Assembly: GCA_965222605.1 (NCBI GenBank) | Contig: OZ244960.1 | Location: forward strand, 480,001 to 544,000 | Reading direction: 5' to 3' | Length of the DNA stretch: 64,000 bases | From: Candidatus Latescibacterota bacterium | GTDB taxonomy: Bacteria > Latescibacterota > UBA2968 | Shown here: positions 1 to 64,000 of the stretch, in pieces | Layout of the letters: every line of letters starts with the position of its first letter | Position numbering within the stretch: the first letter of the stretch is position 1 | Notes under the pieces: generated by a model | The model's database searches: none | What the model saw: the letters and a program-made list of their open reading frames with translations, nothing else | What the model was told of the DNA's origin: nothing | Program-made: the position numbers and the translations under genes

Positions 1-5
1 GAGCT

Positions 6-1139
6 ATGGCACGGGATACACTCATGTGGCACGCGCACTTTTACGATGGGCAAACAGCACAGCCCCATACCGTCCAGTTAGAAGTTTTGGCGAATGGCCT
101 CGAGGTGATATTTTCAGATCGCCCATCTGAAATTTGGGCTTACGGAAATTTTCGTCAGACCGAGGGATTTCACAGCGGAGAATTGGTCCGGTTTGAAAAG
201 AGCGATACCTTTGGGCAAGCACTGGTAATAGACGATGTGCAAATTCTGGAGGTCATTCGAGAACGCGATCCCGCTTCGGGCTTTCACAATCCCAGGCTTC
301 GTCGGTATCGAGTTCCTCTTGTTGGTTTTTCTCTCGTTTCTATTGTGTTTATCGTGTGGCTGCTCTACGGCTATATTTTGCCCGTGTTCATCGATGGCAT
401 CGCACACATTGCGCCCGTTGCATGGGAAGAATCACTTGGCCGATCCGTTGTCGCATATATCGCACCCAATGAAGACCGCTGCCAGGATGCAATTTATACT
501 GAGGTTTTTGATGAAATCGTCGGCCGTTTGACCGCGCCGGCAAACCTGCCCTATACATTTCGCATTTACGTCGTCAATGACGCCCACGTAAATGCCTACG
601 CGCTTCCCGGCGGCTATATGGCCATTACAACCGGCTTTCTAAAGCGCGTAAAATCCGCCGAGCAAATCGCCGGTGTAATCGCACACGAGATGCAACATGT
701 CGTGCAAAGACACGGCACCCGGGCTGTCTTGCAAGAAATGTCCACGCGCACGCTTATTGCAGCCATCTCCGGCGGTGGTGAAGGTTTGGACTACGTGCTT
801 GACGGGGCGGCCCTGGTGGGTGCCCTGCGTTTTTCGAGAACCCACGAGTCTTCTGCTGATATCGAGGGCATGAAAATGATTCTGGATGCAAAGATCGATC
901 CAAAAGGAATGGTCGAAGCATTTGAAATCCTTCTCAAAATAACAGGAGATATGCCAGATGGTCTGATCTATGCCTCCACCCACCCCTTGACAAAAAATCG
1001 CATTCGTTCACTATCGCCCTATTTAGATTCCCTGAAAGTCGATCCCATTCCAATCGTCTCCGATTCAACCTGGGTGCGTTTCGCGCAAGCAATTCGCGCA
1101 GGCCAGTGTCTGCGAGTGGGTGGACAGGAGGGCGAGTGA
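6..1139 (+). CDS. M48 family zinc metallopeptidase, membrane anchored
   Basis: VNAYALPGG motif, HEMQH zincin motif, FSRTHESSAD, STHP; one TM segment after an N-terminal soluble domain. Confidence 0.85.
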   Translation: MARDTLMWHAHFYDGQTAQPHTVQLEVLANGLEVIFSDRPSEIWAYGNFRQTEGFHSGELVRFEKSDTFGQALVIDDVQILEVIRERDPASGFHNPRLRRYRVPLVGFSLVSIVFIVWLLYGYILPVFIDGIAHIAPVAWEESLGRSVVAYIAPNEDRCQDAIYTEVFDEIVGRLTAPANLPYTFRIYVVNDAHVNAYALPGGYMAITTGFLKRVKSAEQIAGVIAHEMQHVVQRHGTRAVLQEMSTRTLIAAISGGGEGLDYVLDGAALVGALRFSRTHESSADIEGMKMILDAKIDPKGMVEAFEILLKITGDMPDGLIYASTHPLTKNRIRSLSPYLDSLKVDPIPIVSDSTWVRFAQAIRAGQCLRVGGQEGE

Positions 1140-1174
1140 TCGGCGCAGCATAACATAGCGAAAAGGAGTAAAAA

Positions 1175-2539
1175 ATGTCGACCCCCCGTCCGAATATCCT
1201 CTGGCTTTTTCTCGAAGATATGAACCCGTGGATGAGTTGTTACGGCGACCATACCATACAAACACCCAATATAGACGCGCTCGCCGCTTCGGGCGTAAAA
1301 TTTGATCGAGCATATCAAACCTCGGGCGTATGCTCGCCTTCTCGCTCAGCGACCATTACGGGAATGTATCAAACGACTATTGGCGCGCACAACCACAACA
1401 GTTCATACCCCCTTTTACCCGAAGGGATAAAGACAATACCCGAGTATTTTCGAGACGCCGGATATTACACATTTAACGAGGGCAAAACGCATTACAATTT
1501 TGTCTTTGAGTTAGATGTTTTATTTAATCACCATGGGAGCATGGATTTCAAAGGGGCAAAAAATGGCAGCGACTGGTCCGGCTGTCCACAGGGCCAACCG
1601 TTCTTTGGACAAATTCAGCTTCGGGGGGGGAAAAGCATTGGATTGCTCAAAGGATCGGGCATCGATCCCGCCTCGGTACCCGTGCCATCGTTCTATCCCG
1701 ATCACGAAATCATTCGCAGAGAAATTGCCCTGCACTACGATTGTATCTCGCACACAGACCGACAGGTGGGATGGATTTTGGAGCGATTAGAAGAAGATGG
1801 ATTGCGCGAAAATACGATCATTTTTTTATTCAGCGATCACGGGATGCGATTGCCGCGGCACAAGCAATTTATTTACGAAGGTGGCCACAAAGTCCCATTG
1901 ATCATTTCATGGCAGGGCAATACAAATGTCGTAAACCCCGGAAGCGTGCGCTCCGATCTCGTCAGTGGCATTGACATCGGCCCGACCTCCCTCGCGCTCG
2001 CCGGCCTCGATGTACCCGATTACATGGAAGGCCAAAATGTATTTGGCGAGCATACTGACTTACCCCATGTCAGCACAGGCTTCGTCGAACGCGACTACGT
2101 GATTGCCGCAAAAGACCGCTGTGATTTCACAATAGATCGCATGCGCACGGTGCGTACCCAGCGGTATCGCTATGTGCGGAACTTTATGGCAGATCGCCCT
2201 TTTATGCAGGCGCAGTACCGCGATGGATCGGATTATATGGAACTGATGCGAACCATGCACGCCAGGGGCGAACTGACGCCAGAGCAGGCATTTTTCTGGG
2301 CAGAGGAACGCATCGCAGAAGAATTTTACGATTGTGACGCCGACCCCGATGAAGTGAACAACCTCGTAGATGACCCAGACCATGCAGAAGCTTTGCAACA
2401 CCACCGCGATATTCTGACACAATGGATTGCACAGACCGGTGACAAAGGTCAATACCCCGAACCCGAAATCGGCTTGCGATGGGTGCTAAAGAAGTGGGGA
2501 GATAAATGTGTAAATCCGGAATACGATGCGATAAGATAG
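1175..2539 (+). CDS. Sulfatase (formylglycine-dependent, Cys type)
   Basis: RPNILW N-terminus, CSPSR (CxPxR) motif, GKTH, FSDHG; RBS aaggag upstream. Confidence 0.92.
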   Translation: MSTPRPNILWLFLEDMNPWMSCYGDHTIQTPNIDALAASGVKFDRAYQTSGVCSPSRSATITGMYQTTIGAHNHNSSYPLLPEGIKTIPEYFRDAGYYTFNEGKTHYNFVFELDVLFNHHGSMDFKGAKNGSDWSGCPQGQPFFGQIQLRGGKSIGLLKGSGIDPASVPVPSFYPDHEIIRREIALHYDCISHTDRQVGWILERLEEDGLRENTIIFLFSDHGMRLPRHKQFIYEGGHKVPLIISWQGNTNVVNPGSVRSDLVSGIDIGPTSLALAGLDVPDYMEGQNVFGEHTDLPHVSTGFVERDYVIAAKDRCDFTIDRMRTVRTQRYRYVRNFMADRPFMQAQYRDGSDYMELMRTMHARGELTPEQAFFWAEERIAEEFYDCDADPDEVNNLVDDPDHAEALQHHRDILTQWIAQTGDKGQYPEPEIGLRWVLKKWGDKCVNPEYDAIR

Positions 2540-2547
2540 GAGATAAA

Positions 2548-4248
2548 ATGACCAGACCAAATATTCTCGTGATCTTGACCGACGATCAGGGTTGGGGCGA
2601 TTTGAGTGTACACGGCAACACAAATCTCAACACGCCAAATGTGGATTCCCTCGCACGGGACGGCGCACTATTCGACCGATTTTACGTCTGCCCGGTATGC
2701 GCGCCCACGCGGGCAGAGTTTTTGACGGGACGCTATCATCTGCGCGGCGGTGTCCACGGCGTGAGCACCGGTGCCGAGCGATTAAACCTCGATGAGACCA
2801 CCATTGCCGATGTGTTCAAAGCCGCCGGATACGCCACGGGGGCTTATGGCAAGTGGCACAATGGTACGCAACATCCCTATCATCCGAATGCACGAGGATT
2901 TGACGAATTTTTTGGGTTCTGTTCCGGACACTGGGGACAATATTTCGATGCCGAACTCGAGCACAATGGCGAACTCACGCGCGGAAAGGGGTATTTACCC
3001 GATGAGTGTACAGATCGCGCGATGGATTTTATGGCGGCAAATGTCGAATGCAATCAACCGTTCTTCTGTTATCTCCCCTACAATATCCCACACACCCCAT
3101 TTCAGGTGCCCGACCGATTTTACGATCCATTCCGCGATAAACCGATTGAGATGCGAGCGACCAATCCCCATCAAGAAGACATAGACCGCACGCGAGCGGC
3201 GCTGGCTCTATGTGAAAATATCGATTGGAACGTGGGGCGATTGCTGGACAAACTCGACGAATTGGGCATCGCGGAAGATACCATTGTGTTTTATTTTGGA
3301 GATAATGGACCCAATGGTGCGCGCTGGAATGGCGGGATGAAAGGCACAAAAGGATCAGCAGATGAAGGCGGCGTGCGCGTGGCGGGCTTGATGCGCTGGA
3401 AGGGGCATATTCAAGCGGGTACAGTCATTGAAGAAATCGCCGGAGCGATTGATTTATTGCCCACATTTGCCGACCTTGTAGATATCGACCTAATAGTTGA
3501 AAAACCGCTGGATGGCCGCAGTCTCAAACCCCTGCTATTGGGCGAAGATGTCGAATGGCCCGACCGCGTCATCTTATCACACCGGGGAGCGCAATTGAGC
3601 ACGCGCAATCAGCGATTCCGATTGGACATAGAGGGCAAGTTGTACGATATGGTCGCCGATGGCGGACAGACAACAGATGTGTCGCAAAAATATCCCCATG
3701 TCCACGCAAAATTGTCAGATGCAGCAGCGAAATTTCACGCCGAAGTCTTGCCCGTCAACGACGACCGTCCCTTTGCCACGGGCTACTGGAAAATGACCCG
3801 CTTGCCCGCGCGAGACGGGGTGCATCACGGCACAGTCCAACGCAGTGCCGGCGCGCCCAATTGTTCTTACTTCACGCACTGGACACAAGTGGGTGATCGG
3901 ATGACCTGGGATATCGAAGTCGGCACAACTGGCGACTATGAAGCAGCGGTATATTATACATGCCCGGAAGAAGACGTGGGATCAACCGTAGAGTTGGCAT
4001 TTCACCCCGCGCACGGTCAGACAGCCAAAGTGCAAGGACAGGTGACCGACGCACACGACCCACCACAAATCGGTGCAGCAGATGATCGCTATCCGCGCAG
4101 AGGCGAGTCCTATGTAAAGGATTTCGAGCCATTGACATTGGGAACAATCCATCTAAACGCGGGTAGGGGAACATTGACCTTGCGCGCCCTTGACATATCC
4201 CATTCACAGGTGATGGACGTGCGGCGCGTGATGCTGATCCGCAGATGA
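2548..4248 (+). CDS. Arylsulfatase family protein with C-terminal carbohydrate-binding-like domain
   Basis: RPNILVILTDDQG, CAPTR motif, GKWHNG, GDNG; ATG at 2548 after aggag. Confidence 0.92.
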   Translation: MTRPNILVILTDDQGWGDLSVHGNTNLNTPNVDSLARDGALFDRFYVCPVCAPTRAEFLTGRYHLRGGVHGVSTGAERLNLDETTIADVFKAAGYATGAYGKWHNGTQHPYHPNARGFDEFFGFCSGHWGQYFDAELEHNGELTRGKGYLPDECTDRAMDFMAANVECNQPFFCYLPYNIPHTPFQVPDRFYDPFRDKPIEMRATNPHQEDIDRTRAALALCENIDWNVGRLLDKLDELGIAEDTIVFYFGDNGPNGARWNGGMKGTKGSADEGGVRVAGLMRWKGHIQAGTVIEEIAGAIDLLPTFADLVDIDLIVEKPLDGRSLKPLLLGEDVEWPDRVILSHRGAQLSTRNQRFRLDIEGKLYDMVADGGQTTDVSQKYPHVHAKLSDAAAKFHAEVLPVNDDRPFATGYWKMTRLPARDGVHHGTVQRSAGAPNCSYFTHWTQVGDRMTWDIEVGTTGDYEAAVYYTCPEEDVGSTVELAFHPAHGQTAKVQGQVTDAHDPPQIGAADDRYPRRGESYVKDFEPLTLGTIHLNAGRGTLTLRALDISHSQVMDVRRVMLIRR

Positions 4249-4419
4249 ACGCAGATGGGCGCAGATGAAAGGCAAAACCCAAAGAATCCGCAGAATGAAG
4301 GCGAGTGAGCGGTGTACAACTGGTCGCTGTCCAGACCAGTTCATTTGAGCGTTTTTCGCAGATAGACGCAGATGAAGGCGAGTGAGCGGTTTACAACTGC
4401 GACAGCAGTTCATTTGAGC
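4240..4419. repeat. Composite intergenic repeat: CGCAGATGAA-type 10-mers plus two ~50-bp direct-repeat units each with an internal hairpin
   Basis: cgcagatgaa/cgcagatggg/cgcagatgaa at 4240-4269; atgaaggcgagtgagcggt(g/t)tacaactg...cagttcatttgagc at 4295-4350 and 4372-4419. Confidence 0.8.
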
Positions 4420-4442
4420 AAGACGCCAGGTTGTAGCTAACT

Positions 4443-4484
4443 AAAAAATTTCACTTGACAGAGTGGAATTTTTTTCTTTATGTT
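4443..4484 (+). promoter_or_regulatory. Putative sigma70 promoter of the RM operon with an inverted repeat flanking the -35 box
   Basis: TTGACA at 4455-4460, tatgtt at 4479-4484; aaaaaatttcact (4443-4455) / agtggaatttttt (4462-4474) inverted repeat with 1 mismatch. Confidence 0.5.
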
Positions 4485-4550
4485 GCAGGAAAGGCTTTTC
4501 TGTAATATAATTTCTCTCGCAAATGGCAACTCTTATATTTACCAGTAATT

Positions 4551-5132
4551 ATGAAATACAAACTCAAAGACATCGCCCTTGTTCAAATGGGCCTCTCCTT
4601 CCGTTCCCGTATTGAGCCGGACACGGATGGGAATGTGGCAGTCATTCAGATGCGTGATCTAACCGAAGATAAATTGAATTATGGCAATCTAATGACCATT
4701 AATATAAACGACATCAATGAACGTCATCTGGTTAAATACAAAGATATGATTTTTCGCTCTCGAGGCAAAACCACTACGGCGACAATCATTGATAAGGAAC
4801 CCGGACGGACGGTTGTCTCGGCCCCGCTATTCTTGATCCGAGTCACAAGCAAAAATGTACTTTCGGATTATCTTTGTTGGTGTATCAACCAATCCTCATC
4901 TCAAGCATTTTTACACAGCAGGGCGACCGGAACGATAATGACCATGATAGGCAAATCGGCTCTCGATGCTTTGGAAATCCCTCTCCCCAATCTGGAAATA
5001 CAGGAGCAAATCGTCACCCTCGCCGATTTGTTAAATAAGGAACAAAGGCTGATGAAAGATTTGGCAGAGCAAAAGGAAAAACTGGTCAAAGCAATTCAGA
5101 TGCAACTGGTAACTGAATCAGAAAAACCTTAA
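4551..5132 (+). CDS. Half-size (single TRD) type I restriction specificity-subunit-like protein
   Basis: KLKDIA start, DMIFRSRG, IPLPNLEIQEQIV followed by a coiled-coil helix; first gene of the hsd operon. Confidence 0.75.
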   Translation: MKYKLKDIALVQMGLSFRSRIEPDTDGNVAVIQMRDLTEDKLNYGNLMTININDINERHLVKYKDMIFRSRGKTTTATIIDKEPGRTVVSAPLFLIRVTSKNVLSDYLCWCINQSSSQAFLHSRATGTIMTMIGKSALDALEIPLPNLEIQEQIVTLADLLNKEQRLMKDLAEQKEKLVKAIQMQLVTESEKP

Positions 5133-5161
5133 ATCACTCCCATAGAATAGGAGTTATTGAC

Positions 5162-5467
5162 ATGACTATTGGAATAGGAGGTTACAGCTTTGAAGGTCCT
5201 CTTGATGATACATCCGATCTTAGAAGCGAATCCGGAGTGTATGCCATTTTAGGGCGGCGCACGATACATCACCTCTGGACGCCTGTTGATATAGGTGCAT
5301 CGGAGGATGTGAAAAAGCGCGTAGAAAATCATGATCGAAAAAGTTGCTGGAAATCGGTAGGTTACCCCTATCAGAGTTACGCGGCTTATTACTGTAATTC
5401 AGATGACCGTACTATTATTGAGACAGAACTGCGGAATCTATATGATCCACCCTGTGGTGATCGTTAA
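5162..5467 (+). CDS. Small GIY-YIG nuclease-like protein
   Basis: GVYAI...DIGASEDVKKRVENH...IETELRNLYDPPC pattern matches a GIY-YIG core; RBS aggag. Confidence 0.6.
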   Translation: MTIGIGGYSFEGPLDDTSDLRSESGVYAILGRRTIHHLWTPVDIGASEDVKKRVENHDRKSCWKSVGYPYQSYAAYYCNSDDRTIIETELRNLYDPPCGDR

Positions 5468-5484
5468 TAATGGAGTAACAAAAT

Positions 5485-6999
5485 ATGAATAATCAAATCC
5501 AACAAAAAGACATCAACAACGCTGCCTGGGCTGCCTGCGATACCTTTCGCGGTGTGATGGACGCAGCCGGATACAAAGATTACATCCTCGTAATGCTGTT
5601 TCTGAAATACATTTCCGATGTCTGGAAAGACCACTATGAGGAATACAAAAAAAGATACGGCGACAACGATGAACGCATCCGACGCAGGCTGGGGAATGAG
5701 CGTTTTGTATTGCCAGATGGCAGTAGCTTTTACAGCCTTTATGAGCAACGCTCGGCTGCCAATATCGGCGAACTCATCAACATCGCGCTGGAAGCGATTG
5801 AAACGGAAAACAAACAGAAACTGGAAGGTGTTTTCCGAAATATAGATTTCAACAGCGAGACAAATCTCGGCAGAACCAGAGACCGCAACCGCCGCCTGAA
5901 AACACTGCTGGAAGATTTCAACAAACCCGAATTAAATATGAGTCCCAGACGGGTTTCAGAGGATGTGATTGGCAACACCTACATCTACCTGATTGAACGT
6001 TTTGCATCTGACGCGGGGAAAAAAGCCGGTGAGTTCTACACGCCACATAAGGTATCCGAACTGGTGGCAAAACTGTGCGCTCCCAAACCCGGCGCCCGTA
6101 TCTGTGACCCCGCCTGTGGGTCTGCGGGTCTTCTTATTGAAGCCGCTCGCGTAGTGGGTGACAAAAACCACGCCCTTTACGGAATGGAAGTGAACGGTAG
6201 CACCTGGGCGTTGGCGCGTATGAATATGTTTCTGAACGGGGCCGATGCAGCCCGCATCGAATGGTGCAACACACTCACTGCCCCGGCGCTGGTGGAAGCT
6301 GACCGGCTGATGAAATTTGACAATGTGGTCGCCAATCCCCCGTTTTCGCTTAATAAGTGGGGCGCGGAAGATGCCGAGGCAGATATATACAACCGCTTCT
6401 GGCGCAGTTTGCCTCCCAAATCCAAGGGCGACTATGCGTTTATCAGCCACATGGTGGAAACGGCTTTGGAAAAACAGGGACGGGTTGCAGTTGTGGTCCC
6501 GCACGGCGTTTTGTTTCGGGGCGGCGCAGAAGGACGCATTCGCCAGCACCTCATTGAAGAAAACTTGCTCGACGCCGTCATTGGCTTGCCGGGCAATCTA
6601 TTCCCCACGACCTCAATACCAGTCGCCATTTTGGTCTTTGACCGCTCGCGTGAACAAGGGGGAGCAAATGAGAACTGCAAAGATGTTTTGTTTATCGATG
6701 CAAGCCGCGAATATCAGGCAGGCAAAAATCAAAACACATTGCTGGACGAGCACATCGAGAAAATCACCACCGCTTATAAAAAACGCCAGGATATGGACAA
6801 ATACGCCCACCTCGCCACCTTTGAAGAAATAGAGGAAAACGACTTCAACTTAAACATTCCTCGCTATGTAGATACCTTTGAAGAAGAGGAGGAGATTGAT
6901 ATTGATGCAGTACAGCTTGAGATAGAGCGATTGGAAGAGGAGTTGAGCGTGGTGCGGGGAGAGATGGGAAGATTAATGGAGGGAGTAAAACGAGCATGA
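5485..6999 (+). CDS. hsdM: Type I RM methyltransferase subunit
   Basis: GEFYTP, DPACGSAG (motif I), NPPF (motif IV, m6A), VPHGVLFRG, FNLNIPRYV. Confidence 0.96.
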   Translation: MNNQIQQKDINNAAWAACDTFRGVMDAAGYKDYILVMLFLKYISDVWKDHYEEYKKRYGDNDERIRRRLGNERFVLPDGSSFYSLYEQRSAANIGELINIALEAIETENKQKLEGVFRNIDFNSETNLGRTRDRNRRLKTLLEDFNKPELNMSPRRVSEDVIGNTYIYLIERFASDAGKKAGEFYTPHKVSELVAKLCAPKPGARICDPACGSAGLLIEAARVVGDKNHALYGMEVNGSTWALARMNMFLNGADAARIEWCNTLTAPALVEADRLMKFDNVVANPPFSLNKWGAEDAEADIYNRFWRSLPPKSKGDYAFISHMVETALEKQGRVAVVVPHGVLFRGGAEGRIRQHLIEENLLDAVIGLPGNLFPTTSIPVAILVFDRSREQGGANENCKDVLFIDASREYQAGKNQNTLLDEHIEKITTAYKKRQDMDKYAHLATFEEIEENDFNLNIPRYVDTFEEEEEIDIDAVQLEIERLEEELSVVRGEMGRLMEGVKRA

Positions 7000-8048
7000 G
7001 CAAGAAATCCTCAAAAGATCTGACGATCCGCAGCAGCACGGCGGAATTTCTGATCTTCACCCGTCAGTCTGGTGAGGGAGGAATTGAGGTTCGCTATGAG
7101 GATGAGACCATCTGGCTGACTCAGAAGTTGATGGCAGAGTTGTTTGAAGTTACCATCCCAACGATTAACGAACATCTGAAAAACATCTTTGCGTCTGGAG
7201 AACTGACTAAAAACGCAACTGTTCGGAATTTCCGAACAGTTCAAAGGGAAGGAAATCGCGACGTAGAACGAGGTCTGGATTTCTACAATCTGGACGCCAT
7301 CATCTCGGTCGGTTATCGGGTAAACTCCAGGCGCGCCACGCAATTCCGCCAATGGGCAACCCGGGTTTTGCGCGAATTTGCGATCAAAGGCTATGTGCTG
7401 GATAAGCAGCGGTTGGAGAATGGCGCATTTCTCGGCGAGGACTATTTTGAGCGGTTGCTGGAAGAAATCCGCGAAATTCGTCTGAGCGAGCGGCGGTTTT
7501 ACCAAAAGATGACCGACATTTACGCCACCAGCATGGATTATAACAGGGATGCGCCGACCACCCGCGAGTTTTTCGCCAGAGTGCAAAACAAGCTGCATTA
7601 CGCCATTCACGGCTATACCGCAGCGGAATTGATCCGACAGCGGGCCGATAGCGGTCAGCGGCACATGGGGCTTGCCACCTGGGAGAAAGCCCCAACCGGC
7701 AAAATCCTGAAGTCTGATGTGTCTGTCGCAAAGAACTACCTGTCGAAAGAAGAACTGGAATCTCTCGGGCGTATCGTCAACGCCTATATTGACCTTGCCG
7801 AAGACCGGGCACAGCGCAAGATACCCATGACAATGGAGGACTGGTCAAAACGGCTCGATATATTTTTTGAGGCTTTTGACCGGCAGATATTGAAAGACAG
7901 CGGACAAGTCAGTGCCGAGATTGCCAAAGCCCATGCCGAAAGCGAGTTTGAGAAATATCGGATTGTTCAGGATCGTTTGTTCGAATCTGATTTTGATAGA
8001 GAAACTAAAGAATTGGAACGACAACTGGGTCGGAAAGATGAGGGGTAA
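6996..8048 (+). CDS. rhuM: RhuM family (virulence RhuM) DNA-binding protein
   Basis: WLTQKLMAELF, YNLDAIISVGYRVNS, IREIRLSERRFYQK, AKNYL; ATGA overlap with hsdM. Confidence 0.9.
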   Translation: MSKKSSKDLTIRSSTAEFLIFTRQSGEGGIEVRYEDETIWLTQKLMAELFEVTIPTINEHLKNIFASGELTKNATVRNFRTVQREGNRDVERGLDFYNLDAIISVGYRVNSRRATQFRQWATRVLREFAIKGYVLDKQRLENGAFLGEDYFERLLEEIREIRLSERRFYQKMTDIYATSMDYNRDAPTTREFFARVQNKLHYAIHGYTAAELIRQRADSGQRHMGLATWEKAPTGKILKSDVSVAKNYLSKEELESLGRIVNAYIDLAEDRAQRKIPMTMEDWSKRLDIFFEAFDRQILKDSGQVSAEIAKAHAESEFEKYRIVQDRLFESDFDRETKELERQLGRKDEG

Positions 8049-8075
8049 AAACGGAGTCCTGCTGTACAACCACAC

Positions 8076-8165
8076 GGTAAATTAGAAAAGGATTCAGTTA
8101 TTTCCATTTTGGAAACAACTGCCCAAGATGGCAAAATTTACCAGACTAAGTATTACAATCTCGAT
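8076..8165 (+). pseudogene. Fragment of a second rhuM-like gene
   Basis: Reads GKLEKDSVISILETTAQDGKIYQTKYYNLD, equivalent to the GELTKNATVRNFRTVQREG...FYNLD segment of RhuM; no start, continues into unrelated sequence. Confidence 0.6.
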
Positions 8166-8171
8166 AAAGAC

Positions 8172-8393
8172 ATGAGCAAGAGACCTTCAGAAAATTCTAC
8201 TGAGATTGTTAGCGAGACCGACACTTCAGATGATCGTGCGAACGGGCTTGTGCAGTTGGTCCAGTCATGGATGGATGAGGGCGATACTGGCGAACAGCGG
8301 GAAACGCTCGAGTACCTCATTCACGCTTTGGATGAAGACCGGCTATCCAGCCGTAAGCTCTTTCCAAAGAAAATGAAAGGAAAGAGTTGGTAG
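8172..8393 (+). CDS. Small hypothetical protein, probable orphan antitoxin-like protein
   Basis: LVQSW...EQRETLEYLIHALDEDRLSSRKLFP resembles small proteins usually encoded upstream of PIN toxins (recalled, not searched). Confidence 0.45.
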   Translation: MSKRPSENSTEIVSETDTSDDRANGLVQLVQSWMDEGDTGEQRETLEYLIHALDEDRLSSRKLFPKKMKGKSW

Positions 8394-8411
8394 CGTGCCT
8401 CCTACACATCC

Positions 8412-8444
8412 GATTGGCTGGAATACAAGGAATCTCAACAATGA
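8412..8444 (+). pseudogene. 3' remnant of a deleted RelE/HigB-type toxin gene
   Basis: Reads DWLEYKESQQ* with ATGA overlap into the antitoxin, mirroring YWQNYKETQR* plus ATGA overlap in the two intact toxins. Confidence 0.55.
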
Positions 8445-8773
8445 GAAAAATGAGAAGGTACCGCGATTTCTTGATTGAAGAACTTGCTGATGCTAAAATT
8501 GAGGAGACCCTCTCCTACCTGCAAGTCTCACTGGAAGAATACCAAAAAGACGGGTATGGCGATGTCCTGTATCTTGCTTATGAGACGGCGATTAAAGCGC
8601 AAGGCGGTGCGCGAGAATTTGCCCGAAAGACGCATAGCAATCCTCAAGACGTGGCGCAGGCGATGTCAAACAAGGACGAGACGCTGATTGCGAACATCAT
8701 CGCCCAACTGCCCGCGACGCAATGCGAGACCTCTGAAATAGAGACCGAGAAATTGCAGACGGTCAAGACCTGA
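8441..8773 (+). CDS. Antitoxin A1, addiction-module antidote (HI1420/HigA-like) with divergent HTH
   Basis: YLQVSLEEYQKDG...AQGGAREFARKT pattern; paralog of 9142-9468. Confidence 0.75.
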   Translation: MRKMRRYRDFLIEELADAKIEETLSYLQVSLEEYQKDGYGDVLYLAYETAIKAQGGAREFARKTHSNPQDVAQAMSNKDETLIANIIAQLPATQCETSEIETEKLQTVKT

Positions 8774-8809
8774 AATTGCGCCATGAGCCAAGCAGAGGGC
8801 AGATAGAGG

Positions 8810-9145
8810 ATGCTTGCTACGCAACCGAGAAAACTGCAAATTTACCAGCATTCAAATGGGCGAGAGCCTTTCACCGAATGGTTTGAGTCACGCGATCAAA
8901 AGACGCGAAGTCGGATCCGAACACGCCTTGGTCGTCTTGAAAGCGGCTATTTTATCGATTGCAAATCTATCGGCGAAGGTATTTTTGAAAGCCGTTTCCA
9001 TTTCGGAGCAGGCTATCGCATATATTTTGGTATAGTCGGCAACACCATCGTCCTGTTGCTCTGCGGCGGCGATAAGTCTTCGCAAACGCGAGACATTGGA
9101 CGCGCAAAAACCTATTGGCAAAATTACAAGGAGACCCAACGATGA
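8810..9145 (+). CDS. Toxin T1, RelE/HigB-like addiction-module killer protein (HI1419 type)
   Basis: GREPFTEW, KSIGEGIFESRFHFGAGYRIYFG, LLLCGGDKSSQ, AKTYW. Confidence 0.9.
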   Translation: MLATQPRKLQIYQHSNGREPFTEWFESRDQKTRSRIRTRLGRLESGYFIDCKSIGEGIFESRFHFGAGYRIYFGIVGNTIVLLLCGGDKSSQTRDIGRAKTYWQNYKETQR

Positions 9146-9468
9146 GAAAAATGAGAAATTATCGCGACTACTTAATCGAAGGGCTTTCTGACTTTGAGGA
9201 GGCCATCTCCTATCTTCAAACGGAATTGGAAGAATACCAAAAAGACGGGAATAGTGCCGCGCTTTATTACGGATTCAGTGCGGCTGTTGAAGGACAAGGC
9301 GGTACGCGAGAATTTGCCCGAAAGACGCATAGCAATCCTCAAGATGTGGCGAATGCCATGTCAAACAAGGACGAGACGCTGATTGCGAACATCATCGCCC
9401 AACTGCCCGCGACGCAATGCGAGACCTCTGAAATAGAGATCGAGAAATTGCGAGTGGTCAAGACCTGA
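9142..9468 (+). CDS. Antitoxin A2, addiction-module antidote
   Basis: ATGA-coupled to T1; paralog of A1. Confidence 0.8.
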   Translation: MRKMRNYRDYLIEGLSDFEEAISYLQTELEEYQKDGNSAALYYGFSAAVEGQGGTREFARKTHSNPQDVANAMSNKDETLIANIIAQLPATQCETSEIEIEKLRVVKT

Positions 9469-9504
9469 AATTGCGCCATGAGCCAGGCAGAGGGCGGATA
9501 GAGG

Positions 9505-9840
9505 ATGCTTGCTACGCAACCGAGGAAACTGCAAATTTACCAGCATCCAAATGGGCGAGTGCCTTTCACTGAATGGTTGGAATCACGCGATCAAAAAACG
9601 CAGGACCGGATTCAAGAACGCCTTACCCGTCTTGCGGGCGGCAATTTTGGCGACTGGAAATCTGTCGGCGAAGGTATTTTTGAAAGCCGTTTCCATTTCG
9701 GAGCAGGCTATCGCATCTATTTTGGCATAGTCGGCAACACCATCGTCCTGCTGCTCTGCGGCGGCGATAAGTCTTCGCAAATGAGAGACATTGAACGCGC
9801 AAAAACCTATTGGCAAAATTACAAGGAAACCCAGCGATGA
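9505..9840 (+). CDS. Toxin T2, RelE/HigB-like addiction-module killer protein
   Basis: Paralog of T1 (16 aa differences in 111 by manual count); RLAGGNFGDWKSVGEG, GGDKSSQ. Confidence 0.9.
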   Translation: MLATQPRKLQIYQHPNGRVPFTEWLESRDQKTQDRIQERLTRLAGGNFGDWKSVGEGIFESRFHFGAGYRIYFGIVGNTIVLLLCGGDKSSQMRDIERAKTYWQNYKETQR

Positions 9841-11306
9841 GACAGATGATAGATTTCAGCGACTACTTAATCGAAAAGTTTTCGGATATCGATAAAGCTC
9901 TCTCCTTCCTTAAAGTCGCATTGGAAGAGTACAAAAAAGATCCGGATGGTGCCGCGCTTTATTACGGATTCAGTGCAGCTGTTGAAGCACAAGGCGGTGT
10001 TCAAAAATTTGCACTGAAAACCCACAGTGCCCCACAAGCCGTATCGGATGCCTTGTTGAGCAAGAATGAGACGCAGATTGCTGAATTACTTAAAAAGCAG
10101 GTATTGGCAAAAAGAGGAGAGGACAAAGATATAGCGCAAAATGGGCCTTTGCCGAAGGGGTGGCGGGAAATAAAGTTGGGGGACTTGTGTTCTGATATTG
10201 CATATGGATATACTGCCACTGCAAGTAACGAACCTATCGGTCCCAAGTTTCTGAGAATTACAGATATTGTTTCAGACAGTATAAATTGGGAAAGCGTCCC
10301 ATATTGTGAAATAGAAGACAGCAAAAAACACAGGTACACATTAGAAACTGGAGATATAGTCATTGCAAGAACAGGGGCAACCACTGGATACAATCAGGTT
10401 GTAAGATCAAATGAGCATTCCGTATTTGCTTCATATCTTATTCGGTACAAATTAAGACAGGATATAGCATATCCATTTTTCATTGGTTGCGTTCTAAAAT
10501 CCACATATTGGAAACGTTTTGTAGAAAGAATCAAAGCCCGTTCTGCACAGCCAGGAGCCAATGCAAAAGATTTTGCAAGTTTCAAGATTCTCTTACCTAC
10601 ATTTTCCGAACAAAAAGCCATTGCGTCTTTACTGGAAAAATGGGACATAGCCATTGAGAAAACCGAAGCACTGATAGAGGCGAAGGAGGAGAGGTTTAAG
10701 TGGTTAATTACCAAATTGATAGCACAAAGTTGCAAGCATTGGAATCATTATAAAGCCAGCGAACTTTTTAAAAACATATCTTGTAAAGGATATCCGGACG
10801 AAGAACTACTATCCGTCACACAAGATAGAGGAGTTATCCCACGCAACATGCTTGAAGGTAGAGTGATGTCCCCTACAAGTGGAACGGATAGTTACAAATT
10901 GGTAGAACCAGGTAACTTTGTTATCAGCCTACGCTCTTTTCAGGGCGGCTTAGAGTATTCAAAATATCGGGGAATCATCAGTCCAGCATACACGGTTTTG
11001 TTGCCTAAGAAAAAAATTAATGATGACTTTTACAGACATTTCTTTAAGACCTATATCTTCGTGGAAAAGTATTTGGCACTGGCAGTTGTCGGTATTCGCG
11101 ACGGTAAGCAGATTAATTTTGAAGCTTTTAAATCTATCAAACTGCCGCTTCCCTCATTGTCAGAACAACAACGCATTGCCAAAATCCTCAACACTGCTCA
11201 ACAAGAAATAAACCTACTCAAACAACTCGCTGACCAATACCGCACACAAAAACGCGGATTGATGCAGAAATTATTAACTGGACAGTGGAGAATGAGCAAT
11301 CAATAA
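9837..11306 (+). CDS. hsdS: Fusion: N-terminal antitoxin (A3) plus type I RM specificity subunit with two TRDs
   Basis: First ~95 aa align with A1/A2 (ALEEYKKD..AALYYGFSAAVEAQGG); from ~10149 LPKGWREIKLGD, FASYLIR, LPTFSEQKAIA, GIISPAY, LPSLSEQQRIA, KRGLMQKLLTG; no stop between the domains. Confidence 0.9.
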   Translation: MRQMIDFSDYLIEKFSDIDKALSFLKVALEEYKKDPDGAALYYGFSAAVEAQGGVQKFALKTHSAPQAVSDALLSKNETQIAELLKKQVLAKRGEDKDIAQNGPLPKGWREIKLGDLCSDIAYGYTATASNEPIGPKFLRITDIVSDSINWESVPYCEIEDSKKHRYTLETGDIVIARTGATTGYNQVVRSNEHSVFASYLIRYKLRQDIAYPFFIGCVLKSTYWKRFVERIKARSAQPGANAKDFASFKILLPTFSEQKAIASLLEKWDIAIEKTEALIEAKEERFKWLITKLIAQSCKHWNHYKASELFKNISCKGYPDEELLSVTQDRGVIPRNMLEGRVMSPTSGTDSYKLVEPGNFVISLRSFQGGLEYSKYRGIISPAYTVLLPKKKINDDFYRHFFKTYIFVEKYLALAVVGIRDGKQINFEAFKSIKLPLPSLSEQQRIAKILNTAQQEINLLKQLADQYRTQKRGLMQKLLTGQWRMSNQ

Positions 11307-11318
11307 AAGGGACATTGT

Positions 11319-11777
11319 ATGAAAACAATTTATGCAATTTATACACTTTTTTTTTATCACCTTTCTCTGATGGGTTTAGGATTATATGTTCGTTTTGGAT
11401 GGTATGATTATGCACTCTGGAAGTTCAATCCTATCTGGTTAGATGTTTCATTATTTGGACTTGCGGGAGGGAGTGTTTACTGCTTACGAGGTCTCTATTT
11501 TCATTATTGTGTTGAGAAAGATTGGGACAATGTTTGGTTCGTATGGCATTTGATCCGTCCATTTGTGAGTACTGTTTGCGGCGCAGTAAGTTTGGTATTT
11601 GTTAAGGCAGGTCTATTGCTGTTCGGAGGGGCCTCAGTCGAAATGCAAAATCACTATGGAGTTTATGCCCTTGCTTTTATAGCAGGATTGAATGTTGACA
11701 ATTTCGTAAAAAAAATAGAGCTAATTTTCAAAGAAACTGTAGGGATTGAACAAACTCGAACATCAGGAGAAAAATAA
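11319..11777 (+). CDS. Hypothetical membrane protein (about 4 TM)
   Basis: Hydrophobic segments with GLAGG...WHLIRPF...AFIAG; AT-rich; lies between hsdS and hsdR. Confidence 0.7.
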   Translation: MKTIYAIYTLFFYHLSLMGLGLYVRFGWYDYALWKFNPIWLDVSLFGLAGGSVYCLRGLYFHYCVEKDWDNVWFVWHLIRPFVSTVCGAVSLVFVKAGLLLFGGASVEMQNHYGVYALAFIAGLNVDNFVKKIELIFKETVGIEQTRTSGEK

Positions 11778-11779
11778 GT

Positions 11780-12664
11780 ATGAGTATTATCAAATCTTTA
11801 TCTGTAGGGAATGGGGATATGTTCTATATCAAACACAATTCAGACAATTTTTCGATAATTGACTGTTGTATGGATGAAGATGATAGAGAAGATATTGTCA
11901 AAGAATTACGGAGAGAGGCCAACGGCAAAAACATCAGAAGATTCATCTCTACGCATCCTGATGATGACCACATTAGAGGGCTTCAATATCTCAATAAGGA
12001 ATGGCCGATATTGAATTTTTACTGCGTAAAGAATGAAACCACAAAGGAAGATGAGACAGATGATTTTGATGAGTACTGTGAATTGAGAGATTCTGATAAG
12101 GCCTTTTACTTAGAAAAAGGCTGTACGCGACGTTGGATGAATCAGTCTAATGAAGAGCGAGGTAGTGCAGGTATTAATATACTTTGGCCTGTCACCAGCA
12201 ATGAGGATTACAAAAACGCCCTTCAAGAGGCGGCACAAGGTAAGAGCCCTAACAACATATCACCGATAATAAAATATTCTCTAAACGATGGAGCCAACGT
12301 ATTGTGGATGGGCGACTTAGAAACTGACTTTATGGAAAAGATTGAAGATAACGTATCGCTTGAAGAAGTTGATATCCTCTTCGCCCCCCACCACGGAAGA
12401 GACAGTGGCAAAGTGCCCAAGTCCTGGTTAGATACATTAAATCCGAAAATTATTGTTATCGGCGAAGCCCCTTCTCAACATCTAAATTACTATCAAGGTT
12501 TTGACACTATAAAACAAAATTCTGCTGGAGATATGGTATTTAAATGCGTTACGAGCGCAGTACATATCTATGTTGAAAATGAATCTTATCAAGAAGATTT
12601 TTTGAACGATGAAAACAAAGGGGACGATTACGATCTGTATTATTTAGGTACTCTAAACTTGTAA
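11780..12664 (+). CDS. ComEC/Rec2-like metallo-beta-lactamase-fold hydrolase
   Basis: SVGNGD, IIDC, STHPDDDHIRG, WMGD, APHHG motifs. Confidence 0.8.
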   Translation: MSIIKSLSVGNGDMFYIKHNSDNFSIIDCCMDEDDREDIVKELRREANGKNIRRFISTHPDDDHIRGLQYLNKEWPILNFYCVKNETTKEDETDDFDEYCELRDSDKAFYLEKGCTRRWMNQSNEERGSAGINILWPVTSNEDYKNALQEAAQGKSPNNISPIIKYSLNDGANVLWMGDLETDFMEKIEDNVSLEEVDILFAPHHGRDSGKVPKSWLDTLNPKIIVIGEAPSQHLNYYQGFDTIKQNSAGDMVFKCVTSAVHIYVENESYQEDFLNDENKGDDYDLYYLGTLNL

Positions 12665-12789
12665 GCACTTAAACACGCTTCGGGAGATCAATTTAACGGC
12701 CAGACACGTCACAATTTACATTTTACTCAATACAATGAGCAAAGAAACATTCATCTACGCCTCATCCCTGCTCTCATAGGAACAACGTA

Positions 12790-15700
12790 ATGCCTACCTT
12801 CCCTTTTAGCGAAAAACATCTTTCCCAGATACCCGCTCTGCAACAGCTAATTAACATGGGCTACCGGTATCTGTCCCCCGATAAGGCGATGGTAGAACGC
12901 GGTGGGCGCGCCTCCAATGTTCTGCTGGAAAACATCTTGCGCGATCAGCTCAAAAAAATAAATCGCATTCGCTACAAAGGCGATGTGTATCTGTTCAGCG
13001 AGGAGAATATTCAATCCGCCATTCAAAAAATGAAAAATGTCCAATACGATGGCTTGCAAAAAACAAACGAAGTGATCTACGACCTGATAACGCTTGGCAC
13101 ATCACTTGAACAAACAATTGAGAGCAATTCCAAAAGTTATACCCTGAACTACATCGACTGGAAAAATCCCGCGAACAATGTTTTTCACGCCACAGCGGAA
13201 TTTTCCGTTGAACGCGCCCGCAGCATGGAAACCGCAAGGCCTGACATTGTATTATTTGTGAACGGCATTCCCCTTGTCGTAATCGAGTGCAAAGGCTCCG
13301 ATGTAGATGTGGATCAAGCCATATCTCAAACAATCCGCAATCAGGGGGAGGAATACATCCCGCGCCTTTTCATTTACGCGCAGATATTGCTGGCTATGAA
13401 CAAAAATGAGGCGAAATACGCAACAGTGGGAACCTCAAAGGCATTTTGGAGCATTTGGGACGAATTAGAGGATTCTGAGGGCGATGTGAATGCCATCATC
13501 AATAAAACCCTTTCTGCAACAGACAAAGACGCCTTGTTCCGCGGCGACTTCGCCCTGGCGCAATCGCACTTTGCCGCGCTTGAAAGCACAGGCAACCGAC
13601 TGATCACGGAACAGGATAGATGTCTTTACAATTTGTGTCGTCCAGAGCGTCTGTTGGAACTCATTTACGGCTTTATCGTCTTTGACCTTGGCATTAAGAA
13701 AATTGCCCGATACCAGCAGTTCTTTCTCGTTCGTTCCGCAATAAATCGCATTAAACAAATAGACAATACAGGACGCCGCCAGGGCGGTATTGTCTGGCAC
13801 ACACAGGGTTCTGGAAAATCCATCACAATGGTTATGCTGGCTCGTACTCTGGCTCTGGATCCAGAACTGAATAACTTCCGAATGATTCTCGTTACAGACC
13901 GCAAAGACCTGGATAAACAACTGGGCAACACCTTCGCTGCTTGTGGTCTGGATATGGAGCGGGCTACAACCGGGCGAAATCTGGTCAAACACATCAAAAA
14001 CAGGGTAGGCATCATCACGACGCTGATCAATAAATTCGACAAAGCACTTTCTGCTGAAAAATACGTTGATGATTCAGCGGATATTGTCGTCCTCGTAGAT
14101 GAAAGCCATCGCACAAACTTCGGTTCTCTTGCAGCACGCATGAGGCAGATGTTGCCAAATGCCTGTTACATCGGCTTTACGGGCACGCCATTGCTCAAAA
14201 GAGAGAAGAACAGTTTTGCCAGATTCGGAGGTCTTATTGAACCGCATTATTCCGTGCGACAGGCGATAAAAGACAAGGCAGTGGTCCCCCTGCTGTACGA
14301 AGGACGGCATGTGGAGATAGAGCAAAACGAAAACGCGGTTGATTTGTGGTTTGAACGCCATACGGCAAACCTGACAGACCAACAAAAAGCCGACTTAAAA
14401 AGAAAATATTCCCGTGCAGATGCACTCAACCAGGCAGACCAGGTCGTCTATATGCGCGCGTTTGACATAAGCGAACACTACCGAGTAAACTGGCAGGACA
14501 CCCCATTTAAGGCGCAACTTGTAGCACCCAACAAGGCGACGGCCCTGAAGTATCGAGAATTTTTCAATGAGATAAATGATGTTTCATCGGAGGTCGTCAT
14601 TTCTCCCCCGGATACGCGAGAGGGGCATGAGGAGGTCGGTGAGGAGACAGATGTGGTCAACGCGTTCTGGAACAAAATGATGGCCCGTTATGGTTCTGAG
14701 GATCAATACAACAAGCAAATCATCGCGCAGTTCAAACACGCGGACGAACCGGAAATTTTGATTGTAGTAGATAAACTCATCACCGGATTTGACGCGCCTC
14801 GCAATACCATACTCTATCTGTGCCGCAAGTTGCGCGAACACACATTGCTCCAGGCTATTGCCCGGGTTAATCGCGTGCACGAAAATAAGGAATTTGGCTA
14901 TGTCGTTGATTATGCCAATGTATTGGGTGAACTGGACAAAGCACTAAACGAATACGACGCGCTTGCGGATTTTGACAGAGAGGACCTCGCAGATGTCCTG
15001 GTCTCCATCCAGGAAGAAATACAAAAATTGCCGCAACGTTACTCAGACCTCTGGGATATATTCAAAGAAATTAAAAATTCCCGCGATGAAGAACGCTACG
15101 AAGTCCTGCTATCCGATGACGCATTGCGGGAGGATTTTTATGAACGCCTCACGGAGTACGGCAAGACTCTCGCCATCGCGCTTTCATCTGAGCAGTTCAT
15201 TATGCAAACCGACGAGGCTCAACTCAAACGCTACAAAAGCGACCTCTCGCGTTTTGTGAAACTGAGAAAGGCGGTCAGACTGCGCTACGCCGAAGCCATT
15301 GATTACGGCGACTATGACTCCCGAATTACAAAGTTGCTAAACACGCATATTCAGGCAAACGAGGTCACCCAATTAAACACCCCCGTGAATATTTTTGATG
15401 ACAATACCTCTTTTATGGTCAGAGAGACGGGGGGCATTTATCGCACCCAAAACACGGCGGCAAGTGCCGACCAGATCGCGCATGCGACCAGGCGTAAGAT
15501 TACCGAAAACATGGATAAAGACCCCGCTTTTTATGAGAAATTCTCAAAACTCATTCAGGAGGCAATCGACGATTTCAGGCAGCAACGGATATTAGCCCTG
15601 GATTATCTGCAAAAGGTGAGCGATATTCGAGATAAGGTCGAAAACACACAACGCGACGATGTCCCCGATGAGATTCGCAATAACAGTGAAGCCTGTGCGT

Positions 15701-15984
15701 ATTTTGGCGCAATTAAACCTTGTTTGTCAAAAATTGATCTGGATGAAAGCCAGACCGATGACATTGCAATAAAAACAACGCTTGCCATTCAAACCGCGAT
15801 AGACAAAAATTGGAAGGTAGATTTTTGGAACGATAGCGACGCGCAAAATACCGTAAAAAACGAGATTGATGATTTCTTTTACGATGTGGTGGAAGACGTA
15901 TATGGCATTGATTTATCGTCGGAACAGATGGACGAAATAATCAGCCAAACCATGAGGATCGCCAAATTCTGGAGGCCCGCTTAA
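12790..15984 (+). CDS. hsdR: Type I RM restriction/motor subunit
   Basis: RPDIVLFVNGIPLVVIECK nuclease motif, HTQGSGKS Walker A, DESH, FTGTP, TGFDAP, QAIARVNR. Confidence 0.96.
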   Translation: MPTFPFSEKHLSQIPALQQLINMGYRYLSPDKAMVERGGRASNVLLENILRDQLKKINRIRYKGDVYLFSEENIQSAIQKMKNVQYDGLQKTNEVIYDLITLGTSLEQTIESNSKSYTLNYIDWKNPANNVFHATAEFSVERARSMETARPDIVLFVNGIPLVVIECKGSDVDVDQAISQTIRNQGEEYIPRLFIYAQILLAMNKNEAKYATVGTSKAFWSIWDELEDSEGDVNAIINKTLSATDKDALFRGDFALAQSHFAALESTGNRLITEQDRCLYNLCRPERLLELIYGFIVFDLGIKKIARYQQFFLVRSAINRIKQIDNTGRRQGGIVWHTQGSGKSITMVMLARTLALDPELNNFRMILVTDRKDLDKQLGNTFAACGLDMERATTGRNLVKHIKNRVGIITTLINKFDKALSAEKYVDDSADIVVLVDESHRTNFGSLAARMRQMLPNACYIGFTGTPLLKREKNSFARFGGLIEPHYSVRQAIKDKAVVPLLYEGRHVEIEQNENAVDLWFERHTANLTDQQKADLKRKYSRADALNQADQVVYMRAFDISEHYRVNWQDTPFKAQLVAPNKATALKYREFFNEINDVSSEVVISPPDTREGHEEVGEETDVVNAFWNKMMARYGSEDQYNKQIIAQFKHADEPEILIVVDKLITGFDAPRNTILYLCRKLREHTLLQAIARVNRVHENKEFGYVVDYANVLGELDKALNEYDALADFDREDLADVLVSIQEEIQKLPQRYSDLWDIFKEIKNSRDEERYEVLLSDDALREDFYERLTEYGKTLAIALSSEQFIMQTDEAQLKRYKSDLSRFVKLRKAVRLRYAEAIDYGDYDSRITKLLNTHIQANEVTQLNTPVNIFDDNTSFMVRETGGIYRTQNTAASADQIAHATRRKITENMDKDPAFYEKFSKLIQEAIDDFRQQRILALDYLQKVSDIRDKVENTQRDDVPDEIRNNSEACAYFGAIKPCLSKIDLDESQTDDIAIKTTLAIQTAIDKNWKVDFWNDSDAQNTVKNEIDDFFYDVVEDVYGIDLSSEQMDEIISQTMRIAKFWRPA

Positions 15985-16694
15985 TGTCGGAAACTCAGCA
16001 CGCCATCACATACGCGGGCAAATCCATTCCCTTTTATCTGAGTTATTCCAACAGGAAATCTATCGAAATTGCCGTTCATCCAGATGGCTTAGTGACTGTA
16101 AAAGCACCACTGGAAACAGATAAAAACCTCATCGAGCGTCGCGTTTACAAACGCGCGCGTTGGATAAGACGCCAGATTCGCTATTTTGCACAGTTTGACC
16201 CGCGAACTCCAGAGCGGCGGTTTGTCGGAGGTGAAAGCCACCTGTACCTGGGCAAAAAGTATCGGCTAAAGATAAGACAGGCAGAAACGGACAAAGTCTT
16301 GCTAAAGCATGGATTTTTTCACATCACAACGGTTAATAACGAGCCAGAACATATCGCTATATTGCTTGAAGAATGGTACCGAAGCAAGGCGAATATTTAT
16401 TTTTTGAAAGTGTTTGAAGAATGCTGGTGTCCCTTTCAGAAAAAAGGGGTGGATAAACCCACCCTTAAAATCCGCAATATGAAAACGCGCTGGGGCAGTT
16501 TGAGCAGAAAAGGCAGCCTGACATTGAATTTGGAACTCATAAAAGCACCCAGAGAATGTATTGAATACGTCGTTATCCACGAGCTATGCCACCTGTTTCA
16601 TCCCAATCACGGGGCAGAGTTTTATAACTTGCTTGAGCGCATGCTCCCCGATTGGATAAAACGAAAGCACAAATTGGAAATGTCACTGTCTTAG
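15984..16694 (+). CDS. YgjP/DUF45-like zinc-dependent hydrolase (M48/SprT-like), commonly found after hsdR
   Basis: MKTRWGS, YVVIHELCHL, NHG; TAATG overlap with hsdR. Confidence 0.85.
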   Translation: MSETQHAITYAGKSIPFYLSYSNRKSIEIAVHPDGLVTVKAPLETDKNLIERRVYKRARWIRRQIRYFAQFDPRTPERRFVGGESHLYLGKKYRLKIRQAETDKVLLKHGFFHITTVNNEPEHIAILLEEWYRSKANIYFLKVFEECWCPFQKKGVDKPTLKIRNMKTRWGSLSRKGSLTLNLELIKAPRECIEYVVIHELCHLFHPNHGAEFYNLLERMLPDWIKRKHKLEMSLS

Positions 16695-16767
16695 AATCTG
16701 TTCCAGATTTCAATTCACGCACCAGATCACAACTTATCTAAAGCCACATCAAAAAGGACCCCCAACA

Positions 16768-17643
16768 ATGACCACCCCAAATTGGAATATCCTTCCCAAG
16801 GAAACCATCCAGGAATTCGACGAAAAGGGCTGTCTGATTGTGCGCCGGGCGCTCGATCAAAAAACGGTCGCACACCTGCTCGAAATATGCGACCACCTCA
16901 TTGACAGCGACGAAAAAACAAATCGACAAACGCGCGAAAATGGATATTACGATGGCTTTCGCAACTGCATCGCCTTAGACGATGCCTTTCTGCCACTCCT
17001 CACACAACCCAAAATATTCCCCATGGTCGTGCAATTCCTCGGCGCTTATCTTCACCTCACCACCTCACACCTGATTTACAAACACCCCGACCCGCCCGGC
17101 ACGCCTGCTTTTGCCCGAGCACCAAACTGGCATCGCGATTACGGCCGCCTCAACAGCGACCTCCAGCACGCAGCGCCCCGAGGCATGCTCAAATGCGCCT
17201 ATTACCTCTCCGATCTCACCGAACCCAATGCGGGCGCCACACTCGTCGTACCCGGAAGTAATCTCTTGCGAGAACCACTCGACATTCCCTCAAACGGCGA
17301 TCCAGAAGGCGCACTCGAACCGCGCCTCGAACCCGGGGACTGTCTCATCTTTGAAAACCGGACCTATCACGCTGGCGGAGTCAACCTATCCGGCCAGACC
17401 CGCAAAGTCATCATGTTCGGTTATGGCTACCGGTGGCTCGCCCCCATAGATTACCGCGTACAGCCCCAATCGCTATTGGACAAACTCGATCCATTGGGCC
17501 AGTACCTCCTTGGCGAAATACTGGTCAAAACAGAAGAATATCAAACCAGCGGCGGTGAAACCCCGCTCAAACCCTGGTGCGAACAAAACAACCTGCCCCT
17601 TGTCAGACCACCAGTATGGCAAGAGGATCTGGCTCTTGCTTGA
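16768..17643 (+). CDS. Phytanoyl-CoA dioxygenase (PhyH) family Fe(II)/2-oxoglutarate oxygenase
   Basis: WHRD (HxD), GATLVVPGS, GDCLIFENRTYH. Confidence 0.85.
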   Translation: MTTPNWNILPKETIQEFDEKGCLIVRRALDQKTVAHLLEICDHLIDSDEKTNRQTRENGYYDGFRNCIALDDAFLPLLTQPKIFPMVVQFLGAYLHLTTSHLIYKHPDPPGTPAFARAPNWHRDYGRLNSDLQHAAPRGMLKCAYYLSDLTEPNAGATLVVPGSNLLREPLDIPSNGDPEGALEPRLEPGDCLIFENRTYHAGGVNLSGQTRKVIMFGYGYRWLAPIDYRVQPQSLLDKLDPLGQYLLGEILVKTEEYQTSGGETPLKPWCEQNNLPLVRPPVWQEDLALA

Positions 17644-17650
17644 TTACCAA

Positions 17651-18967
17651 TCACAACATGTGCAATTTTTGCGACAAATTTTCAACAGGTGTAAACACCC
17701 ACTGGTTTCCAACTTTTACCGCATTGAGCAATCCATGAGCCTGTAGATTCAGCAAATCTGTACGTGCGGTCTGATAAACCACATTGTGGCTATTTTGATG
17801 GCCATAGATCGTATATCGATGGCGAGGATGACGAAGTGCGTGACTCAAAAGTGCGCGTTGTCGATAATTGAACGCGGCAGAATTTTTTAGCACCTGATCA
17901 ATGTCTTCGAATAATCGCGTTTTGCGTTTGACATATTCATAAAATACACCCATAGTTTGCTCAATAACGCGCAATTGATACAAAATAAAATAAGTCAAAT
18001 CATTGTCATCCGTCTCAGTGTACAAAAAGGATCGGCTATATCTTACAGGAGCCTTGCGCAAAATTTGGGAAATAGACAAAAACTTAAACAGCCAGTAGTC
18101 ATTGCGTAGCATCGACCAGTAGAACAGTGCGCGTGCAGTGCGCCCATTGCCATCGACAAACGGGTGGTCATATCCCAGCCAGAAATGCAACATAATCGCT
18201 CGAAGCGCCGGATGAATAAACCAATCTGGCGTTTTGCCATTGGCAAAATCACACATCGCCTGCAGGCGCTCGGGCAGTTCTTCGGCAGGCGGCGGACGGT
18301 GCAAAACCTCACCAGTAATAAGATCGGCAACCTGAACAGATTCTTTTGCATACCGAAAACGACCAGTACCCGAAGGATCGTCTAGTGTATCTTCCGTCAC
18401 CATACGGTGCAGATGAAAAATCAGATCTTGAGTTAAAGGCTGATCTTTCAACTCGCCAATTGCATTCATGGTGAGATAATTATTCAAAATCATCTGCTCA
18501 CTGCGATTCTGTGGGGAGCGTCCAGTGCGGAGCATTTCTCTGGCGACCTGACGTGTGGTTGTGGCACCTTCGAGTTGGCTGGATGTAATGGCCTCTTCAA
18601 TCAGTGAATCCACAAAGTAGAGATTGGAGAACTCAGATGCAGTAGCATGTTCTAGCAGACCAGAAAAACCAAGCCTTCCCAAATCGATTTGATGCAAATA
18701 CTCGAGAATGGGATCTATAATCAAAAAACGAAAAGGGATTCCCGAGCAATCAACAAGTGGAATTTCTTTCCACAATTCCTTGCGGTGCAGCTTAAGGCCC
18801 AACCACCACTCGCGATGTGTCAGTCCCCTGGGGGGCGTTCGATATCGCAACTCATCCCAATGCAAGTAGTCAGACAGATCTACTTCCGAAATCAAATGCA
18901 GAAATCGTTCAGGTTGCAAATCGCGCACCAGATCATCAAAAGCCGGTGGTGTTTGAGGTCTTTTCAT
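17651..18967 (-). CDS. Fic family protein with autoinhibitory helix and C-terminal winged HTH
   Basis: HPFVDGNGRTAR catalytic motif; SSQLEG fits (S/T)xxxE(G/N); VVYQTARTDL C-terminal HTH-like segment. Confidence 0.9.
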   Translation of the reverse strand: MKRPQTPPAFDDLVRDLQPERFLHLISEVDLSDYLHWDELRYRTPPRGLTHREWWLGLKLHRKELWKEIPLVDCSGIPFRFLIIDPILEYLHQIDLGRLGFSGLLEHATASEFSNLYFVDSLIEEAITSSQLEGATTTRQVAREMLRTGRSPQNRSEQMILNNYLTMNAIGELKDQPLTQDLIFHLHRMVTEDTLDDPSGTGRFRYAKESVQVADLITGEVLHRPPPAEELPERLQAMCDFANGKTPDWFIHPALRAIMLHFWLGYDHPFVDGNGRTARALFYWSMLRNDYWLFKFLSISQILRKAPVRYSRSFLYTETDDNDLTYFILYQLRVIEQTMGVFYEYVKRKTRLFEDIDQVLKNSAAFNYRQRALLSHALRHPRHRYTIYGHQNSHNVVYQTARTDLLNLQAHGLLNAVKVGNQWVFTPVENLSQKLHML

Positions 18968-19175
18968 AATCTCTGTCCATCCATATATTGAATGCTCATA
19001 CTAATTCTATACTAATATATGTAAAATTAGTATAGAAAACCACCCATACTTGTCCATCAAAATGTGGTTTTTTCATAATCGCTGTCCATCCATATTAAAT
19101 GTTCATACTAATTTCATACTAATATATATAAAATTAGTATAGAAAACCACCCATACTTGTCCATCAAAATATGGT
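18961..19175. repeat. Tandem ~108-bp duplication of the fic upstream region containing a palindrome
   Basis: ttttcataatc..ctgtccatccata...aaaattagtatagaaaaccacccatacttgtccatcaaaat at 18961 and 19070; tctatactaat/attagtataga inverted repeat at 19006-19036. Confidence 0.85.
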
Positions 19176-19235
19176 ATGTTTGGCACAAAACGTCTTATAT
19201 TGCAATATCAAAAATCCAAATAGCTGGAGAGCCGT

Positions 19236-19502
19236 ATGGCTTACAAAACACAATCGCGGGACACAAATCCCAGAGTAGAACGCCTGCTGATCGAAGCGTA
19301 TCGGCGAATGACACCACACGAAAAAGCCGAGAAAATATCCCAACTCTCTCAGGCGTGTACAGACCTTGCAATTGCGGGCATTCGCAGTCGATATCCCGAA
19401 GCAGATGAGCGAGAAATTCGCCTTCGCCTCGGCGCGTTACGGCTACCCCGACGGACCATGATCAAAGCATTTGGCTGGGACCCTCATAAGGAGGGCTATT
19501 GA
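19236..19502 (+). CDS. Small hypothetical protein (DT.P...YRRMTP.EK family; probable antitoxin-like partner)
   Basis: RBS ggag; helical DTNPRVERLLIEAYRRMTPHEK...AGIRSRYP pattern. Confidence 0.55.
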   Translation: MAYKTQSRDTNPRVERLLIEAYRRMTPHEKAEKISQLSQACTDLAIAGIRSRYPEADEREIRLRLGALRLPRRTMIKAFGWDPHKEGY

Positions 19503-20386
19503 TGGGATTACTCGAAGGAAAAGTAGCGATCATCACGGGCGGTGGGAGCGGCATTGGTCGCGCAACCGCTCGCCTCTTTGTTCGGGAAGGCGCGCAAGTC
19601 GTCATCGCAGACATCCAGGACGATAAGGGCCAGTCCGTAGCAGAAGAACTCGGCTCCAATGCCATCTTCCAGCACACCAATGTGAGACGGGAACCCGATA
19701 TCAAAGCGATGATTGGCCTCGCCGTCACACACTTTGGACGCCTGGATTGCCTCTTTAACAACGCCGGATACGGCGGTGTAGCGGGACCCATTGAAGAAAC
19801 ATCTATTCGGGGTTTTGACAAAACCGTAAGCGTTCTCCTGCGCGGCGTATTCATGGGCATCAAACACGCAGCCCCTGTAATGAAAAAGCAGGGATCGGGC
19901 AGCATCATCAGCACGGGATCTGTCGCGGGCCTTCGCACAGGCTATGGGCCACATGTGTACAGCGCGTGTAAGGCAGCCGTCATACACCTCACCCGCACAA
20001 CGGCAATGGAATTGGGACCTCACAACATACGCGTCAACTGTATATGCCCCGGTGGCATTGCCACCCCCATATTTGCCCCGGTACTGGACCTCGCGCCCGA
20101 AGAATCTGACAAAGCATATCAACTCATAACCGAAAAACTCGCTGGCGGACAGCCTATCTATCGCGCGGGACAACCCGAAGACATCGCACACGCCGCCCTC
20201 TATCTCGCCAGTGATCACGCCTCATTTGTCAACGGTCACGCCCTCGTCGTCGATGGCGGTCTCATCGGCGGCCAAAAATGGGACAGATCCTGGATCGCCC
20301 GAGAGGGGCTTACGTCTGATGAGGATATACGCGAAAAAGGAGGTAAGAAGGAGTCAACTACCACCGCCAGAGGCGGTGGCTTGTAG
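19502..20386 (+). CDS. Short-chain dehydrogenase/reductase; C-terminus replaced by IS right-end sequence
   Basis: TGGGSGIG, NNAG, YSACK, VNCICPG, VDGG; last codons (STTTARGGGL) derive from the IS end. Confidence 0.92.
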   Translation: MGLLEGKVAIITGGGSGIGRATARLFVREGAQVVIADIQDDKGQSVAEELGSNAIFQHTNVRREPDIKAMIGLAVTHFGRLDCLFNNAGYGGVAGPIEETSIRGFDKTVSVLLRGVFMGIKHAAPVMKKQGSGSIISTGSVAGLRTGYGPHVYSACKAAVIHLTRTTAMELGPHNIRVNCICPGGIATPIFAPVLDLAPEESDKAYQLITEKLAGGQPIYRAGQPEDIAHAALYLASDHASFVNGHALVVDGGLIGGQKWDRSWIAREGLTSDEDIREKGGKKESTTTARGGGL

Positions 20387-20500
20387 CTGTCACGCATAGA
20401 AAGGGCGATTCGCTACATTAGGCTTGTTGACACAAAGCCCTTGCTCGGATGTTCCGAGCAGCGTTGCGGTCAGCATGGTCTTTATGACCACACTGTTTGC
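20353..20500 (-). ncRNA. Putative TnpB omegaRNA/reRNA scaffold (5' boundary approximate)
   Basis: TnpB guide scaffolds are known to overlap the tnpB 3' end and IS right end; ccaccgcc/ggcggtgg hairpin seen. Confidence 0.55.
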
Positions 20501-21509
20501 AAAGAAAGGATGCCTGGCTATTCCTATTGCCTTTCTCACAATGTCCACACTCGGCACAAGTTTGGCTGGTGTATTTCGGATCTACAGGGATCACGGGAAT
20601 GCCAGCACGCCTGGCCTTGTATTCGATAAAGGTGCGAAGTTGGAAGAAAGACCAACCAGACATCTTTGCACGTTGAGGCTTGCGAAACCGGTTCTGGCTC
20701 TTGCGTATGCCTTCGAGGTCTTCAAGAGCAATCGCTTTGCCAGTGTCTTTAGCCTTCTCAACAATGCGCTTAGAGATGATATGGTTGGTATTCCTGCGAA
20801 ATCGGCTCTCCCTGCCGGAGATGGTAGAGAGTTTTCTGCGAACATTCTTGGGTCTCTTGCCCTGCTTGACCATATCGGACGCCTTCTGCTGGAACGACTT
20901 CTTCAGTTTGTGCATCTTTTGGCGGACATTTTCAACTGTGTCGCCGGAAAAAGTCTCGCCGTCGTCGGTGACAGCGATGTTCGTCACGCCGAGATCAACA
21001 CCGATAAAATCAGTGGCAGGTATTAGCGTGCCATCTGGAACATCGACAGAGACAAGCAAGAACCACTTGCCGTCTTTGCGCAACACAAGGTCTGCTTGTC
21101 CTTTGGCATAGCCGAACTGCTCACGCTGGTAATTACCCATAAGCATCGGCACAAGCACGCGCCCTTCAAGCGTGAGTAGAGATACCCGGTCTATGCCCTT
21201 GAAGCTATACAGGCGTTGATCGTAAGGCATAGCAGCATGGCGACGAAACGACGGTTGCACTTCTTTGTCGCGCTTATATGCCTCTACAACCTGAGCAATA
21301 CAGCGACACGCCATCTGGGACGAAAGGCTAAATCGCGCACGCAACTCGTAGTAATACAGCTTGTGTAACGCAATGCCGTTTGCCAGCTTGCGCTCATAAG
21401 CCTTCGGTGCAAGCCAATTGGCAGCTTCGTTGAACCGCTCAACAGTAGCTTTTAACTTCTGTGCTGTGTCCGTATCCGGTAGCAGTTGTATTTGTAGAGT
21501 AAGTATCAT
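20418..21509 (-). CDS. tnpB: RNA-guided endonuclease TnpB
   Basis: RuvC motifs GVDLG, ALEDL, ADRNAARNI all intact; zinc ribbon CAECG...CKQCG; WSFFQL, YTSQTC. Confidence 0.95.
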   Translation of the reverse strand: MILTLQIQLLPDTDTAQKLKATVERFNEAANWLAPKAYERKLANGIALHKLYYYELRARFSLSSQMACRCIAQVVEAYKRDKEVQPSFRRHAAMPYDQRLYSFKGIDRVSLLTLEGRVLVPMLMGNYQREQFGYAKGQADLVLRKDGKWFLLVSVDVPDGTLIPATDFIGVDLGVTNIAVTDDGETFSGDTVENVRQKMHKLKKSFQQKASDMVKQGKRPKNVRRKLSTISGRESRFRRNTNHIISKRIVEKAKDTGKAIALEDLEGIRKSQNRFRKPQRAKMSGWSFFQLRTFIEYKARRAGIPVIPVDPKYTSQTCAECGHCEKGNRNSQASFLCKQCGHKDHADRNAARNIRARALCQQA

Positions 21510-21611
21510 ACTGATGAATATAATCAGTATGAAATGTTTGTCAACATCAACTTTTACGGCAAAGCCCATTTTCTCTGACCACGCCCAAAGGACGTGGTTT
21601 CTGGAGGAAAA

Positions 21612-22592
21612 ATGAACCGCATCTTAATCTCATTAATCCTCATGCTCTTCATCGCTTGTGGTAGTGAACAATCCGATCCAGAAAAAACAACCATTGCCGT
21701 CATACCCAAAGGCACAACCCACGAGTTCTGGAAATCGATCCACGCAGGCGCAGTCAAAGCACAACGCGAGTTAGACATAGAAATAATATGGAAAGGCCCG
21801 CTCAAAGAAGACGACCGCGAAGACCAGATCGCACTGATCGAAAACTTCATCTCTCGCGGCGTTTCGGGCATTGTGCTCGCACCCCTTGACGACACCGCCC
21901 TTCGCGTACCCGTCGCCAATGCCGTACGCAGCGGCATTCCAGTCGTCATTATCGACTCGGGCCTTCAAAGCGATGACTTTGTCTCCTTTGTCGCTACCGA
22001 CAATTATCGCGGAGGACGCCTCGCAGGTGCCGACATGGCCCAACGCCTGAACCAAAAGGGCAAAGTTATCATGCTGCGTTATCAGGAAGGCTCGGCCAGC
22101 ACAATGAAACGCGAACAGGGATTCCTCGACGCAATAGGCGAGCATTCAGACATCATAATCACCTCATCAAATCAACACGGGGGTGCCACTACTGAAAGCG
22201 CGTATCAAACCAGCGAAAACTTGCTCGCCCCTTTGAAGGATACAAACGGCAAACTCACCATCCAGGGCATCTTCTGCCCCAACGAATCCACCTCGTTTGG
22301 CATGCTGCGCGCCCTGCAAGACGCGGGCCTCGCCGGCAGTGTCATATTCATCGGCTTTGACAGCTCGAAAAAACTCGTCGAAGCCCTCGAAAACGACCAG
22401 ATCCACGGGCTTGTACTGCAAAACCCCTTTAGAATGGGCTACCTCGGCGTCAAAACCATGGTCGCGCATCTCAAAAATCAACCCGTTGAGAAGCGTATCG
22501 ACACCGGTGTTGCCCTCGTCACCAAAGACAACATGAACGATTCAGACATCAAAGATGTATTGACGCCTGATCTGGATAAATGGCTTAAGTAA
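21612..22592 (+). CDS. Sugar ABC transporter substrate-binding lipoprotein (RbsB-like)
   Basis: FIAC lipobox, IAVIPKGTTHEFW, VVIIDS, ATDNY, GFD, QNPFRMGY. Confidence 0.9.
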   Translation: MNRILISLILMLFIACGSEQSDPEKTTIAVIPKGTTHEFWKSIHAGAVKAQRELDIEIIWKGPLKEDDREDQIALIENFISRGVSGIVLAPLDDTALRVPVANAVRSGIPVVIIDSGLQSDDFVSFVATDNYRGGRLAGADMAQRLNQKGKVIMLRYQEGSASTMKREQGFLDAIGEHSDIIITSSNQHGGATTESAYQTSENLLAPLKDTNGKLTIQGIFCPNESTSFGMLRALQDAGLAGSVIFIGFDSSKKLVEALENDQIHGLVLQNPFRMGYLGVKTMVAHLKNQPVEKRIDTGVALVTKDNMNDSDIKDVLTPDLDKWLK

Positions 22593-22603
22593 ATGGAGCA
22601 AAA

Positions 22604-24079
22604 ATGGTGAAGAGACTTTGCCAAATTGCAATAATTATCATCTCCATCCCTTCAGTCGCACTATCGCAGAACTTACCCAACCTGACTGCGCTGAGCGAAA
22701 CGATTAAGCCAGAGGTATCGTCAATTCGGTCGCTCAACTTTGTTCAGCCATTCACAATACGCTATCAGACAAATGCGGAAATCACCGCCTTCATAAACAG
22801 CGAGTTCGATCAGTCTGTACCGCTAATAATTCGCCAAAACTACGATCTGTTTATCCGTGCCATCGGGTTACATCACGGGGGCATGCCCTTCGACTTCGAT
22901 GCCATGAAAAGGACCTTGCAGGAACAGGTTGGGGCCTATTACGATTCCGCAACCCGTTCTGTCAACTTCCCCATAGGACCAATTTCCATACAAAGTCTCC
23001 AGAGAATCATAGCCCATGAACTTATGCATGTGCTACAGGATCAGCACTTTGGACTCGACAACTTGCTCAACAGCGCAACGAATAGCGATGAATTATTAGC
23101 ACATCAAGCTCTCGCCGAAGGGGAGGCGACGCTGGTGCAATTCCTCTGGTTTTTCGACCGCACTGGACAAGCGATGTCAGATGCTCAACTACAGCTATTC
23201 ATAAACAATATTGTCAACACTGCCGGCAATGAGACGGACGAAATTCCCGATTTTCTATTTGAACAACAAATTGGAATCTACCTTCGCGGAATGGCCTTTG
23301 TATTTGCCCTGAAAAAACGCGGGGGTTGGGCAACAGTAAATCGCGCGTACACCAATCTGCCGATGTCGATGGAACACATTCTCCATCCAGACAAATATTT
23401 CGCGGGAGAATCCCTCGAGGAGATCGCACTTCCAGATTTGACAAATGAACCCTTCGCAGGAGACTGGGAATTACTGGATAAGGATACATTGGGCGAATTA
23501 GGTCTCAGAATTATCTTCAATACCTTTGATGTCAATACCGCATCACACTCAGCGGCCGCAGGCTGGCATGGCGACCAGTATGCCGTCTTCAAACACCGCC
23601 AGGATAACACACCCGCTCTCGTCCTGTTCACGACCTGGGATACGGAACGGGATGCGACAGAGTTCAAGACCGCCTACGAAGACGTACTCGCAATTAAACA
23701 CCGTGGATCTATAGACTTCAGGATTGAGCAGCGAGGGACAGATGTGTTAATTGCTGAATCGTCTCGAGATCTCGATCTGTTATTTGCGTACCTGAAAAAA
23801 GTTCGATTCACCCCCACAGTCGCGCTCGGAGTCTTCGATTTTGACGGCGACTTCGTGATCGGCTTCACAGACTTTCTCCTGTTCGCCGCACACTTTGGCA
23901 AGAGCAGTTCAGACCCGGATTTTGACCCGCGGTTCGACATCGATGCAGATGGTATGGTTGGTTTCTCGGACTTCCTCGCATTCGCGTCTGCTTTTGGGAA
24001 ACAAATTACGCGCAACTCAAAACCCGCTGTCGTGATTGATCCGCACATTATCCACCGCACATTGGGATTTGTCCGATAA
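22604..24079 (+). CDS. Secreted zincin-like protein with C-terminal dockerin/EF-hand-like repeat pair
   Basis: Signal peptide; HELMHVLQDQHF...ALAEGEA; AAAGWHGD; DFDGDFVIGFTDFLLF and DIDADGMVGFSDFLAF. Confidence 0.75.
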   Translation: MVKRLCQIAIIIISIPSVALSQNLPNLTALSETIKPEVSSIRSLNFVQPFTIRYQTNAEITAFINSEFDQSVPLIIRQNYDLFIRAIGLHHGGMPFDFDAMKRTLQEQVGAYYDSATRSVNFPIGPISIQSLQRIIAHELMHVLQDQHFGLDNLLNSATNSDELLAHQALAEGEATLVQFLWFFDRTGQAMSDAQLQLFINNIVNTAGNETDEIPDFLFEQQIGIYLRGMAFVFALKKRGGWATVNRAYTNLPMSMEHILHPDKYFAGESLEEIALPDLTNEPFAGDWELLDKDTLGELGLRIIFNTFDVNTASHSAAAGWHGDQYAVFKHRQDNTPALVLFTTWDTERDATEFKTAYEDVLAIKHRGSIDFRIEQRGTDVLIAESSRDLDLLFAYLKKVRFTPTVALGVFDFDGDFVIGFTDFLLFAAHFGKSSSDPDFDPRFDIDADGMVGFSDFLAFASAFGKQITRNSKPAVVIDPHIIHRTLGFVR

Positions 24080-24109
24080 AGCGGCCAAGCCCCGCGCACA
24101 ACGTCCTCT

Positions 24110-25599
24110 ATGTCTTCTGTTTCCAAACATCCGCGCTTTGCCATGCGCGGCATCCGCAAAACCTTTGGCGCGACCATCGCGCTCGACAACGTCGATTTTG
24201 CCGTTTCAGCCAGCGAAATCCACGCCCTCATCGGTGAAAATGGCGCGGGCAAAAGCACCCTGATGAAAGTGCTATCGGGAGCTTTGCAACCCGATGATGG
24301 AGAAATGACTATTGACGGATCGCCCTTTGCACCAGTCAATCCTCTCCAGGCGCGACAGCAGGGCGTAGCCATGATCTATCAAGAACTCTCCCTCGCGCCC
24401 CATCTAACCGTTGCGGAAAACGTCCTCCTCGGAATGGAAATCACGCGACGCGGGCTATTGCAAAAATCAGACATGCACGCCCTTGTTCAAAACGCGCTAA
24501 CAGAACTCGACCATGCCGATATCGATCCCACGCGCGCGTGAGCACCCTCACCATTGCCGAAAGACAAATCGTAGAAATCGCACGCGCACTATCTGTTCAA
24601 TGCCGCGTCCTCGTCCTCGACGAACCCACCAGCAGCCTCACGCGCGCAGATGCCCACCGCTTGTTTCGCGTGATGCAACGCCTGAAAGCGCGTAATTTGG
24701 CAATCGTCTATATCTCGCACTTCCTTGAAGAAATCAAAGAAATCGCCGATCAATTCACAGTTTTGCGAGATGGGAAAAGCGCTGGTAGCGGCCTGGTCGC
24801 TCGCACCCCCATACCCGACATCGTTCATCTCATGGTCGGCAGGCAAATCGACGACTTTTTTCCTCGCTCTAATCGCACGCCGGGCGAACCACTCCTCGAC
24901 CTCACAAACGGCGACCCTCTCCCTCACAGCGCGTCCCTCATCTTGCATCGGGGAGAAGTATTTGGCATTGGTGGACTCATCGGCGCGGGTCGCACGGAAC
25001 TGTTACGCGCCCTCTTTGGCCTTGCGCCCATCCGCAAAGGCAATATCACCTTCGCGCACAACACTGTCCCCGCAACACCTGCGCAGCGTCTCGCTCAGGG
25101 AATGGGATTGCTCAGCGAAGATCGCAAAGACGAAGGTCTCGCCCAATCCATGAGTCTCGCCGATAACCTCACCCTATCGCGCTTGCCCAGAGGGATCATC
25201 TTTCCAAAAAAACTGCACGCCATTGCTCGCCAGTGGATATCTCGACTCAACATTCGCACATCGGGACCTGCACAATCCATTGCAGACCTCTCCGGCGGCA
25301 ACCAGCAAAAAGTCGCGCTCGCCCGCCTTCTCCACCACGACGTAGATTGCCTGCTTTTGGACGAACCCACGCGCGGCATTGACATTGCCAGCAAAGCCGA
25401 CATCTACCACCTGATTGACCAACTCGCAACACAGGGCAAAGCCATTCTCCTCGTAAGCAGTTACCTGCCCGAACTCCTCGGGATATGCGACCGCATCGCC
25501 GTCATGTATCGCGGTCGCCTCGGCCCTGCGCGTCCCGTTGACAAGTGCAGCAAACACAGCCTCATGCTCGAAGCAACCGGGCAGGAGGTTACTGCGTGA
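24110..25599 (+). pseudogene. Sugar ABC ATP-binding protein (RbsA-like), split by a 1-nt frameshift near 24530-24541
   Basis: 24110-24541 carries GENGAGKS; 24538-25599 continues STLTIAERQIVEIARAL, LDEPT, LSGGNQQK. Confidence 0.8.
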
Positions 25600-26537
25600 A
25601 CCATCTATCGCGCTTTGCTCCCTTGCTCGGCCTATTCGCAGTTTACGGCCTATTTGCCATACTCGGTCCCGACAGCTTTAGCAGCGGGCGCAACCTCGAA
25701 ACCATCGCGCGTCAAACAGCGATTGTCGGCACAGCAGCACTCGGCATGACCCTCGTCATCATCGCCGGGGGCATCGACCTCTCCGTCGGCTCCATCATAG
25801 CCCTGACCACCGTCGCCATCGCCGCATCGCTCCAGGCTGGCCTATCTCCCCTGTTCGCTGCACTCATCGGCATCCTCACAGGTGCGCTGTGCGGCTTTGT
25901 CAACGGCCTGATCATCACCCGTTTTCGCGTCGTGCCTTTTATTGTCACACTCGGCACGCTCTTACTCGTTCGCGGTATTGCCAAAGGACTGGCTGGCGAA
26001 CAGAAAATCGACGCCCCCCTCACCTATCTCATCGACCTGCTCGCAGCTCTCCCGCGCGGCGCGTGGTGGATATGCCCGCCCGGCGTGTGGCTCCTCCTTA
26101 TCCTCGCCCTGCTCACCGGCGGATTTCTCGCCTATACCCGCCCGGGCAAACACATCGTCGCCATCGGATCCAACGAAAACACGGCTCGCCTGTGTGGTAT
26201 CCGCGTCGAAGCCACCAAATTACTCGTCTATACCCTCGCAGGAACATCCGCAGGCATTGCCGGGCTCCTCCAATTTTCGCGCCTCACCGTGGGCGATCCC
26301 ACGGTCGCTGTTGGCCTCGAACTCGACGTCATCGCAGCCGTTGTCATCGGCGGGGGCAGCCTATCGGGCGGCGAAGGCTCAGTACTCGGCAGCGTGGTCG
26401 GGGCACTGATCATGACCGTCATCCGCTCTGGCTGTTCACAAATGGGCTTGCCAAATTGGGTACAAGAAATCGTCACCGGCATTATTATAGTCATCGCCGT
26501 AGCAGTCGATAGATTGAGACATCGGGAAAGATATTAA
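25596..26537 (+). CDS. Sugar ABC transporter permease (RbsC-like)
   Basis: GGIDLSVGS, PFIVTLG, ELDVIAAVVIGG; GTGA overlap with the ATPase. Confidence 0.92.
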   Translation: MNHLSRFAPLLGLFAVYGLFAILGPDSFSSGRNLETIARQTAIVGTAALGMTLVIIAGGIDLSVGSIIALTTVAIAASLQAGLSPLFAALIGILTGALCGFVNGLIITRFRVVPFIVTLGTLLLVRGIAKGLAGEQKIDAPLTYLIDLLAALPRGAWWICPPGVWLLLILALLTGGFLAYTRPGKHIVAIGSNENTARLCGIRVEATKLLVYTLAGTSAGIAGLLQFSRLTVGDPTVAVGLELDVIAAVVIGGGSLSGGEGSVLGSVVGALIMTVIRSGCSQMGLPNWVQEIVTGIIIVIAVAVDRLRHRERY

Positions 26538-26668
26538 ATACCCACCACATCTCTGTTTTTTGCAACTTATTTGTTATACCTGAGTTAGAAAAAAACATAT
26601 CTTACATCTGCACGTTGCAGACCCGAGCCAACAACATGGCTCATTCACCCATTCTAAGGAGTAACCCC

Positions 26669-27103
26669 ATGCAAACTCGACGTAGCCTCTCCCTCATCGC
26701 CCTTGCCTTTTTGCTGACCACAGCCCCCGCCTTTGCAGGCACAGTCGAAGTGGAAGGCGAAGGCACGCCCGCTCTGTACGTGGTCAAAGTACACGCGGAC
26801 TGGTGCAGTTCCTGCAAGGCACTGGTGCCCATTCTCGACGAAGTCCGAGAAACCATGTCTGCCGAGCCTGTTCTCTTTCTCACATTGGACGTAACCGACG
26901 CAGACCGCACCGGCCAGGCTCGTCTGCTGGCTGCAGCCCTCGGCATAGAGCAACACCTCAAAGCCAACAACAAGACCGGGCTGGTCCTGATCATTAACCC
27001 CGCCGACAAGGCTCTGCTGGAAACACTGACTAAGGAAAACTCCGCCGATGAAATGGTCGGCAAAATCGAGGAACATGTTGCAACTGCGGAAATGGGCGAA
27101 TAA
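26669..27103 (+). CDS. Exported thioredoxin-fold protein
   Basis: Signal peptide ending AFA; HADWCSSC motif; RBS aaggag. Confidence 0.8.
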   Translation: MQTRRSLSLIALAFLLTTAPAFAGTVEVEGEGTPALYVVKVHADWCSSCKALVPILDEVRETMSAEPVLFLTLDVTDADRTGQARLLAAALGIEQHLKANNKTGLVLIINPADKALLETLTKENSADEMVGKIEEHVATAEMGE

Positions 27104-27121
27104 ACCCGTAAATTGAGTTGT

Positions 27122-27157
27122 GGTGCATCGCCTTCCACAAACTCTGGGCGATGCACC
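27122..27157. terminator. Stem-loop after the thioredoxin gene (terminator or REP-like)
   Basis: ggtgcatcgcc / ggcgatgcacc perfect 11-bp stem; no clear U tract on the plus strand. Confidence 0.45.
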
Positions 27158-27202
27158 TGAAAAATCAACTATATCAAAACTGCTAATTATCGGAATCAAA
27201 AC

Positions 27203-28480
27203 ATGAACAAAGACACCGCATTTCAAATGGGTGCCTCAAATCTGCGCTTTGGCGTGGGAACAACGCGCGAAATCGGCATGGACCTCTCAGACATGGGCCT
27301 CAAGCGCGTCCTCGTCATCACCGACCCCAACCTCGTCGATCTGCCTCCCGTTCAAACCGCGCGAGAAGCCCTCGAATCCGAAGGCATAGAATACGATTTG
27401 TTCGACCGCGTGCGCGTGGAGCCTACAGATGTCTCTTTCAAAGACGCCATCGCAGTCGCCACCGAAGGCGTTTACGAAGGCTATGTCGCCATTGGGGGCG
27501 GTTCATCTATCGACACGGCAAAAGCAGCCAATCTATTTGCGACCTATCCCGACGACTTCTTCGCCTATATCAACGCGCCCATCGGCCAGGGCAAACCCGT
27601 CCCCGGCCCTGTCAAACCCCTTTTTGCCATTCCCACCACAGCCGGCACGGGAAGCGAAACCACGGGCGTAGCCATTATGGACCTCTCCGACCGCCACGTC
27701 AAAACCGGCATTGCACACCGCTATCTCAAACCCGACCTCGCCATTGTCGATCCCGAAAATACGCGCACCATGCCGCCTTCCATCGCGGCTGCAACCGGCC
27801 TCGATGTCCTTTGCCACGCCCTCGAATCCTTCACCGCCATCCCCTATACCGAACGCCCCAGACCCAACCGCCCGATCGAACGTCCTGCCTATCAGGGCGC
27901 CAATCCCATTTCCGACATGTGGGCACTCAAAGCCATTGAAATGACCACGCAATACTTGCCCCGCGCGGTTCGCAACCCCGACGACGACGAAGCCCGCGCG
28001 CAAATGATCCTCGCCGCATCACTCGCAGGCATAGGCTTTGGCAATGCCGGCGTTCACCTCTGCCACGGCATGTCGTATCCAGTCTCAGGTATGGTGCGCG
28101 ACTTCAAACCCAAAGACATGACCACGGACCACGCCATCATCCCACACGGCATGTCTGTCGTCCTCAACGCCCCTCCCGTCTTTCGCTTCACAGGACCCGC
28201 ACGCCCAGACCGCCATCTTCGAGCTGCACAACTCATGGGTGCAGACATCTCCAACTCATCTCCCGACAAAGCGGGCCACATCCTCGCCGATCAAATCGTG
28301 GCCATGATGAAACTGCTCGAAGTGCCCAATGGCCTGTCAGCAATCGGATTCACCGAAAGCGACATCCCCGCACTCGTCGAAGGCACCCTCCCACAACACC
28401 GCGTCACCAAACTCTCACCGCGTCCCGCAGAAGCCGAAGACCTAAAAGCCCTGTTCAAAGATGCAATGGTCGCATGGTAG
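27203..28480 (+). CDS. Hydroxyacid-oxoacid transhydrogenase (iron-containing ADH family, ADHFE1-like)
   Basis: GGGSSIDTAKAANL, PTTAGTGSETTG, RPAYQGANP, GVHLCHGMSYPV, PHG. Confidence 0.88.
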   Translation: MNKDTAFQMGASNLRFGVGTTREIGMDLSDMGLKRVLVITDPNLVDLPPVQTAREALESEGIEYDLFDRVRVEPTDVSFKDAIAVATEGVYEGYVAIGGGSSIDTAKAANLFATYPDDFFAYINAPIGQGKPVPGPVKPLFAIPTTAGTGSETTGVAIMDLSDRHVKTGIAHRYLKPDLAIVDPENTRTMPPSIAAATGLDVLCHALESFTAIPYTERPRPNRPIERPAYQGANPISDMWALKAIEMTTQYLPRAVRNPDDDEARAQMILAASLAGIGFGNAGVHLCHGMSYPVSGMVRDFKPKDMTTDHAIIPHGMSVVLNAPPVFRFTGPARPDRHLRAAQLMGADISNSSPDKAGHILADQIVAMMKLLEVPNGLSAIGFTESDIPALVEGTLPQHRVTKLSPRPAEAEDLKALFKDAMVAW

Positions 28481-28508
28481 GTCAAATGCGTAGAGCCTCA
28501 ATATCCAT

Positions 28509-28537
28509 TTGCCATTTTTCATATCAGAATGTATGAT
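28509..28537 (+). promoter_or_regulatory. Putative sigma70 promoter of the symporter gene
   Basis: TTGCCA-17 nt-TATGAT. Confidence 0.5.
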
Positions 28538-28603
28538 GTGAGCATATAACTGCATCTTTTGCTCGGGCTTCGAGAACGTTGCTCACAATAGGGAGGATTT
28601 TTT

Positions 28604-30487
28604 GTGGACGCTAAACTAATCTGGCTTTTTGCTTTTGTAGGGATCTACTGGGCTTACTGCCTCTTTTGGGGTGTCAGAGGTGCCATCTCCTCACGCACAT
28701 CGACCGACTACTTCGTGGCCGGACGCACCATTGGCTTATGGGTATTTGTCCTTGCGGCCACTGCCACCAGCTTTTCCGGCTGGACCTTTGTAGGACATCC
28801 CGGCAAAATCCTCATCGATGGCTTGCCCTATGCGTTCGCCTCCTTTTACGCCCTCACAATTCCCTTTACTGGCGTGCTCTTTTTGCGCCGCCAATGGGTC
28901 GTCGGTCGGGCCTTTGAACACATTACCCCCGGCGAAATGTACTCCACCTACTACGGCGGCAATGGCATGCGCCTGCTCACGGTTCTCGTCGCCTTCCTCT
29001 TCTCAGTCCCTTATCTCGGCGTACAACTCCGCGCCTCTGGCGACCTCTTCCACGTCCTTACCGACGGCATGATCAGCATTGAAGTGGGTATGTTTGCCCT
29101 CTCTACCATAGTTATGATCTACGTCGCCTCCGGCGGTCTTCGCTCCGTTGCCTATGTTGACTGCGCCCAATGCGTCTTGCTCGCACTCGGCATTGTCATC
29201 CTCGGTGGCATCGCCATCAGCTTTGCAGGAGGCTGGGGCGGGTTTACCGATGGCCTTGCAGCCTATGTCAAACAAGACCTCGCATCGGGCCAAAAACTCA
29301 CCCCCGCCGGCCACTCAAACATCGTGGCTATGCCGGGAACTATCCAGGCCGTATCTTCAGGGGCTGAAGCACAGGGCAGTGTGTGGACCGGCATGATGTG
29401 CCTCACCTACATGTTCGCGCTCATGGGTATCCAATCCTCACCCGCCTTTTCCATGTGGTGCTTTTCCAATAAAACCAGCGAACCCTTCCGCTGGCAGCAA
29501 GTGGTGGCATCCTCTATTATCATAGGCATCATCCTTTTCACCTTCACCATCTTTCAGGGCCTTGGGGGCAATATCCTCATTGCAAACGGCATCTTTGAAT
29601 CCGCCAATGACAAAAACCTCGTCCCCCAACTCATCAACCTGCTCACCGACTCAGCGCCATGGCTCGTTGGCCTGCTCGCGGTTTGTGCCCTCGCCGCAAT
29701 GCAATCCACAGGCGCTGCCTACATGTCCACCTTCTCCGGCATGGTCACCCGCGACCTCTACAAACAATATGTCTCTCCCGACGCATCGGACAGCGTGCAA
29801 AAACTCTGTGGCCGCATCTTCGTCATCGTCGTCACTGTGGTTGCGCTATTCGTCGCCGCGCAATTCACTGGCGCCATCGTCATGCTCGGCGGCCTGGCCG
29901 TTGCCTATGGCTTCCAGATGTACCCGGCTCTCATGGGCGTGTGCTACTTTCCCTGGCTCACCCGCAAAGGCGTGGTCTGGGGCCTTATTGCCGGCCTTAT
30001 TGCCGTCACCCTGACCGATCGCACAGTGGCCTTATTCGGGCTTCCCTGGGGCGCATTTCCCCTCACCATCCACAGCGCGGGCTGGGGTATCTTTGCCAAC
30101 TTGATCATTGCCCTGCTCGTCTCAAAATTTGCCTCAGAAAACAACGGAGAACGCGAAAGCCGAAAAAAACACCACGCTTTCATCCAGGCCGTCTCTGGCC
30201 TCACCGACGACCAAAAAAAATGGGTGACACCGGCGTGGATCCTCACCGTCTTGTGGTTCCTCGTTGGATTCGGGCCTTTTGCCACCGTTGGCAACACTCT
30301 CTTTTCCGATCCCAATACCCCGGCAACCTGGGCACCCTTTGGTTTGCCCTCGCTGTGGGTCTGGCAATTCCTCATGCTGCTTTTCGGCATTTTCGTCATG
30401 TGGATGCTCGCCTTCAAAGTCGGCCTCTCCAAACCCATTCCCATCGAAGATGTGACCTCGCAACGCAAAGCGTTTTTTGCAGAATAA
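28604..30487 (+). CDS. Sodium:solute symporter family protein
   Basis: DYFVAGR, ATSFSGWTFVG, GGLRSVAYVD, AAMQST; many TM helices; GTG start after gggagg. Confidence 0.9.
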   Translation: MDAKLIWLFAFVGIYWAYCLFWGVRGAISSRTSTDYFVAGRTIGLWVFVLAATATSFSGWTFVGHPGKILIDGLPYAFASFYALTIPFTGVLFLRRQWVVGRAFEHITPGEMYSTYYGGNGMRLLTVLVAFLFSVPYLGVQLRASGDLFHVLTDGMISIEVGMFALSTIVMIYVASGGLRSVAYVDCAQCVLLALGIVILGGIAISFAGGWGGFTDGLAAYVKQDLASGQKLTPAGHSNIVAMPGTIQAVSSGAEAQGSVWTGMMCLTYMFALMGIQSSPAFSMWCFSNKTSEPFRWQQVVASSIIIGIILFTFTIFQGLGGNILIANGIFESANDKNLVPQLINLLTDSAPWLVGLLAVCALAAMQSTGAAYMSTFSGMVTRDLYKQYVSPDASDSVQKLCGRIFVIVVTVVALFVAAQFTGAIVMLGGLAVAYGFQMYPALMGVCYFPWLTRKGVVWGLIAGLIAVTLTDRTVALFGLPWGAFPLTIHSAGWGIFANLIIALLVSKFASENNGERESRKKHHAFIQAVSGLTDDQKKWVTPAWILTVLWFLVGFGPFATVGNTLFSDPNTPATWAPFGLPSLWVWQFLMLLFGIFVMWMLAFKVGLSKPIPIEDVTSQRKAFFAE

Positions 30488-30518
30488 AAAAGTCCGGTGT
30501 AAAATCCACCGGACTTAA
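30488..30518. terminator. Intrinsic terminator between convergent genes
   Basis: aagtccggtg / caccggactt 10-bp stem preceded by an A run. Confidence 0.65.
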
Positions 30519-30564
30519 CTCGTTGGTCTTAAAAAAAGACGACCAGACAATCGCAACTGGCAAT

Positions 30565-30960
30565 CTATTCACTAACTTTATTTTTTACAAGAGACATAAT
30601 TTTTTCAGCGACCTTCAGAGCAGAATGGGCGTCTTCACGAGATGGATCCACAAAATCTCCCGGATAGCGCACATCAACACTATAAGCCGAGAGCTCTGCA
30701 CACGCTTCCCGAAAGCATGCCAGTTTCGCCAGTAAATCAATTGACATATCCAACAACGCAATCACATCATGGGTGTAGGGAAATACAATGCCATTCGCTG
30801 TCAACAGTGCTTTTAGAGACTTTTCAACTGCCTGCTGGGCATGAAAACACGGCGTGTCGGTTGGACCATCTTCTAATGCCAGGGTTTGCCGCGCCGTGAT
30901 CACATCGTTTTCAGCTTTTTTAAGCCACTGGCGTGCAAACTCGGTCTGGGGATCGTTCAT
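30565..30960 (-). CDS. HEPN domain protein
   Basis: WLKKAEND, CFHAQQAVEKSLKALL, YTHD, RYP. Confidence 0.88.
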   Translation of the reverse strand: MNDPQTEFARQWLKKAENDVITARQTLALEDGPTDTPCFHAQQAVEKSLKALLTANGIVFPYTHDVIALLDMSIDLLAKLACFREACAELSAYSVDVRYPGDFVDPSREDAHSALKVAEKIMSLVKNKVSE

Positions 30961-31294
30961 ACAGTATTTTTCCCGTTGCCATTACATGTGTCACAATGTG
31001 ATTGACCACTCCTGAACAGCTTTCGACTTCCTGCGGTGTGTAAACCAGAATATCCAGAGGACAAGGAGCCGGTGAAAACAACAGACGAATTTTTGCGGAT
31101 CGTTTATGACGGGGCAGATTCGACTCGACAATCACAAATAAATCCAAATCGCTATCTGTGGCAGGCGTTCCCGTGACATAGGATCCAAATAAAATAACTT
31201 GCAATGGATTGACATGATCCACGATTTTTTGCACAATCTGATCGATGATTGCTTCAGAAATGATAGTGTCTGTTGTATCTAAAAAATGTGCCAT
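30920..31294 (-). CDS. Minimal nucleotidyltransferase (MNT), partner of HEPN
   Basis: ILFGSY...DSDLDL, DILVYTP; overlaps the HEPN start. Confidence 0.85.
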   Translation of the reverse strand: MAHFLDTTDTIISEAIIDQIVQKIVDHVNPLQVILFGSYVTGTPATDSDLDLFVIVESNLPRHKRSAKIRLLFSPAPCPLDILVYTPQEVESCSGVVNHIVTHVMATGKILYERSPDRVCTPVA

Positions 31295-31447
31295 CAGGCC
31301 GTCCCTTATTCCACAAATGAGCATGATCTTTCGAGCAATATAGCCCGAATCCAAAGGGGTGTCAACAAACGCAATCTCGGAAGGACACTCAGAATGAAGG
31401 TACCACGACAAAAACCCAGGCCATTTTATATCGCCACTGCAAACGCC

Positions 31448-32479
31448 TCACGCCCAAAAATCATCATCGAACCACACCCCAAAGCCCGGTCCCCCACCCG
31501 GCGCGATTTTGCCATCCATCACTTGCGGCTGATCGCGCACCCACCCCATCCACGGGCGTCCACTTTCAGCCAGCGGATCGGGATCGAGTGCGACAATCGC
31601 GTGCAGCGCCCACACCTCTCCCCCGCGATGTGGACACACCTCGACATCGTAATCCTTCGCCAACCCGTAAATTTTCACTAACTCTGTCAACCCACCGCAC
31701 CAGCACACATCGGGTTGATAAATAGCATGTAATCCCCGCCGCATCAGTGCCTCAAATCCACGCGCCGTATATTCGTGCTCGCCACTCGCAATGGGAATAG
31801 GACTCTCGCGCATCAACCGCTCATAGCCCTCAAAATCCTCTGGCAAAAGCGGCTCTTCCAACCACGCCAAATTGAACTTGGCCAACCTCTCAGCAGCGCG
31901 CAACGTGCCCTCCAAATCCCACCCCATTGACGCATCGCACATCAACTGAATATCGGCACCCACAACTGCTCGCACATCCGCAAAAAAATCGGCTATCGCA
32001 TCCAATTCTCTGTGGGGATTCATCCCGCCAACGCCAAATTTTAATGCCTTATAACCCAGCGCGAGTGCTCCCTCAAGACCATCCCGCGACCACCCCGTGC
32101 GATACGATGGCACCGCCATTCGCGTTCCACCCAGCACTTCGACAAGCGGTTTATTCGCCCGCTTTCCCCGCAAATCCCACAATGCCAAATCCGCGCCACT
32201 AATCGCCATCATCGCAATCCCCTTATATCCATAAGCCGCGGTATGGCGATACATCGCATCCCACAACCCCTCGACATCCCCGGCATTCGCGCCAATCAAA
32301 ACCTCGCGCAGCACCGTCTGAACTACGTGAATACCCGCCGGACCACCCCCGCCAACACCGTATCCCGACAGCCCATCATCCGTATCAATCCGCACCAGAA
32401 TCTGCCCAATATCTCCGCGCCAACCTGCAGGTGCGCGATCTGCTTCCGGTTGCACCGCACGAACATGTGTAATGATCAT
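31448..32479 (-). CDS. Mandelate racemase/enolase superfamily (acid-sugar dehydratase-like)
   Basis: AISGADLALWDLRGK, LMCDA, WLEEP, ASGEH, QPDVCWCGG, CPH. Confidence 0.88.
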   Translation of the reverse strand: MIITHVRAVQPEADRAPAGWRGDIGQILVRIDTDDGLSGYGVGGGGPAGIHVVQTVLREVLIGANAGDVEGLWDAMYRHTAAYGYKGIAMMAISGADLALWDLRGKRANKPLVEVLGGTRMAVPSYRTGWSRDGLEGALALGYKALKFGVGGMNPHRELDAIADFFADVRAVVGADIQLMCDASMGWDLEGTLRAAERLAKFNLAWLEEPLLPEDFEGYERLMRESPIPIASGEHEYTARGFEALMRRGLHAIYQPDVCWCGGLTELVKIYGLAKDYDVEVCPHRGGEVWALHAIVALDPDPLAESGRPWMGWVRDQPQVMDGKIAPGGGPGFGVWFDDDFWA

Positions 32480-32831
32480 GTGAAATCTCCTATTTGAAAT
32501 AAAAAAAAATATTAAAAAATTGCATTACCTGTGTCTTGAAACTAAACCCCATTCAGTATATATTTACCGTAAAGAACTTACTCGTCAGATTCCCGGAGAA
32601 ATATAATGGACAAAACAATCAAACGCACGCCCGATGGAAAGCCCGAAAGGCGCACACTCACACGACTGGCAATCACGTCTCAAAACCTGGCAACGATCTC
32701 AACAACCATCCCTCTGGAATCGCCTATTCAGATCCACCTGATCCACTCCTGTCTTGTCTTGACGCATTTGCCAAATTCCATTAACTTAATAAGTAAGTAA
32801 GCACTTTCTTTCTTTTATCAGGAGTTGATCT

Positions 32832-35129
32832 GTGGCAAACGCTTCCGAGACAAATCTTCTGGAAATCCCCCCGCAGCACATCTTAGATGGCCTTATCCCA
32901 TCGCACGAAACAGTTCAATTATCGGCCAGTACCGATATTCGTCTCGATGGTACGTATGGAACCGCTTATCTCCTCGCCACAAACAAACACTTGTTCGCAA
33001 TTAGCCCCAATGGCGATTCGACACCACACACAGAGCGTATCCCACTTTCAGAAATTACCAATCTCGAAGTCAAAGACCTGTTTGGCAACAGCTTGCTCAA
33101 AGTCCGCACCGGAACCACAGGTGCTACACTTGCGCGATTTACCAAAGGCCAGAACCAGAAATTCAACCGGATAACGCACCGTCTTGAAACCCTTGTAAAA
33201 GACGCGCGCAAAACCGAAGACAAAATCGCAAAAGGCCATCTTGAAAGCGCGATTTCGGGCAGGCGGTGCGACGTGTGCGGCACAATCATTTCCCGCAGGG
33301 TGGGGGTCTGCACCAACTGTCTCGACACGCGCAAACTGCTGTATCGATTGCTCGCCTATGCGCGTCCCTTCTGGAAACTCGGAACCCTGAGTCTTGTCCT
33401 GCTACTCACCTCGACCTTTATTGGCCTTACCCCACCGCTTTTGATGCGCGAACTCATCGATGGCGTACTCGCTCCTTCGGCAACGTATGAAACGACCCTT
33501 TTTCGCGACATCACAAACAGCATATTTGGGGTGCCATCCGGATACGAAATCCTCTATTTTCTCGTGGGCCTGCTCCTGCTGATCAATCTCTCGCAATCGG
33601 GCCTTCGCGCCATACGCTCGTATATTTTATCCGTTCTTGGACAGAAAATTACCTATACCCTCAGAAATAAGGTCTATCAGCACCTCCACCGCCATTCTCT
33701 CAGCTTTTACAACGAGCGCGAAACCGGCACCATTATGGCCAGCATCACCCAGGATGTGGGCCGCCTGCAAGATTTTATCAGCGATGGCCTGCAAGAAATT
33801 ATCCGCGACATCATCACCATAGCCATTATATGCGGCATTCTCTTTACGCTCAATGTCAAACTCGCCACCCTCGTTTTAATCCCCACGCCCCTTCTGATTA
33901 TTGCAACCCTCAAATTTGGTCACCGACTGCATCGCACCTATCGCGGCCTGTGGCGGCGTTGGGCAGGCATCAGCGCACTCCTGGCCGACACCATTCCCGG
34001 CGTGCGCGTGGTCAAAGCCTTTGCACAGGAAGACCGCGAAGTGGGTAAATTTCAGACGCGCAGCGAAGACCTCCTCAAGGGTGAAATCAAAATTGCGGGC
34101 ATTCGCAGCATCTTCAGTCCCGTCATGGCTTTTATTATGTCTATCGGAACGCTGATTATATGGCTCGTGGGGGGCGCCTCGGTTCTCGACGGCGCATTGA
34201 CATTGGGCAACTTTGTGGCATTTACGCAGTACATGTGGCGTTTTTATGGCCCGGTTGAAAGCCTCTGCCGCCTCAACCACCGCTTCCAGCGGGCCGCGTC
34301 TTCTGCCGAACGCGTCTTTGAAGTTCTCGACACACAACCCGATGTAACCGACAGACGCTCCGCGTACGCCATGCCCTCAATTGAAGGGCGCATCCAATTT
34401 GACAACGTGACATTTTCTTACGAACCCGGCAAACCCGTTCTCAAAAACCTCAATTTTACCGTTGAACCCGGTGAAATGATCGGCCTTGCCGGACATTCCG
34501 GCGCGGGCAAAAGCACCCTGATCAACCTGATTTGTAGATTTTACGATATCGAAGAAGGCGCGATTTTAATCGACGGACGCGATATCCGCGATGTCACCCT
34601 CAAATCCCTACGCGATCAGATCGGCGTCGTTCTGCAAGACCCCTTTCTTTTCAATGGCCCGATAGCCGAAAACATCGCCTATGGCAAACCCGATGCCCCA
34701 CTCGATGAAATCGTCGCAGCCGCCAAAACAGCCAATGCCCACGAATTTATCCTCCGCCTGCCCGATAGCTACGACACCCCCGTAGGTGAACGCGGCGTTC
34801 GACTCTCGGGCGGCGAAAGGCAACGCATCTCAATTGCGCGCGCGATCCTGCGAAACCCGCGTATTCTAATTCTCGATGAAGCCACCTCCAGCATGGATAC
34901 CGAGACAGAATCACAGATTCAAGAAGCTCTTTACAGACTCGTGCAAGGGCGCACGACCTTTGCCATTGCCCATCGCCTTTCCACGCTCAAACACGCAGAC
35001 CGCCTCTTTATCATCGACAAAGGCGCGCTCGCCGAGATGGGATCACACGCCGAACTCATCGCCTATGATGGTATTTACGCGCGTCTTTGCCGCATGCAAA
35101 CAGAATTGTCCAGACTCCGCGCATGGTAG
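32832..35129 (+). CDS. ABC exporter-type permease/ATPase with N-terminal extension and Cys4 motif
   Basis: GHSGAGKS, LSGGERQR, ILDEATS, IAHRLST; CDVCG...CTNC before the TM domain. Confidence 0.9.
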   Translation: MANASETNLLEIPPQHILDGLIPSHETVQLSASTDIRLDGTYGTAYLLATNKHLFAISPNGDSTPHTERIPLSEITNLEVKDLFGNSLLKVRTGTTGATLARFTKGQNQKFNRITHRLETLVKDARKTEDKIAKGHLESAISGRRCDVCGTIISRRVGVCTNCLDTRKLLYRLLAYARPFWKLGTLSLVLLLTSTFIGLTPPLLMRELIDGVLAPSATYETTLFRDITNSIFGVPSGYEILYFLVGLLLLINLSQSGLRAIRSYILSVLGQKITYTLRNKVYQHLHRHSLSFYNERETGTIMASITQDVGRLQDFISDGLQEIIRDIITIAIICGILFTLNVKLATLVLIPTPLLIIATLKFGHRLHRTYRGLWRRWAGISALLADTIPGVRVVKAFAQEDREVGKFQTRSEDLLKGEIKIAGIRSIFSPVMAFIMSIGTLIIWLVGGASVLDGALTLGNFVAFTQYMWRFYGPVESLCRLNHRFQRAASSAERVFEVLDTQPDVTDRRSAYAMPSIEGRIQFDNVTFSYEPGKPVLKNLNFTVEPGEMIGLAGHSGAGKSTLINLICRFYDIEEGAILIDGRDIRDVTLKSLRDQIGVVLQDPFLFNGPIAENIAYGKPDAPLDEIVAAAKTANAHEFILRLPDSYDTPVGERGVRLSGGERQRISIARAILRNPRILILDEATSSMDTETESQIQEALYRLVQGRTTFAIAHRLSTLKHADRLFIIDKGALAEMGSHAELIAYDGIYARLCRMQTELSRLRAW

Positions 35130-35159
35130 CTCTTTAGCCTCATCTCAACAGGTATATCA

Positions 35160-35669
35160 ATGTCTTCACTTCCAGACCTGACCGGCGACCTCCCCCTTCT
35201 TTCGCCCCGCGACATTCGCCTGTATCTCGACAATTTTGACGATCTCACACTCGACCTGCGCGATAAAATCCACGAGCGGATTGGCGTGCAGCGCGCTTTT
35301 CCCCTCAACGCGCCCACAAAATTCATCGTGCTCCACGATTCAGACGGCGGCGAAATAGGCATAGTGCGCGACATGGTCGATCTCGACCCAGACAGCCGAG
35401 ATGCATTGGAAATAGCACTCGAACAGGCATATTTTATGCCGCGCATTCTCAAAATAAATAGCATTGTTTCCAATTTCCACGTACCCACATGGGATGTGGA
35501 AACAGATCGCGGGCATCGCGTATTTGAAATCCCCAGCAGCCGGCGCGATGTGCGCATAATAGACGACGTACGGGTGATTTTGCGAGACGCCGATGGCAAC
35601 CGCTACGAGATCGTCGATTACCGCCGCCTCGACCCCGATAGCGTTGCATTTGTGGAAACCATTGTATGA
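35160..35669 (+). CDS. DUF1854-like protein
   Basis: RAFPL, EIG, YFMPRILKI, WDVETDRG, DADGNRY; typical partner of this ABC type. Confidence 0.75.
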   Translation: MSSLPDLTGDLPLLSPRDIRLYLDNFDDLTLDLRDKIHERIGVQRAFPLNAPTKFIVLHDSDGGEIGIVRDMVDLDPDSRDALEIALEQAYFMPRILKINSIVSNFHVPTWDVETDRGHRVFEIPSSRRDVRIIDDVRVILRDADGNRYEIVDYRRLDPDSVAFVETIV

Positions 35670-35765
35670 TCACAATGGGAACAATTGTACCCCAATCTTC
35701 GTCAAAGCCAAAATGAACTGACGTGCCTGTTGGCGCAGTTTATATTCGCAAGAAAGGAGGGGGTC

Positions 35766-38700
35766 ATGAAACTCAGTGAATTTGCCATTTACAAACCTAT
35801 CAGCACCATTATGGTTACAATCAGTATTATGGTGATGGGTTTTATTTCCCTGTTCAGGTTGCCACTCGAATATCTACCCAGCCTGACATTTCCACGCATC
35901 TATGTTTCCGTCAATTATCCCTCCTCTTCCCCGGAAGAAATTGAGCGGTTTATCACGCGCCCCATCGAAGAAATTCTCGGTACGCTATCAGGCGTTGAAA
36001 GCATCAGTTCCTCATCGAGCGGATCCAGTGCGCGCATTGGCATGGAATTTGCGATGGATGCCGATATGGATCTGGTTGGGGTACACATCCGCGACCGCCT
36101 CAACCAAGTTCGCGCGGACCTGCCTGCCGACGTTGATCGCATTGACATTCGCAGTTTCGATACAGAAGACTTTCCCATTCTCGAATACTCTCTCACATGG
36201 CTTGGCGAAAACAACCAGGAACTTGTCAATGTCTTCAATCAAATGATCTTGCCCAGAGTGCAGCGTCTCGAAGGCGTCGCCAATGTTGCACTCGAGGGTT
36301 TACGAGAAAAAGACCTTCTCGTCGAAGTCGATCAAAAAGCCCTGACAGCCTATAGGCTGGACTTTCGCACCATCAATCGCGCCCTGAATAGCAACAATAT
36401 TAATGTCTCTGCGGGATATGTCACCGAAGGGAGCAAACGCCTTGCCGTGCGCAGCATGGGCGAATTTGAAACCATTGACCAAATTCGCGACCTGCCCATT
36501 CGTCCCAATCTCACCCTCGGCGACATTGCCAATGTCACATACAAATATCCCGAATCCCGCAGCTTTGAACGCCTTGATGGACGCCCCTCGCTGACCCTTG
36601 AAGTCCAGAAAGCCTCAACGGCCAACATGGTCGATGTCTGCAAACTCGTGCGCGATGAACTCGCCCTCATCCTCTCGGAAGTCGGCAAAGACAAGCTCCG
36701 AATGCACCTGGTGCGCGACCGCTCCATCGACGTGACAAATAGCATCACCAGCCTCAGCCAATCTGCTATTTTGGGCGGTCTGTTGGCCGTCATCGCCATC
36801 TTTATTTTTCTTCGCAACTTCCGCAGCACGCTCATCATCGGCTCTGCTATCCCCATCAGTGTGCTCACCGTATTCCTGATTATGTATTTCATGCGCCAAT
36901 CCGGATCGAACATCACCCTCAACCTCATTTCCATGATGGGTCTGATGGTCGCCATTGGTATGCTCGTCGATCCCGCAGTCGTGGCCCTTGAAAATATCTT
37001 TCGCAAACGGTTTGAAGAAGGACAAGATGCCAGACAGGCCGCACTCGAAGGCAGCGATGAAATCGGCCTGCCAGTCCTCGCCGCATCGCTCACGACCATC
37101 TGCGTATTTATCCCGGTCATTTTTGTCACCGATTCGCGCACCTCGCTCTTCATGCGCGACTTTGCCATTACCGTGATCATATCTGTTATTGCCTCATTTT
37201 GTATCGCGCTCTCACTCATTCCACTGGCGGCCTCTCGCGCCTTCAATGAAGATGGTAAAATCCTCGATCGCATTCTCAAGAGCATCATCGGCCTTGTAGC
37301 CGCGCTTGGCCTGGGTACCTTTATTTATTACACGGACTTCAGCAAAATTGATTACGCCGGCCTGTGGGCAAATTTTAACACGACCATCAGCGCGTTGCCA
37401 GCATTTGCCAAAATTGGTTTTCCCGGCATCATTGCGCTGGTCATCTTTCTCTATTTCCGCTACCGTTCAATCGGCCCCAAAGCGATGTACGCCAGATTTG
37501 TCGCCTCCACCCTTCGTTACCGATGGGCAACTATCTCGGCGGCCTGTGTACTCCTTTTTGTCGGCAACTACATCTACGGCAAAGTAGAGCAACAACCCTT
37601 CCGCTATCAGCCCAACCGCGCTGTAAGACTCTCCATTGAAATGCCCCGCAGTTACGATGTGGATAAAGCGCGTGAGGTCTTCAAAATTGCCGAAGACATA
37701 CTCATCCCCTTAAAAAACGAACTCGACATCGAAGCCATTGGCAGCCGATACAGCGGTCGGCGCGGCACCCGCTTGACCCTTTATCTCACGCCGGCAGACG
37801 AAGGCAAACTCACCACAGATGAAGTTCAGCGCAAAGTTATGGCTCTCCTGCCCACAGACATTCCAGGTGTGCGTTTCAAATCCGGTGGTGGCCGCGGGGG
37901 ATCTGTAGGGGCTGGTGTTGAGCTCAAAGGGCGCAATCAGGAAACGCTGGCCATTTTGGCCGAAGACATTGAAACCAGCATGCAGGGGATGCCCGGCGTT
38001 CACGAAATACAGACCAGCCTCGAAAGCGGAACCGAAGAAATTCGCGTCACAGTCAATCGAGAACGCGCACAGCGCTACGGACTCTCGCCGCGCGATATTG
38101 CAACAACCATCGCCTCTGCGCTCGGTTCGCGCGGTGGCTCCAACTTCAAAACTCCAGACGGCGAAATCGACATCACAGTGCTGCTGCGCGAAGAAGACCG
38201 CGCCACCCTCGAACAACTCAAAACAACGGAATTTGAAAGCGATAACGGCGGCATGGTCACCTTCTCCAGCCTGGCGAATTTCAACCTGACAACGGGCACC
38301 AACACAATTCGACGCGAAGACCGCATGTCAACCGTAACAGTTTTCGCCAACACAGACCAGCAAGCGGTCTTTCGCGTGGGCCAGATCATGAAAATGCGCA
38401 TGGAAGGCGTGCCCCTGCCCAAGGGATATACGTATGAAATGGACCGCCGATTCAGATATATGAATTCAGAACAGGACCAGGACTATGAGACCTTGATCCT
38501 GGCACTTATTCTCATTTACATCATCATGGCCTCGCTCTTTGAATCCTATGTCCATCCGCTCACTATTATGTTCTGCATCTTCTTCGCATTCATCGGCGTC
38601 GCACTCGGTCTCTACACCTTCAAAATCGCCATGGACAGCAATGCCAAGTACGGCCTTCTGGTGCTTTTTGGCATCGTGGTCAACAACGGCATTGTCCTGG

Positions 38701-39017
38701 TCGATCACATCAACAGATACCGAAAACAGGGGCTTGTTCGCCGCGAGGCCATTATCCGCGGAGGGCAAGACCGATTGCGTCCGATAATGATGACCGCCAC
38801 CACCACCATTATTGGCCTGATGCCACTGGTGGTGCCCATGCTCTTTGGCAATGCCGAAGGCACCTCAAGGCGCTGGGGACCAATTGGTCTGGTGGTTATT
38901 TCCGGGCTATCTATCTCAACAATTCTGACCCTTGTGCTCTTGCCTACGGTCTATTCCCTGATGGATGACCTCTCGCAATTTACCAAACGGGTCACAGCCG
39001 TAGCCCGCGCGCAATAA
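35766..39017 (+). CDS. RND efflux transporter permease (AcrB/AcrD/AcrF family)
   Basis: SSPEEIERFITRPIEE, GMLVD, GIVVNNGIVLVD, RLRPIMMT; RBS aggagg. Confidence 0.92.
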   Translation: MKLSEFAIYKPISTIMVTISIMVMGFISLFRLPLEYLPSLTFPRIYVSVNYPSSSPEEIERFITRPIEEILGTLSGVESISSSSSGSSARIGMEFAMDADMDLVGVHIRDRLNQVRADLPADVDRIDIRSFDTEDFPILEYSLTWLGENNQELVNVFNQMILPRVQRLEGVANVALEGLREKDLLVEVDQKALTAYRLDFRTINRALNSNNINVSAGYVTEGSKRLAVRSMGEFETIDQIRDLPIRPNLTLGDIANVTYKYPESRSFERLDGRPSLTLEVQKASTANMVDVCKLVRDELALILSEVGKDKLRMHLVRDRSIDVTNSITSLSQSAILGGLLAVIAIFIFLRNFRSTLIIGSAIPISVLTVFLIMYFMRQSGSNITLNLISMMGLMVAIGMLVDPAVVALENIFRKRFEEGQDARQAALEGSDEIGLPVLAASLTTICVFIPVIFVTDSRTSLFMRDFAITVIISVIASFCIALSLIPLAASRAFNEDGKILDRILKSIIGLVAALGLGTFIYYTDFSKIDYAGLWANFNTTISALPAFAKIGFPGIIALVIFLYFRYRSIGPKAMYARFVASTLRYRWATISAACVLLFVGNYIYGKVEQQPFRYQPNRAVRLSIEMPRSYDVDKAREVFKIAEDILIPLKNELDIEAIGSRYSGRRGTRLTLYLTPADEGKLTTDEVQRKVMALLPTDIPGVRFKSGGGRGGSVGAGVELKGRNQETLAILAEDIETSMQGMPGVHEIQTSLESGTEEIRVTVNRERAQRYGLSPRDIATTIASALGSRGGSNFKTPDGEIDITVLLREEDRATLEQLKTTEFESDNGGMVTFSSLANFNLTTGTNTIRREDRMSTVTVFANTDQQAVFRVGQIMKMRMEGVPLPKGYTYEMDRRFRYMNSEQDQDYETLILALILIYIIMASLFESYVHPLTIMFCIFFAFIGVALGLYTFKIAMDSNAKYGLLVLFGIVVNNGIVLVDHINRYRKQGLVRREAIIRGGQDRLRPIMMTATTTIIGLMPLVVPMLFGNAEGTSRRWGPIGLVVISGLSISTILTLVLLPTVYSLMDDLSQFTKRVTAVARAQ

Positions 39018-39076
39018 AAAAAACCCAAGCAGTCGGCAAACCGTACCGATCACCTGGGGTTTTGCGTCTTTTAAAA

Positions 39077-39106
39077 AAGGCACTACGCTTCCTCGCGCAG
39101 TGCCTT
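39077..39106 (-). terminator. Intrinsic terminator
   Basis: aaggcact..cgc / gcg..agtgcctt stem followed by a T run on the minus strand. Confidence 0.6.
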
Positions 39107-39309
39107 CTATGTTTCATCTGATGATTCTTTCCCAGTCTGATCAACCCCTTCTATCTCACTGCCCGCATCGCAATCGGCCTTAAAAACAGCGCCATCTTCA
39201 ACGATCAAGACACCCGTTTGAATTTTTCCAATTGAAAATGACCTTCAGAAACAGCTCCACGCCCAATAATGGTATTCATGGTTTTGTCAAAATTTGCGTT
39301 GCGATCCAC
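39107..39309 (-). pseudogene. Bactofilin (polymer-forming cytoskeletal protein) gene with internal deletion and frameshift
   Basis: GTG start after aggagg; N-part MNTIIGRGAVSEGHF; C-part in another frame GKIQTGVLIVEDGAVFKADC...ET*; central repeats missing. Confidence 0.7.
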
Positions 39310-39395
39310 GGGGCTCTCCTCCTGAAAATTTTTTAACGAGCACCTAATATAAATCTTATGCATTTTGAGTCAATTTATTTCTCCAAATTTTCCGC

Positions 39396-39424
39396 TTGAC
39401 AAGTATTTTTTACAGGCGTACTTT
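39396..39424 (+). promoter_or_regulatory. Putative sigma70 promoter
   Basis: TTGACA-17 nt-TACTTT upstream of 39460. Confidence 0.55.
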
Positions 39425-39459
39425 GCGAGCCATTTTACACCTAAAACCGAGGAGAAACT

Positions 39460-39834
39460 GTGGCATTCACAATTACCAAGACCGTTCGCCCAAACGCCGT
39501 GTGGCAAGAAATGTACCTCCAGATACAGAAAGATCAGCGCGTAATCATCACCGCAGAGGGCCTCTGGTCTCCCGAGATGCGTCCGCTTACCATTGTCTGG
39601 TGTGGCCCCGATGGCATTGAAGGGCGTCCCGCCAATGATCAATATCTCTTGCCCGGCACAAATGTGGGGGCACTCGTCGGGCGCATTGCCGATAGTCCCA
39701 TTCTTTCGGTGGGCAACTATTTCGATTTTTATTCGCCCTACGAAGGCCCGCTATTTCTCGTCATGAACGAAAATCCCGAATACCACAGCCAGGCCGGTTC
39801 ACTCCACGCACAAATCATCTTGTTTGACCTGTGA
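39460..39834 (+). CDS. Small PA-IL/LecA-like beta-sandwich protein
   Basis: IITAEGLW, GPDG, GALVGRI, GPLFLVMNE pattern; GTG start after gaggag. Confidence 0.55.
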   Translation: MAFTITKTVRPNAVWQEMYLQIQKDQRVIITAEGLWSPEMRPLTIVWCGPDGIEGRPANDQYLLPGTNVGALVGRIADSPILSVGNYFDFYSPYEGPLFLVMNENPEYHSQAGSLHAQIILFDL

Positions 39835-40613
39835 AACTAATCCGCTTTCTTGTCCGGGAATACGCCCTCTCAGGGCTGTTTATCATCTTGCTGCTCGGCT
39901 TGTGGGAAATAGTCGTGCGAAGTCTTGATGTCGCCGCATTTATCCTCCCGCCACCATCTCAAATCCTATCCAAATTTGCCGCATCTCATCGCCTCCTGCT
40001 CTCTCATGGTCTCGTCACACTCACCGAAGCCCTCGGCGGCTTTCTCACAGGCGCGTCATCGGGGCTACTTTGTGCCATAGCAATGGCTCGCTCTCGCCTG
40101 ATCGAACGGATGCTCTACCCACTGGTCATCTCCACGCAGACCTTTCCAAAAGAGGCATTGGCACCCGTTTTTGTCATCTGGTTTGGATTTGGCCTTTTGC
40201 CCAAGGTAATTATCGCGGGCCTCATTTCCTTTTTTCCCGTTGTGATCAACACCACGCGCGGTCTCTTATCGGTTGACAAATCCATCCTCGACTTGATGCG
40301 GTCGCTCTCGGCCCGTCAGCGACAGATCTTTTTTAAAGTGCGCCTGCCCAATGCCATTCCCTATCTTTTTGCTGCACTCAAAATGTGCATCACACTCAGT
40401 GTGATTGGTGCTGTGGTCGGCGAATTTGTCGGCTCCAGTGCAGGTCTGGGCCACCTCATTCGCCTGGCCAATTCAGAACTCGCAACCGATTTGATGTTTG
40501 CCGCCCTGCTCGCACTCGGCTGCATGGGCACGGGCCTGTTTCTACTCGTTGACGGCCTCGAAAAAACAGCCCTGCGCCGTTGGGGCGGTACCGTTGAAAC
40601 CATAGGACGCTAA
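39831..40613 (+). CDS. ABC transporter permease, NitT/TauT (SsuC/ThiX-like)
   Basis: ILPPPS, ALAPVFVIWFGFG, FFPVVINT, GAVVGEF. Confidence 0.9.
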   Translation: MKLIRFLVREYALSGLFIILLLGLWEIVVRSLDVAAFILPPPSQILSKFAASHRLLLSHGLVTLTEALGGFLTGASSGLLCAIAMARSRLIERMLYPLVISTQTFPKEALAPVFVIWFGFGLLPKVIIAGLISFFPVVINTTRGLLSVDKSILDLMRSLSARQRQIFFKVRLPNAIPYLFAALKMCITLSVIGAVVGEFVGSSAGLGHLIRLANSELATDLMFAALLALGCMGTGLFLLVDGLEKTALRRWGGTVETIGR

Positions 40614-40626
40614 AAGGGAGATTCCC

Positions 40627-41592
40627 ATGCCCAAAATATTCATCGCTCTTGCCCTCGCACTCATCGCCCTGTCTTGTGCGAGTACAGACAAAACACAGGT
40701 GCAATTCATACTCGACTGGAAAGCGCAGATGGAACACGCGGGCTTTTTTGTCGCCAAACAAAAGGGCTTTTATGAACAAGAAGGGCTTGAGGTCGAAATC
40801 CTCGAAGGCAGTGGCGCCCCCACTGCGGCCCGCGTCGTGGGCAACGGCACCTACAAACTCGGCGTGGCCAGCGGATCGGCAAATGTTATGGCAAGAGCGC
40901 GCAACATTCCCATTGTATCGCTCGCCGTTATCAATCAGCAAACTCCCGTTGTCGTTTATTCACTCGTAGAAAAAAATATCACAACACCGCAAGACCTGAT
41001 CGGCAAACGCATCGGCGTCAATATCGGCGGCACAAAACACCGCGAATTTCAAGCCTTCTTGCGCCACCAGAATATCCCGGAAGAAGACATACAACTCATG
41101 GGCATGAGCGAAGCCAGCCCGGCACCGCTCTTAGCAGGTCAAGTCGATGCCATGCTCGGATATACCGAAGACCAACCCGTCATAGTAGAACTCCGGGGCC
41201 ATGTGGTCAATCGCCTTGCCCTGTCGGATTACGGCATCGATGTCTATAGCACCAACATCATTGCCAACGAGTCTTTTCTCAAAGAAAATCCCGACCTGGT
41301 CAAACGCTTTTTGCGGGCGAGCCTGCGCGGATGGCAACACGCCGTCGATCATCCCGAAGATGCGGTAGCAGCCTACATGGCCGCGCGTCCCGAAAGCGAT
41401 GAAGCCTTCAATCGCGCCAATTTCAAATATCTGATTCCCCTATTGCAGAGCGCCGACACTCAACAACAGGGCCTGGGTGCCCAAACAGAAGCAAAGTGGC
41501 AACAAACACAGGATATCCTCCACAGCCTGGGCATGATCGACCAAAAAGTCGATCTCAACCTGCTATTTACCACGGCATTTATGCCTGAGTAA
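40627..41592 (+). CDS. ABC substrate-binding lipoprotein, NMT1/THI5-like
   Basis: ALSC lipobox, LDW...HAGFFVAKQKGFY, DLIGKRIG. Confidence 0.88.
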   Translation: MPKIFIALALALIALSCASTDKTQVQFILDWKAQMEHAGFFVAKQKGFYEQEGLEVEILEGSGAPTAARVVGNGTYKLGVASGSANVMARARNIPIVSLAVINQQTPVVVYSLVEKNITTPQDLIGKRIGVNIGGTKHREFQAFLRHQNIPEEDIQLMGMSEASPAPLLAGQVDAMLGYTEDQPVIVELRGHVVNRLALSDYGIDVYSTNIIANESFLKENPDLVKRFLRASLRGWQHAVDHPEDAVAAYMAARPESDEAFNRANFKYLIPLLQSADTQQQGLGAQTEAKWQQTQDILHSLGMIDQKVDLNLLFTTAFMPE

Positions 41593-42976
41593 AGTTGGGA
41601 GCCAACCGCGAGCCAACTGCCTGCTCATAAGCATACGCCAGGCGCAAAATGCGGGCTTCGCCATAGGGCTTGCCAATAATCTGCAAACCGATGGGTAAAT
41701 CCTCCGCAGACCATCCACACGGAACCGATACCGCACATAAACCCAAAAAATTGACCAGCCGCGTTGTCAACCTGACGGGCGCAACATCGACATCTGCGAT
41801 ACGCGGTGCAACCGTCAACATCGTCGGACAAATCACGGCATCCACATCTCGCAGGGTCTCGCAGGCTGAGATTCGCAACTGCTCGCGCCGCTGTAAAACC
41901 CTTGCATAATCTGGCGCAGAAAAAGACGCACCATGTGCAATCCGCGCTCGAATGCGCGGATCCATCATCTCGCCCTGTCTGGCAATCAAATCCCCCTGGC
42001 ACGCATACCCCTCCACGCACATAATCATCGAACTGCCGCGCCCATCAAGCTCTTCGTCTAACTCTTCCCTCGCTTCGGGAAATTGGAATTCCTCCACATC
42101 GACCCCCAGATCACACAAAACCCCTGCCGCGGCTTCTACCAAAGCGATAACCACAGCATCTGCCCCATCGCAAAACGGATCGCGCACAAACCCGACGCGC
42201 ATCCCCTTCACATCTCGCTTTAACCCGCGAACCACATCCACCAGAGGTTGATTTAACGTCACTGGATCAGCCGCATCAGGCCCGGCAATCGCTTCAAACA
42301 CCAGCGCAGCATCTTCCACAGATCGCGTTAAGGGCCCCATGCTATCAAGCGTCCACGAAAGCGGCATTGCACCCGCGCGACTCACCCGCTCCAACGTGGG
42401 CTTGAGCCCCACAACACCGCAAAACGACGCTGGTATCCGAATAGAACCACCCGTATCTGTACCCATCGCAACAGGCACCAACCCCGCCGCCACAGCCACC
42501 CCCGACCCACTGCTCGACCCACCCGGTACGCGTTCTGATCCCCACGGATTGGGCGGCGTACCGTAATGGGGATTCAAACCATAAGGCCCAAACGCGAGTT
42601 CCACCATATTGGTCTTACCCATCAACACGGCACCAGCCTGCGAAAGACGCTTTGCGACGGTTGCCGAATCCTTTGGCACAAATGTATCCCATACTTTCGC
42701 ACCTGAAGTCGTGCGAATACCCGCCGTGTGAAATAGATCTTTTAGTGCGATTGGAATACCGTGCAAAGGACCCAAATCCGATCCCGACCGCAACATCGCC
42801 TCCGCCGCCTGTGCCTCCGCGCGAGCGCGTTCTGCCGTAACTGTAATAAACGCCTTTGTCTGATCGCCGTAATCTTCAATGCGCTGGAGCAACGCATCCA
42901 CCACCTCAACCGGCGACACATCGCCCGCCCGATAGCACGCGCCTAATTCTGATAGGGTTGCAAAATGTATATCCAC
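41579..42976 (-). CDS. Amidase signature family enzyme
   Basis: GIPIALKD, GKTN, PGGSSSGS, GTDTGGSIRIPA. Confidence 0.92.
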   Translation of the reverse strand: MDIHFATLSELGACYRAGDVSPVEVVDALLQRIEDYGDQTKAFITVTAERARAEAQAAEAMLRSGSDLGPLHGIPIALKDLFHTAGIRTTSGAKVWDTFVPKDSATVAKRLSQAGAVLMGKTNMVELAFGPYGLNPHYGTPPNPWGSERVPGGSSSGSGVAVAAGLVPVAMGTDTGGSIRIPASFCGVVGLKPTLERVSRAGAMPLSWTLDSMGPLTRSVEDAALVFEAIAGPDAADPVTLNQPLVDVVRGLKRDVKGMRVGFVRDPFCDGADAVVIALVEAAAGVLCDLGVDVEEFQFPEAREELDEELDGRGSSMIMCVEGYACQGDLIARQGEMMDPRIRARIAHGASFSAPDYARVLQRREQLRISACETLRDVDAVICPTMLTVAPRIADVDVAPVRLTTRLVNFLGLCAVSVPCGWSAEDLPIGLQIIGKPYGEARILRLAYAYEQAVGSRLAPNFTQA

Positions 42977-42978
42977 GG

Positions 42979-44019
42979 TCAGATATCCTCCCCAGGCGAC
43001 CACATCACCCGCCCGGCAACCATGTCCTCTAACAGCACAAGCTCCCCTCCGCGTTCGGCCGACGCATTGGCCCCCAGTACAGCCGCCAGACTGTTCAGGG
43101 CATCCCCATAAGAACTCCGCATCGCAGTGCGGTCTCCCTTGCGTATCGCATCGACAAATGCCTCTGTCTGTAACGCAAACGCATTGGGACGACTATCCCA
43201 CGCCGCGACTTCTTCACCATTTAACACGACATTTTGCGTCGACCACTCAAAAAGCGCGTCGTCGGCAATCACCGCCACCTCGCGCCGCGAATAATTCACA
43301 TTGGTCAACACCCGCGATGTCGTTGCATTGGCAACCACACCGCTCTTAAATCGATAATTCACATTATATGCATAAGGCATATTGATCGGATCTGGCCCTT
43401 CACCTTCCGCACGATAAAAATAAAACGCCGACACCGCCTCAATATCGCCGAGAAAAAAACGCAACAGATCAATCATGTGAATGGTATTTTCCACATATGA
43501 TCCCCCACACAGGGCCATGCGACTCGTCCAGTATCGGATATGCCGCCCGCTGTAAAACAACTGCACCTGTGCGTGCCGTGGAATCCGCGTTTCGAGCCTG
43601 GCCTTCAAATATTCAGATGAAGGATAATAGCGGCTCATAAACCCAACTTGAGAAATAATACCCGCCCTGTTAATCACCTCGCAAAAAGCCACAGCCTGAG
43701 CCATATCTAAACTTTGCGGTTTCTCCACAAAAAGGGCGATCTCCTTCTCTGCTGCGTTCAACTCCGCATCCGTATGTAAAGTCGGGGGCAAACACACATA
43801 AACCCCGTCCAATCCCTCTTTGTCAAACATCTCTCGGTGATCCGTATAAACGGATTTCGCGCCCCAAATCTTTGCCTGCTCAGACACAATGCCCTGATCC
43901 ACATCGCAAAATGCCTGCAACACCACTTCGCCTTTTTTAACCAATTGAGAAAGGGCTGGCAAATGTGCATTCTGTGGAATATGCCCCAATCCAATCATAC
44001 CCATGCGAACGGGTTTCAT
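42979..44019 (-). CDS. Gfo/Idh/MocA family oxidoreductase
   Basis: GMIGLG, LFVEKP, ENTIHMID. Confidence 0.9.
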   Translation of the reverse strand: MKPVRMGMIGLGHIPQNAHLPALSQLVKKGEVVLQAFCDVDQGIVSEQAKIWGAKSVYTDHREMFDKEGLDGVYVCLPPTLHTDAELNAAEKEIALFVEKPQSLDMAQAVAFCEVINRAGIISQVGFMSRYYPSSEYLKARLETRIPRHAQVQLFYSGRHIRYWTSRMALCGGSYVENTIHMIDLLRFFLGDIEAVSAFYFYRAEGEGPDPINMPYAYNVNYRFKSGVVANATTSRVLTNVNYSRREVAVIADDALFEWSTQNVVLNGEEVAAWDSRPNAFALQTEAFVDAIRKGDRTAMRSSYGDALNSLAAVLGANASAERGGELVLLEDMVAGRVMWSPGEDI

Positions 44020-44918
44020 ATACTACCCCCCTCAATCTCTGCAATCAATTCTCTGGACAATCGCTCGCCATCCGACACAAGCACACAATCCTCCAATTCA
44101 TCAATATCCGATACCCCACACAACAACATTGACACCCGATTGTCCGACAACAAATAGCGCAAAGCCGTGCGCGTCATAGGTTCATCCACACCTTCAACAA
44201 TTTTCTCTACCCGCATTAAATTGTCATATAAATCGACAAATCGCCCCTGCGCCATCCACTGCTCCCGTTTTGAACCCAACAACCCCGCGTGCAATGGCGA
44301 AGCGCAAATCACAGCAATGCCTTCCTCTGCCGCTGTGGGGACCAGCGTCTCTGTCGCTTCTCGCATCAGCAAATCGTACTTGCAAAACGTAATCACTGAA
44401 ACAAATATATCGGTCTCCTTGAGCACCCGAGACATCAAATCCAAATCTGAACCCGTCAGTCCAATATAATCACAGATCCCCTGAGACTGTATCTCCAACA
44501 ACGCCTCTATAGCTCGACCCGCATCAAACAACCCGGGCCACCCGGCTTTTTCGGCCTCATGCACCTGCAAAAGATGAACATGATCGCGCTTTAACCGCTT
44601 CAAACTCGCATCGAGACCTCGCCATACTGCATCGCGTGTATAGTCAAACGGCTCGGGATAATACCCGACTTTTGTCGCCAGATAATACGCCTCCCTCACG
44701 CCCGACAGGGCGACGCCCAGCACCTCTTCGCTGCGCCCACGCCCGTAAAGCGGTGCGGTATCGAAATAATTCACCCCCAATTCCAGCGCTCGCTCCACCA
44801 CCGCCACCCCATGCGACACCGGTTTTAGTCCCATCTCGGGGCGACCGTAGAACCACGACCCACCAAGCCCTATCTCACTGACTTTCCATCCTGTTTTACC
44901 AAATACCCTGTATTCCAT
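44016..44918 (-). CDS. Aldo/keto reductase
   Basis: VSEIGLG, FDTAPLYG, ATKVG, SLKRL, SPLHAG. Confidence 0.9.
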   Translation of the reverse strand: MEYRVFGKTGWKVSEIGLGGSWFYGRPEMGLKPVSHGVAVVERALELGVNYFDTAPLYGRGRSEEVLGVALSGVREAYYLATKVGYYPEPFDYTRDAVWRGLDASLKRLKRDHVHLLQVHEAEKAGWPGLFDAGRAIEALLEIQSQGICDYIGLTGSDLDLMSRVLKETDIFVSVITFCKYDLLMREATETLVPTAAEEGIAVICASPLHAGLLGSKREQWMAQGRFVDLYDNLMRVEKIVEGVDEPMTRTALRYLLSDNRVSMLLCGVSDIDELEDCVLVSDGERLSRELIAEIEGGSI

Positions 44919-44923
44919 TTCAA

Positions 44924-45598
44924 TCACCGATACCATCGACTCAACGTGACATCCGACACAGAACACGAATAGAGAATACGCAACACCCACATCTCTACCA
45001 CTGTGCGTACAAAGCCCCACTTGCGCCACCGCCGCGTGGAACTGCATACCTGTGCATTGAGCATCACAAATTTATCCACACGCGCCACACGCGAGCAAAA
45101 CTCGGAATCTTCAAACAACTGCAAGAGCGGAAATCCCCCCACAGCGAGAAAAGTCTCGCGTCGAACATAAATACCCTGATCGCCATAAGTAATCCCCAAA
45201 TACCGGGAACGCAAGGTGCTCAAAAACGCAACCAATCGAAAACCAATTGTCTTCTCCGAAAAGCCGGGCCGAAATCGCCCGCCCACCACACCGGACACGC
45301 GCAGCGAGTCGCGTATCAACATCAACCCATCAGAAGGCAAAAATGTATCGGCATGCAAAAACAAAAACACATCGCCCGTCGCACATTCTGCACCGGCATT
45401 CATCTGCAACGCCCGCCCTGCTTTCCCTACCTGAACCCATTGCGCCCCACCACGCGCCTCAACCATTTTCTTTGTACCATCCGTACTCCCACCATCTACC
45501 ACAATCAGTTCCACATCCTCAACACCATAAAACTGTGCCAGACACGCGCCGATAACAGTTTCTTCATTTAGAACGGGAATAATCACACTGATCTGCAC
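44924..45598 (-). CDS. GT2 glycosyltransferase (TIGR04283-like)
   Basis: SVIIPVLNE, VDGGSTD, GRALQMNAGA, FLHADT, YGDQG, FED, STRRW. Confidence 0.88.
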   Translation of the reverse strand: MQISVIIPVLNEETVIGACLAQFYGVEDVELIVVDGGSTDGTKKMVEARGGAQWVQVGKAGRALQMNAGAECATGDVFLFLHADTFLPSDGLMLIRDSLRVSGVVGGRFRPGFSEKTIGFRLVAFLSTLRSRYLGITYGDQGIYVRRETFLAVGGFPLLQLFEDSEFCSRVARVDKFVMLNAQVCSSTRRWRKWGFVRTVVEMWVLRILYSCSVSDVTLSRWYR

Positions 45599-45608
45599 AC
45601 CGACTCCG

Positions 45609-46187
45609 CTATTTTTTTATAATATCAAAAAATTGCCGCCCATAACTAACCAGTGAAACAGCGAGCAACGCGGCACTCAGGCCAATCAGCGCGGGCTTGA
45701 GCACATCTGCATCCCACAAATAGGCCAAAAGCAACCAACTCATCACCAGCGTCGTAGCCTTCCCCCAAAAATTGGAAGCCAACAACACATCGTGTTGCTT
45801 GACCAGATACATCCCCGCAAAAAAAATCACCACATCGCGCATCAAAACGCCCGCAACCAGCCATACGGGCAAACCTTTAAACACAACCATGGCAATTGTA
45901 ATCGCCCCAACAGCCACCTTATCCGCCAGAGGATCGAGAATCTTCCCCCACTGTGAAATTTCGCCCCACCTGCGCGCGAGCCACCCATCTATCCAATCGC
46001 TGACAATCATCACCACCACCACGCCGAATGCTTCCCATACATAATCCGGCCCCAATGCTATGAGCCACACAGCGGGCAGCGTCAGCATCGCGCGCAACAA
46101 ACTAACACCATTTGACAGCGTCCAAAAACGGCCGCGTTCAACAGTTCCCATGCAATACCTCACGACAACATCAATTATATCCTTCAC
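45609..46187 (-). CDS. CDP-alcohol phosphatidyltransferase (PgsA-like)
   Basis: DWIDGWLARRWGEISQWGKILDPLADK signature. Confidence 0.9.
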   Translation of the reverse strand: MKDIIDVVVRYCMGTVERGRFWTLSNGVSLLRAMLTLPAVWLIALGPDYVWEAFGVVVVMIVSDWIDGWLARRWGEISQWGKILDPLADKVAVGAITIAMVVFKGLPVWLVAGVLMRDVVIFFAGMYLVKQHDVLLASNFWGKATTLVMSWLLLAYLWDADVLKPALIGLSAALLAVSLVSYGRQFFDIIKK

Positions 46188-46220
46188 ACTTCATCCTTCA
46201 CACTTCATCCTTCACACTTC
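46179..46220. repeat. 14-bp tandem repeat x3 (atccttcacacttc)
   Basis: Exact copies at 46179, 46193 and 46207 spanning a gene junction. Confidence 0.9.
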
Positions 46221-47007
46221 CGCGCCATATCTCAAACGCATTCGCCGCAGGTCCCACGAGAAACAGCGCGTAAAACGGCGCGTAAATCGCTTCATTCAAG
46301 CGCAAAATCATCTCGACAAAAGCCACCAGAAAAGCGACAAAGCACTGCCCCTTTCGCGTCAACACAGTCGTTTTGGGATCTGTGATCATAAAAAAAATAA
46401 ACAACTGATACATCGGTCCTGTAATCGGCGCAATACTCGTCAAATACGCCTGTCCGGTAAACAAGCAACGAATGAGAGCAAAAGCCAAAAACGAAATCAC
46501 ATATACCGCACAGATATGAAACCGCCGCAATCGCCAGAGCGCGGCACTCCCCAGAATCCAGATAATTACCATTACCGACAGGGTATTGCCCCACTGAATG
46601 CTCAACCCAGCCACCACTTCAGGGGCGAGAAATAGCACAATACTCACCCCAAAATTGGACGGATTCCACAAATGCCTGCCGCGCCATCGCAGCACATACT
46701 TAGATGCAATAGACAACACACTGCACAGCACATAAGGCCAAAACAGAGGCGAACGGATCAAAATGCCCACACTGATCCCGGTGATATATGCACTGACCAG
46801 CCCCGGCCACACGCCCCATGTCAATCGTCCCAATGCAAATTCCGCCAGCACGCTACTCAGGATAGCCGTCAGCGTTTGCCCCAGACTCTCCAAAAAGCCA
46901 AAAGTAACCTGCCCCCCAATCAGAATGCACGTAATCAATGCCGGTGACAGATAGCGGCTTTGCAACCCCGTCCAGACCGATTTCCAGAACCCGCTCACTC
47001 GATCCAT
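46198..47007 (-). CDS. UnbU-like / RnfD-NqrB-like polytopic membrane protein
   Basis: SAYITG, SKY, HLWNPSNFG, FFMITDPKT. Confidence 0.75.
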   Translation of the reverse strand: MDRVSGFWKSVWTGLQSRYLSPALITCILIGGQVTFGFLESLGQTLTAILSSVLAEFALGRLTWGVWPGLVSAYITGISVGILIRSPLFWPYVLCSVLSIASKYVLRWRGRHLWNPSNFGVSIVLFLAPEVVAGLSIQWGNTLSVMVIIWILGSAALWRLRRFHICAVYVISFLAFALIRCLFTGQAYLTSIAPITGPMYQLFIFFMITDPKTTVLTRKGQCFVAFLVAFVEMILRLNEAIYAPFYALFLVGPAANAFEIWRGSVKDEV

Positions 47008-47008
47008 T

Positions 47009-48823
47009 TCAATTCTCTAAAATCCGATGCACCCGCCGCACATCGGGCGCGTAAAACATCTGTGCCTGTCCCGACGGCCAGCGTATTGCAACGCTATCAA
47101 CCGCCGCGCCATCGCCTAAACCAAAATGCAGCGGACGTTGATTTTGCGCGGCGTATCCACTACCACCCGACACCTCCTGCACCTGCACCTCTCCGTTCCA
47201 AAACACCTGCACCCGCGCCCCAATCGCACTGCGATTGCTCTGTTGTCCAACCAGATCGAACCCAATCCAGTTTGTCTCTGCTCGCACTGTGTTGCGGTAT
47301 AACAAAAGCGGTCCCCGCTGATTGGCCACCACCACATCCAACACCCCCCGGTTCCACAAATCTACCAGAACCACAGCCCGCCCGTCGAAACGGTCCCGAA
47401 CGCCTACTGCCTGTGCTACCTCGGCAAATTGCCCCACCCCATCGTTCACCCAAACGCGCTTAGTCTGATGACCAGCCAGACTCCTGCCCCGCATCGGAGG
47501 CCAATTTTTTGCATCTGAAATAATCGCGCTGTGTCCACCCGCCACCTGAGAAAAATCGTACCAGTAATTCCCATTTTCATCTGCCGAAATATATCCATTA
47601 GTCAAAACGAGATCCAGCGCCCCATCATTATTCAAATCCCCAAACTGCGCGCCAAAACTCCATCCTCCCAGATCCACGCCCATCGCCCCGGCCAAATTCT
47701 CAAACCGAAAGGTCTCGCCTCCCTGGGGCACCCACAAATTATTCCCCTGAATGAGAACACCTGCTTGAGAAATATTCGTCTCGTAAATTGCCAGATCTCC
47801 CCGATTCAGCACATCGCCAAATGCGGCATTCATCCCACTTTTTGGCTGGCGGCCCACCCCGGCCTGCTCTCCCATCTCGACAAACCGCTTTCCTCCCTCA
47901 TTCACATACAACTCGGAAATCCCGTAATCATTGGACAAAAACAGGTCGGGAAATCCAGAACTATTCAAATCCGCCGCACCCACCGCCAGTGTCCACCTTC
48001 TGCTCGTGATCCCGACCTTTACTGTTACATCCTCAAATGTCCCATCGCCCAAATTTCGAAGCAAATACTTTCGCCCTCCATTATTGGCGTATTCAAAACT
48101 CTCCGGCATCATCTGCGTAGTCTCCAAATCCCACAAATTCAGGGACTCGGACCAGTAACCCGCCACAAAAATGTCCAGATGCCCATCGCAGTCGTAATCC
48201 ACCCAAATAGCACTCCCGGCATTGATCCACTCGGGCAAACCCACTATTTCTGTCACGCGCTCAAACACCTTCCCCTCCCGATTGCGAAACAACTCGGGAC
48301 GGCCCCATTTATACAGAAACAAATCTTCAAATCCATCATTGTCGTAATCACCCCACACAGCCCCCATGCTCACGCCTGCTCGATTCACATCCGCCACGCC
48401 CAAATCGGTCGCCACATCTTCAAAACCCTCCCCTCCTAAATTTCGATACAGCCGATTCATACTTCCCATCCGACTACTTGTGACATACAAATCCTGCCAT
48501 TCATCCCGATCGTAATCCACCACCGACACCGCCGCGCCCATCGACGCGATAATCGGCATAATATGATCCAGCTTTGCATCCAGCACAGGAGCTTCATGTA
48601 CAAAATTGATCCCTTCCTGTTTTCCAACTTCCTTCAGGTAGAATCCATATCTTTCAGTACCTGTGCTGACAAGGGGTAAGTCAGTATCCCTTTCCCCCAC
48701 TTGCCATCCCCCCCACTTCATCATACCCAGCGCGACCAGCAATAGCCCGAAAAACAGCACCACCAAAATCTGCACGACGCGATTGGGCTGTCTCTCCTCT
48801 ATCCCACTGTCTTCCCGCTTCAT
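47009..48823 (-). CDS. CRTAC1/ASPIC-UnbV family FG-GAP beta-propeller protein
   Basis: Repeated DYDNDG-type motifs; C-terminal SNRSAIGARV...GSGYAAQ...LHFGLG...IRWPSG. Confidence 0.88.
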   Translation of the reverse strand: MKREDSGIEERQPNRVVQILVVLFFGLLLVALGMMKWGGWQVGERDTDLPLVSTGTERYGFYLKEVGKQEGINFVHEAPVLDAKLDHIMPIIASMGAAVSVVDYDRDEWQDLYVTSSRMGSMNRLYRNLGGEGFEDVATDLGVADVNRAGVSMGAVWGDYDNDGFEDLFLYKWGRPELFRNREGKVFERVTEIVGLPEWINAGSAIWVDYDCDGHLDIFVAGYWSESLNLWDLETTQMMPESFEYANNGGRKYLLRNLGDGTFEDVTVKVGITSRRWTLAVGAADLNSSGFPDLFLSNDYGISELYVNEGGKRFVEMGEQAGVGRQPKSGMNAAFGDVLNRGDLAIYETNISQAGVLIQGNNLWVPQGGETFRFENLAGAMGVDLGGWSFGAQFGDLNNDGALDLVLTNGYISADENGNYWYDFSQVAGGHSAIISDAKNWPPMRGRSLAGHQTKRVWVNDGVGQFAEVAQAVGVRDRFDGRAVVLVDLWNRGVLDVVVANQRGPLLLYRNTVRAETNWIGFDLVGQQSNRSAIGARVQVFWNGEVQVQEVSGGSGYAAQNQRPLHFGLGDGAAVDSVAIRWPSGQAQMFYAPDVRRVHRILEN

Positions 48824-51800
48824 GGCCTATCATTCCTCAGCGCCGAGTCAAATCGCTCAGGCGTCACATACCGAGTGTGAAACCGTTGCCAATCCTCTGC
48901 ATTGCGCTTAAAAACCGGATCATCTTCAAGCGTTTTGGGCGCGCGATCATAAGTCAAGACCCCATGCGCAGGCAAAGGCAACACCGTCGTTGAAAAAGCC
49001 GTATTATAATCGCCGTCTTTAACCCATCCATCGCCTTTTAACACAAAATCTCGCACCCGCTCCCCAGGACCTTGCAAAGCCTCAAATTGCAATTGGATTT
49101 CATCTCCCGCATTCACAATCACATATCGGTCATCGACCTGTGCCAGCAATGGCTTCACATCTCCATATCGCGTGTAATATCCCACGAGATCTCGCCACAG
49201 TTGAGAAGTTCCGCTAAGCGCGTGATAATCTGGCACCTCGGGCGAACTCGCATCTGCCTCCGCCACCTGGGAAAACCCGCGATAATACAACCGCGCACGC
49301 TCCAAAGGCACAGATTGAACCGTCATCACACTGTCTTCCAGCGGCACGGCCCACGCCAAACGATCCCAATAAATCTCCAAATTGGTCTGCAATCTAAATT
49401 TTCGGGAAACATCCCGCGGGAAAACTCCGCTCAGATCGATCAACACCGTCTTGTGCTTCCCGGCAGGAAAACCCAGGTCTGGATGCGCGACGCGCCAATC
49501 AGACCCGTCAAATACATGCAGAGAAAGGCCCTGAGGGGGCGGATGGCTACCCTGCCCCAGCGCCACATTGATCGAACTATCCGTCGGATGAATCCATCCC
49601 TGACCAACCAGCCATAAAGGTCCTTTTCTGGGCACCTCGTCTCCCACCACCACCTCCACATAGTGTTCTCGCGTCACCCCCTGGTAAATGCCCCGCCCAA
49701 AAGTATCCACATACTGTCCATCTCGCACCCGCACCCTATCGGTCACATCGCGCCCCCGATCATCTTTCACAACAACAAAAGATTGAGGCTGCGTAGTCGC
49801 ATAAATCGCAAGCGATGGAGAAACCCGAGCAAAACGTTCATCCACAAAAATCGACGTCCCCACGGGATGATCAACTGCAACAAGAGACACCCAATCGACA
49901 AAATGCGTCTCCCACAGTTCTCCCGTAATCCGGATATCGTACATCTCATTTTGAGCAGATAGCTGATCGCCTTTGATCTTCACCCAATCTTCCGTCTGAA
50001 CAATACCCGCAACCACCTGGGAATTGATCCGCATGCCCAGAGGCGACCGCCACAAAAAATCCGTTACAAACCCTATCTCCGACCCATTGTGGGCAAACAC
50101 CCAGGGGCACGACCCCTTCAACCGCTGTACGGCACGCACCTCCTGATCCACCTCCAGATTAAACTCCACCTGAGGCATCCCATTGGGCCACACAATCCGC
50201 ACGAGATCTGCCCCCGTATAAGCCCCCAATCCGAAATGCACCACCGGATCCGTAACCACCTGCTTCTGATAGAACGCACCTGAACGCAATTCCACTTCTG
50301 AACCCAAACCCAGTGCATTGATTCGCCCGTCGCCAAGAGACCTACCACCCACGGGACGAATCGCCTGCCAGTGATACGCCAAATCGCCCCGGTTCACCAA
50401 TTGCAACGCCTCACCCGCATCCGAAACACCCAACAAATCGAGCCGACCATCGCCCGTTAAATCGGCCACACCAGTCACGCGCGCTTTCAGATCCAGAGAA
50501 TGGTAAGCCGTTTCTGACGCCAGATAGGCGCGTTTACCAAACACCAGATCCAATGCGCCATTATTATCCAGATCCGCTATGAGAAGCGCGGCTGGCTCAA
50601 CAGGTGAATCACCCTGGATTAGCTTGCGTATCCCTCCTTGCGATACCGCCATCACAGCACCATCTCGATCTGCGATCACGCGCTCTAAGCGCCCGTCTCG
50701 ATCCAGATCTCCTGCTGCTATGGCAATCCCGTTCACCGCCTTTTTCGCCCCCAGCGTAAATACACTTGCCCGCTCATTAATCGCCTCAATCAATTGCCCT
50801 TCTCGGTCCAGCATCGCCGCATCGGGATCGCCATCGCCATCCCTATCAGCCCAGACAAAACCCCTCAGTCCATCTACATTGCCGAAAAGGTCTCGCGCCA
50901 CAAACGAACCATCTCCATTATTTTGCAACACGAGAGGCGTACCAGTAGAACGTCCCAACACAAAATCGACATCTCCATCCATCTCTATATCTGCACCCCA
51001 CACGCCGGAATAAGCCATCTCCGTTACTTCTTTGCTCAACCCGATGGAATCAGTCACATCCTCAACCCCGCCATCCTCAGTGCGCTGCAACAATTGAAAA
51101 CCATCTGCCCCCACCAGCGCCAGATCTAACGCAAAATCGTTATTCCAATCAACTGTCAGCATCCCATTCATCTCCGACACACCTGAAAAATCAACCGCAA
51201 TCCCCTCCGCCCCCCGCACTTGAGAAGCACTTGCCACAACCACCTCTACCCCTTCTTCAGACCAGAAAGGCTTGAGCGTCTGCCAATCACTTCCCCCCAA
51301 ACCCGCAACGGATTCGGATTCAAAATACATATCCAAATCCGCAGGCGACGGCATGGCCTGGGGCGCGTCGAGCTTCAAAAATTCAACCACGGGATCTCCC
51401 AGGCGTTCAGCCGGCACAATCAGCGCATCCAGCGCGCGCCGATACTTATGATCGCGCAACAACACATTGTGCAAAAACATCGCGTGCAAAGTCCCACTCC
51501 CTGCCGCCTCGCTCTGCAACCGACGCAACTGCCCCCGTGCCGCATCCGACCAGCCTTCTGCCCACTCACCTAACTTTTCCACCGATGCGCGCAACGCCCC
51601 CTCATCACCTCGTTTGCCCGCTTGCCTCGCCCGCTCGAGCCACAGCGCGGGATTGTGCGGCACCTGTTTGATCAGAGCTTCCAACTGTGCCCAGACCTCC
51701 TGCTCGCTACCTGCTCCCCCCCACCGCTCGACCTCTTTCATCCGCGCATATTGCGCCTTCACAAGCCCTTGTTGCGCCGCCTGCCCGAAAAACGCGATAG

Positions 51801-52149
51801 CAGCGTCGGATTGTCCTCTACTGCGCTCGACCAGCCCCTGTAACATCGCAATAGCGCCGCTTTGGGGTATCAGTGAACGCGCTGTCTTCAGATCTTTGGC
51901 AGCCCCATCGTAATCCCCGCGCCGCAACCGCAACACCCCGCGATTTGCCCACGCAGCCGGCTCCTCGGGTTCCAATGTAATAGCACGGCTCAAACTGGTA
52001 TCTGCCCGATCAAAAGCACCCACCTCCAGCGCGAACACACCCGTATAAAATGCAGACACATAATCCGCGGATGGCGTAGCCATCTTCACCTGTCCGCATC
52101 CAAGCCCCAACACCATCAACAACCCGATCATGCGATGAATATTAAGCAT
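48820..52149 (-). CDS. TPR + FG-GAP + ASPIC/UnbV lipoprotein with large C-terminal domain
   Basis: GLGC lipobox, AAWANRG TPR, DxDxDG repeats, HFGLG...VWPNG, KGSCP, GWVKDGD. Confidence 0.82.
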   Translation of the reverse strand: MLNIHRMIGLLMVLGLGCGQVKMATPSADYVSAFYTGVFALEVGAFDRADTSLSRAITLEPEEPAAWANRGVLRLRRGDYDGAAKDLKTARSLIPQSGAIAMLQGLVERSRGQSDAAIAFFGQAAQQGLVKAQYARMKEVERWGGAGSEQEVWAQLEALIKQVPHNPALWLERARQAGKRGDEGALRASVEKLGEWAEGWSDAARGQLRRLQSEAAGSGTLHAMFLHNVLLRDHKYRRALDALIVPAERLGDPVVEFLKLDAPQAMPSPADLDMYFESESVAGLGGSDWQTLKPFWSEEGVEVVVASASQVRGAEGIAVDFSGVSEMNGMLTVDWNNDFALDLALVGADGFQLLQRTEDGGVEDVTDSIGLSKEVTEMAYSGVWGADIEMDGDVDFVLGRSTGTPLVLQNNGDGSFVARDLFGNVDGLRGFVWADRDGDGDPDAAMLDREGQLIEAINERASVFTLGAKKAVNGIAIAAGDLDRDGRLERVIADRDGAVMAVSQGGIRKLIQGDSPVEPAALLIADLDNNGALDLVFGKRAYLASETAYHSLDLKARVTGVADLTGDGRLDLLGVSDAGEALQLVNRGDLAYHWQAIRPVGGRSLGDGRINALGLGSEVELRSGAFYQKQVVTDPVVHFGLGAYTGADLVRIVWPNGMPQVEFNLEVDQEVRAVQRLKGSCPWVFAHNGSEIGFVTDFLWRSPLGMRINSQVVAGIVQTEDWVKIKGDQLSAQNEMYDIRITGELWETHFVDWVSLVAVDHPVGTSIFVDERFARVSPSLAIYATTQPQSFVVVKDDRGRDVTDRVRVRDGQYVDTFGRGIYQGVTREHYVEVVVGDEVPRKGPLWLVGQGWIHPTDSSINVALGQGSHPPPQGLSLHVFDGSDWRVAHPDLGFPAGKHKTVLIDLSGVFPRDVSRKFRLQTNLEIYWDRLAWAVPLEDSVMTVQSVPLERARLYYRGFSQVAEADASSPEVPDYHALSGTSQLWRDLVGYYTRYGDVKPLLAQVDDRYVIVNAGDEIQLQFEALQGPGERVRDFVLKGDGWVKDGDYNTAFSTTVLPLPAHGVLTYDRAPKTLEDDPVFKRNAEDWQRFHTRYVTPERFDSALRNDRP

Positions 52150-54130
52150 CGTGCTCCTTCCATCCTGGTATCGAAATATCCATCCGCCGCGTAGGCGCGT
52201 AGATCTTATCGCCCTTATAAGGCGCGTCCTGCGTCACAATATAAATCGCGCCATCATGCACATACGTGATCTCATCCCGCGAATCTCCCACCACATCTTC
52301 CACAACCCCACCCGCCCAATCAAATGGCACACCCTCGCACACGGGTTTGATCACCTTGCGACACTGTGCATCGTAAAACCCGAATGATTCGGCACTGGTA
52401 CTGACAAACAGCAACTCCTGTCCATCGCCTACCCAGTTCACTGCCGGTCCACCCTGGCTCATGTTATCCGGCTCCATCCGAGACAGCGGATCCCCTTGAC
52501 CACTCACCAGATTCATAATCCCATAAGTTCCCCACCGATCGCCCATCCACATCTCCAACCCCGGCAAATCGGGTCTAAAATTCCCCGCGTAAATCCCCTG
52601 CACATGCCCATAGCGGTGGTGCCGCAGCAGTGTGCCATCCCGCGCATCCACCAGAAAAAATCCCGGATCGCTCCCCGCAATCCCGATCTCTGGCCCATTG
52701 CTCTCATCTCCATCCAACTCCCCAAAAGAAGCGTGGTCGATATGCCCTGCACCGCCAGAATCCTCGATGTACTCCGCACCCTCCATTGTCCAGAGATGAT
52801 TTCCATCCCCATCGTAAAGATCGTAACCGGGCAAAATTTCGTCCCGGCCATCGCCATCTACGTCGTAAAACCAGATATACATTCCGTACCACGCATTGTG
52901 CGCGTCCCGCCGCCAGCGCAAGTTCAAATTTTCGTCAAACGCCCAGATCGAATATCCGGTACCCGCGCCGTCGCCATCCCGCAAAATCAAATCCTGCGCC
53001 TTCTCCGTCTTTCTAATTTTACACGGCCAGATCACCTTGAGCGAATGCAAAAAATCTCCCATGCTCGCATTTCTGTATCCCCGATACGGCCCCGTCCGCG
53101 GCAATTCTGTTTCCGCCGTCACCTCCCCCGATTTTCCGCTCACCAGCTTTAATCGATCATCCTCAATACCGATAAAGTCTTCCACCCCATCCCCATCCAG
53201 ATCGTGTACCACAGATCGTTGCAGCCCTTTTGCTGCGGGAAAAGTCTGATCGTATTGCACTTCCCCGTCAAAATTTAAGCACACAACGCGCACCCCTTCA
53301 TCCGTCTCCTTTTGCAACACAATTTCCTTTTGCCCCGCCCCTCTAAAATCGCCGTATCGAACCTCACACGGCCAGAACTCGCCGATGTCAATCCGCTTCC
53401 ACAGCACTGGCTTTGGATACTTCTCCGCTTCCTCTGCCACCTCTTTTTGATATGCGTCCAACCGACTCGTGTATGCAGCATTGGCAGATGCACCCGTGGT
53501 GACGCGTACCGCACGCATGCGACTTCGCGTATTTGTACGCACGCCCACTTTCCCGGTTGGAAAGCGATCGTCATAAGCTACAAATGCCTGCTCGCCATTC
53601 ACATAACACGCAAACCGCTCGCCCTCACATACCACTTTTAGCGCGTAATACTGTCCCCTATCAAATCCATTGGGCAGATCCGCAAGCATCGTCCACGCCT
53701 CGTCTTCTCTCCGATAGAGCACAAACCGATCAAACCCCTCCATACAAAAATAATAATACCGCCTCAAATCCTGATACCGCACCATAATCCCCGACCGGGC
53801 GACAATCGCATGGGGATCGTCATTACCCGGCTGGGTATATGCGTTCAACTGCCGCACCTGCGCTTCCACCGTGTAATCACCCCACAGCGGCTCACCCGCC
53901 ACCAGACACCGATCCGACTTGGCAGTGTGCTCCAACACTTCTGAGTCCCCATCTTTCACCACCCGATAGTTGCTCAGCATATTCCACTTGGGGGGCGCGA
54001 CCAGCGCATTCCCCCAGCCCTTGAAATATTGCTCATCGATACTCTGATCCGGTTCTGTCTTATCCAGCACCGTCCCCAGCGGACATCCCGATAGGTCAAT
54101 CTCCGCCAGCAATCGCTCATTGTTTGCCAT
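52142..54130 (-). CDS. DUF1080-like N-terminal domain plus FG-GAP propeller (rhamnogalacturonan lyase-like)
   Basis: WGDYTVEA...GIMVRYQD...GKVG; DLDGDG and DVDGDGRDE repeats; GHID, GHVQ. Confidence 0.65.
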   Translation of the reverse strand: MANNERLLAEIDLSGCPLGTVLDKTEPDQSIDEQYFKGWGNALVAPPKWNMLSNYRVVKDGDSEVLEHTAKSDRCLVAGEPLWGDYTVEAQVRQLNAYTQPGNDDPHAIVARSGIMVRYQDLRRYYYFCMEGFDRFVLYRREDEAWTMLADLPNGFDRGQYYALKVVCEGERFACYVNGEQAFVAYDDRFPTGKVGVRTNTRSRMRAVRVTTGASANAAYTSRLDAYQKEVAEEAEKYPKPVLWKRIDIGEFWPCEVRYGDFRGAGQKEIVLQKETDEGVRVVCLNFDGEVQYDQTFPAAKGLQRSVVHDLDGDGVEDFIGIEDDRLKLVSGKSGEVTAETELPRTGPYRGYRNASMGDFLHSLKVIWPCKIRKTEKAQDLILRDGDGAGTGYSIWAFDENLNLRWRRDAHNAWYGMYIWFYDVDGDGRDEILPGYDLYDGDGNHLWTMEGAEYIEDSGGAGHIDHASFGELDGDESNGPEIGIAGSDPGFFLVDARDGTLLRHHRYGHVQGIYAGNFRPDLPGLEMWMGDRWGTYGIMNLVSGQGDPLSRMEPDNMSQGGPAVNWVGDGQELLFVSTSAESFGFYDAQCRKVIKPVCEGVPFDWAGGVVEDVVGDSRDEITYVHDGAIYIVTQDAPYKGDKIYAPTRRMDISIPGWKEHDA

Positions 54131-54204
54131 GTCTTTCTCCCTGTAAAAAAAATGGAAACTGCATCGACGCGATATATCTTATCATGCCATCAATAAACCC
54201 GAAC

Positions 54205-56151
54205 TCAAAATACATGCACTACATGCCCCTGCCCCGGAAACCAGACCAGATCTACCACAAAAGACAGCGTTACTGCCAGCGCATATCCAATCAACAGACC
54301 TGAAAAAAAAGGCTGCCATCGGCGGTACAACACCATCCCACCTCCCTTCAGGAACAACCCTTTGATCGCCCAAACAAGAAAAGCCGAAAACGCCAGTTCT
54401 CGTGTAAAATTGGTGCCGGAAATGGTCAGCCCGATCGGGTGAAGCGGCCACCTCGGAAACCGGTAACGCAAAAAACTCAGCAGTCCCATCAGCGCGGCAC
54501 CGATTCCGAACAGCATCAGTCGGATACTGTCCGTCCCCTGTGGTGTCTTCATCTTGGCAACTGCCGCATTAAAGGCCGCTTTGTTCCCACTTCGATAGGG
54601 CCACACATCAAAATGATAGGCTCCGTGAACATAGGCCAGATGAAGCGTTAACGCAAGCGATACCACGGCACTCAGCACCAGGCCAAATACCACGGCCCAG
54701 AGCAGAAGGCGTCGATTGCCACGCACAAAATCTGCCAGACGAGCTCCGTGTACCAACCCGGGCATAAACAGTCCCCGGTAGGAAATCAACGCATAGGAAA
54801 ATGCCAATGCCGTCATTGTTGCCCCCGACAGGGTACGCGTACCCAGGACAGCCATCGTAAAGGCCTGGCCGCTCAGCGGGGTGCGAACATAAATCAACCC
54901 TGTCTCCGCCACAATCTTGGCTACTCCCACATACGTCACCAGCGTTGCTAAAATACACAGAATGGCTGCGCCATAGGCCATCCCCGCCGCGTGTAGCCAC
55001 AACACCAGGTAACCCAGTCCTATAAACATCCCCCATACCGCAGCCCGATATCCCATCATCTCATCCGTATCTTCGGCGTTCCGCCCCCCCTTAAAAGCAC
55101 TGCGGAATGCGGTGTAAAAGTGCCTTCGGGCTATCCACAACCCCCAGCCCACAAATACGGTCAACGCCCCGAACCCCTCCCAGCCGGCCACTTCGTATGA
55201 CGAGCCCCAACTGTCGGAGTTCTTCAAACCAAATCCCAGTCGCCTTAAGATACCCACCTGAAATACATTCAGCACATAAAAAAACCAGACGCTGAACAAC
55301 ACTTCCAGGTTGGCAAAATACACAAACCCGATCGTAAACAGATTGAACTTGATCCGGATTCCAGGGAAATTGCGGCCCAGTGGTAGTGACGTTCCAGATC
55401 GGTAACTACCCGTGGGAAACCTGGGTACCCCAGGAGAAAAAAACGACAGGATGTTCCAGGCGATCATCCCAAATCCCGTCACTGCGCCCGCCCAGAACAA
55501 CCTTCCCCCAATCATCTGTATCCCGTGTTTTGGCGCCGAGACCAGATCTACCGCCACATTTGCCAGCGGATAGACCAATCGCTCGTGATCCACCCACTGC
55601 CGCCGCAACAAAACCGCCAGACAGATCGACACACACGCCGCTGCACCGATAAAACTCAACCACCAGAACAGTGGCAAAATCCACTCACCCCACGGCACAG
55701 CCTGTCCGGGCGGTAATCCCTCAAAAAACCATGTCATCGCCCGCCCGTCTTCCGAGGGCGCCATCCACGGTCTGATATGATTGTGCAGGTAAGGTGCCCA
55801 CCCATTCTCCGGTGTAGCAAAATAAAACGGTGCCGCAAGAATCCCCAACAAATACCCCGGCAGTCCGTCCGCCGCCGGGATCACCGCGCTGGCCAACCCC
55901 ATCGTCAACGCCACCAGCAAATCCGAACGTCCAAACGCCCACTCGGGTTTCTGCGCTTTGAGCACCGGATTCACAATCAGAGCACACAACACAAAGGGCA
56001 CAAATAGGGCCAGCGCAAAATTGCTCATGTTCAACCGGGAGGATCGCACAATAAACTCAGAATAGGTAGCCCAAACGCTCACCAGCACCACAAAAAACGC
56101 CCCCAGTACCACCGCACGAACCTTAAACCGATCGTCTCGCACCTGCCCCAT
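54205..56151 (-). CDS. DUF6785/DUF6784-like polytopic membrane protein (putative transporter)
   Basis: PFYFATPEN, RRQWVDHERLVYPL, WPLHPIG, many TM helices. Confidence 0.75.
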   Translation of the reverse strand: MGQVRDDRFKVRAVVLGAFFVVLVSVWATYSEFIVRSSRLNMSNFALALFVPFVLCALIVNPVLKAQKPEWAFGRSDLLVALTMGLASAVIPAADGLPGYLLGILAAPFYFATPENGWAPYLHNHIRPWMAPSEDGRAMTWFFEGLPPGQAVPWGEWILPLFWWLSFIGAAACVSICLAVLLRRQWVDHERLVYPLANVAVDLVSAPKHGIQMIGGRLFWAGAVTGFGMIAWNILSFFSPGVPRFPTGSYRSGTSLPLGRNFPGIRIKFNLFTIGFVYFANLEVLFSVWFFYVLNVFQVGILRRLGFGLKNSDSWGSSYEVAGWEGFGALTVFVGWGLWIARRHFYTAFRSAFKGGRNAEDTDEMMGYRAAVWGMFIGLGYLVLWLHAAGMAYGAAILCILATLVTYVGVAKIVAETGLIYVRTPLSGQAFTMAVLGTRTLSGATMTALAFSYALISYRGLFMPGLVHGARLADFVRGNRRLLLWAVVFGLVLSAVVSLALTLHLAYVHGAYHFDVWPYRSGNKAAFNAAVAKMKTPQGTDSIRLMLFGIGAALMGLLSFLRYRFPRWPLHPIGLTISGTNFTRELAFSAFLVWAIKGLFLKGGGMVLYRRWQPFFSGLLIGYALAVTLSFVVDLVWFPGQGHVVHVF

Positions 56152-58287
56152 TTATTTCACCTCAACGCCCCGCAACGCCTCGACACGCCAACCAAATTCC
56201 TCCTCCAATTCTTTTGTCCATCCCCGCTTTAGAAACGCAATCTGCCCCTCCCGATTGAGAAACCAGGTTGTGGGAAAGCCCTGAATACCCGCTTTATTCA
56301 CATATCCGTCATCGAGCAAAACCGGAAACGTGTAACCCTTTTCCTCCATCCACGGCGGTACTGACTCGGGATTGCGATCATTATTGATCGTCAAAATCGC
56401 CACATCTGGATCATCCTTGTAATGCTCGTACAAATTCTGAAACTCCGGCATCTCTTTCACACACCACCCACACCATATCCCCCAGAAATTGATCGCCACG
56501 ACCTTGCCCTTCAAAGAAGTTAGTGATACTTGCTTATCCTTTAATGTCTTCAAATTAAACGCAAGAGCGGATTCTGGAGCCTCGATCCGAGAAGCCAGGA
56601 CCTCCTGTTCTCTCGTTTCTCGATCCGAAGCCCTCAAAGGTTTTAAATAATCTTCGTACCCATCCAAATTCTCGTGTCGCTTCAAAAAAAGTGACTTCAG
56701 AGCCTGGTCATTGAGATTTTTACCTGACGATGGGATGGCTATACCCATTTTATAAAATATTTCCGCCTGATCTGGATTGTCCATCGCCTCATAGACCTGA
56801 CCCAAATGGTAAATCGTGTCCATCTTCTTGGGATTCAGTTCATAGGCGCGCATCAATTCTCGCGCGGCATCTTCCAAACGCCCTTCCTGAAAAAACACCC
56901 AGCCGAGGGCATCGGCCATCAACCCGGTTCTCCCTTTTATGGTCTGTTGATACTTTTCCTCTGAGTCGAAGTACTTTCTCTGGCTTTCCAGTCTTTCCTT
57001 TACTGCCGCAATACCATCCCGGGCAATCTGCTCAGCCTCTCGATAATACGATGTGCGTTCCGCCAGTATGATTGCACCCATTGGAAATGTGATGTGCAGA
57101 TTGACATTCTCATATTTAACCATACCCTGCACCACGTCCAGAATTTCTTCTGCCGATACCGCAGAATCCTCTCGAATGGCAAAGAGAAGCTCCTGATACG
57201 CATATCCCAGAAACCTTTTATCGTAGTGTCGGGGCCGCGCGATAAACGCCCTCAGAAAATTCCGAAACTCTGCCTCTTGCCCGGGGTCTTGAAAACCCTC
57301 TTCACTGGCGGCATCCCGCATCGCACGATAGCGATTCAGCAGCACCGCCTCTGCCGCCGCACTTTCGCCATAGGTACTGAGGATACGATCTCCTACCATT
57401 TTTGCCTTTTCTTTTGCTTCCAGCCTCATATAGGCACCATATAGTGTCATCAGAGTAGCCGCATCTTCCCCACCCGCGTTTATAAACACATCGGCATCAG
57501 CCTCGATCTCCGCAATTTTCTCTGCTATAGGCTTGTTTTTGAGTCGCTCAATCGCTCGCCAGAACCGCTGATGCACCTTTATGTCTGTTGGTGCCAATTG
57601 GGCCGCTTTCTGGTATAGCGGATAGGCATCATCATAACGCCCCACCAAATACAGATAATAAGCCGGTCGAAAATAGGCATTTGCATTGCCAGGATCGACT
57701 TTGCGCGCTTCTGCAAACGCCTTCAGGCAAGCCTCGAACCTTTCGTTATCTTTTCCCCTCTTAGAAGTATAGTACAGCGCATTCCCCTTAACGACCAGAA
57801 GCCTGGCTGGATTCTCGACTCGCGTTTTATACTGATCCACAAAGGCAATAGCATCCTCTTTATTGCTTCCATACAGCACATCCGCTCTTGTATTGATGAC
57901 ATCCGCATGATCGGGCAACATCTCCAGGGCTTTTTCACTGGCTGAAAGTGCCTCATCCCTGCGCTCTTTCCCGAGTCGATCAAGTGCGCTCGCAAGCGCG
58001 ATCCAGCTCCACGCGCTATTTTCATGAGACGCGACCATCTGTTCAGCGGCAACAACTGCTTCCTCTGTATTATCCACAGCCATGTGATGAATGAACCATG
58101 CACGCAGATGCAAATTGTCCGGAAATCGCTCAACCAGCTTTTTACCCTCAACATATCCATCTTTAGCATTCCGTATCATTCGCAGAGACCTCAACCTCGC
58201 AATCGCCTCTTCTGCCGTATCTTGCCCTTGAATGGGAATTGGACACACAGCAAACAACAAAAGATACAAGACCCATCGATTCCTCAT
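56152..58287 (-). CDS. Exported TPR protein with C-terminal TlpA-like thioredoxin domain
   Basis: TPR helices (DALGWVFF), SLKGKVVAINFWGIWCGWC, GFPTT. Confidence 0.85.
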   Translation of the reverse strand: MRNRWVLYLLLFAVCPIPIQGQDTAEEAIARLRSLRMIRNAKDGYVEGKKLVERFPDNLHLRAWFIHHMAVDNTEEAVVAAEQMVASHENSAWSWIALASALDRLGKERRDEALSASEKALEMLPDHADVINTRADVLYGSNKEDAIAFVDQYKTRVENPARLLVVKGNALYYTSKRGKDNERFEACLKAFAEARKVDPGNANAYFRPAYYLYLVGRYDDAYPLYQKAAQLAPTDIKVHQRFWRAIERLKNKPIAEKIAEIEADADVFINAGGEDAATLMTLYGAYMRLEAKEKAKMVGDRILSTYGESAAAEAVLLNRYRAMRDAASEEGFQDPGQEAEFRNFLRAFIARPRHYDKRFLGYAYQELLFAIREDSAVSAEEILDVVQGMVKYENVNLHITFPMGAIILAERTSYYREAEQIARDGIAAVKERLESQRKYFDSEEKYQQTIKGRTGLMADALGWVFFQEGRLEDAARELMRAYELNPKKMDTIYHLGQVYEAMDNPDQAEIFYKMGIAIPSSGKNLNDQALKSLFLKRHENLDGYEDYLKPLRASDRETREQEVLASRIEAPESALAFNLKTLKDKQVSLTSLKGKVVAINFWGIWCGWCVKEMPEFQNLYEHYKDDPDVAILTINNDRNPESVPPWMEEKGYTFPVLLDDGYVNKAGIQGFPTTWFLNREGQIAFLKRGWTKELEEEFGWRVEALRGVEVK

Positions 58288-58326
58288 AGCACACCTCCTT
58301 GAATGACTTCCATGACATCATCTCCG

Positions 58327-59289
58327 CTACTCGGTTTGCCTCGGCGACCAGCGAGGTGCAGAGACCTCCATATCCACAGAAACTTCATGCAAATCTGTGC
58401 CATCGGCATTTATCATCATCAACCTGTGTTCCAAACCACCCTGCCCCTCAAGGGTTCGTCGCACTTCAAAAGCAATCCTTTGACCGTCAGGAGACCAGGT
58501 AGGAGAAAAAAAAGCCACTGTGGAACTCGCTCCCCGGGTCAACTGTTGCACCCCAGTCCCATCGGAATTCATAGTATAAATCTCGCATTCTGGAAATTGG
58601 TTCCGCACTTGTGGTTGATGCCGATTTGATGCATAAGCAATACGCGTTCCGTCAGGCGACCAGGCGGGATGAATATTCTGAACACCATTGAAATCCGTCA
58701 ACCTGACCCGGTTAGAACCATCTGAAGCCATGAAAAAAATGTCGATATTGTTCCCTTGACGCGATTGAAAAGCAATTCTGCGCCCATCTGGCGACCAGGC
58801 CGGTGCCTCATCACTACTGGGAGAATTTGTCAGATTTTGTAGTCCTGTACCATCGAGGTTGACCGTGTAGATATCCCATCTATCTCTATTATCCTCTTGG
58901 GCCTGAAAAGCGATCTTTCCACCATCAGGAGACCAGGCTGGGCCGAGATCGGGACCGGGCAAATCAACCACCTTCTGTATGCCCCTATCCTCCAGATTAA
59001 AAATATAAATACCAAAATTTCCCAGTGCATCTCGGTTTGAAGCAAATACAATGCGTCGCGCATTCGGGGACCATGAGGGATTGGTATAGCTCCCCTTCTC
59101 GCTCGTAAGCCTCATCAAACCTTCGCCATCGGGACGCATCACAAAAATTTTGAATGATGTAAAATCTCCCGGTCCCACAAACGCAATGCGGCCATCAACA
59201 GTTGAATAATCAGAATCCAGCAGACCGGTATTCCCAGCGCAATGAAGCAGGAAAAAAAACAGAAGATACAATATCCACTGATTCCTCAT
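58327..59289 (-). CDS. TolB-like PD40/WD40-repeat beta-propeller lipoprotein
   Basis: Repeated PAWSPDG..IAF units; Cys after a hydrophobic leader. Confidence 0.88.
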   Translation of the reverse strand: MRNQWILYLLFFFLLHCAGNTGLLDSDYSTVDGRIAFVGPGDFTSFKIFVMRPDGEGLMRLTSEKGSYTNPSWSPNARRIVFASNRDALGNFGIYIFNLEDRGIQKVVDLPGPDLGPAWSPDGGKIAFQAQEDNRDRWDIYTVNLDGTGLQNLTNSPSSDEAPAWSPDGRRIAFQSRQGNNIDIFFMASDGSNRVRLTDFNGVQNIHPAWSPDGTRIAYASNRHQPQVRNQFPECEIYTMNSDGTGVQQLTRGASSTVAFFSPTWSPDGQRIAFEVRRTLEGQGGLEHRLMMINADGTDLHEVSVDMEVSAPRWSPRQTE

Positions 59290-59313
59290 AGCACATCTCC
59301 TGAGCGGCTGATG

Positions 59314-60618
59314 CTATGCTGGCGCGCCATATACCAGAATCTTCCGCCTGTCGTAAATCAACACCTCATCTCTTCCATCCCCATCCAGATCTAACACCAT
59401 CGCGCCATATCCAATCCCATAATCATAAGCCCGAAATCCCCGGATGCGCTGTTTGGGCTGTTTGAAATCCTCTCGAAAGGGAAATTCCATCACCCGGTTG
59501 CCATCTCCATCCATCAGAAATGGCCAGTAGAGATGTGTATCTTCAGGCTCGCTATCATAAGGCACATCTTCCTGTTGCTTCTTTAAGGCCGGGGCATAAA
59601 TCACCAGATCCAGTCCGTCATCTCGCCAGCCGCGTACAGCATGTTGCGCGTATCCCACACCGGGTTTTTGCCACAGTGCCTGTCCATCGGGCGTATAACA
59701 CGTCATCCCAATCCACTTTTCGTTCAAAATCATCGTCTGTCCATCTATATCACTGCGAAAACGCCCCACCGTCGTATTCTGCGAATGCTCGTGCGGGCGT
59801 CTCCAGATCACATCGCCCCGCGTATTCGCCACAAAAAAGTCCTTGCTTCCCGAATACGCAATCTCAATTTTCCCATCCCCATCCAGATCCACCGGATTGA
59901 TATTATCCGCATGCTCTACCGTAGCATTTTCCACTGGAATCGACCACAACAAAGTCCCGTCGTTATCCACCAGATTATACCCGATCAACATCTCATCGCA
60001 CCCATCGCCATCCACATCGATCAACACCGGTGCATGCCCTGCCCCGTGATAATGCGGCGTCATCCACAGCTCCGACAAATCGCTATCCAGAACATAAGTC
60101 GGATTGCCGTATTCATAAGGCGGATAAGCACCATCATTGACTTTCACCACGAGTTGCTGCCGCGTCGGATCACCCCTCAAACTCCCTGCCTTCACCTGGG
60201 AAAAATTATCTGCCGGTAACTTCTTCTTTGCCTGCACCTCGCCCGTTTCCCCGTCAAAAACCGTCAGCATATCCCACACTATCGAAACCACCTCCATCTT
60301 CCCATCGCCATCCACATCAGCGGTGATAAAATCATTGCCCCCATGCGCGCAGTAGGGATCTGCACCTCGATGCGGCTCCCCCACCTGCCACAGTTGATTG
60401 CCCTTCTGGTCAATCGCCGTAATACAGAACAAACGCCGTTCCTCATCCGTATTCCATCCCCGCTCAATGTAGAGATCCGACTTCAACTGTCCCGGACTCT
60501 GCCGCAACAAAAACTCCAGCTTTCCATCGCCATTCACATCTGCCACAATCATCTGCCCGCCAATACCTTCCACATCCAGTTCCCACAGCAACCGCGCATC
60601 TCTCCGTGCTTCACCCAT
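59314..60618 (-). CDS. FG-GAP beta-propeller protein, rhamnogalacturonan lyase (PL11)-like
   Basis: DVNGDGKLE, DVDGDG, GAGH, EHAD, HSQ motifs. Confidence 0.65.
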   Translation of the reverse strand: MGEARRDARLLWELDVEGIGGQMIVADVNGDGKLEFLLRQSPGQLKSDLYIERGWNTDEERRLFCITAIDQKGNQLWQVGEPHRGADPYCAHGGNDFITADVDGDGKMEVVSIVWDMLTVFDGETGEVQAKKKLPADNFSQVKAGSLRGDPTRQQLVVKVNDGAYPPYEYGNPTYVLDSDLSELWMTPHYHGAGHAPVLIDVDGDGCDEMLIGYNLVDNDGTLLWSIPVENATVEHADNINPVDLDGDGKIEIAYSGSKDFFVANTRGDVIWRRPHEHSQNTTVGRFRSDIDGQTMILNEKWIGMTCYTPDGQALWQKPGVGYAQHAVRGWRDDGLDLVIYAPALKKQQEDVPYDSEPEDTHLYWPFLMDGDGNRVMEFPFREDFKQPKQRIRGFRAYDYGIGYGAMVLDLDGDGRDEVLIYDRRKILVYGAPA

Positions 60619-60680
60619 GGTTGGTCTCCTTGTGTCTTAGCGTCCCTTGTCTACGCTCTTATGTGGTTATCTCTTTTGAT

Positions 60681-60707
60681 GGGCGGGCACAGGGGCACCG
60701 CCCCTAC
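60681..60707 (-). repeat. REP-like palindrome of GTAG type
   Basis: Minus strand GTAGGGGCGGTGCCCCTGTGCCCGCCC: GTAG tetranucleotide plus imperfect hairpin. Confidence 0.65.
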
Positions 60708-60716
60708 ATTTGATTT

Positions 60717-60751
60717 TTCATCTGCGTTCATCTGCGTTCATCGGTGGTTGC
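60717..60751 (-). repeat. CGCAGATGAA-type 10-mer repeat
   Basis: Minus strand caaccaccgatgaacgcagatgaacgcagatgaa; same unit as 4240-4269. Confidence 0.75.
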
Positions 60752-62359
60752 GTTTTCTTCCACAACCACAACGCGATCTGCCCCAATATCTTCCAACACC
60801 TGCACGCGCCCACTCACCCAGCGCACCTCAATTCGATCCACGCGAATCGCATTGCCCAGCCCAAAATGCAACCGCAAATCGCTCGCCGACAGATAGCTCG
60901 ACTGACTCCGCACCTCGCGCACCTGGATCTTTCCCCCCGCGCTCACATGCACCACTGCCCCAATCCCATCCCTATTTGAAAACCCCTGTCTCGTCTTCTG
61001 CATACCCCCCACCAGTTTTACAACGATCCAGTGTCCCGAGTTCCCACCTTCGTTGCGGAACACCCGCGCTCGCTGCCTCGAATGCAGTACCACCAGATCC
61101 AGGTCGCCATCTCCATCCAGATCGCCAATTGCCGACCCGCGACTCACCCCCGGCACCTCAACACCCGCACTAACCACCTCAAATCGCCCATCCGCGTTGC
61201 GAAATATTTGATCCCCCTGTAAATAGGACTCAGCCTGGGAAAACGCCTTCACATTTGGGAAAATATGCCCATTTGCCACAAACAGATCCAGATCGCCATC
61301 GTTGTCATAATCGAAAAAATGAGTGCCAAATCCCAAAGGCAACAGAGACACCCCGGCAATACCCGTTGACACACTTCCCTCCATAAAAAATCCACCCGCC
61401 GCACTCTGGTATATCGCATTGGTCTCGTAGGAAAAATTCGTCACAAAAATATCTGATCGCCCGTCCCCATCTACATCCCCCACATCAACCCCCATCCCCG
61501 CCTGCGTCCGGCCTTGCGCATTAAACGCCACACCCGCCTCTACACCTGCATTCTCAAACCGCCCGCCCGCGTTGCGGTACAAAAAATTTGGCGTCGTATC
61601 ATTCGCCACATAGAGATCGGTATCCCCATCCCCATCGTAATCCAGACTCACCACCCCAAGCCCTTTGCCCGAAGAATCCGCCACACCCGCCTCAAAGGAC
61701 ACATCTGTAAATATTCCATTTCCCTCATTCCGATAAAGCAAATCCGGCGCCCCCTCAAAATAACCCGGATCGCAATACGTGCGGACACCCACCCGCTCGC
61801 AATGCGGCTCGGTTTTCACATCGTACGTCAAATAGCGCACCACATACAGATCCAGATCGCCATCCCCATCCGCATCAAAAAAGGTCGCACCAGCAGACCA
61901 TCCACCGCCCCCCACGCCTGCCTTTTTTTCCACAAACCCGCCACGACCATCATTTTGATACAGCACATTGGCATCATAACCCGTCGTATAAAGATCGAGA
62001 TCGCCATCATTGTCATAATCCCCAACCGTACACCCCATCCCATACCCCACACCTGGCGCACCCGATACAGCCGAAAAGCGAAACCCGCCATCATTTCGGT
62101 AAAGCGCGTTCTCTCCGCCCATCTGCCCGTGTTCTCCATTGACAAAATACAAATCGAGATCGCCATCCCCATCCGCATCAAACACCGCACAGCCCGACCC
62201 CATAGTTTCCAAATAATGCCAATTTCCCCGCGCGCCAGTCCGATGCACAAACGATATACCAGACGCTTCTGCGACCTCCACAAATTGCTCTGCGGCAATA
62301 GAACCCGAACATAAAAGAAAAAAAAGAATACCGATAGCTCTAATCACTAATATTCCCAT
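60728..62359 (-). CDS. CRTAC1/ASPIC-UnbV family FG-GAP protein (start uncertain)
   Basis: ETMGSG, DYDNDGDLD repeats, GMGVD, SNRDGIGA...SSYLSAS...LHFGLG. Confidence 0.9.
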   Translation of the reverse strand: MGILVIRAIGILFFLLCSGSIAAEQFVEVAEASGISFVHRTGARGNWHYLETMGSGCAVFDADGDGDLDLYFVNGEHGQMGGENALYRNDGGFRFSAVSGAPGVGYGMGCTVGDYDNDGDLDLYTTGYDANVLYQNDGRGGFVEKKAGVGGGGWSAGATFFDADGDGDLDLYVVRYLTYDVKTEPHCERVGVRTYCDPGYFEGAPDLLYRNEGNGIFTDVSFEAGVADSSGKGLGVVSLDYDGDGDTDLYVANDTTPNFLYRNAGGRFENAGVEAGVAFNAQGRTQAGMGVDVGDVDGDGRSDIFVTNFSYETNAIYQSAAGGFFMEGSVSTGIAGVSLLPLGFGTHFFDYDNDGDLDLFVANGHIFPNVKAFSQAESYLQGDQIFRNADGRFEVVSAGVEVPGVSRGSAIGDLDGDGDLDLVVLHSRQRARVFRNEGGNSGHWIVVKLVGGMQKTRQGFSNRDGIGAVVHVSAGGKIQVREVRSQSSYLSASDLRLHFGLGNAIRVDRIEVRWVSGRVQVLEDIGADRVVVVEENATTDERR

Positions 62360-62439
62360 CCAAGTACTACACCGTTTCATTGATGAACGGCTCACGCCGT
62401 TGCCGTTCCGCTATTCAATTTGCGAAAGTATAGGCACGC

Positions 62440-63933
62440 CTATCTGTGTTCATCTGTGGTTGCTTTTTTCGCCATAGCCTCGGCCTCTGCTTTCCGCCCC
62501 GCCCGACCGTAAAGAACCGACAACTGGAGATACAACTCGCGCGGATCTTCTGCTCCTTCAATCACCTGCTCATACAACGCTTTTGCCGCGTCCATATCTC
62601 CCGCCACCGCATGTGCCACACCCAATCGCACAAGCAACCCCGCAGAATACGCAACCTGATCTGCCTTGATCTTATAGGTTGCAATGCACTTATTCAAATG
62701 TCCCGTCTTCGCCTGTGTCTGACTGATCTGATCGTAAATATAGAACGCGGCATAGGCAATCGGATCCATCGCCACAATCCGCTCATACCCCTCCACCACA
62801 TCACGCGACAACCCATCGGCACACAAGAACATATCTGTCCTGTGTCTCAATGCCTCGTCAGATACCATGCTCCCTTCACCCAGCGCAAAAGCCGCATCAT
62901 AAGACCGCCGCGACCGATCTACATCCCCCAATGCCTGATAGGACTGTCCCAGAGCCAAATAGACCAGGGGAACCTCCGGACTAAACCGCCATGGCAAATC
63001 CGGATCTTCTACCAGAGCGACCGCTTCCCGATAAATCTCTATTGCCTTCTCCTGCTGCCCCAATCTCACAAACCTGTCTCCAAAATCCAGCAAGTCGGCT
63101 ATCTTATCAAATCGTACGGGCAACACATACTGATCTCGAACCGCGTGCCGGTGGCGCTCGTCAAAAAACTTAAACGTCTCCCACGCGTGTCGCGCCGACA
63201 GAGAATCGCCCGATACCTGATAAGCCTGTGCCAGTCCATAATGACCTTTGGGATCTTCAAAATCAATTTTTGTCGCCCGTTTGTACGCAGATATAGCAGA
63301 CGCATACTTGCCATGCATCATCATGAGTTGTCCGATTTCTAAATGTGCCTCTTTGCGATCTGAAAACATCTGGACGGCCTTTTGAAATGCCTCCAGCGCC
63401 TCGTCGTAACGCGCTTGCCTGACCAGCGCAAGACCATATCCGTAAACCGCCAGATCGTCCGTTGGATCTCGCTCCAAAACAGCCTGAAACGCCTCTTCCG
63501 CATCGGAATACGCCCCTGCCAATTCAGCCACAAAACCCAGATTTCGGTAAAACATTGTCTCATGGGGTTTTAGCGCGACCGCCTGCCTAAATGCTTCAAT
63601 TGCCGGGCTGTAATTGCGCTGAAAAAAATACACCACTCCAAGATCGTTATGCGCTCCTGCATCCCCTATTTTTAGATGGATGGCCCGCCGCAAATTCTCC
63701 CCGGCCTCTTGCAGATCGCCCTGCCGCGTCACAATTTGAAGCCATCCCAAAAATCGGTACGCATCCGCCGCTGTCGAATCGGCTGCGATCACATCCTCGC
63801 ACCGCACCATTGCCCCGTAATAATTGCCCTTGATAATATCGACCAGCACCGAGTCCATCTGTGATGGCTCAACTGCACCGACATTTGGGACAAACAGCAT
63901 CCACACCATTAGCCAATAACCAAATCTTTTCAA
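62440..63933 (-). CDS. Tetratricopeptide repeat protein (TTG start inferred from RBS; ORF extends to 63987)
   Basis: Multiple TPR units (AHNDLGVVY, YRNLG, GHYGLAQAY); gaggagg 9 nt upstream of TTG. Confidence 0.85.
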   Translation of the reverse strand: MKRFGYWLMVWMLFVPNVGAVEPSQMDSVLVDIIKGNYYGAMVRCEDVIAADSTAADAYRFLGWLQIVTRQGDLQEAGENLRRAIHLKIGDAGAHNDLGVVYFFQRNYSPAIEAFRQAVALKPHETMFYRNLGFVAELAGAYSDAEEAFQAVLERDPTDDLAVYGYGLALVRQARYDEALEAFQKAVQMFSDRKEAHLEIGQLMMMHGKYASAISAYKRATKIDFEDPKGHYGLAQAYQVSGDSLSARHAWETFKFFDERHRHAVRDQYVLPVRFDKIADLLDFGDRFVRLGQQEKAIEIYREAVALVEDPDLPWRFSPEVPLVYLALGQSYQALGDVDRSRRSYDAAFALGEGSMVSDEALRHRTDMFLCADGLSRDVVEGYERIVAMDPIAYAAFYIYDQISQTQAKTGHLNKCIATYKIKADQVAYSAGLLVRLGVAHAVAGDMDAAKALYEQVIEGAEDPRELYLQLSVLYGRAGRKAEAEAMAKKATTDEHR

Positions 63934-64000
63934 AATCACTAACCTCCTCAATACAAATGAATCCAATGCCCCCGGCCCATAAACCACAAAACATCCACCG

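Follow-up and report, generated by a model that had tools for sequence, protein, structure and literature searches.

The analysed window, a stretch of 64,000 nucleotides from a Candidatus Latescibacterota genome, contains a type I restriction operon with an array of toxin and antitoxin genes between hsdM/rhuM and hsdS; all features described here lie on the forward (+) strand. Upstream of hsdM, a half-size hsdS-like gene (4551..5132) encodes a protein of 193 aa with one target-recognition domain (Pfam PF01420, E 3e-10; PADLOC Specificity_I, E 3e-25), for which a tblastn match was found in 15 of the 18 mapped related loci. The gene for the methyltransferase subunit, hsdM (5485..6999; PF02384, E 2e-101; PF12161, E 4e-28), is followed by an embedded RhuM-family gene (6996..8048; PF13310, E 2e-110), which corresponds to the PADLOC candidate defence family PDC-S05 (E 3.5e-158). 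The small ORF at 8172..8393, a conserved 73-aa form of a 94-aa ORF with 110 homologues, encodes an antitoxin-type C-terminal module lacking a DNA-binding domain. In relatives this module stands after a ParD-type ribbon-helix-helix domain or after the N-half of an HI1420 antitoxin, and Pfam, NCBIfam and PADLOC scans of the ORF yielded no match. Behind the array, HsdS proper (10149..11306) is encoded in the reading frame of the last antitoxin; it contains two target-recognition domains along with the conserved helices of the spacer and the C-terminus (PF01420 in two stretches; residues 105-486 match Specificity_I with E 4e-69). A second embedded cassette (11319..12664), between hsdS and hsdR, encodes two proteins, one of 152 aa that belongs to no known family and one with an MBL fold (PADLOC candidate PDC-M48B, E 9e-151; PF00753), the latter with a 100% identical counterpart in the related genome G022. 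The restriction/translocase subunit gene hsdR (12790..15984; PF18766, PF04313, PF22679) is adjoined at its 3' side, here and in related loci, by a YgjP-like metallopeptidase gene (15984..16694; PF01863, E 6e-58). The hsdM and hsdR genes that accompany hsdS in the operon are both of full length. Among the relatives, RhuM, the small antitoxin-like ORF and the MBL pair were seen to be gained and lost at this same locus. A search for operators found promoter-like and terminator-like sites at no more than the level of shuffled sequence, and no operator was identified.

The array reads toxin-tail remnant, A1, T1, A2, T2 and A3 in frame with HsdS, with a period of 695 bp. Open reading frames and repeats agreed with an earlier sequence-only reading of the window, which had described a tandem toxin-antitoxin array inside a restriction-modification operon with A3 fused to HsdS. 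The remnant, T0 (8394..8444), consists of the last 16 codons and the stop of a third toxin gene and was recognised from repeat family D3 and by sequence reading: immediately after the stop TAG of the small ORF (8391-8393), 16 in-frame codons (8394-8441) run into an end resembling a toxin C-terminus, as had been noticed before. Its stop overlaps the A1 start (ATGA) just as at the T1/A2 and T2/A3 boundaries, i.e., at all three toxin/antitoxin junctions. At the related loci G144 and G014 a small ORF of the 8172..8393 type is followed by an intact toxin and antitoxin. A1 (8441..8773; 110 aa) and A2 (9142..9468; 108 aa) are stand-alone antitoxins, T1 (8810..9145) and T2 (9505..9840) are toxins of 111 aa each, and the A3 domain plus linker (9837..10148) makes up residues 1-104 of the fusion. 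Direct repeats of the families D1, D2 and D4 are spaced 695/695 from start to start, those of D3 701/695 because of a 6-nt insertion in A1. The longest repeat pair (D1), far beyond chance, spans 300 nt with 93% identity (8586..8885 versus 9281-9580) and comprises the antitoxin C-half, the 36-nt spacer and the toxin N-terminus; the two antitoxin-to-toxin spacers differ at 2 positions. This homogenised block is likely a substrate for unequal crossing-over and gene conversion.

T1 and T2 are HigB/gp49-type RelE-fold proteins of the RelE/ParE superfamily. Both matched TIGR02683 well above its cut-off of 62.85 bits (T1: 107.8 bits, E 2.6e-31; T2: 113.3 bits, E 5.3e-33), while against Pfam PF05973 they stayed with 21.0 and 20.3 bits, respectively, under the cut-off of 23.9. 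An AlphaFold2 model of T2 (pLDDT 91) predicts a RelE-type fold with a beta-sheet core and two N-terminal helices. Foldseek placed this model closest to the HigB structures 6AF4/6AF3 (E 7e-6, TM 0.70-0.75), followed by HigB1 (7NBU/7AWK). Using an alignment of 64 sequences, seven invariant columns were found (E60, G68, R70, Y72, L83, G87, Q92), all of which are retained in T1 and T2. At the near-invariant G49, a position held by glycine in 90% or more of the family members, T1 and the T1-type toxins carry isoleucine, which makes the activity of this type less certain. The available part of PMC11980606 describes the PF_gp49 family as ribosome-dependent mRNases with the gene order toxin/antitoxin, and by analogy with this description mRNase activity is predicted for T1 and T2.

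The antitoxins were more difficult to place. None of A1, A2 and the A3 domain reached a Pfam or NCBIfam family threshold, and in Pfam there was no match even at E up to 10. A profile built from the array antitoxins matched 32 metagenome ORFs and the canonical HI1420 (TIGR02684) antitoxin of this genome 59, with many in common; the ORFs shared by both were matched by the array profile at 1e-9 to 1e-23 and match PF21716. An alignment of 24 members, 13 from these hsd loci and 11 from outside, is collinear, with 11 of the 24 matching PF21716, and the array antitoxins share the HI1420-type layout of N-terminal helices followed by a helix-turn-helix. Via these intermediate sequences, the array antitoxins appear as a diverged branch of HI1420/PF21716. 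The sequence-only reading had grouped each antitoxin with the toxin behind it, a pairing which we abandoned. In this genome the toxin gene stands upstream of the antitoxin gene in all three paralogues, of 80 metagenome loci, 60 had a same-strand antitoxin downstream and none had one upstream, and the accessible text of PMC11980606 gives the same order. The units are therefore T0 (deleted)-A1, T1-A2 and T2-A3::HsdS, with A1 as the orphan of the deleted T0. The N-half of A1 is of the type found after GYFIDCKS-type toxins in other genomes.

The fused ORF (9837-11306) encodes 489 aa from its ATG, or 498 aa from an upstream TTG. PADLOC Specificity_I profiles first matched it at residue 105, leaving a 104-residue N-terminal extension of antitoxin domain and linker ahead of the first target-recognition domain. 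In unfused relatives HsdS starts nine residues ahead of a common QNGPLPKGW-type entry; at the position of their ATG the fusion reads GAT, and it runs in frame without a start codon of its own for hsdS; the linker is derived from the former hsdS 5' leader. Such fusions were found in 4 of the 18 related loci and in 31 protein clusters of 363-507 aa, all with PF01420 and with N-domains 70-99% identical. Linker and antitoxin C-half are almost invariant among them while the target-recognition domains are swapped, and a dN/dS of 0.09-0.26 was calculated for C-half plus linker between three species. These comparisons show a conserved fusion on which purifying selection acts. The fused N-half is type 2 in 28 of the 31 clusters and type 1 and type 3 once each. 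No intact toxin was found in 3 of the 4 fusion-bearing genomes or in 10 of the 18 loci, so toxin neutralisation alone cannot explain why the fused domain is kept.

The 18 related loci differ in copy number, in order and in whether toxins are present. Intact toxins are present at 8 loci, with two toxins at 2, and at least two antitoxin copies were counted at 8. Antitoxin copies equal or outnumber toxins at all 18 loci and are more numerous at 14, with several N-half types held side by side. At G022 one antitoxin is split by a 452-aa ORF, transposase-like by eye.

Comparison of T1 with T2 gave 36 nucleotide differences over 336 positions and 16 residue differences over 111, and 11 of the latter lie within residues 33-54, exactly as counted in the sequence-only reading. 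Its remark on the near identity of the toxin C-half and the intergenic DNA likewise held, with only 2 amino-acid differences and 95% DNA identity for residues 55-111. In the T2 model residues 33, 34, 37, 38, 41, 44 and 45 are located at helix alpha-2 (30-44; residue 45 just beyond its end) with a spacing that suggests one face, and residues 47, 49 and 51 within or at the end of the subsequent loop. The interface of the closest solved complex, 6AF4, is formed by toxin helix alpha-2/loop and the antitoxin N-terminal helices (PMC7984235). By homology with this complex, the variable patches of the modelled toxin and of the antitoxin N-terminal helices plausibly constitute the toxin-antitoxin interface, as had been suggested before. 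An analysis of residue covariation in 72 toxin-antitoxin pairs did not bring out a clear interface signal. The claim that the antitoxins diverge in their N-halves was correct for A1 versus A2 (dN 0.25 in the N-half versus 0.04 in the C-half); A3 differs from both over its whole length.

Substitution rates and cross-species comparison point to different ages of patches and flanks. Between T1 and T2, residues 33-54 showed a dS of 0.51 and a dN/dS of 0.75, compared to a dS of 0.18-0.23 and a dN/dS of 0.09-0.18 for the flanks. Between A1 and A2, dS was 1.15 for the N-half (dN/dS 0.22) and 0.08-0.09 for the C-half, and dN/dS was below 1 in every segment compared between copies. For residues 33-54, T2 DNA is 94% identical to the G020 toxin, 89% to toxin Tb of G029 and 68% to its neighbour T1, whereas the flanks of T1 and T2 share 94-95%. 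Variable segments group by type across species and flanks within a genome. The higher synonymous divergence in the patches, together with types common across species, means that the types are older than the present copies and that the flanks are young. Old variable types thus appear to have been shuffled into a homogenised backbone. In related genomes, the type of a toxin agreed with that of the downstream antitoxin N-half in 9 of 10 pairs, compared to 3 of 6 for upstream antitoxin and toxin; we are aware that the three type classes were delimited by eye and that the counted genomes are kin, so the 9 of 10 could reflect linkage and not function. The window's own T1-A2 is the sole discordant pair. 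Neutralisation and specificity classes we infer from homology and co-occurrence only.

We consider it probable that the locus is an array shuffled by recombination, made up of three units of one type II family, each with the toxin ahead of its antitoxin, between hsdM/rhuM and hsdS, with T0 reduced to its 16-codon tail and A3 translated as the N-terminal domain of HsdS. The variable patches, i.e., the alpha-2 face and loop of the toxin and the N-half of the antitoxin, would set partner specificity. At least three long-lived patch classes would be exchanged among copies and species via homologous recombination. Gene conversion would maintain the likeness of the nearly identical blocks (antitoxin C-half, spacer and toxin ends), and these would in turn drive gain and loss of 695-bp units via unequal crossing-over. 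The units would be transcribed with the hsd operon and, by analogy with other pairs embedded in type I loci, may complement restriction by stabilising it or by abortive infection. The fusion may have arisen by a deletion joining the last antitoxin helix to the hsdS leader, and may now tether one antitoxin to the methylase/restriction complex.

Several other explanations have to be weighed against this shuffled array. Decaying selfish relics are the first of these, and we regard them as unlikely: the hsdM-hsdS gap would be a recombination hot spot collecting toxin-antitoxin modules and eroding their toxins first, and the fusion a tolerated, functionless accident. The deleted T0, the 10 loci retaining antitoxins without an intact toxin, the excess of antitoxins at 14 loci, the split antitoxin of G022 and the coming and going of RhuM, small ORF and MBL pair would all fit. 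However, T1 and T2 are of full length, keep every invariant residue and show a dN/dS of only 0.09-0.18 outside the patch, and the fused domain and linker, constrained across species, stay in frame in all 31 clusters despite target-recognition-domain exchange.

A function for the fusion can be proposed, and we hold it to be rather doubtful: HsdS with the A3 domain would make the restriction complex the keeper of an mRNA-cutting toxin. Via A3, the methylase/restriction enzyme would keep T2, or any other toxin of type 2, bound to itself. If HsdS were then removed, degraded or blocked, for instance because the hsd locus is lost, by proteolysis or through an anti-restriction protein of a phage, the released toxin would stall the cell. 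An ordinary type II pair would thereby provide a PrrC-like second line of defence, with the tandem units as spare specificities movable onto HsdS by recombination.

We give little credit to the origin favoured by the sequence-only reading, duplication of a single cassette in place followed by diversification of the interface under positive selection into new insulated specificities within the array. Clustering of the T1/T2 differences in one 22-residue patch, where dN/dS peaks for the gene (0.75 versus 0.09-0.18) and which maps to the likely interface, is what it predicts. But this ratio remains below 1, dS is about threefold higher in the patch than in the flanks (0.51 versus 0.18) and 1.15 versus 0.09 in the antitoxin halves, and the same patch types occur in other species at 89-94% DNA identity. 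Similarly improbable is a collection of antitoxins kept as immunity (anti-addiction) against homologous toxins from phages, plasmids or recombining hsd alleles, with the toxins secondary. Antitoxins outnumbering toxins at 14 of 18 loci, several N-half types side by side and fused N-halves mostly of type 2, yet once each of type 1 and type 3, are compatible with it; these are, however, counts among related genomes, no incoming element with these toxins was found, and the 80 metagenome relatives are plain two-gene modules with no hsd genes nearby. That an assembler laid strain variants of one cassette in tandem is very unlikely: the window does stem from a metagenome-assembled genome and no contig of the public runs crosses the whole array, but the genome is a single 6.34-Mb contig, seven further related genomes, each assembled independently, have two antitoxin copies at this locus, G020 shows the same order of A2-type, toxin and A3-type, and the public run that matches best contains a 0-mismatch contig for every copy-specific segment, at a similar depth of 36-55. 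The public runs contain several related variants and alternative joints.

Toxin-antitoxin pairs in restriction operons are known, but there is mostly no knowledge of how they and the restriction system communicate. The locus represents a natural experiment in partner specificity, with several interface types of one family side by side in one operon, and the long-standing question of how paralogues avoid cross-talk could be addressed with a handful of natural alleles. Should the covalent antitoxin-HsdS link serve to tether a toxin to the enzyme, abortive infection would be coupled to restriction failure in a simple and transferable way. Even with an inert fusion, the locus would clearly illustrate how concerted evolution and unequal crossing-over shape a defence island, in a phylum that has been little studied.

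Comparing the array with known systems, its toxins resemble most closely HigB of Streptococcus pneumoniae HigBA (6AF3/6AF4) and HigB1 of Mycobacterium tuberculosis (7NBU/7AWK), which share with T2 the RelE-type fold with two N-terminal helices at 20-24% identity to the array toxins. Systems of PF05973 gp49/TIGR02683 toxins with HI1420-type (PF21716/TIGR02684) antitoxins have, like the array, the toxin gene first, an antitoxin start overlapping the toxin stop, and antitoxin N-terminal helices followed by a helix-turn-helix. The array differs from them by antitoxins under every curated profile threshold, by its tandem units, by its position inside an hsd operon and by one antitoxin joined to HsdS. 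Toxin-antitoxin pairs within type I operons have been described before. According to the available portions of the sources, DarTG2 is embedded in the hsd island of EPEC (PMC12255303) and tvrAT, homologues of Phd-Doc, in the pneumococcal tvr locus (PMC6265443). As far as these portions go, both are, like the array, type II modules between hsd genes at a rearrangement hot spot and presumably co-transcribed; the array, in contrast, has a RelE fold and not DarT or Doc, tandem units in place of one pair, a locus without a recombinase gene and an antitoxin covalently joined to HsdS. Such a joint was not found in the available text of PMC12255303 and PMC6265443 or in the literature searched for it. 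The anticodon nuclease PrrC is kept latent by the type Ic enzyme EcoprrI, as stated in the accessible part of PMC1484252. Like the array toxins, with their predicted activity, it is an RNA-cutting toxin encoded in a type I hsd locus, which could in principle be silenced by enzyme contact and freed upon phage attack on the enzyme. On that description PrrC combines an ABC-ATPase with an anticodon nuclease and binds the enzyme itself, an architecture not found in T1 and T2, which are RelE-fold proteins of 111 aa whose link would run through the antitoxin domain on HsdS; the fusion further differs from PrrC in that the toxin is absent from 3 of the 4 genomes bearing it. Finally, for paralogous ParD-ParE pairs a few interface residues have been proposed to provide insulation (available parts of PMC7669267 and PMC10160972). 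Those studies, to the extent of these parts, concern dispersed paralogues and mutational libraries, whereas the array is a natural tandem whose interface types would be exchanged by recombination.

In the window the order of the tandem array predicted by the sequence-only reading was confirmed. A toxin-tail remnant (8394-8444) is followed by the stand-alone antitoxin A1 (8441-8773), the toxin T1 (8810-9145), the antitoxin A2 (9142-9468), the toxin T2 (9505-9840) and a third antitoxin joined to the type I specificity subunit (A3::HsdS, 9837-11306), all on the + strand, and the reading frame indeed runs uninterrupted from A3 into HsdS. The 695-bp period held as well, with direct-repeat families spaced 695/695 or, because of a 6-nt insertion in A1, 701/695. 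The longest direct-repeat pair measured 300 nt at 93% identity. Tandem Repeats Finder, whose maximum period is 500, reported no array repeat. Recounting T1 against T2 reproduced 16 differences in 111 residues, 11 of them within residues 33-54, with toxin C-halves and 36-nt spacers nearly identical between the copies. The divergence claimed for the antitoxin N-halves was found between A1 and A2, which differ in no other part; A3 is divergent from either along its entire length.

The pairing into antitoxin-toxin cassettes that the sequence-only labels suggest had to be reversed, as the order in this family is toxin, then antitoxin. All three dispersed paralogues in the same genome carry the toxin upstream and the antitoxin after it. 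Of 80 metagenome loci that encode a relative of the toxins, 60 carry an antitoxin immediately downstream of it in the same orientation; an antitoxin upstream, a tandem arrangement or hsd genes nearby occurred in none. The order of PF_gp49 is likewise given as T/A in the consulted section of a recent survey (PMC11980606). In the window stop and start codons overlap as ATGA at each toxin-to-antitoxin junction, and the antitoxin-to-toxin gaps are 36 nt. Family order, overlaps and gaps define the units as T0-A1, T1-A2 and T2-A3, T0 being the deleted toxin of which the tail remains. This remnant comprises 16 codons immediately behind the stop of a small ORF (8172-8393), and in two related loci (G144 and G014) the small ORF still precedes an intact toxin plus antitoxin. 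The ancestor of the array probably possessed three complete units.

Short contigs were obtained from 4 of 24 public runs, and none of them spans the array. Contigs of the metagenome runs X1, X3, X7 and X8 over window positions 7900-10400 contained alternative joints; examples link 8490 with 9890-9897 through 3-10 foreign letters, and 8044 with 8732. These joints resemble alleles of related organisms and do not count as evidence for within-strain rearrangement. Their most likely source is related organisms in which the locus is arranged differently; in that case the differing arrangements would be present side by side in these samples.

The assignment of the toxins to RelE/HigB was borne out. 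NCBIfam TIGR02683 (RelE/ParE-family toxin, "upstream of HI1419") matched T1 with 108 bits and T2 with 113 bits at a cut-off of 62.85. Both toxins fell slightly under the Pfam gp49 threshold, and PADLOC models cover neither the toxins nor the antitoxins of the array. Searches of PDB sequences yielded HigB1 and HigB at E 0.03-0.05 only when a 64-row toxin profile was used, and chance-level matches to MglB/DksA only with a single toxin or a 9-row profile. A model of T2 (pLDDT 91), built on the 64-sequence alignment, is predicted to contain beta-1 (8-11), alpha-1 (20-26), alpha-2 (30-44), four strands and alpha-3 (89-110). Its best structural matches were HigB of the Streptococcus pneumoniae HigBA complex (6AF4/6AF3; TM 0.70-0.75, 24% identity) and Mycobacterium tuberculosis HigB1 (7NBU/7AWK), with generic RelE, YoeB and YafQ toxins ranking lower. 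All seven invariant columns of the alignment are intact in T1 and T2; toxins of the T1 type deviate at the near-invariant G49.

For the domain shared by A1, A2 and A3 no curated profile matched. The array antitoxins are, nevertheless, collinear with HI1420/PF21716 antitoxins, and their profile matched metagenome ORFs (1e-9 to 1e-23) which were also matched by a canonical TIGR02684 antitoxin from the same genome as the window. PF21716 was reached by 11 of the 24 aligned antitoxin sequences, and 11 of the 24 came from outside these hsd loci. PDB sequence searches gave nothing significant for the antitoxin, with designed TPR proteins at E 1.8-8 and, for the profile, HipB at E 0.07. Helices 2 and 3 of the antitoxin N-half (window 9142-9300) appear TPR-like at this weak match level, and long repeat proteins occurred among the weak matches of the A3-domain protein search. 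A dispersed paralogue (L003:1492-2333, a stretch of the same genome, G000:C1 at ~5.746 Mb) encodes a toxin 68% identical to T2 and, downstream, a protein with the antitoxin N-half only in common, followed by a TPR motif and an acidic tail. As this paralogue and many database matches share the N-half alone, the N-half behaves as a portable, putatively toxin-binding module.

Where the variable residues fall was analyzed on the T2 model. Residues 33, 34, 37, 38, 41, 44 and 45 are spaced like a single face of alpha-2. Residues 47, 49 and 51 belong to the predicted alpha-2/beta-2 loop or its end, and residue 54 to beta-2. The interspersed R39, L40 and R42 are invariant in nine close toxins, with L43 varying in one. 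For the S. pneumoniae complex, the relevant part of PMC7984235 places the interface between alpha-1/alpha-2 of HigB and alpha-1/alpha-2 of HigA, in its N-half, with the HigA helix-turn-helix C-terminal of the interface helices. Three toxin types were distinguished by eye at the alpha-2 end and loop (GYFIDCKS, GGNFGDWKS and a valine-preceded GGNFGD variant) and three antitoxin N-half types by eye in the third helix (DVLYLAYETAIK, AALYYGFSAAVE and AALHLA-like). With these by-eye classes, toxin and downstream antitoxin agreed in type in 9 of 10 pairs from related genomes, toxin and upstream antitoxin in only 3 of 6. The single discordant pair is T1-A2 of the window. T1 combines a type-1 loop with an alpha-2 face of its own, and as the type-1 antitoxin A1 lies just upstream, each toxin of the window has an antitoxin of the same type within the operon. 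Covariation over 72 toxin-antitoxin pairs reached a maximal corrected mutual information of 0.44 versus 0.33 +/- 0.04 for 20 shuffles; ragged N-termini made up most of the top pairs, and a hint of toxin residues 38 and 42 with antitoxin residues 34-35 is not reliable. An identification of the variable patches with the toxin-antitoxin interface is supported by the type agreement and by the predicted model, short of proof.

Generation of the types by duplication and subsequent diversification, as first proposed, was not borne out, since the patches show higher dS than the flanks, dN/dS stays below 1 and the types are shared across species. Between T1 and T2, residues 33-54 gave a dS of 0.51 (dN/dS 0.75) and the flanks a dS of 0.18-0.23 (dN/dS 0.09-0.18). 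For A1 versus A2 the N-half gave a dS of 1.15 (dN/dS 0.22) and the C-half 0.09 (dN/dS 0.44). In a comparison of ten toxins, drawn from eight genomes, DNA for residues 33-54 grouped by type: for this segment T2 is 94% identical to the G020 toxin, 89% to Tb, one of the two G029 toxins, and 68% to T1. The toxin flanks grouped within the genome, with 94-95% identity for T1/T2 and 91-96% for the two G029 toxins. At the DNA level this pattern reads as the signature of long-lived alleles within a backbone homogenised by gene conversion. The 300-nt near-identical block, covering antitoxin C-half, spacer and toxin N-terminus, would be an obvious substrate for unequal crossing-over in 695-bp steps.

Searching with the first 100 residues of A3::HsdS identified 31 protein clusters of 363-507 aa, all of which carry an HsdS domain behind N-domains 70-99% identical to A3. 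Their N-halves were of type 2 in 28 proteins, of types 3 and 1 in one each and truncated in one. In an alignment of 15 of the 31, the antitoxin C-half and linker scarcely change, the N-half shows block-wise variation and the two target-recognition domains are freely swapped. The type I specificity profiles of PADLOC all start matching at approximately residue 105. In unfused relatives HsdS starts with a short leader just ahead of the common entry to the first recognition domain; the fusion has GAT in place of their HsdS start ATG, and its linker is recognisable as the former hsdS 5' leader, including a purine-rich stretch. No canonical internal start for HsdS was found in the fusion. AlphaFold2 modelling of the whole fusion (15-row alignment) reached a mean pLDDT of 47, too poor for a fold search. 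Among 1.84 billion representative proteins, 84 matched the A3 domain at E <=0.001. HsdS-length fusions account for only two of the 84, and the fusion is thus a lineage-specific invention of narrow distribution; several of the other matches had the N-half alone in common, joined to different C-termini. Between three species dN/dS of antitoxin C-half plus linker was 0.09-0.26. The fused domain is under purifying selection, yet the toxin is absent from three of the four fusion-bearing genomes. That the fused A3 domain tethers a toxin to the restriction complex, by analogy with EcoprrI, which holds PrrC according to the portion of PMC1484252 consulted, appears unlikely to us.

Within the phylum, 18 of 168 genomes contain the hsd locus (E <=1e-15; three genera, two families), and 18 loci, including the window, were mapped. 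At least one intact toxin is present in 8 loci, antitoxins without an intact toxin in 10, at least two antitoxin copies in 8, and two toxins in the window and G029 only. The antitoxin-HsdS fusion occurs in the window, G012, G022 and G143, with toxins ahead of it in the window alone. Unfused loci read (toxin-antitoxin)n, small ORF, hsdS; fused loci read small ORF, array, fusion. An array antitoxin gene of G022 (L037:7540-9223) is split by ~1.7 kb bearing a 452-aa opposite-strand ORF, which looks like a transposase by eye. Varying copy number, order and fusion, together with this insertion, mark the locus as a hot spot at which gains, losses and rearrangements accumulate.

The array is embedded in a type I restriction-modification operon (4.5-16.7 kb, all + strand) of a genome assembled as a single 6.34-Mb contig. 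Its gene order is half-size hsdS-like gene, 101-aa ORF, hsdM, RhuM-family gene, small ORF, array, hsdS, 152-aa ORF, MBL-fold gene, hsdR and YgjP-like peptidase gene. GC drops from ~0.50-0.53 in the flanks to 0.37-0.47 within the locus, and no tRNA genes were found within the first 30 kb of the window. The half-size gene and 101-aa ORF occupy 4551-5467. Of the 18 mapped loci, 15 have such a half gene, with one recognition domain, upstream of hsdM, and 7 of these have the 101-aa ORF behind it; the half gene might provide a second, symmetric specificity for the same methylase. The RhuM-family gene (6996-8048) overlaps the hsdM stop, matches the PADLOC candidate PDC-S05 (E 3.5e-158) and is full length, truncated or absent among related loci; a reading of 8109-8170 as a RhuM fragment was not confirmed, as the stretch gave no Pfam match. 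Between hsdS and hsdR (11319-12664) lie the 152-aa ORF without family match and the MBL-fold protein, which matches the candidate defence family PDC-M48B of PADLOC (E 9e-151). The latter is 100% identical in G022, the adjoining HsdR only 96%, which suggests a recently exchanged cassette. The small ORF (8172-8393; also 8109-8393) is a free-standing copy of a ~50-residue C-terminal module found in other organisms behind a ParD-type ribbon-helix-helix domain or an HI1420 antitoxin N-half, and looks, from this resemblance, like an antitoxin tail without DNA-binding domain. In the unfused loci where it was detected, its position is between array and hsdS, and in G013, G028 and G023 it immediately precedes hsdS. 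Scans for promoters (12 sites versus 13.6 expected) and terminators (10 versus 8.9) gave no signal marking separate transcription units within the array, which is weak evidence. In RNA runs 0.05-0.10 of the sampled words were present.

In the mechanism we propose, the toxins would act, like their family, as ribosome-dependent mRNases, and each would be neutralised by the N-terminal helices of the matching antitoxin, as homology and co-occurrence suggest. All units would be transcribed together with the hsd operon, and recombination would shift interface types among the copies and onto HsdS. Toxin-antitoxin modules within type I loci are already published: DarTG2 sits within the hsd island of EPEC (excerpt of PMC12255303) and tvrAT within the pneumococcal tvr locus (excerpt of PMC6265443). 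A full-text literature search found no description of an antitoxin-HsdS fusion. Compared with these systems, and as far as our searches show, this tandem array, with its exchangeable interface types, and the conserved fusion of antitoxin to HsdS are apparently new.
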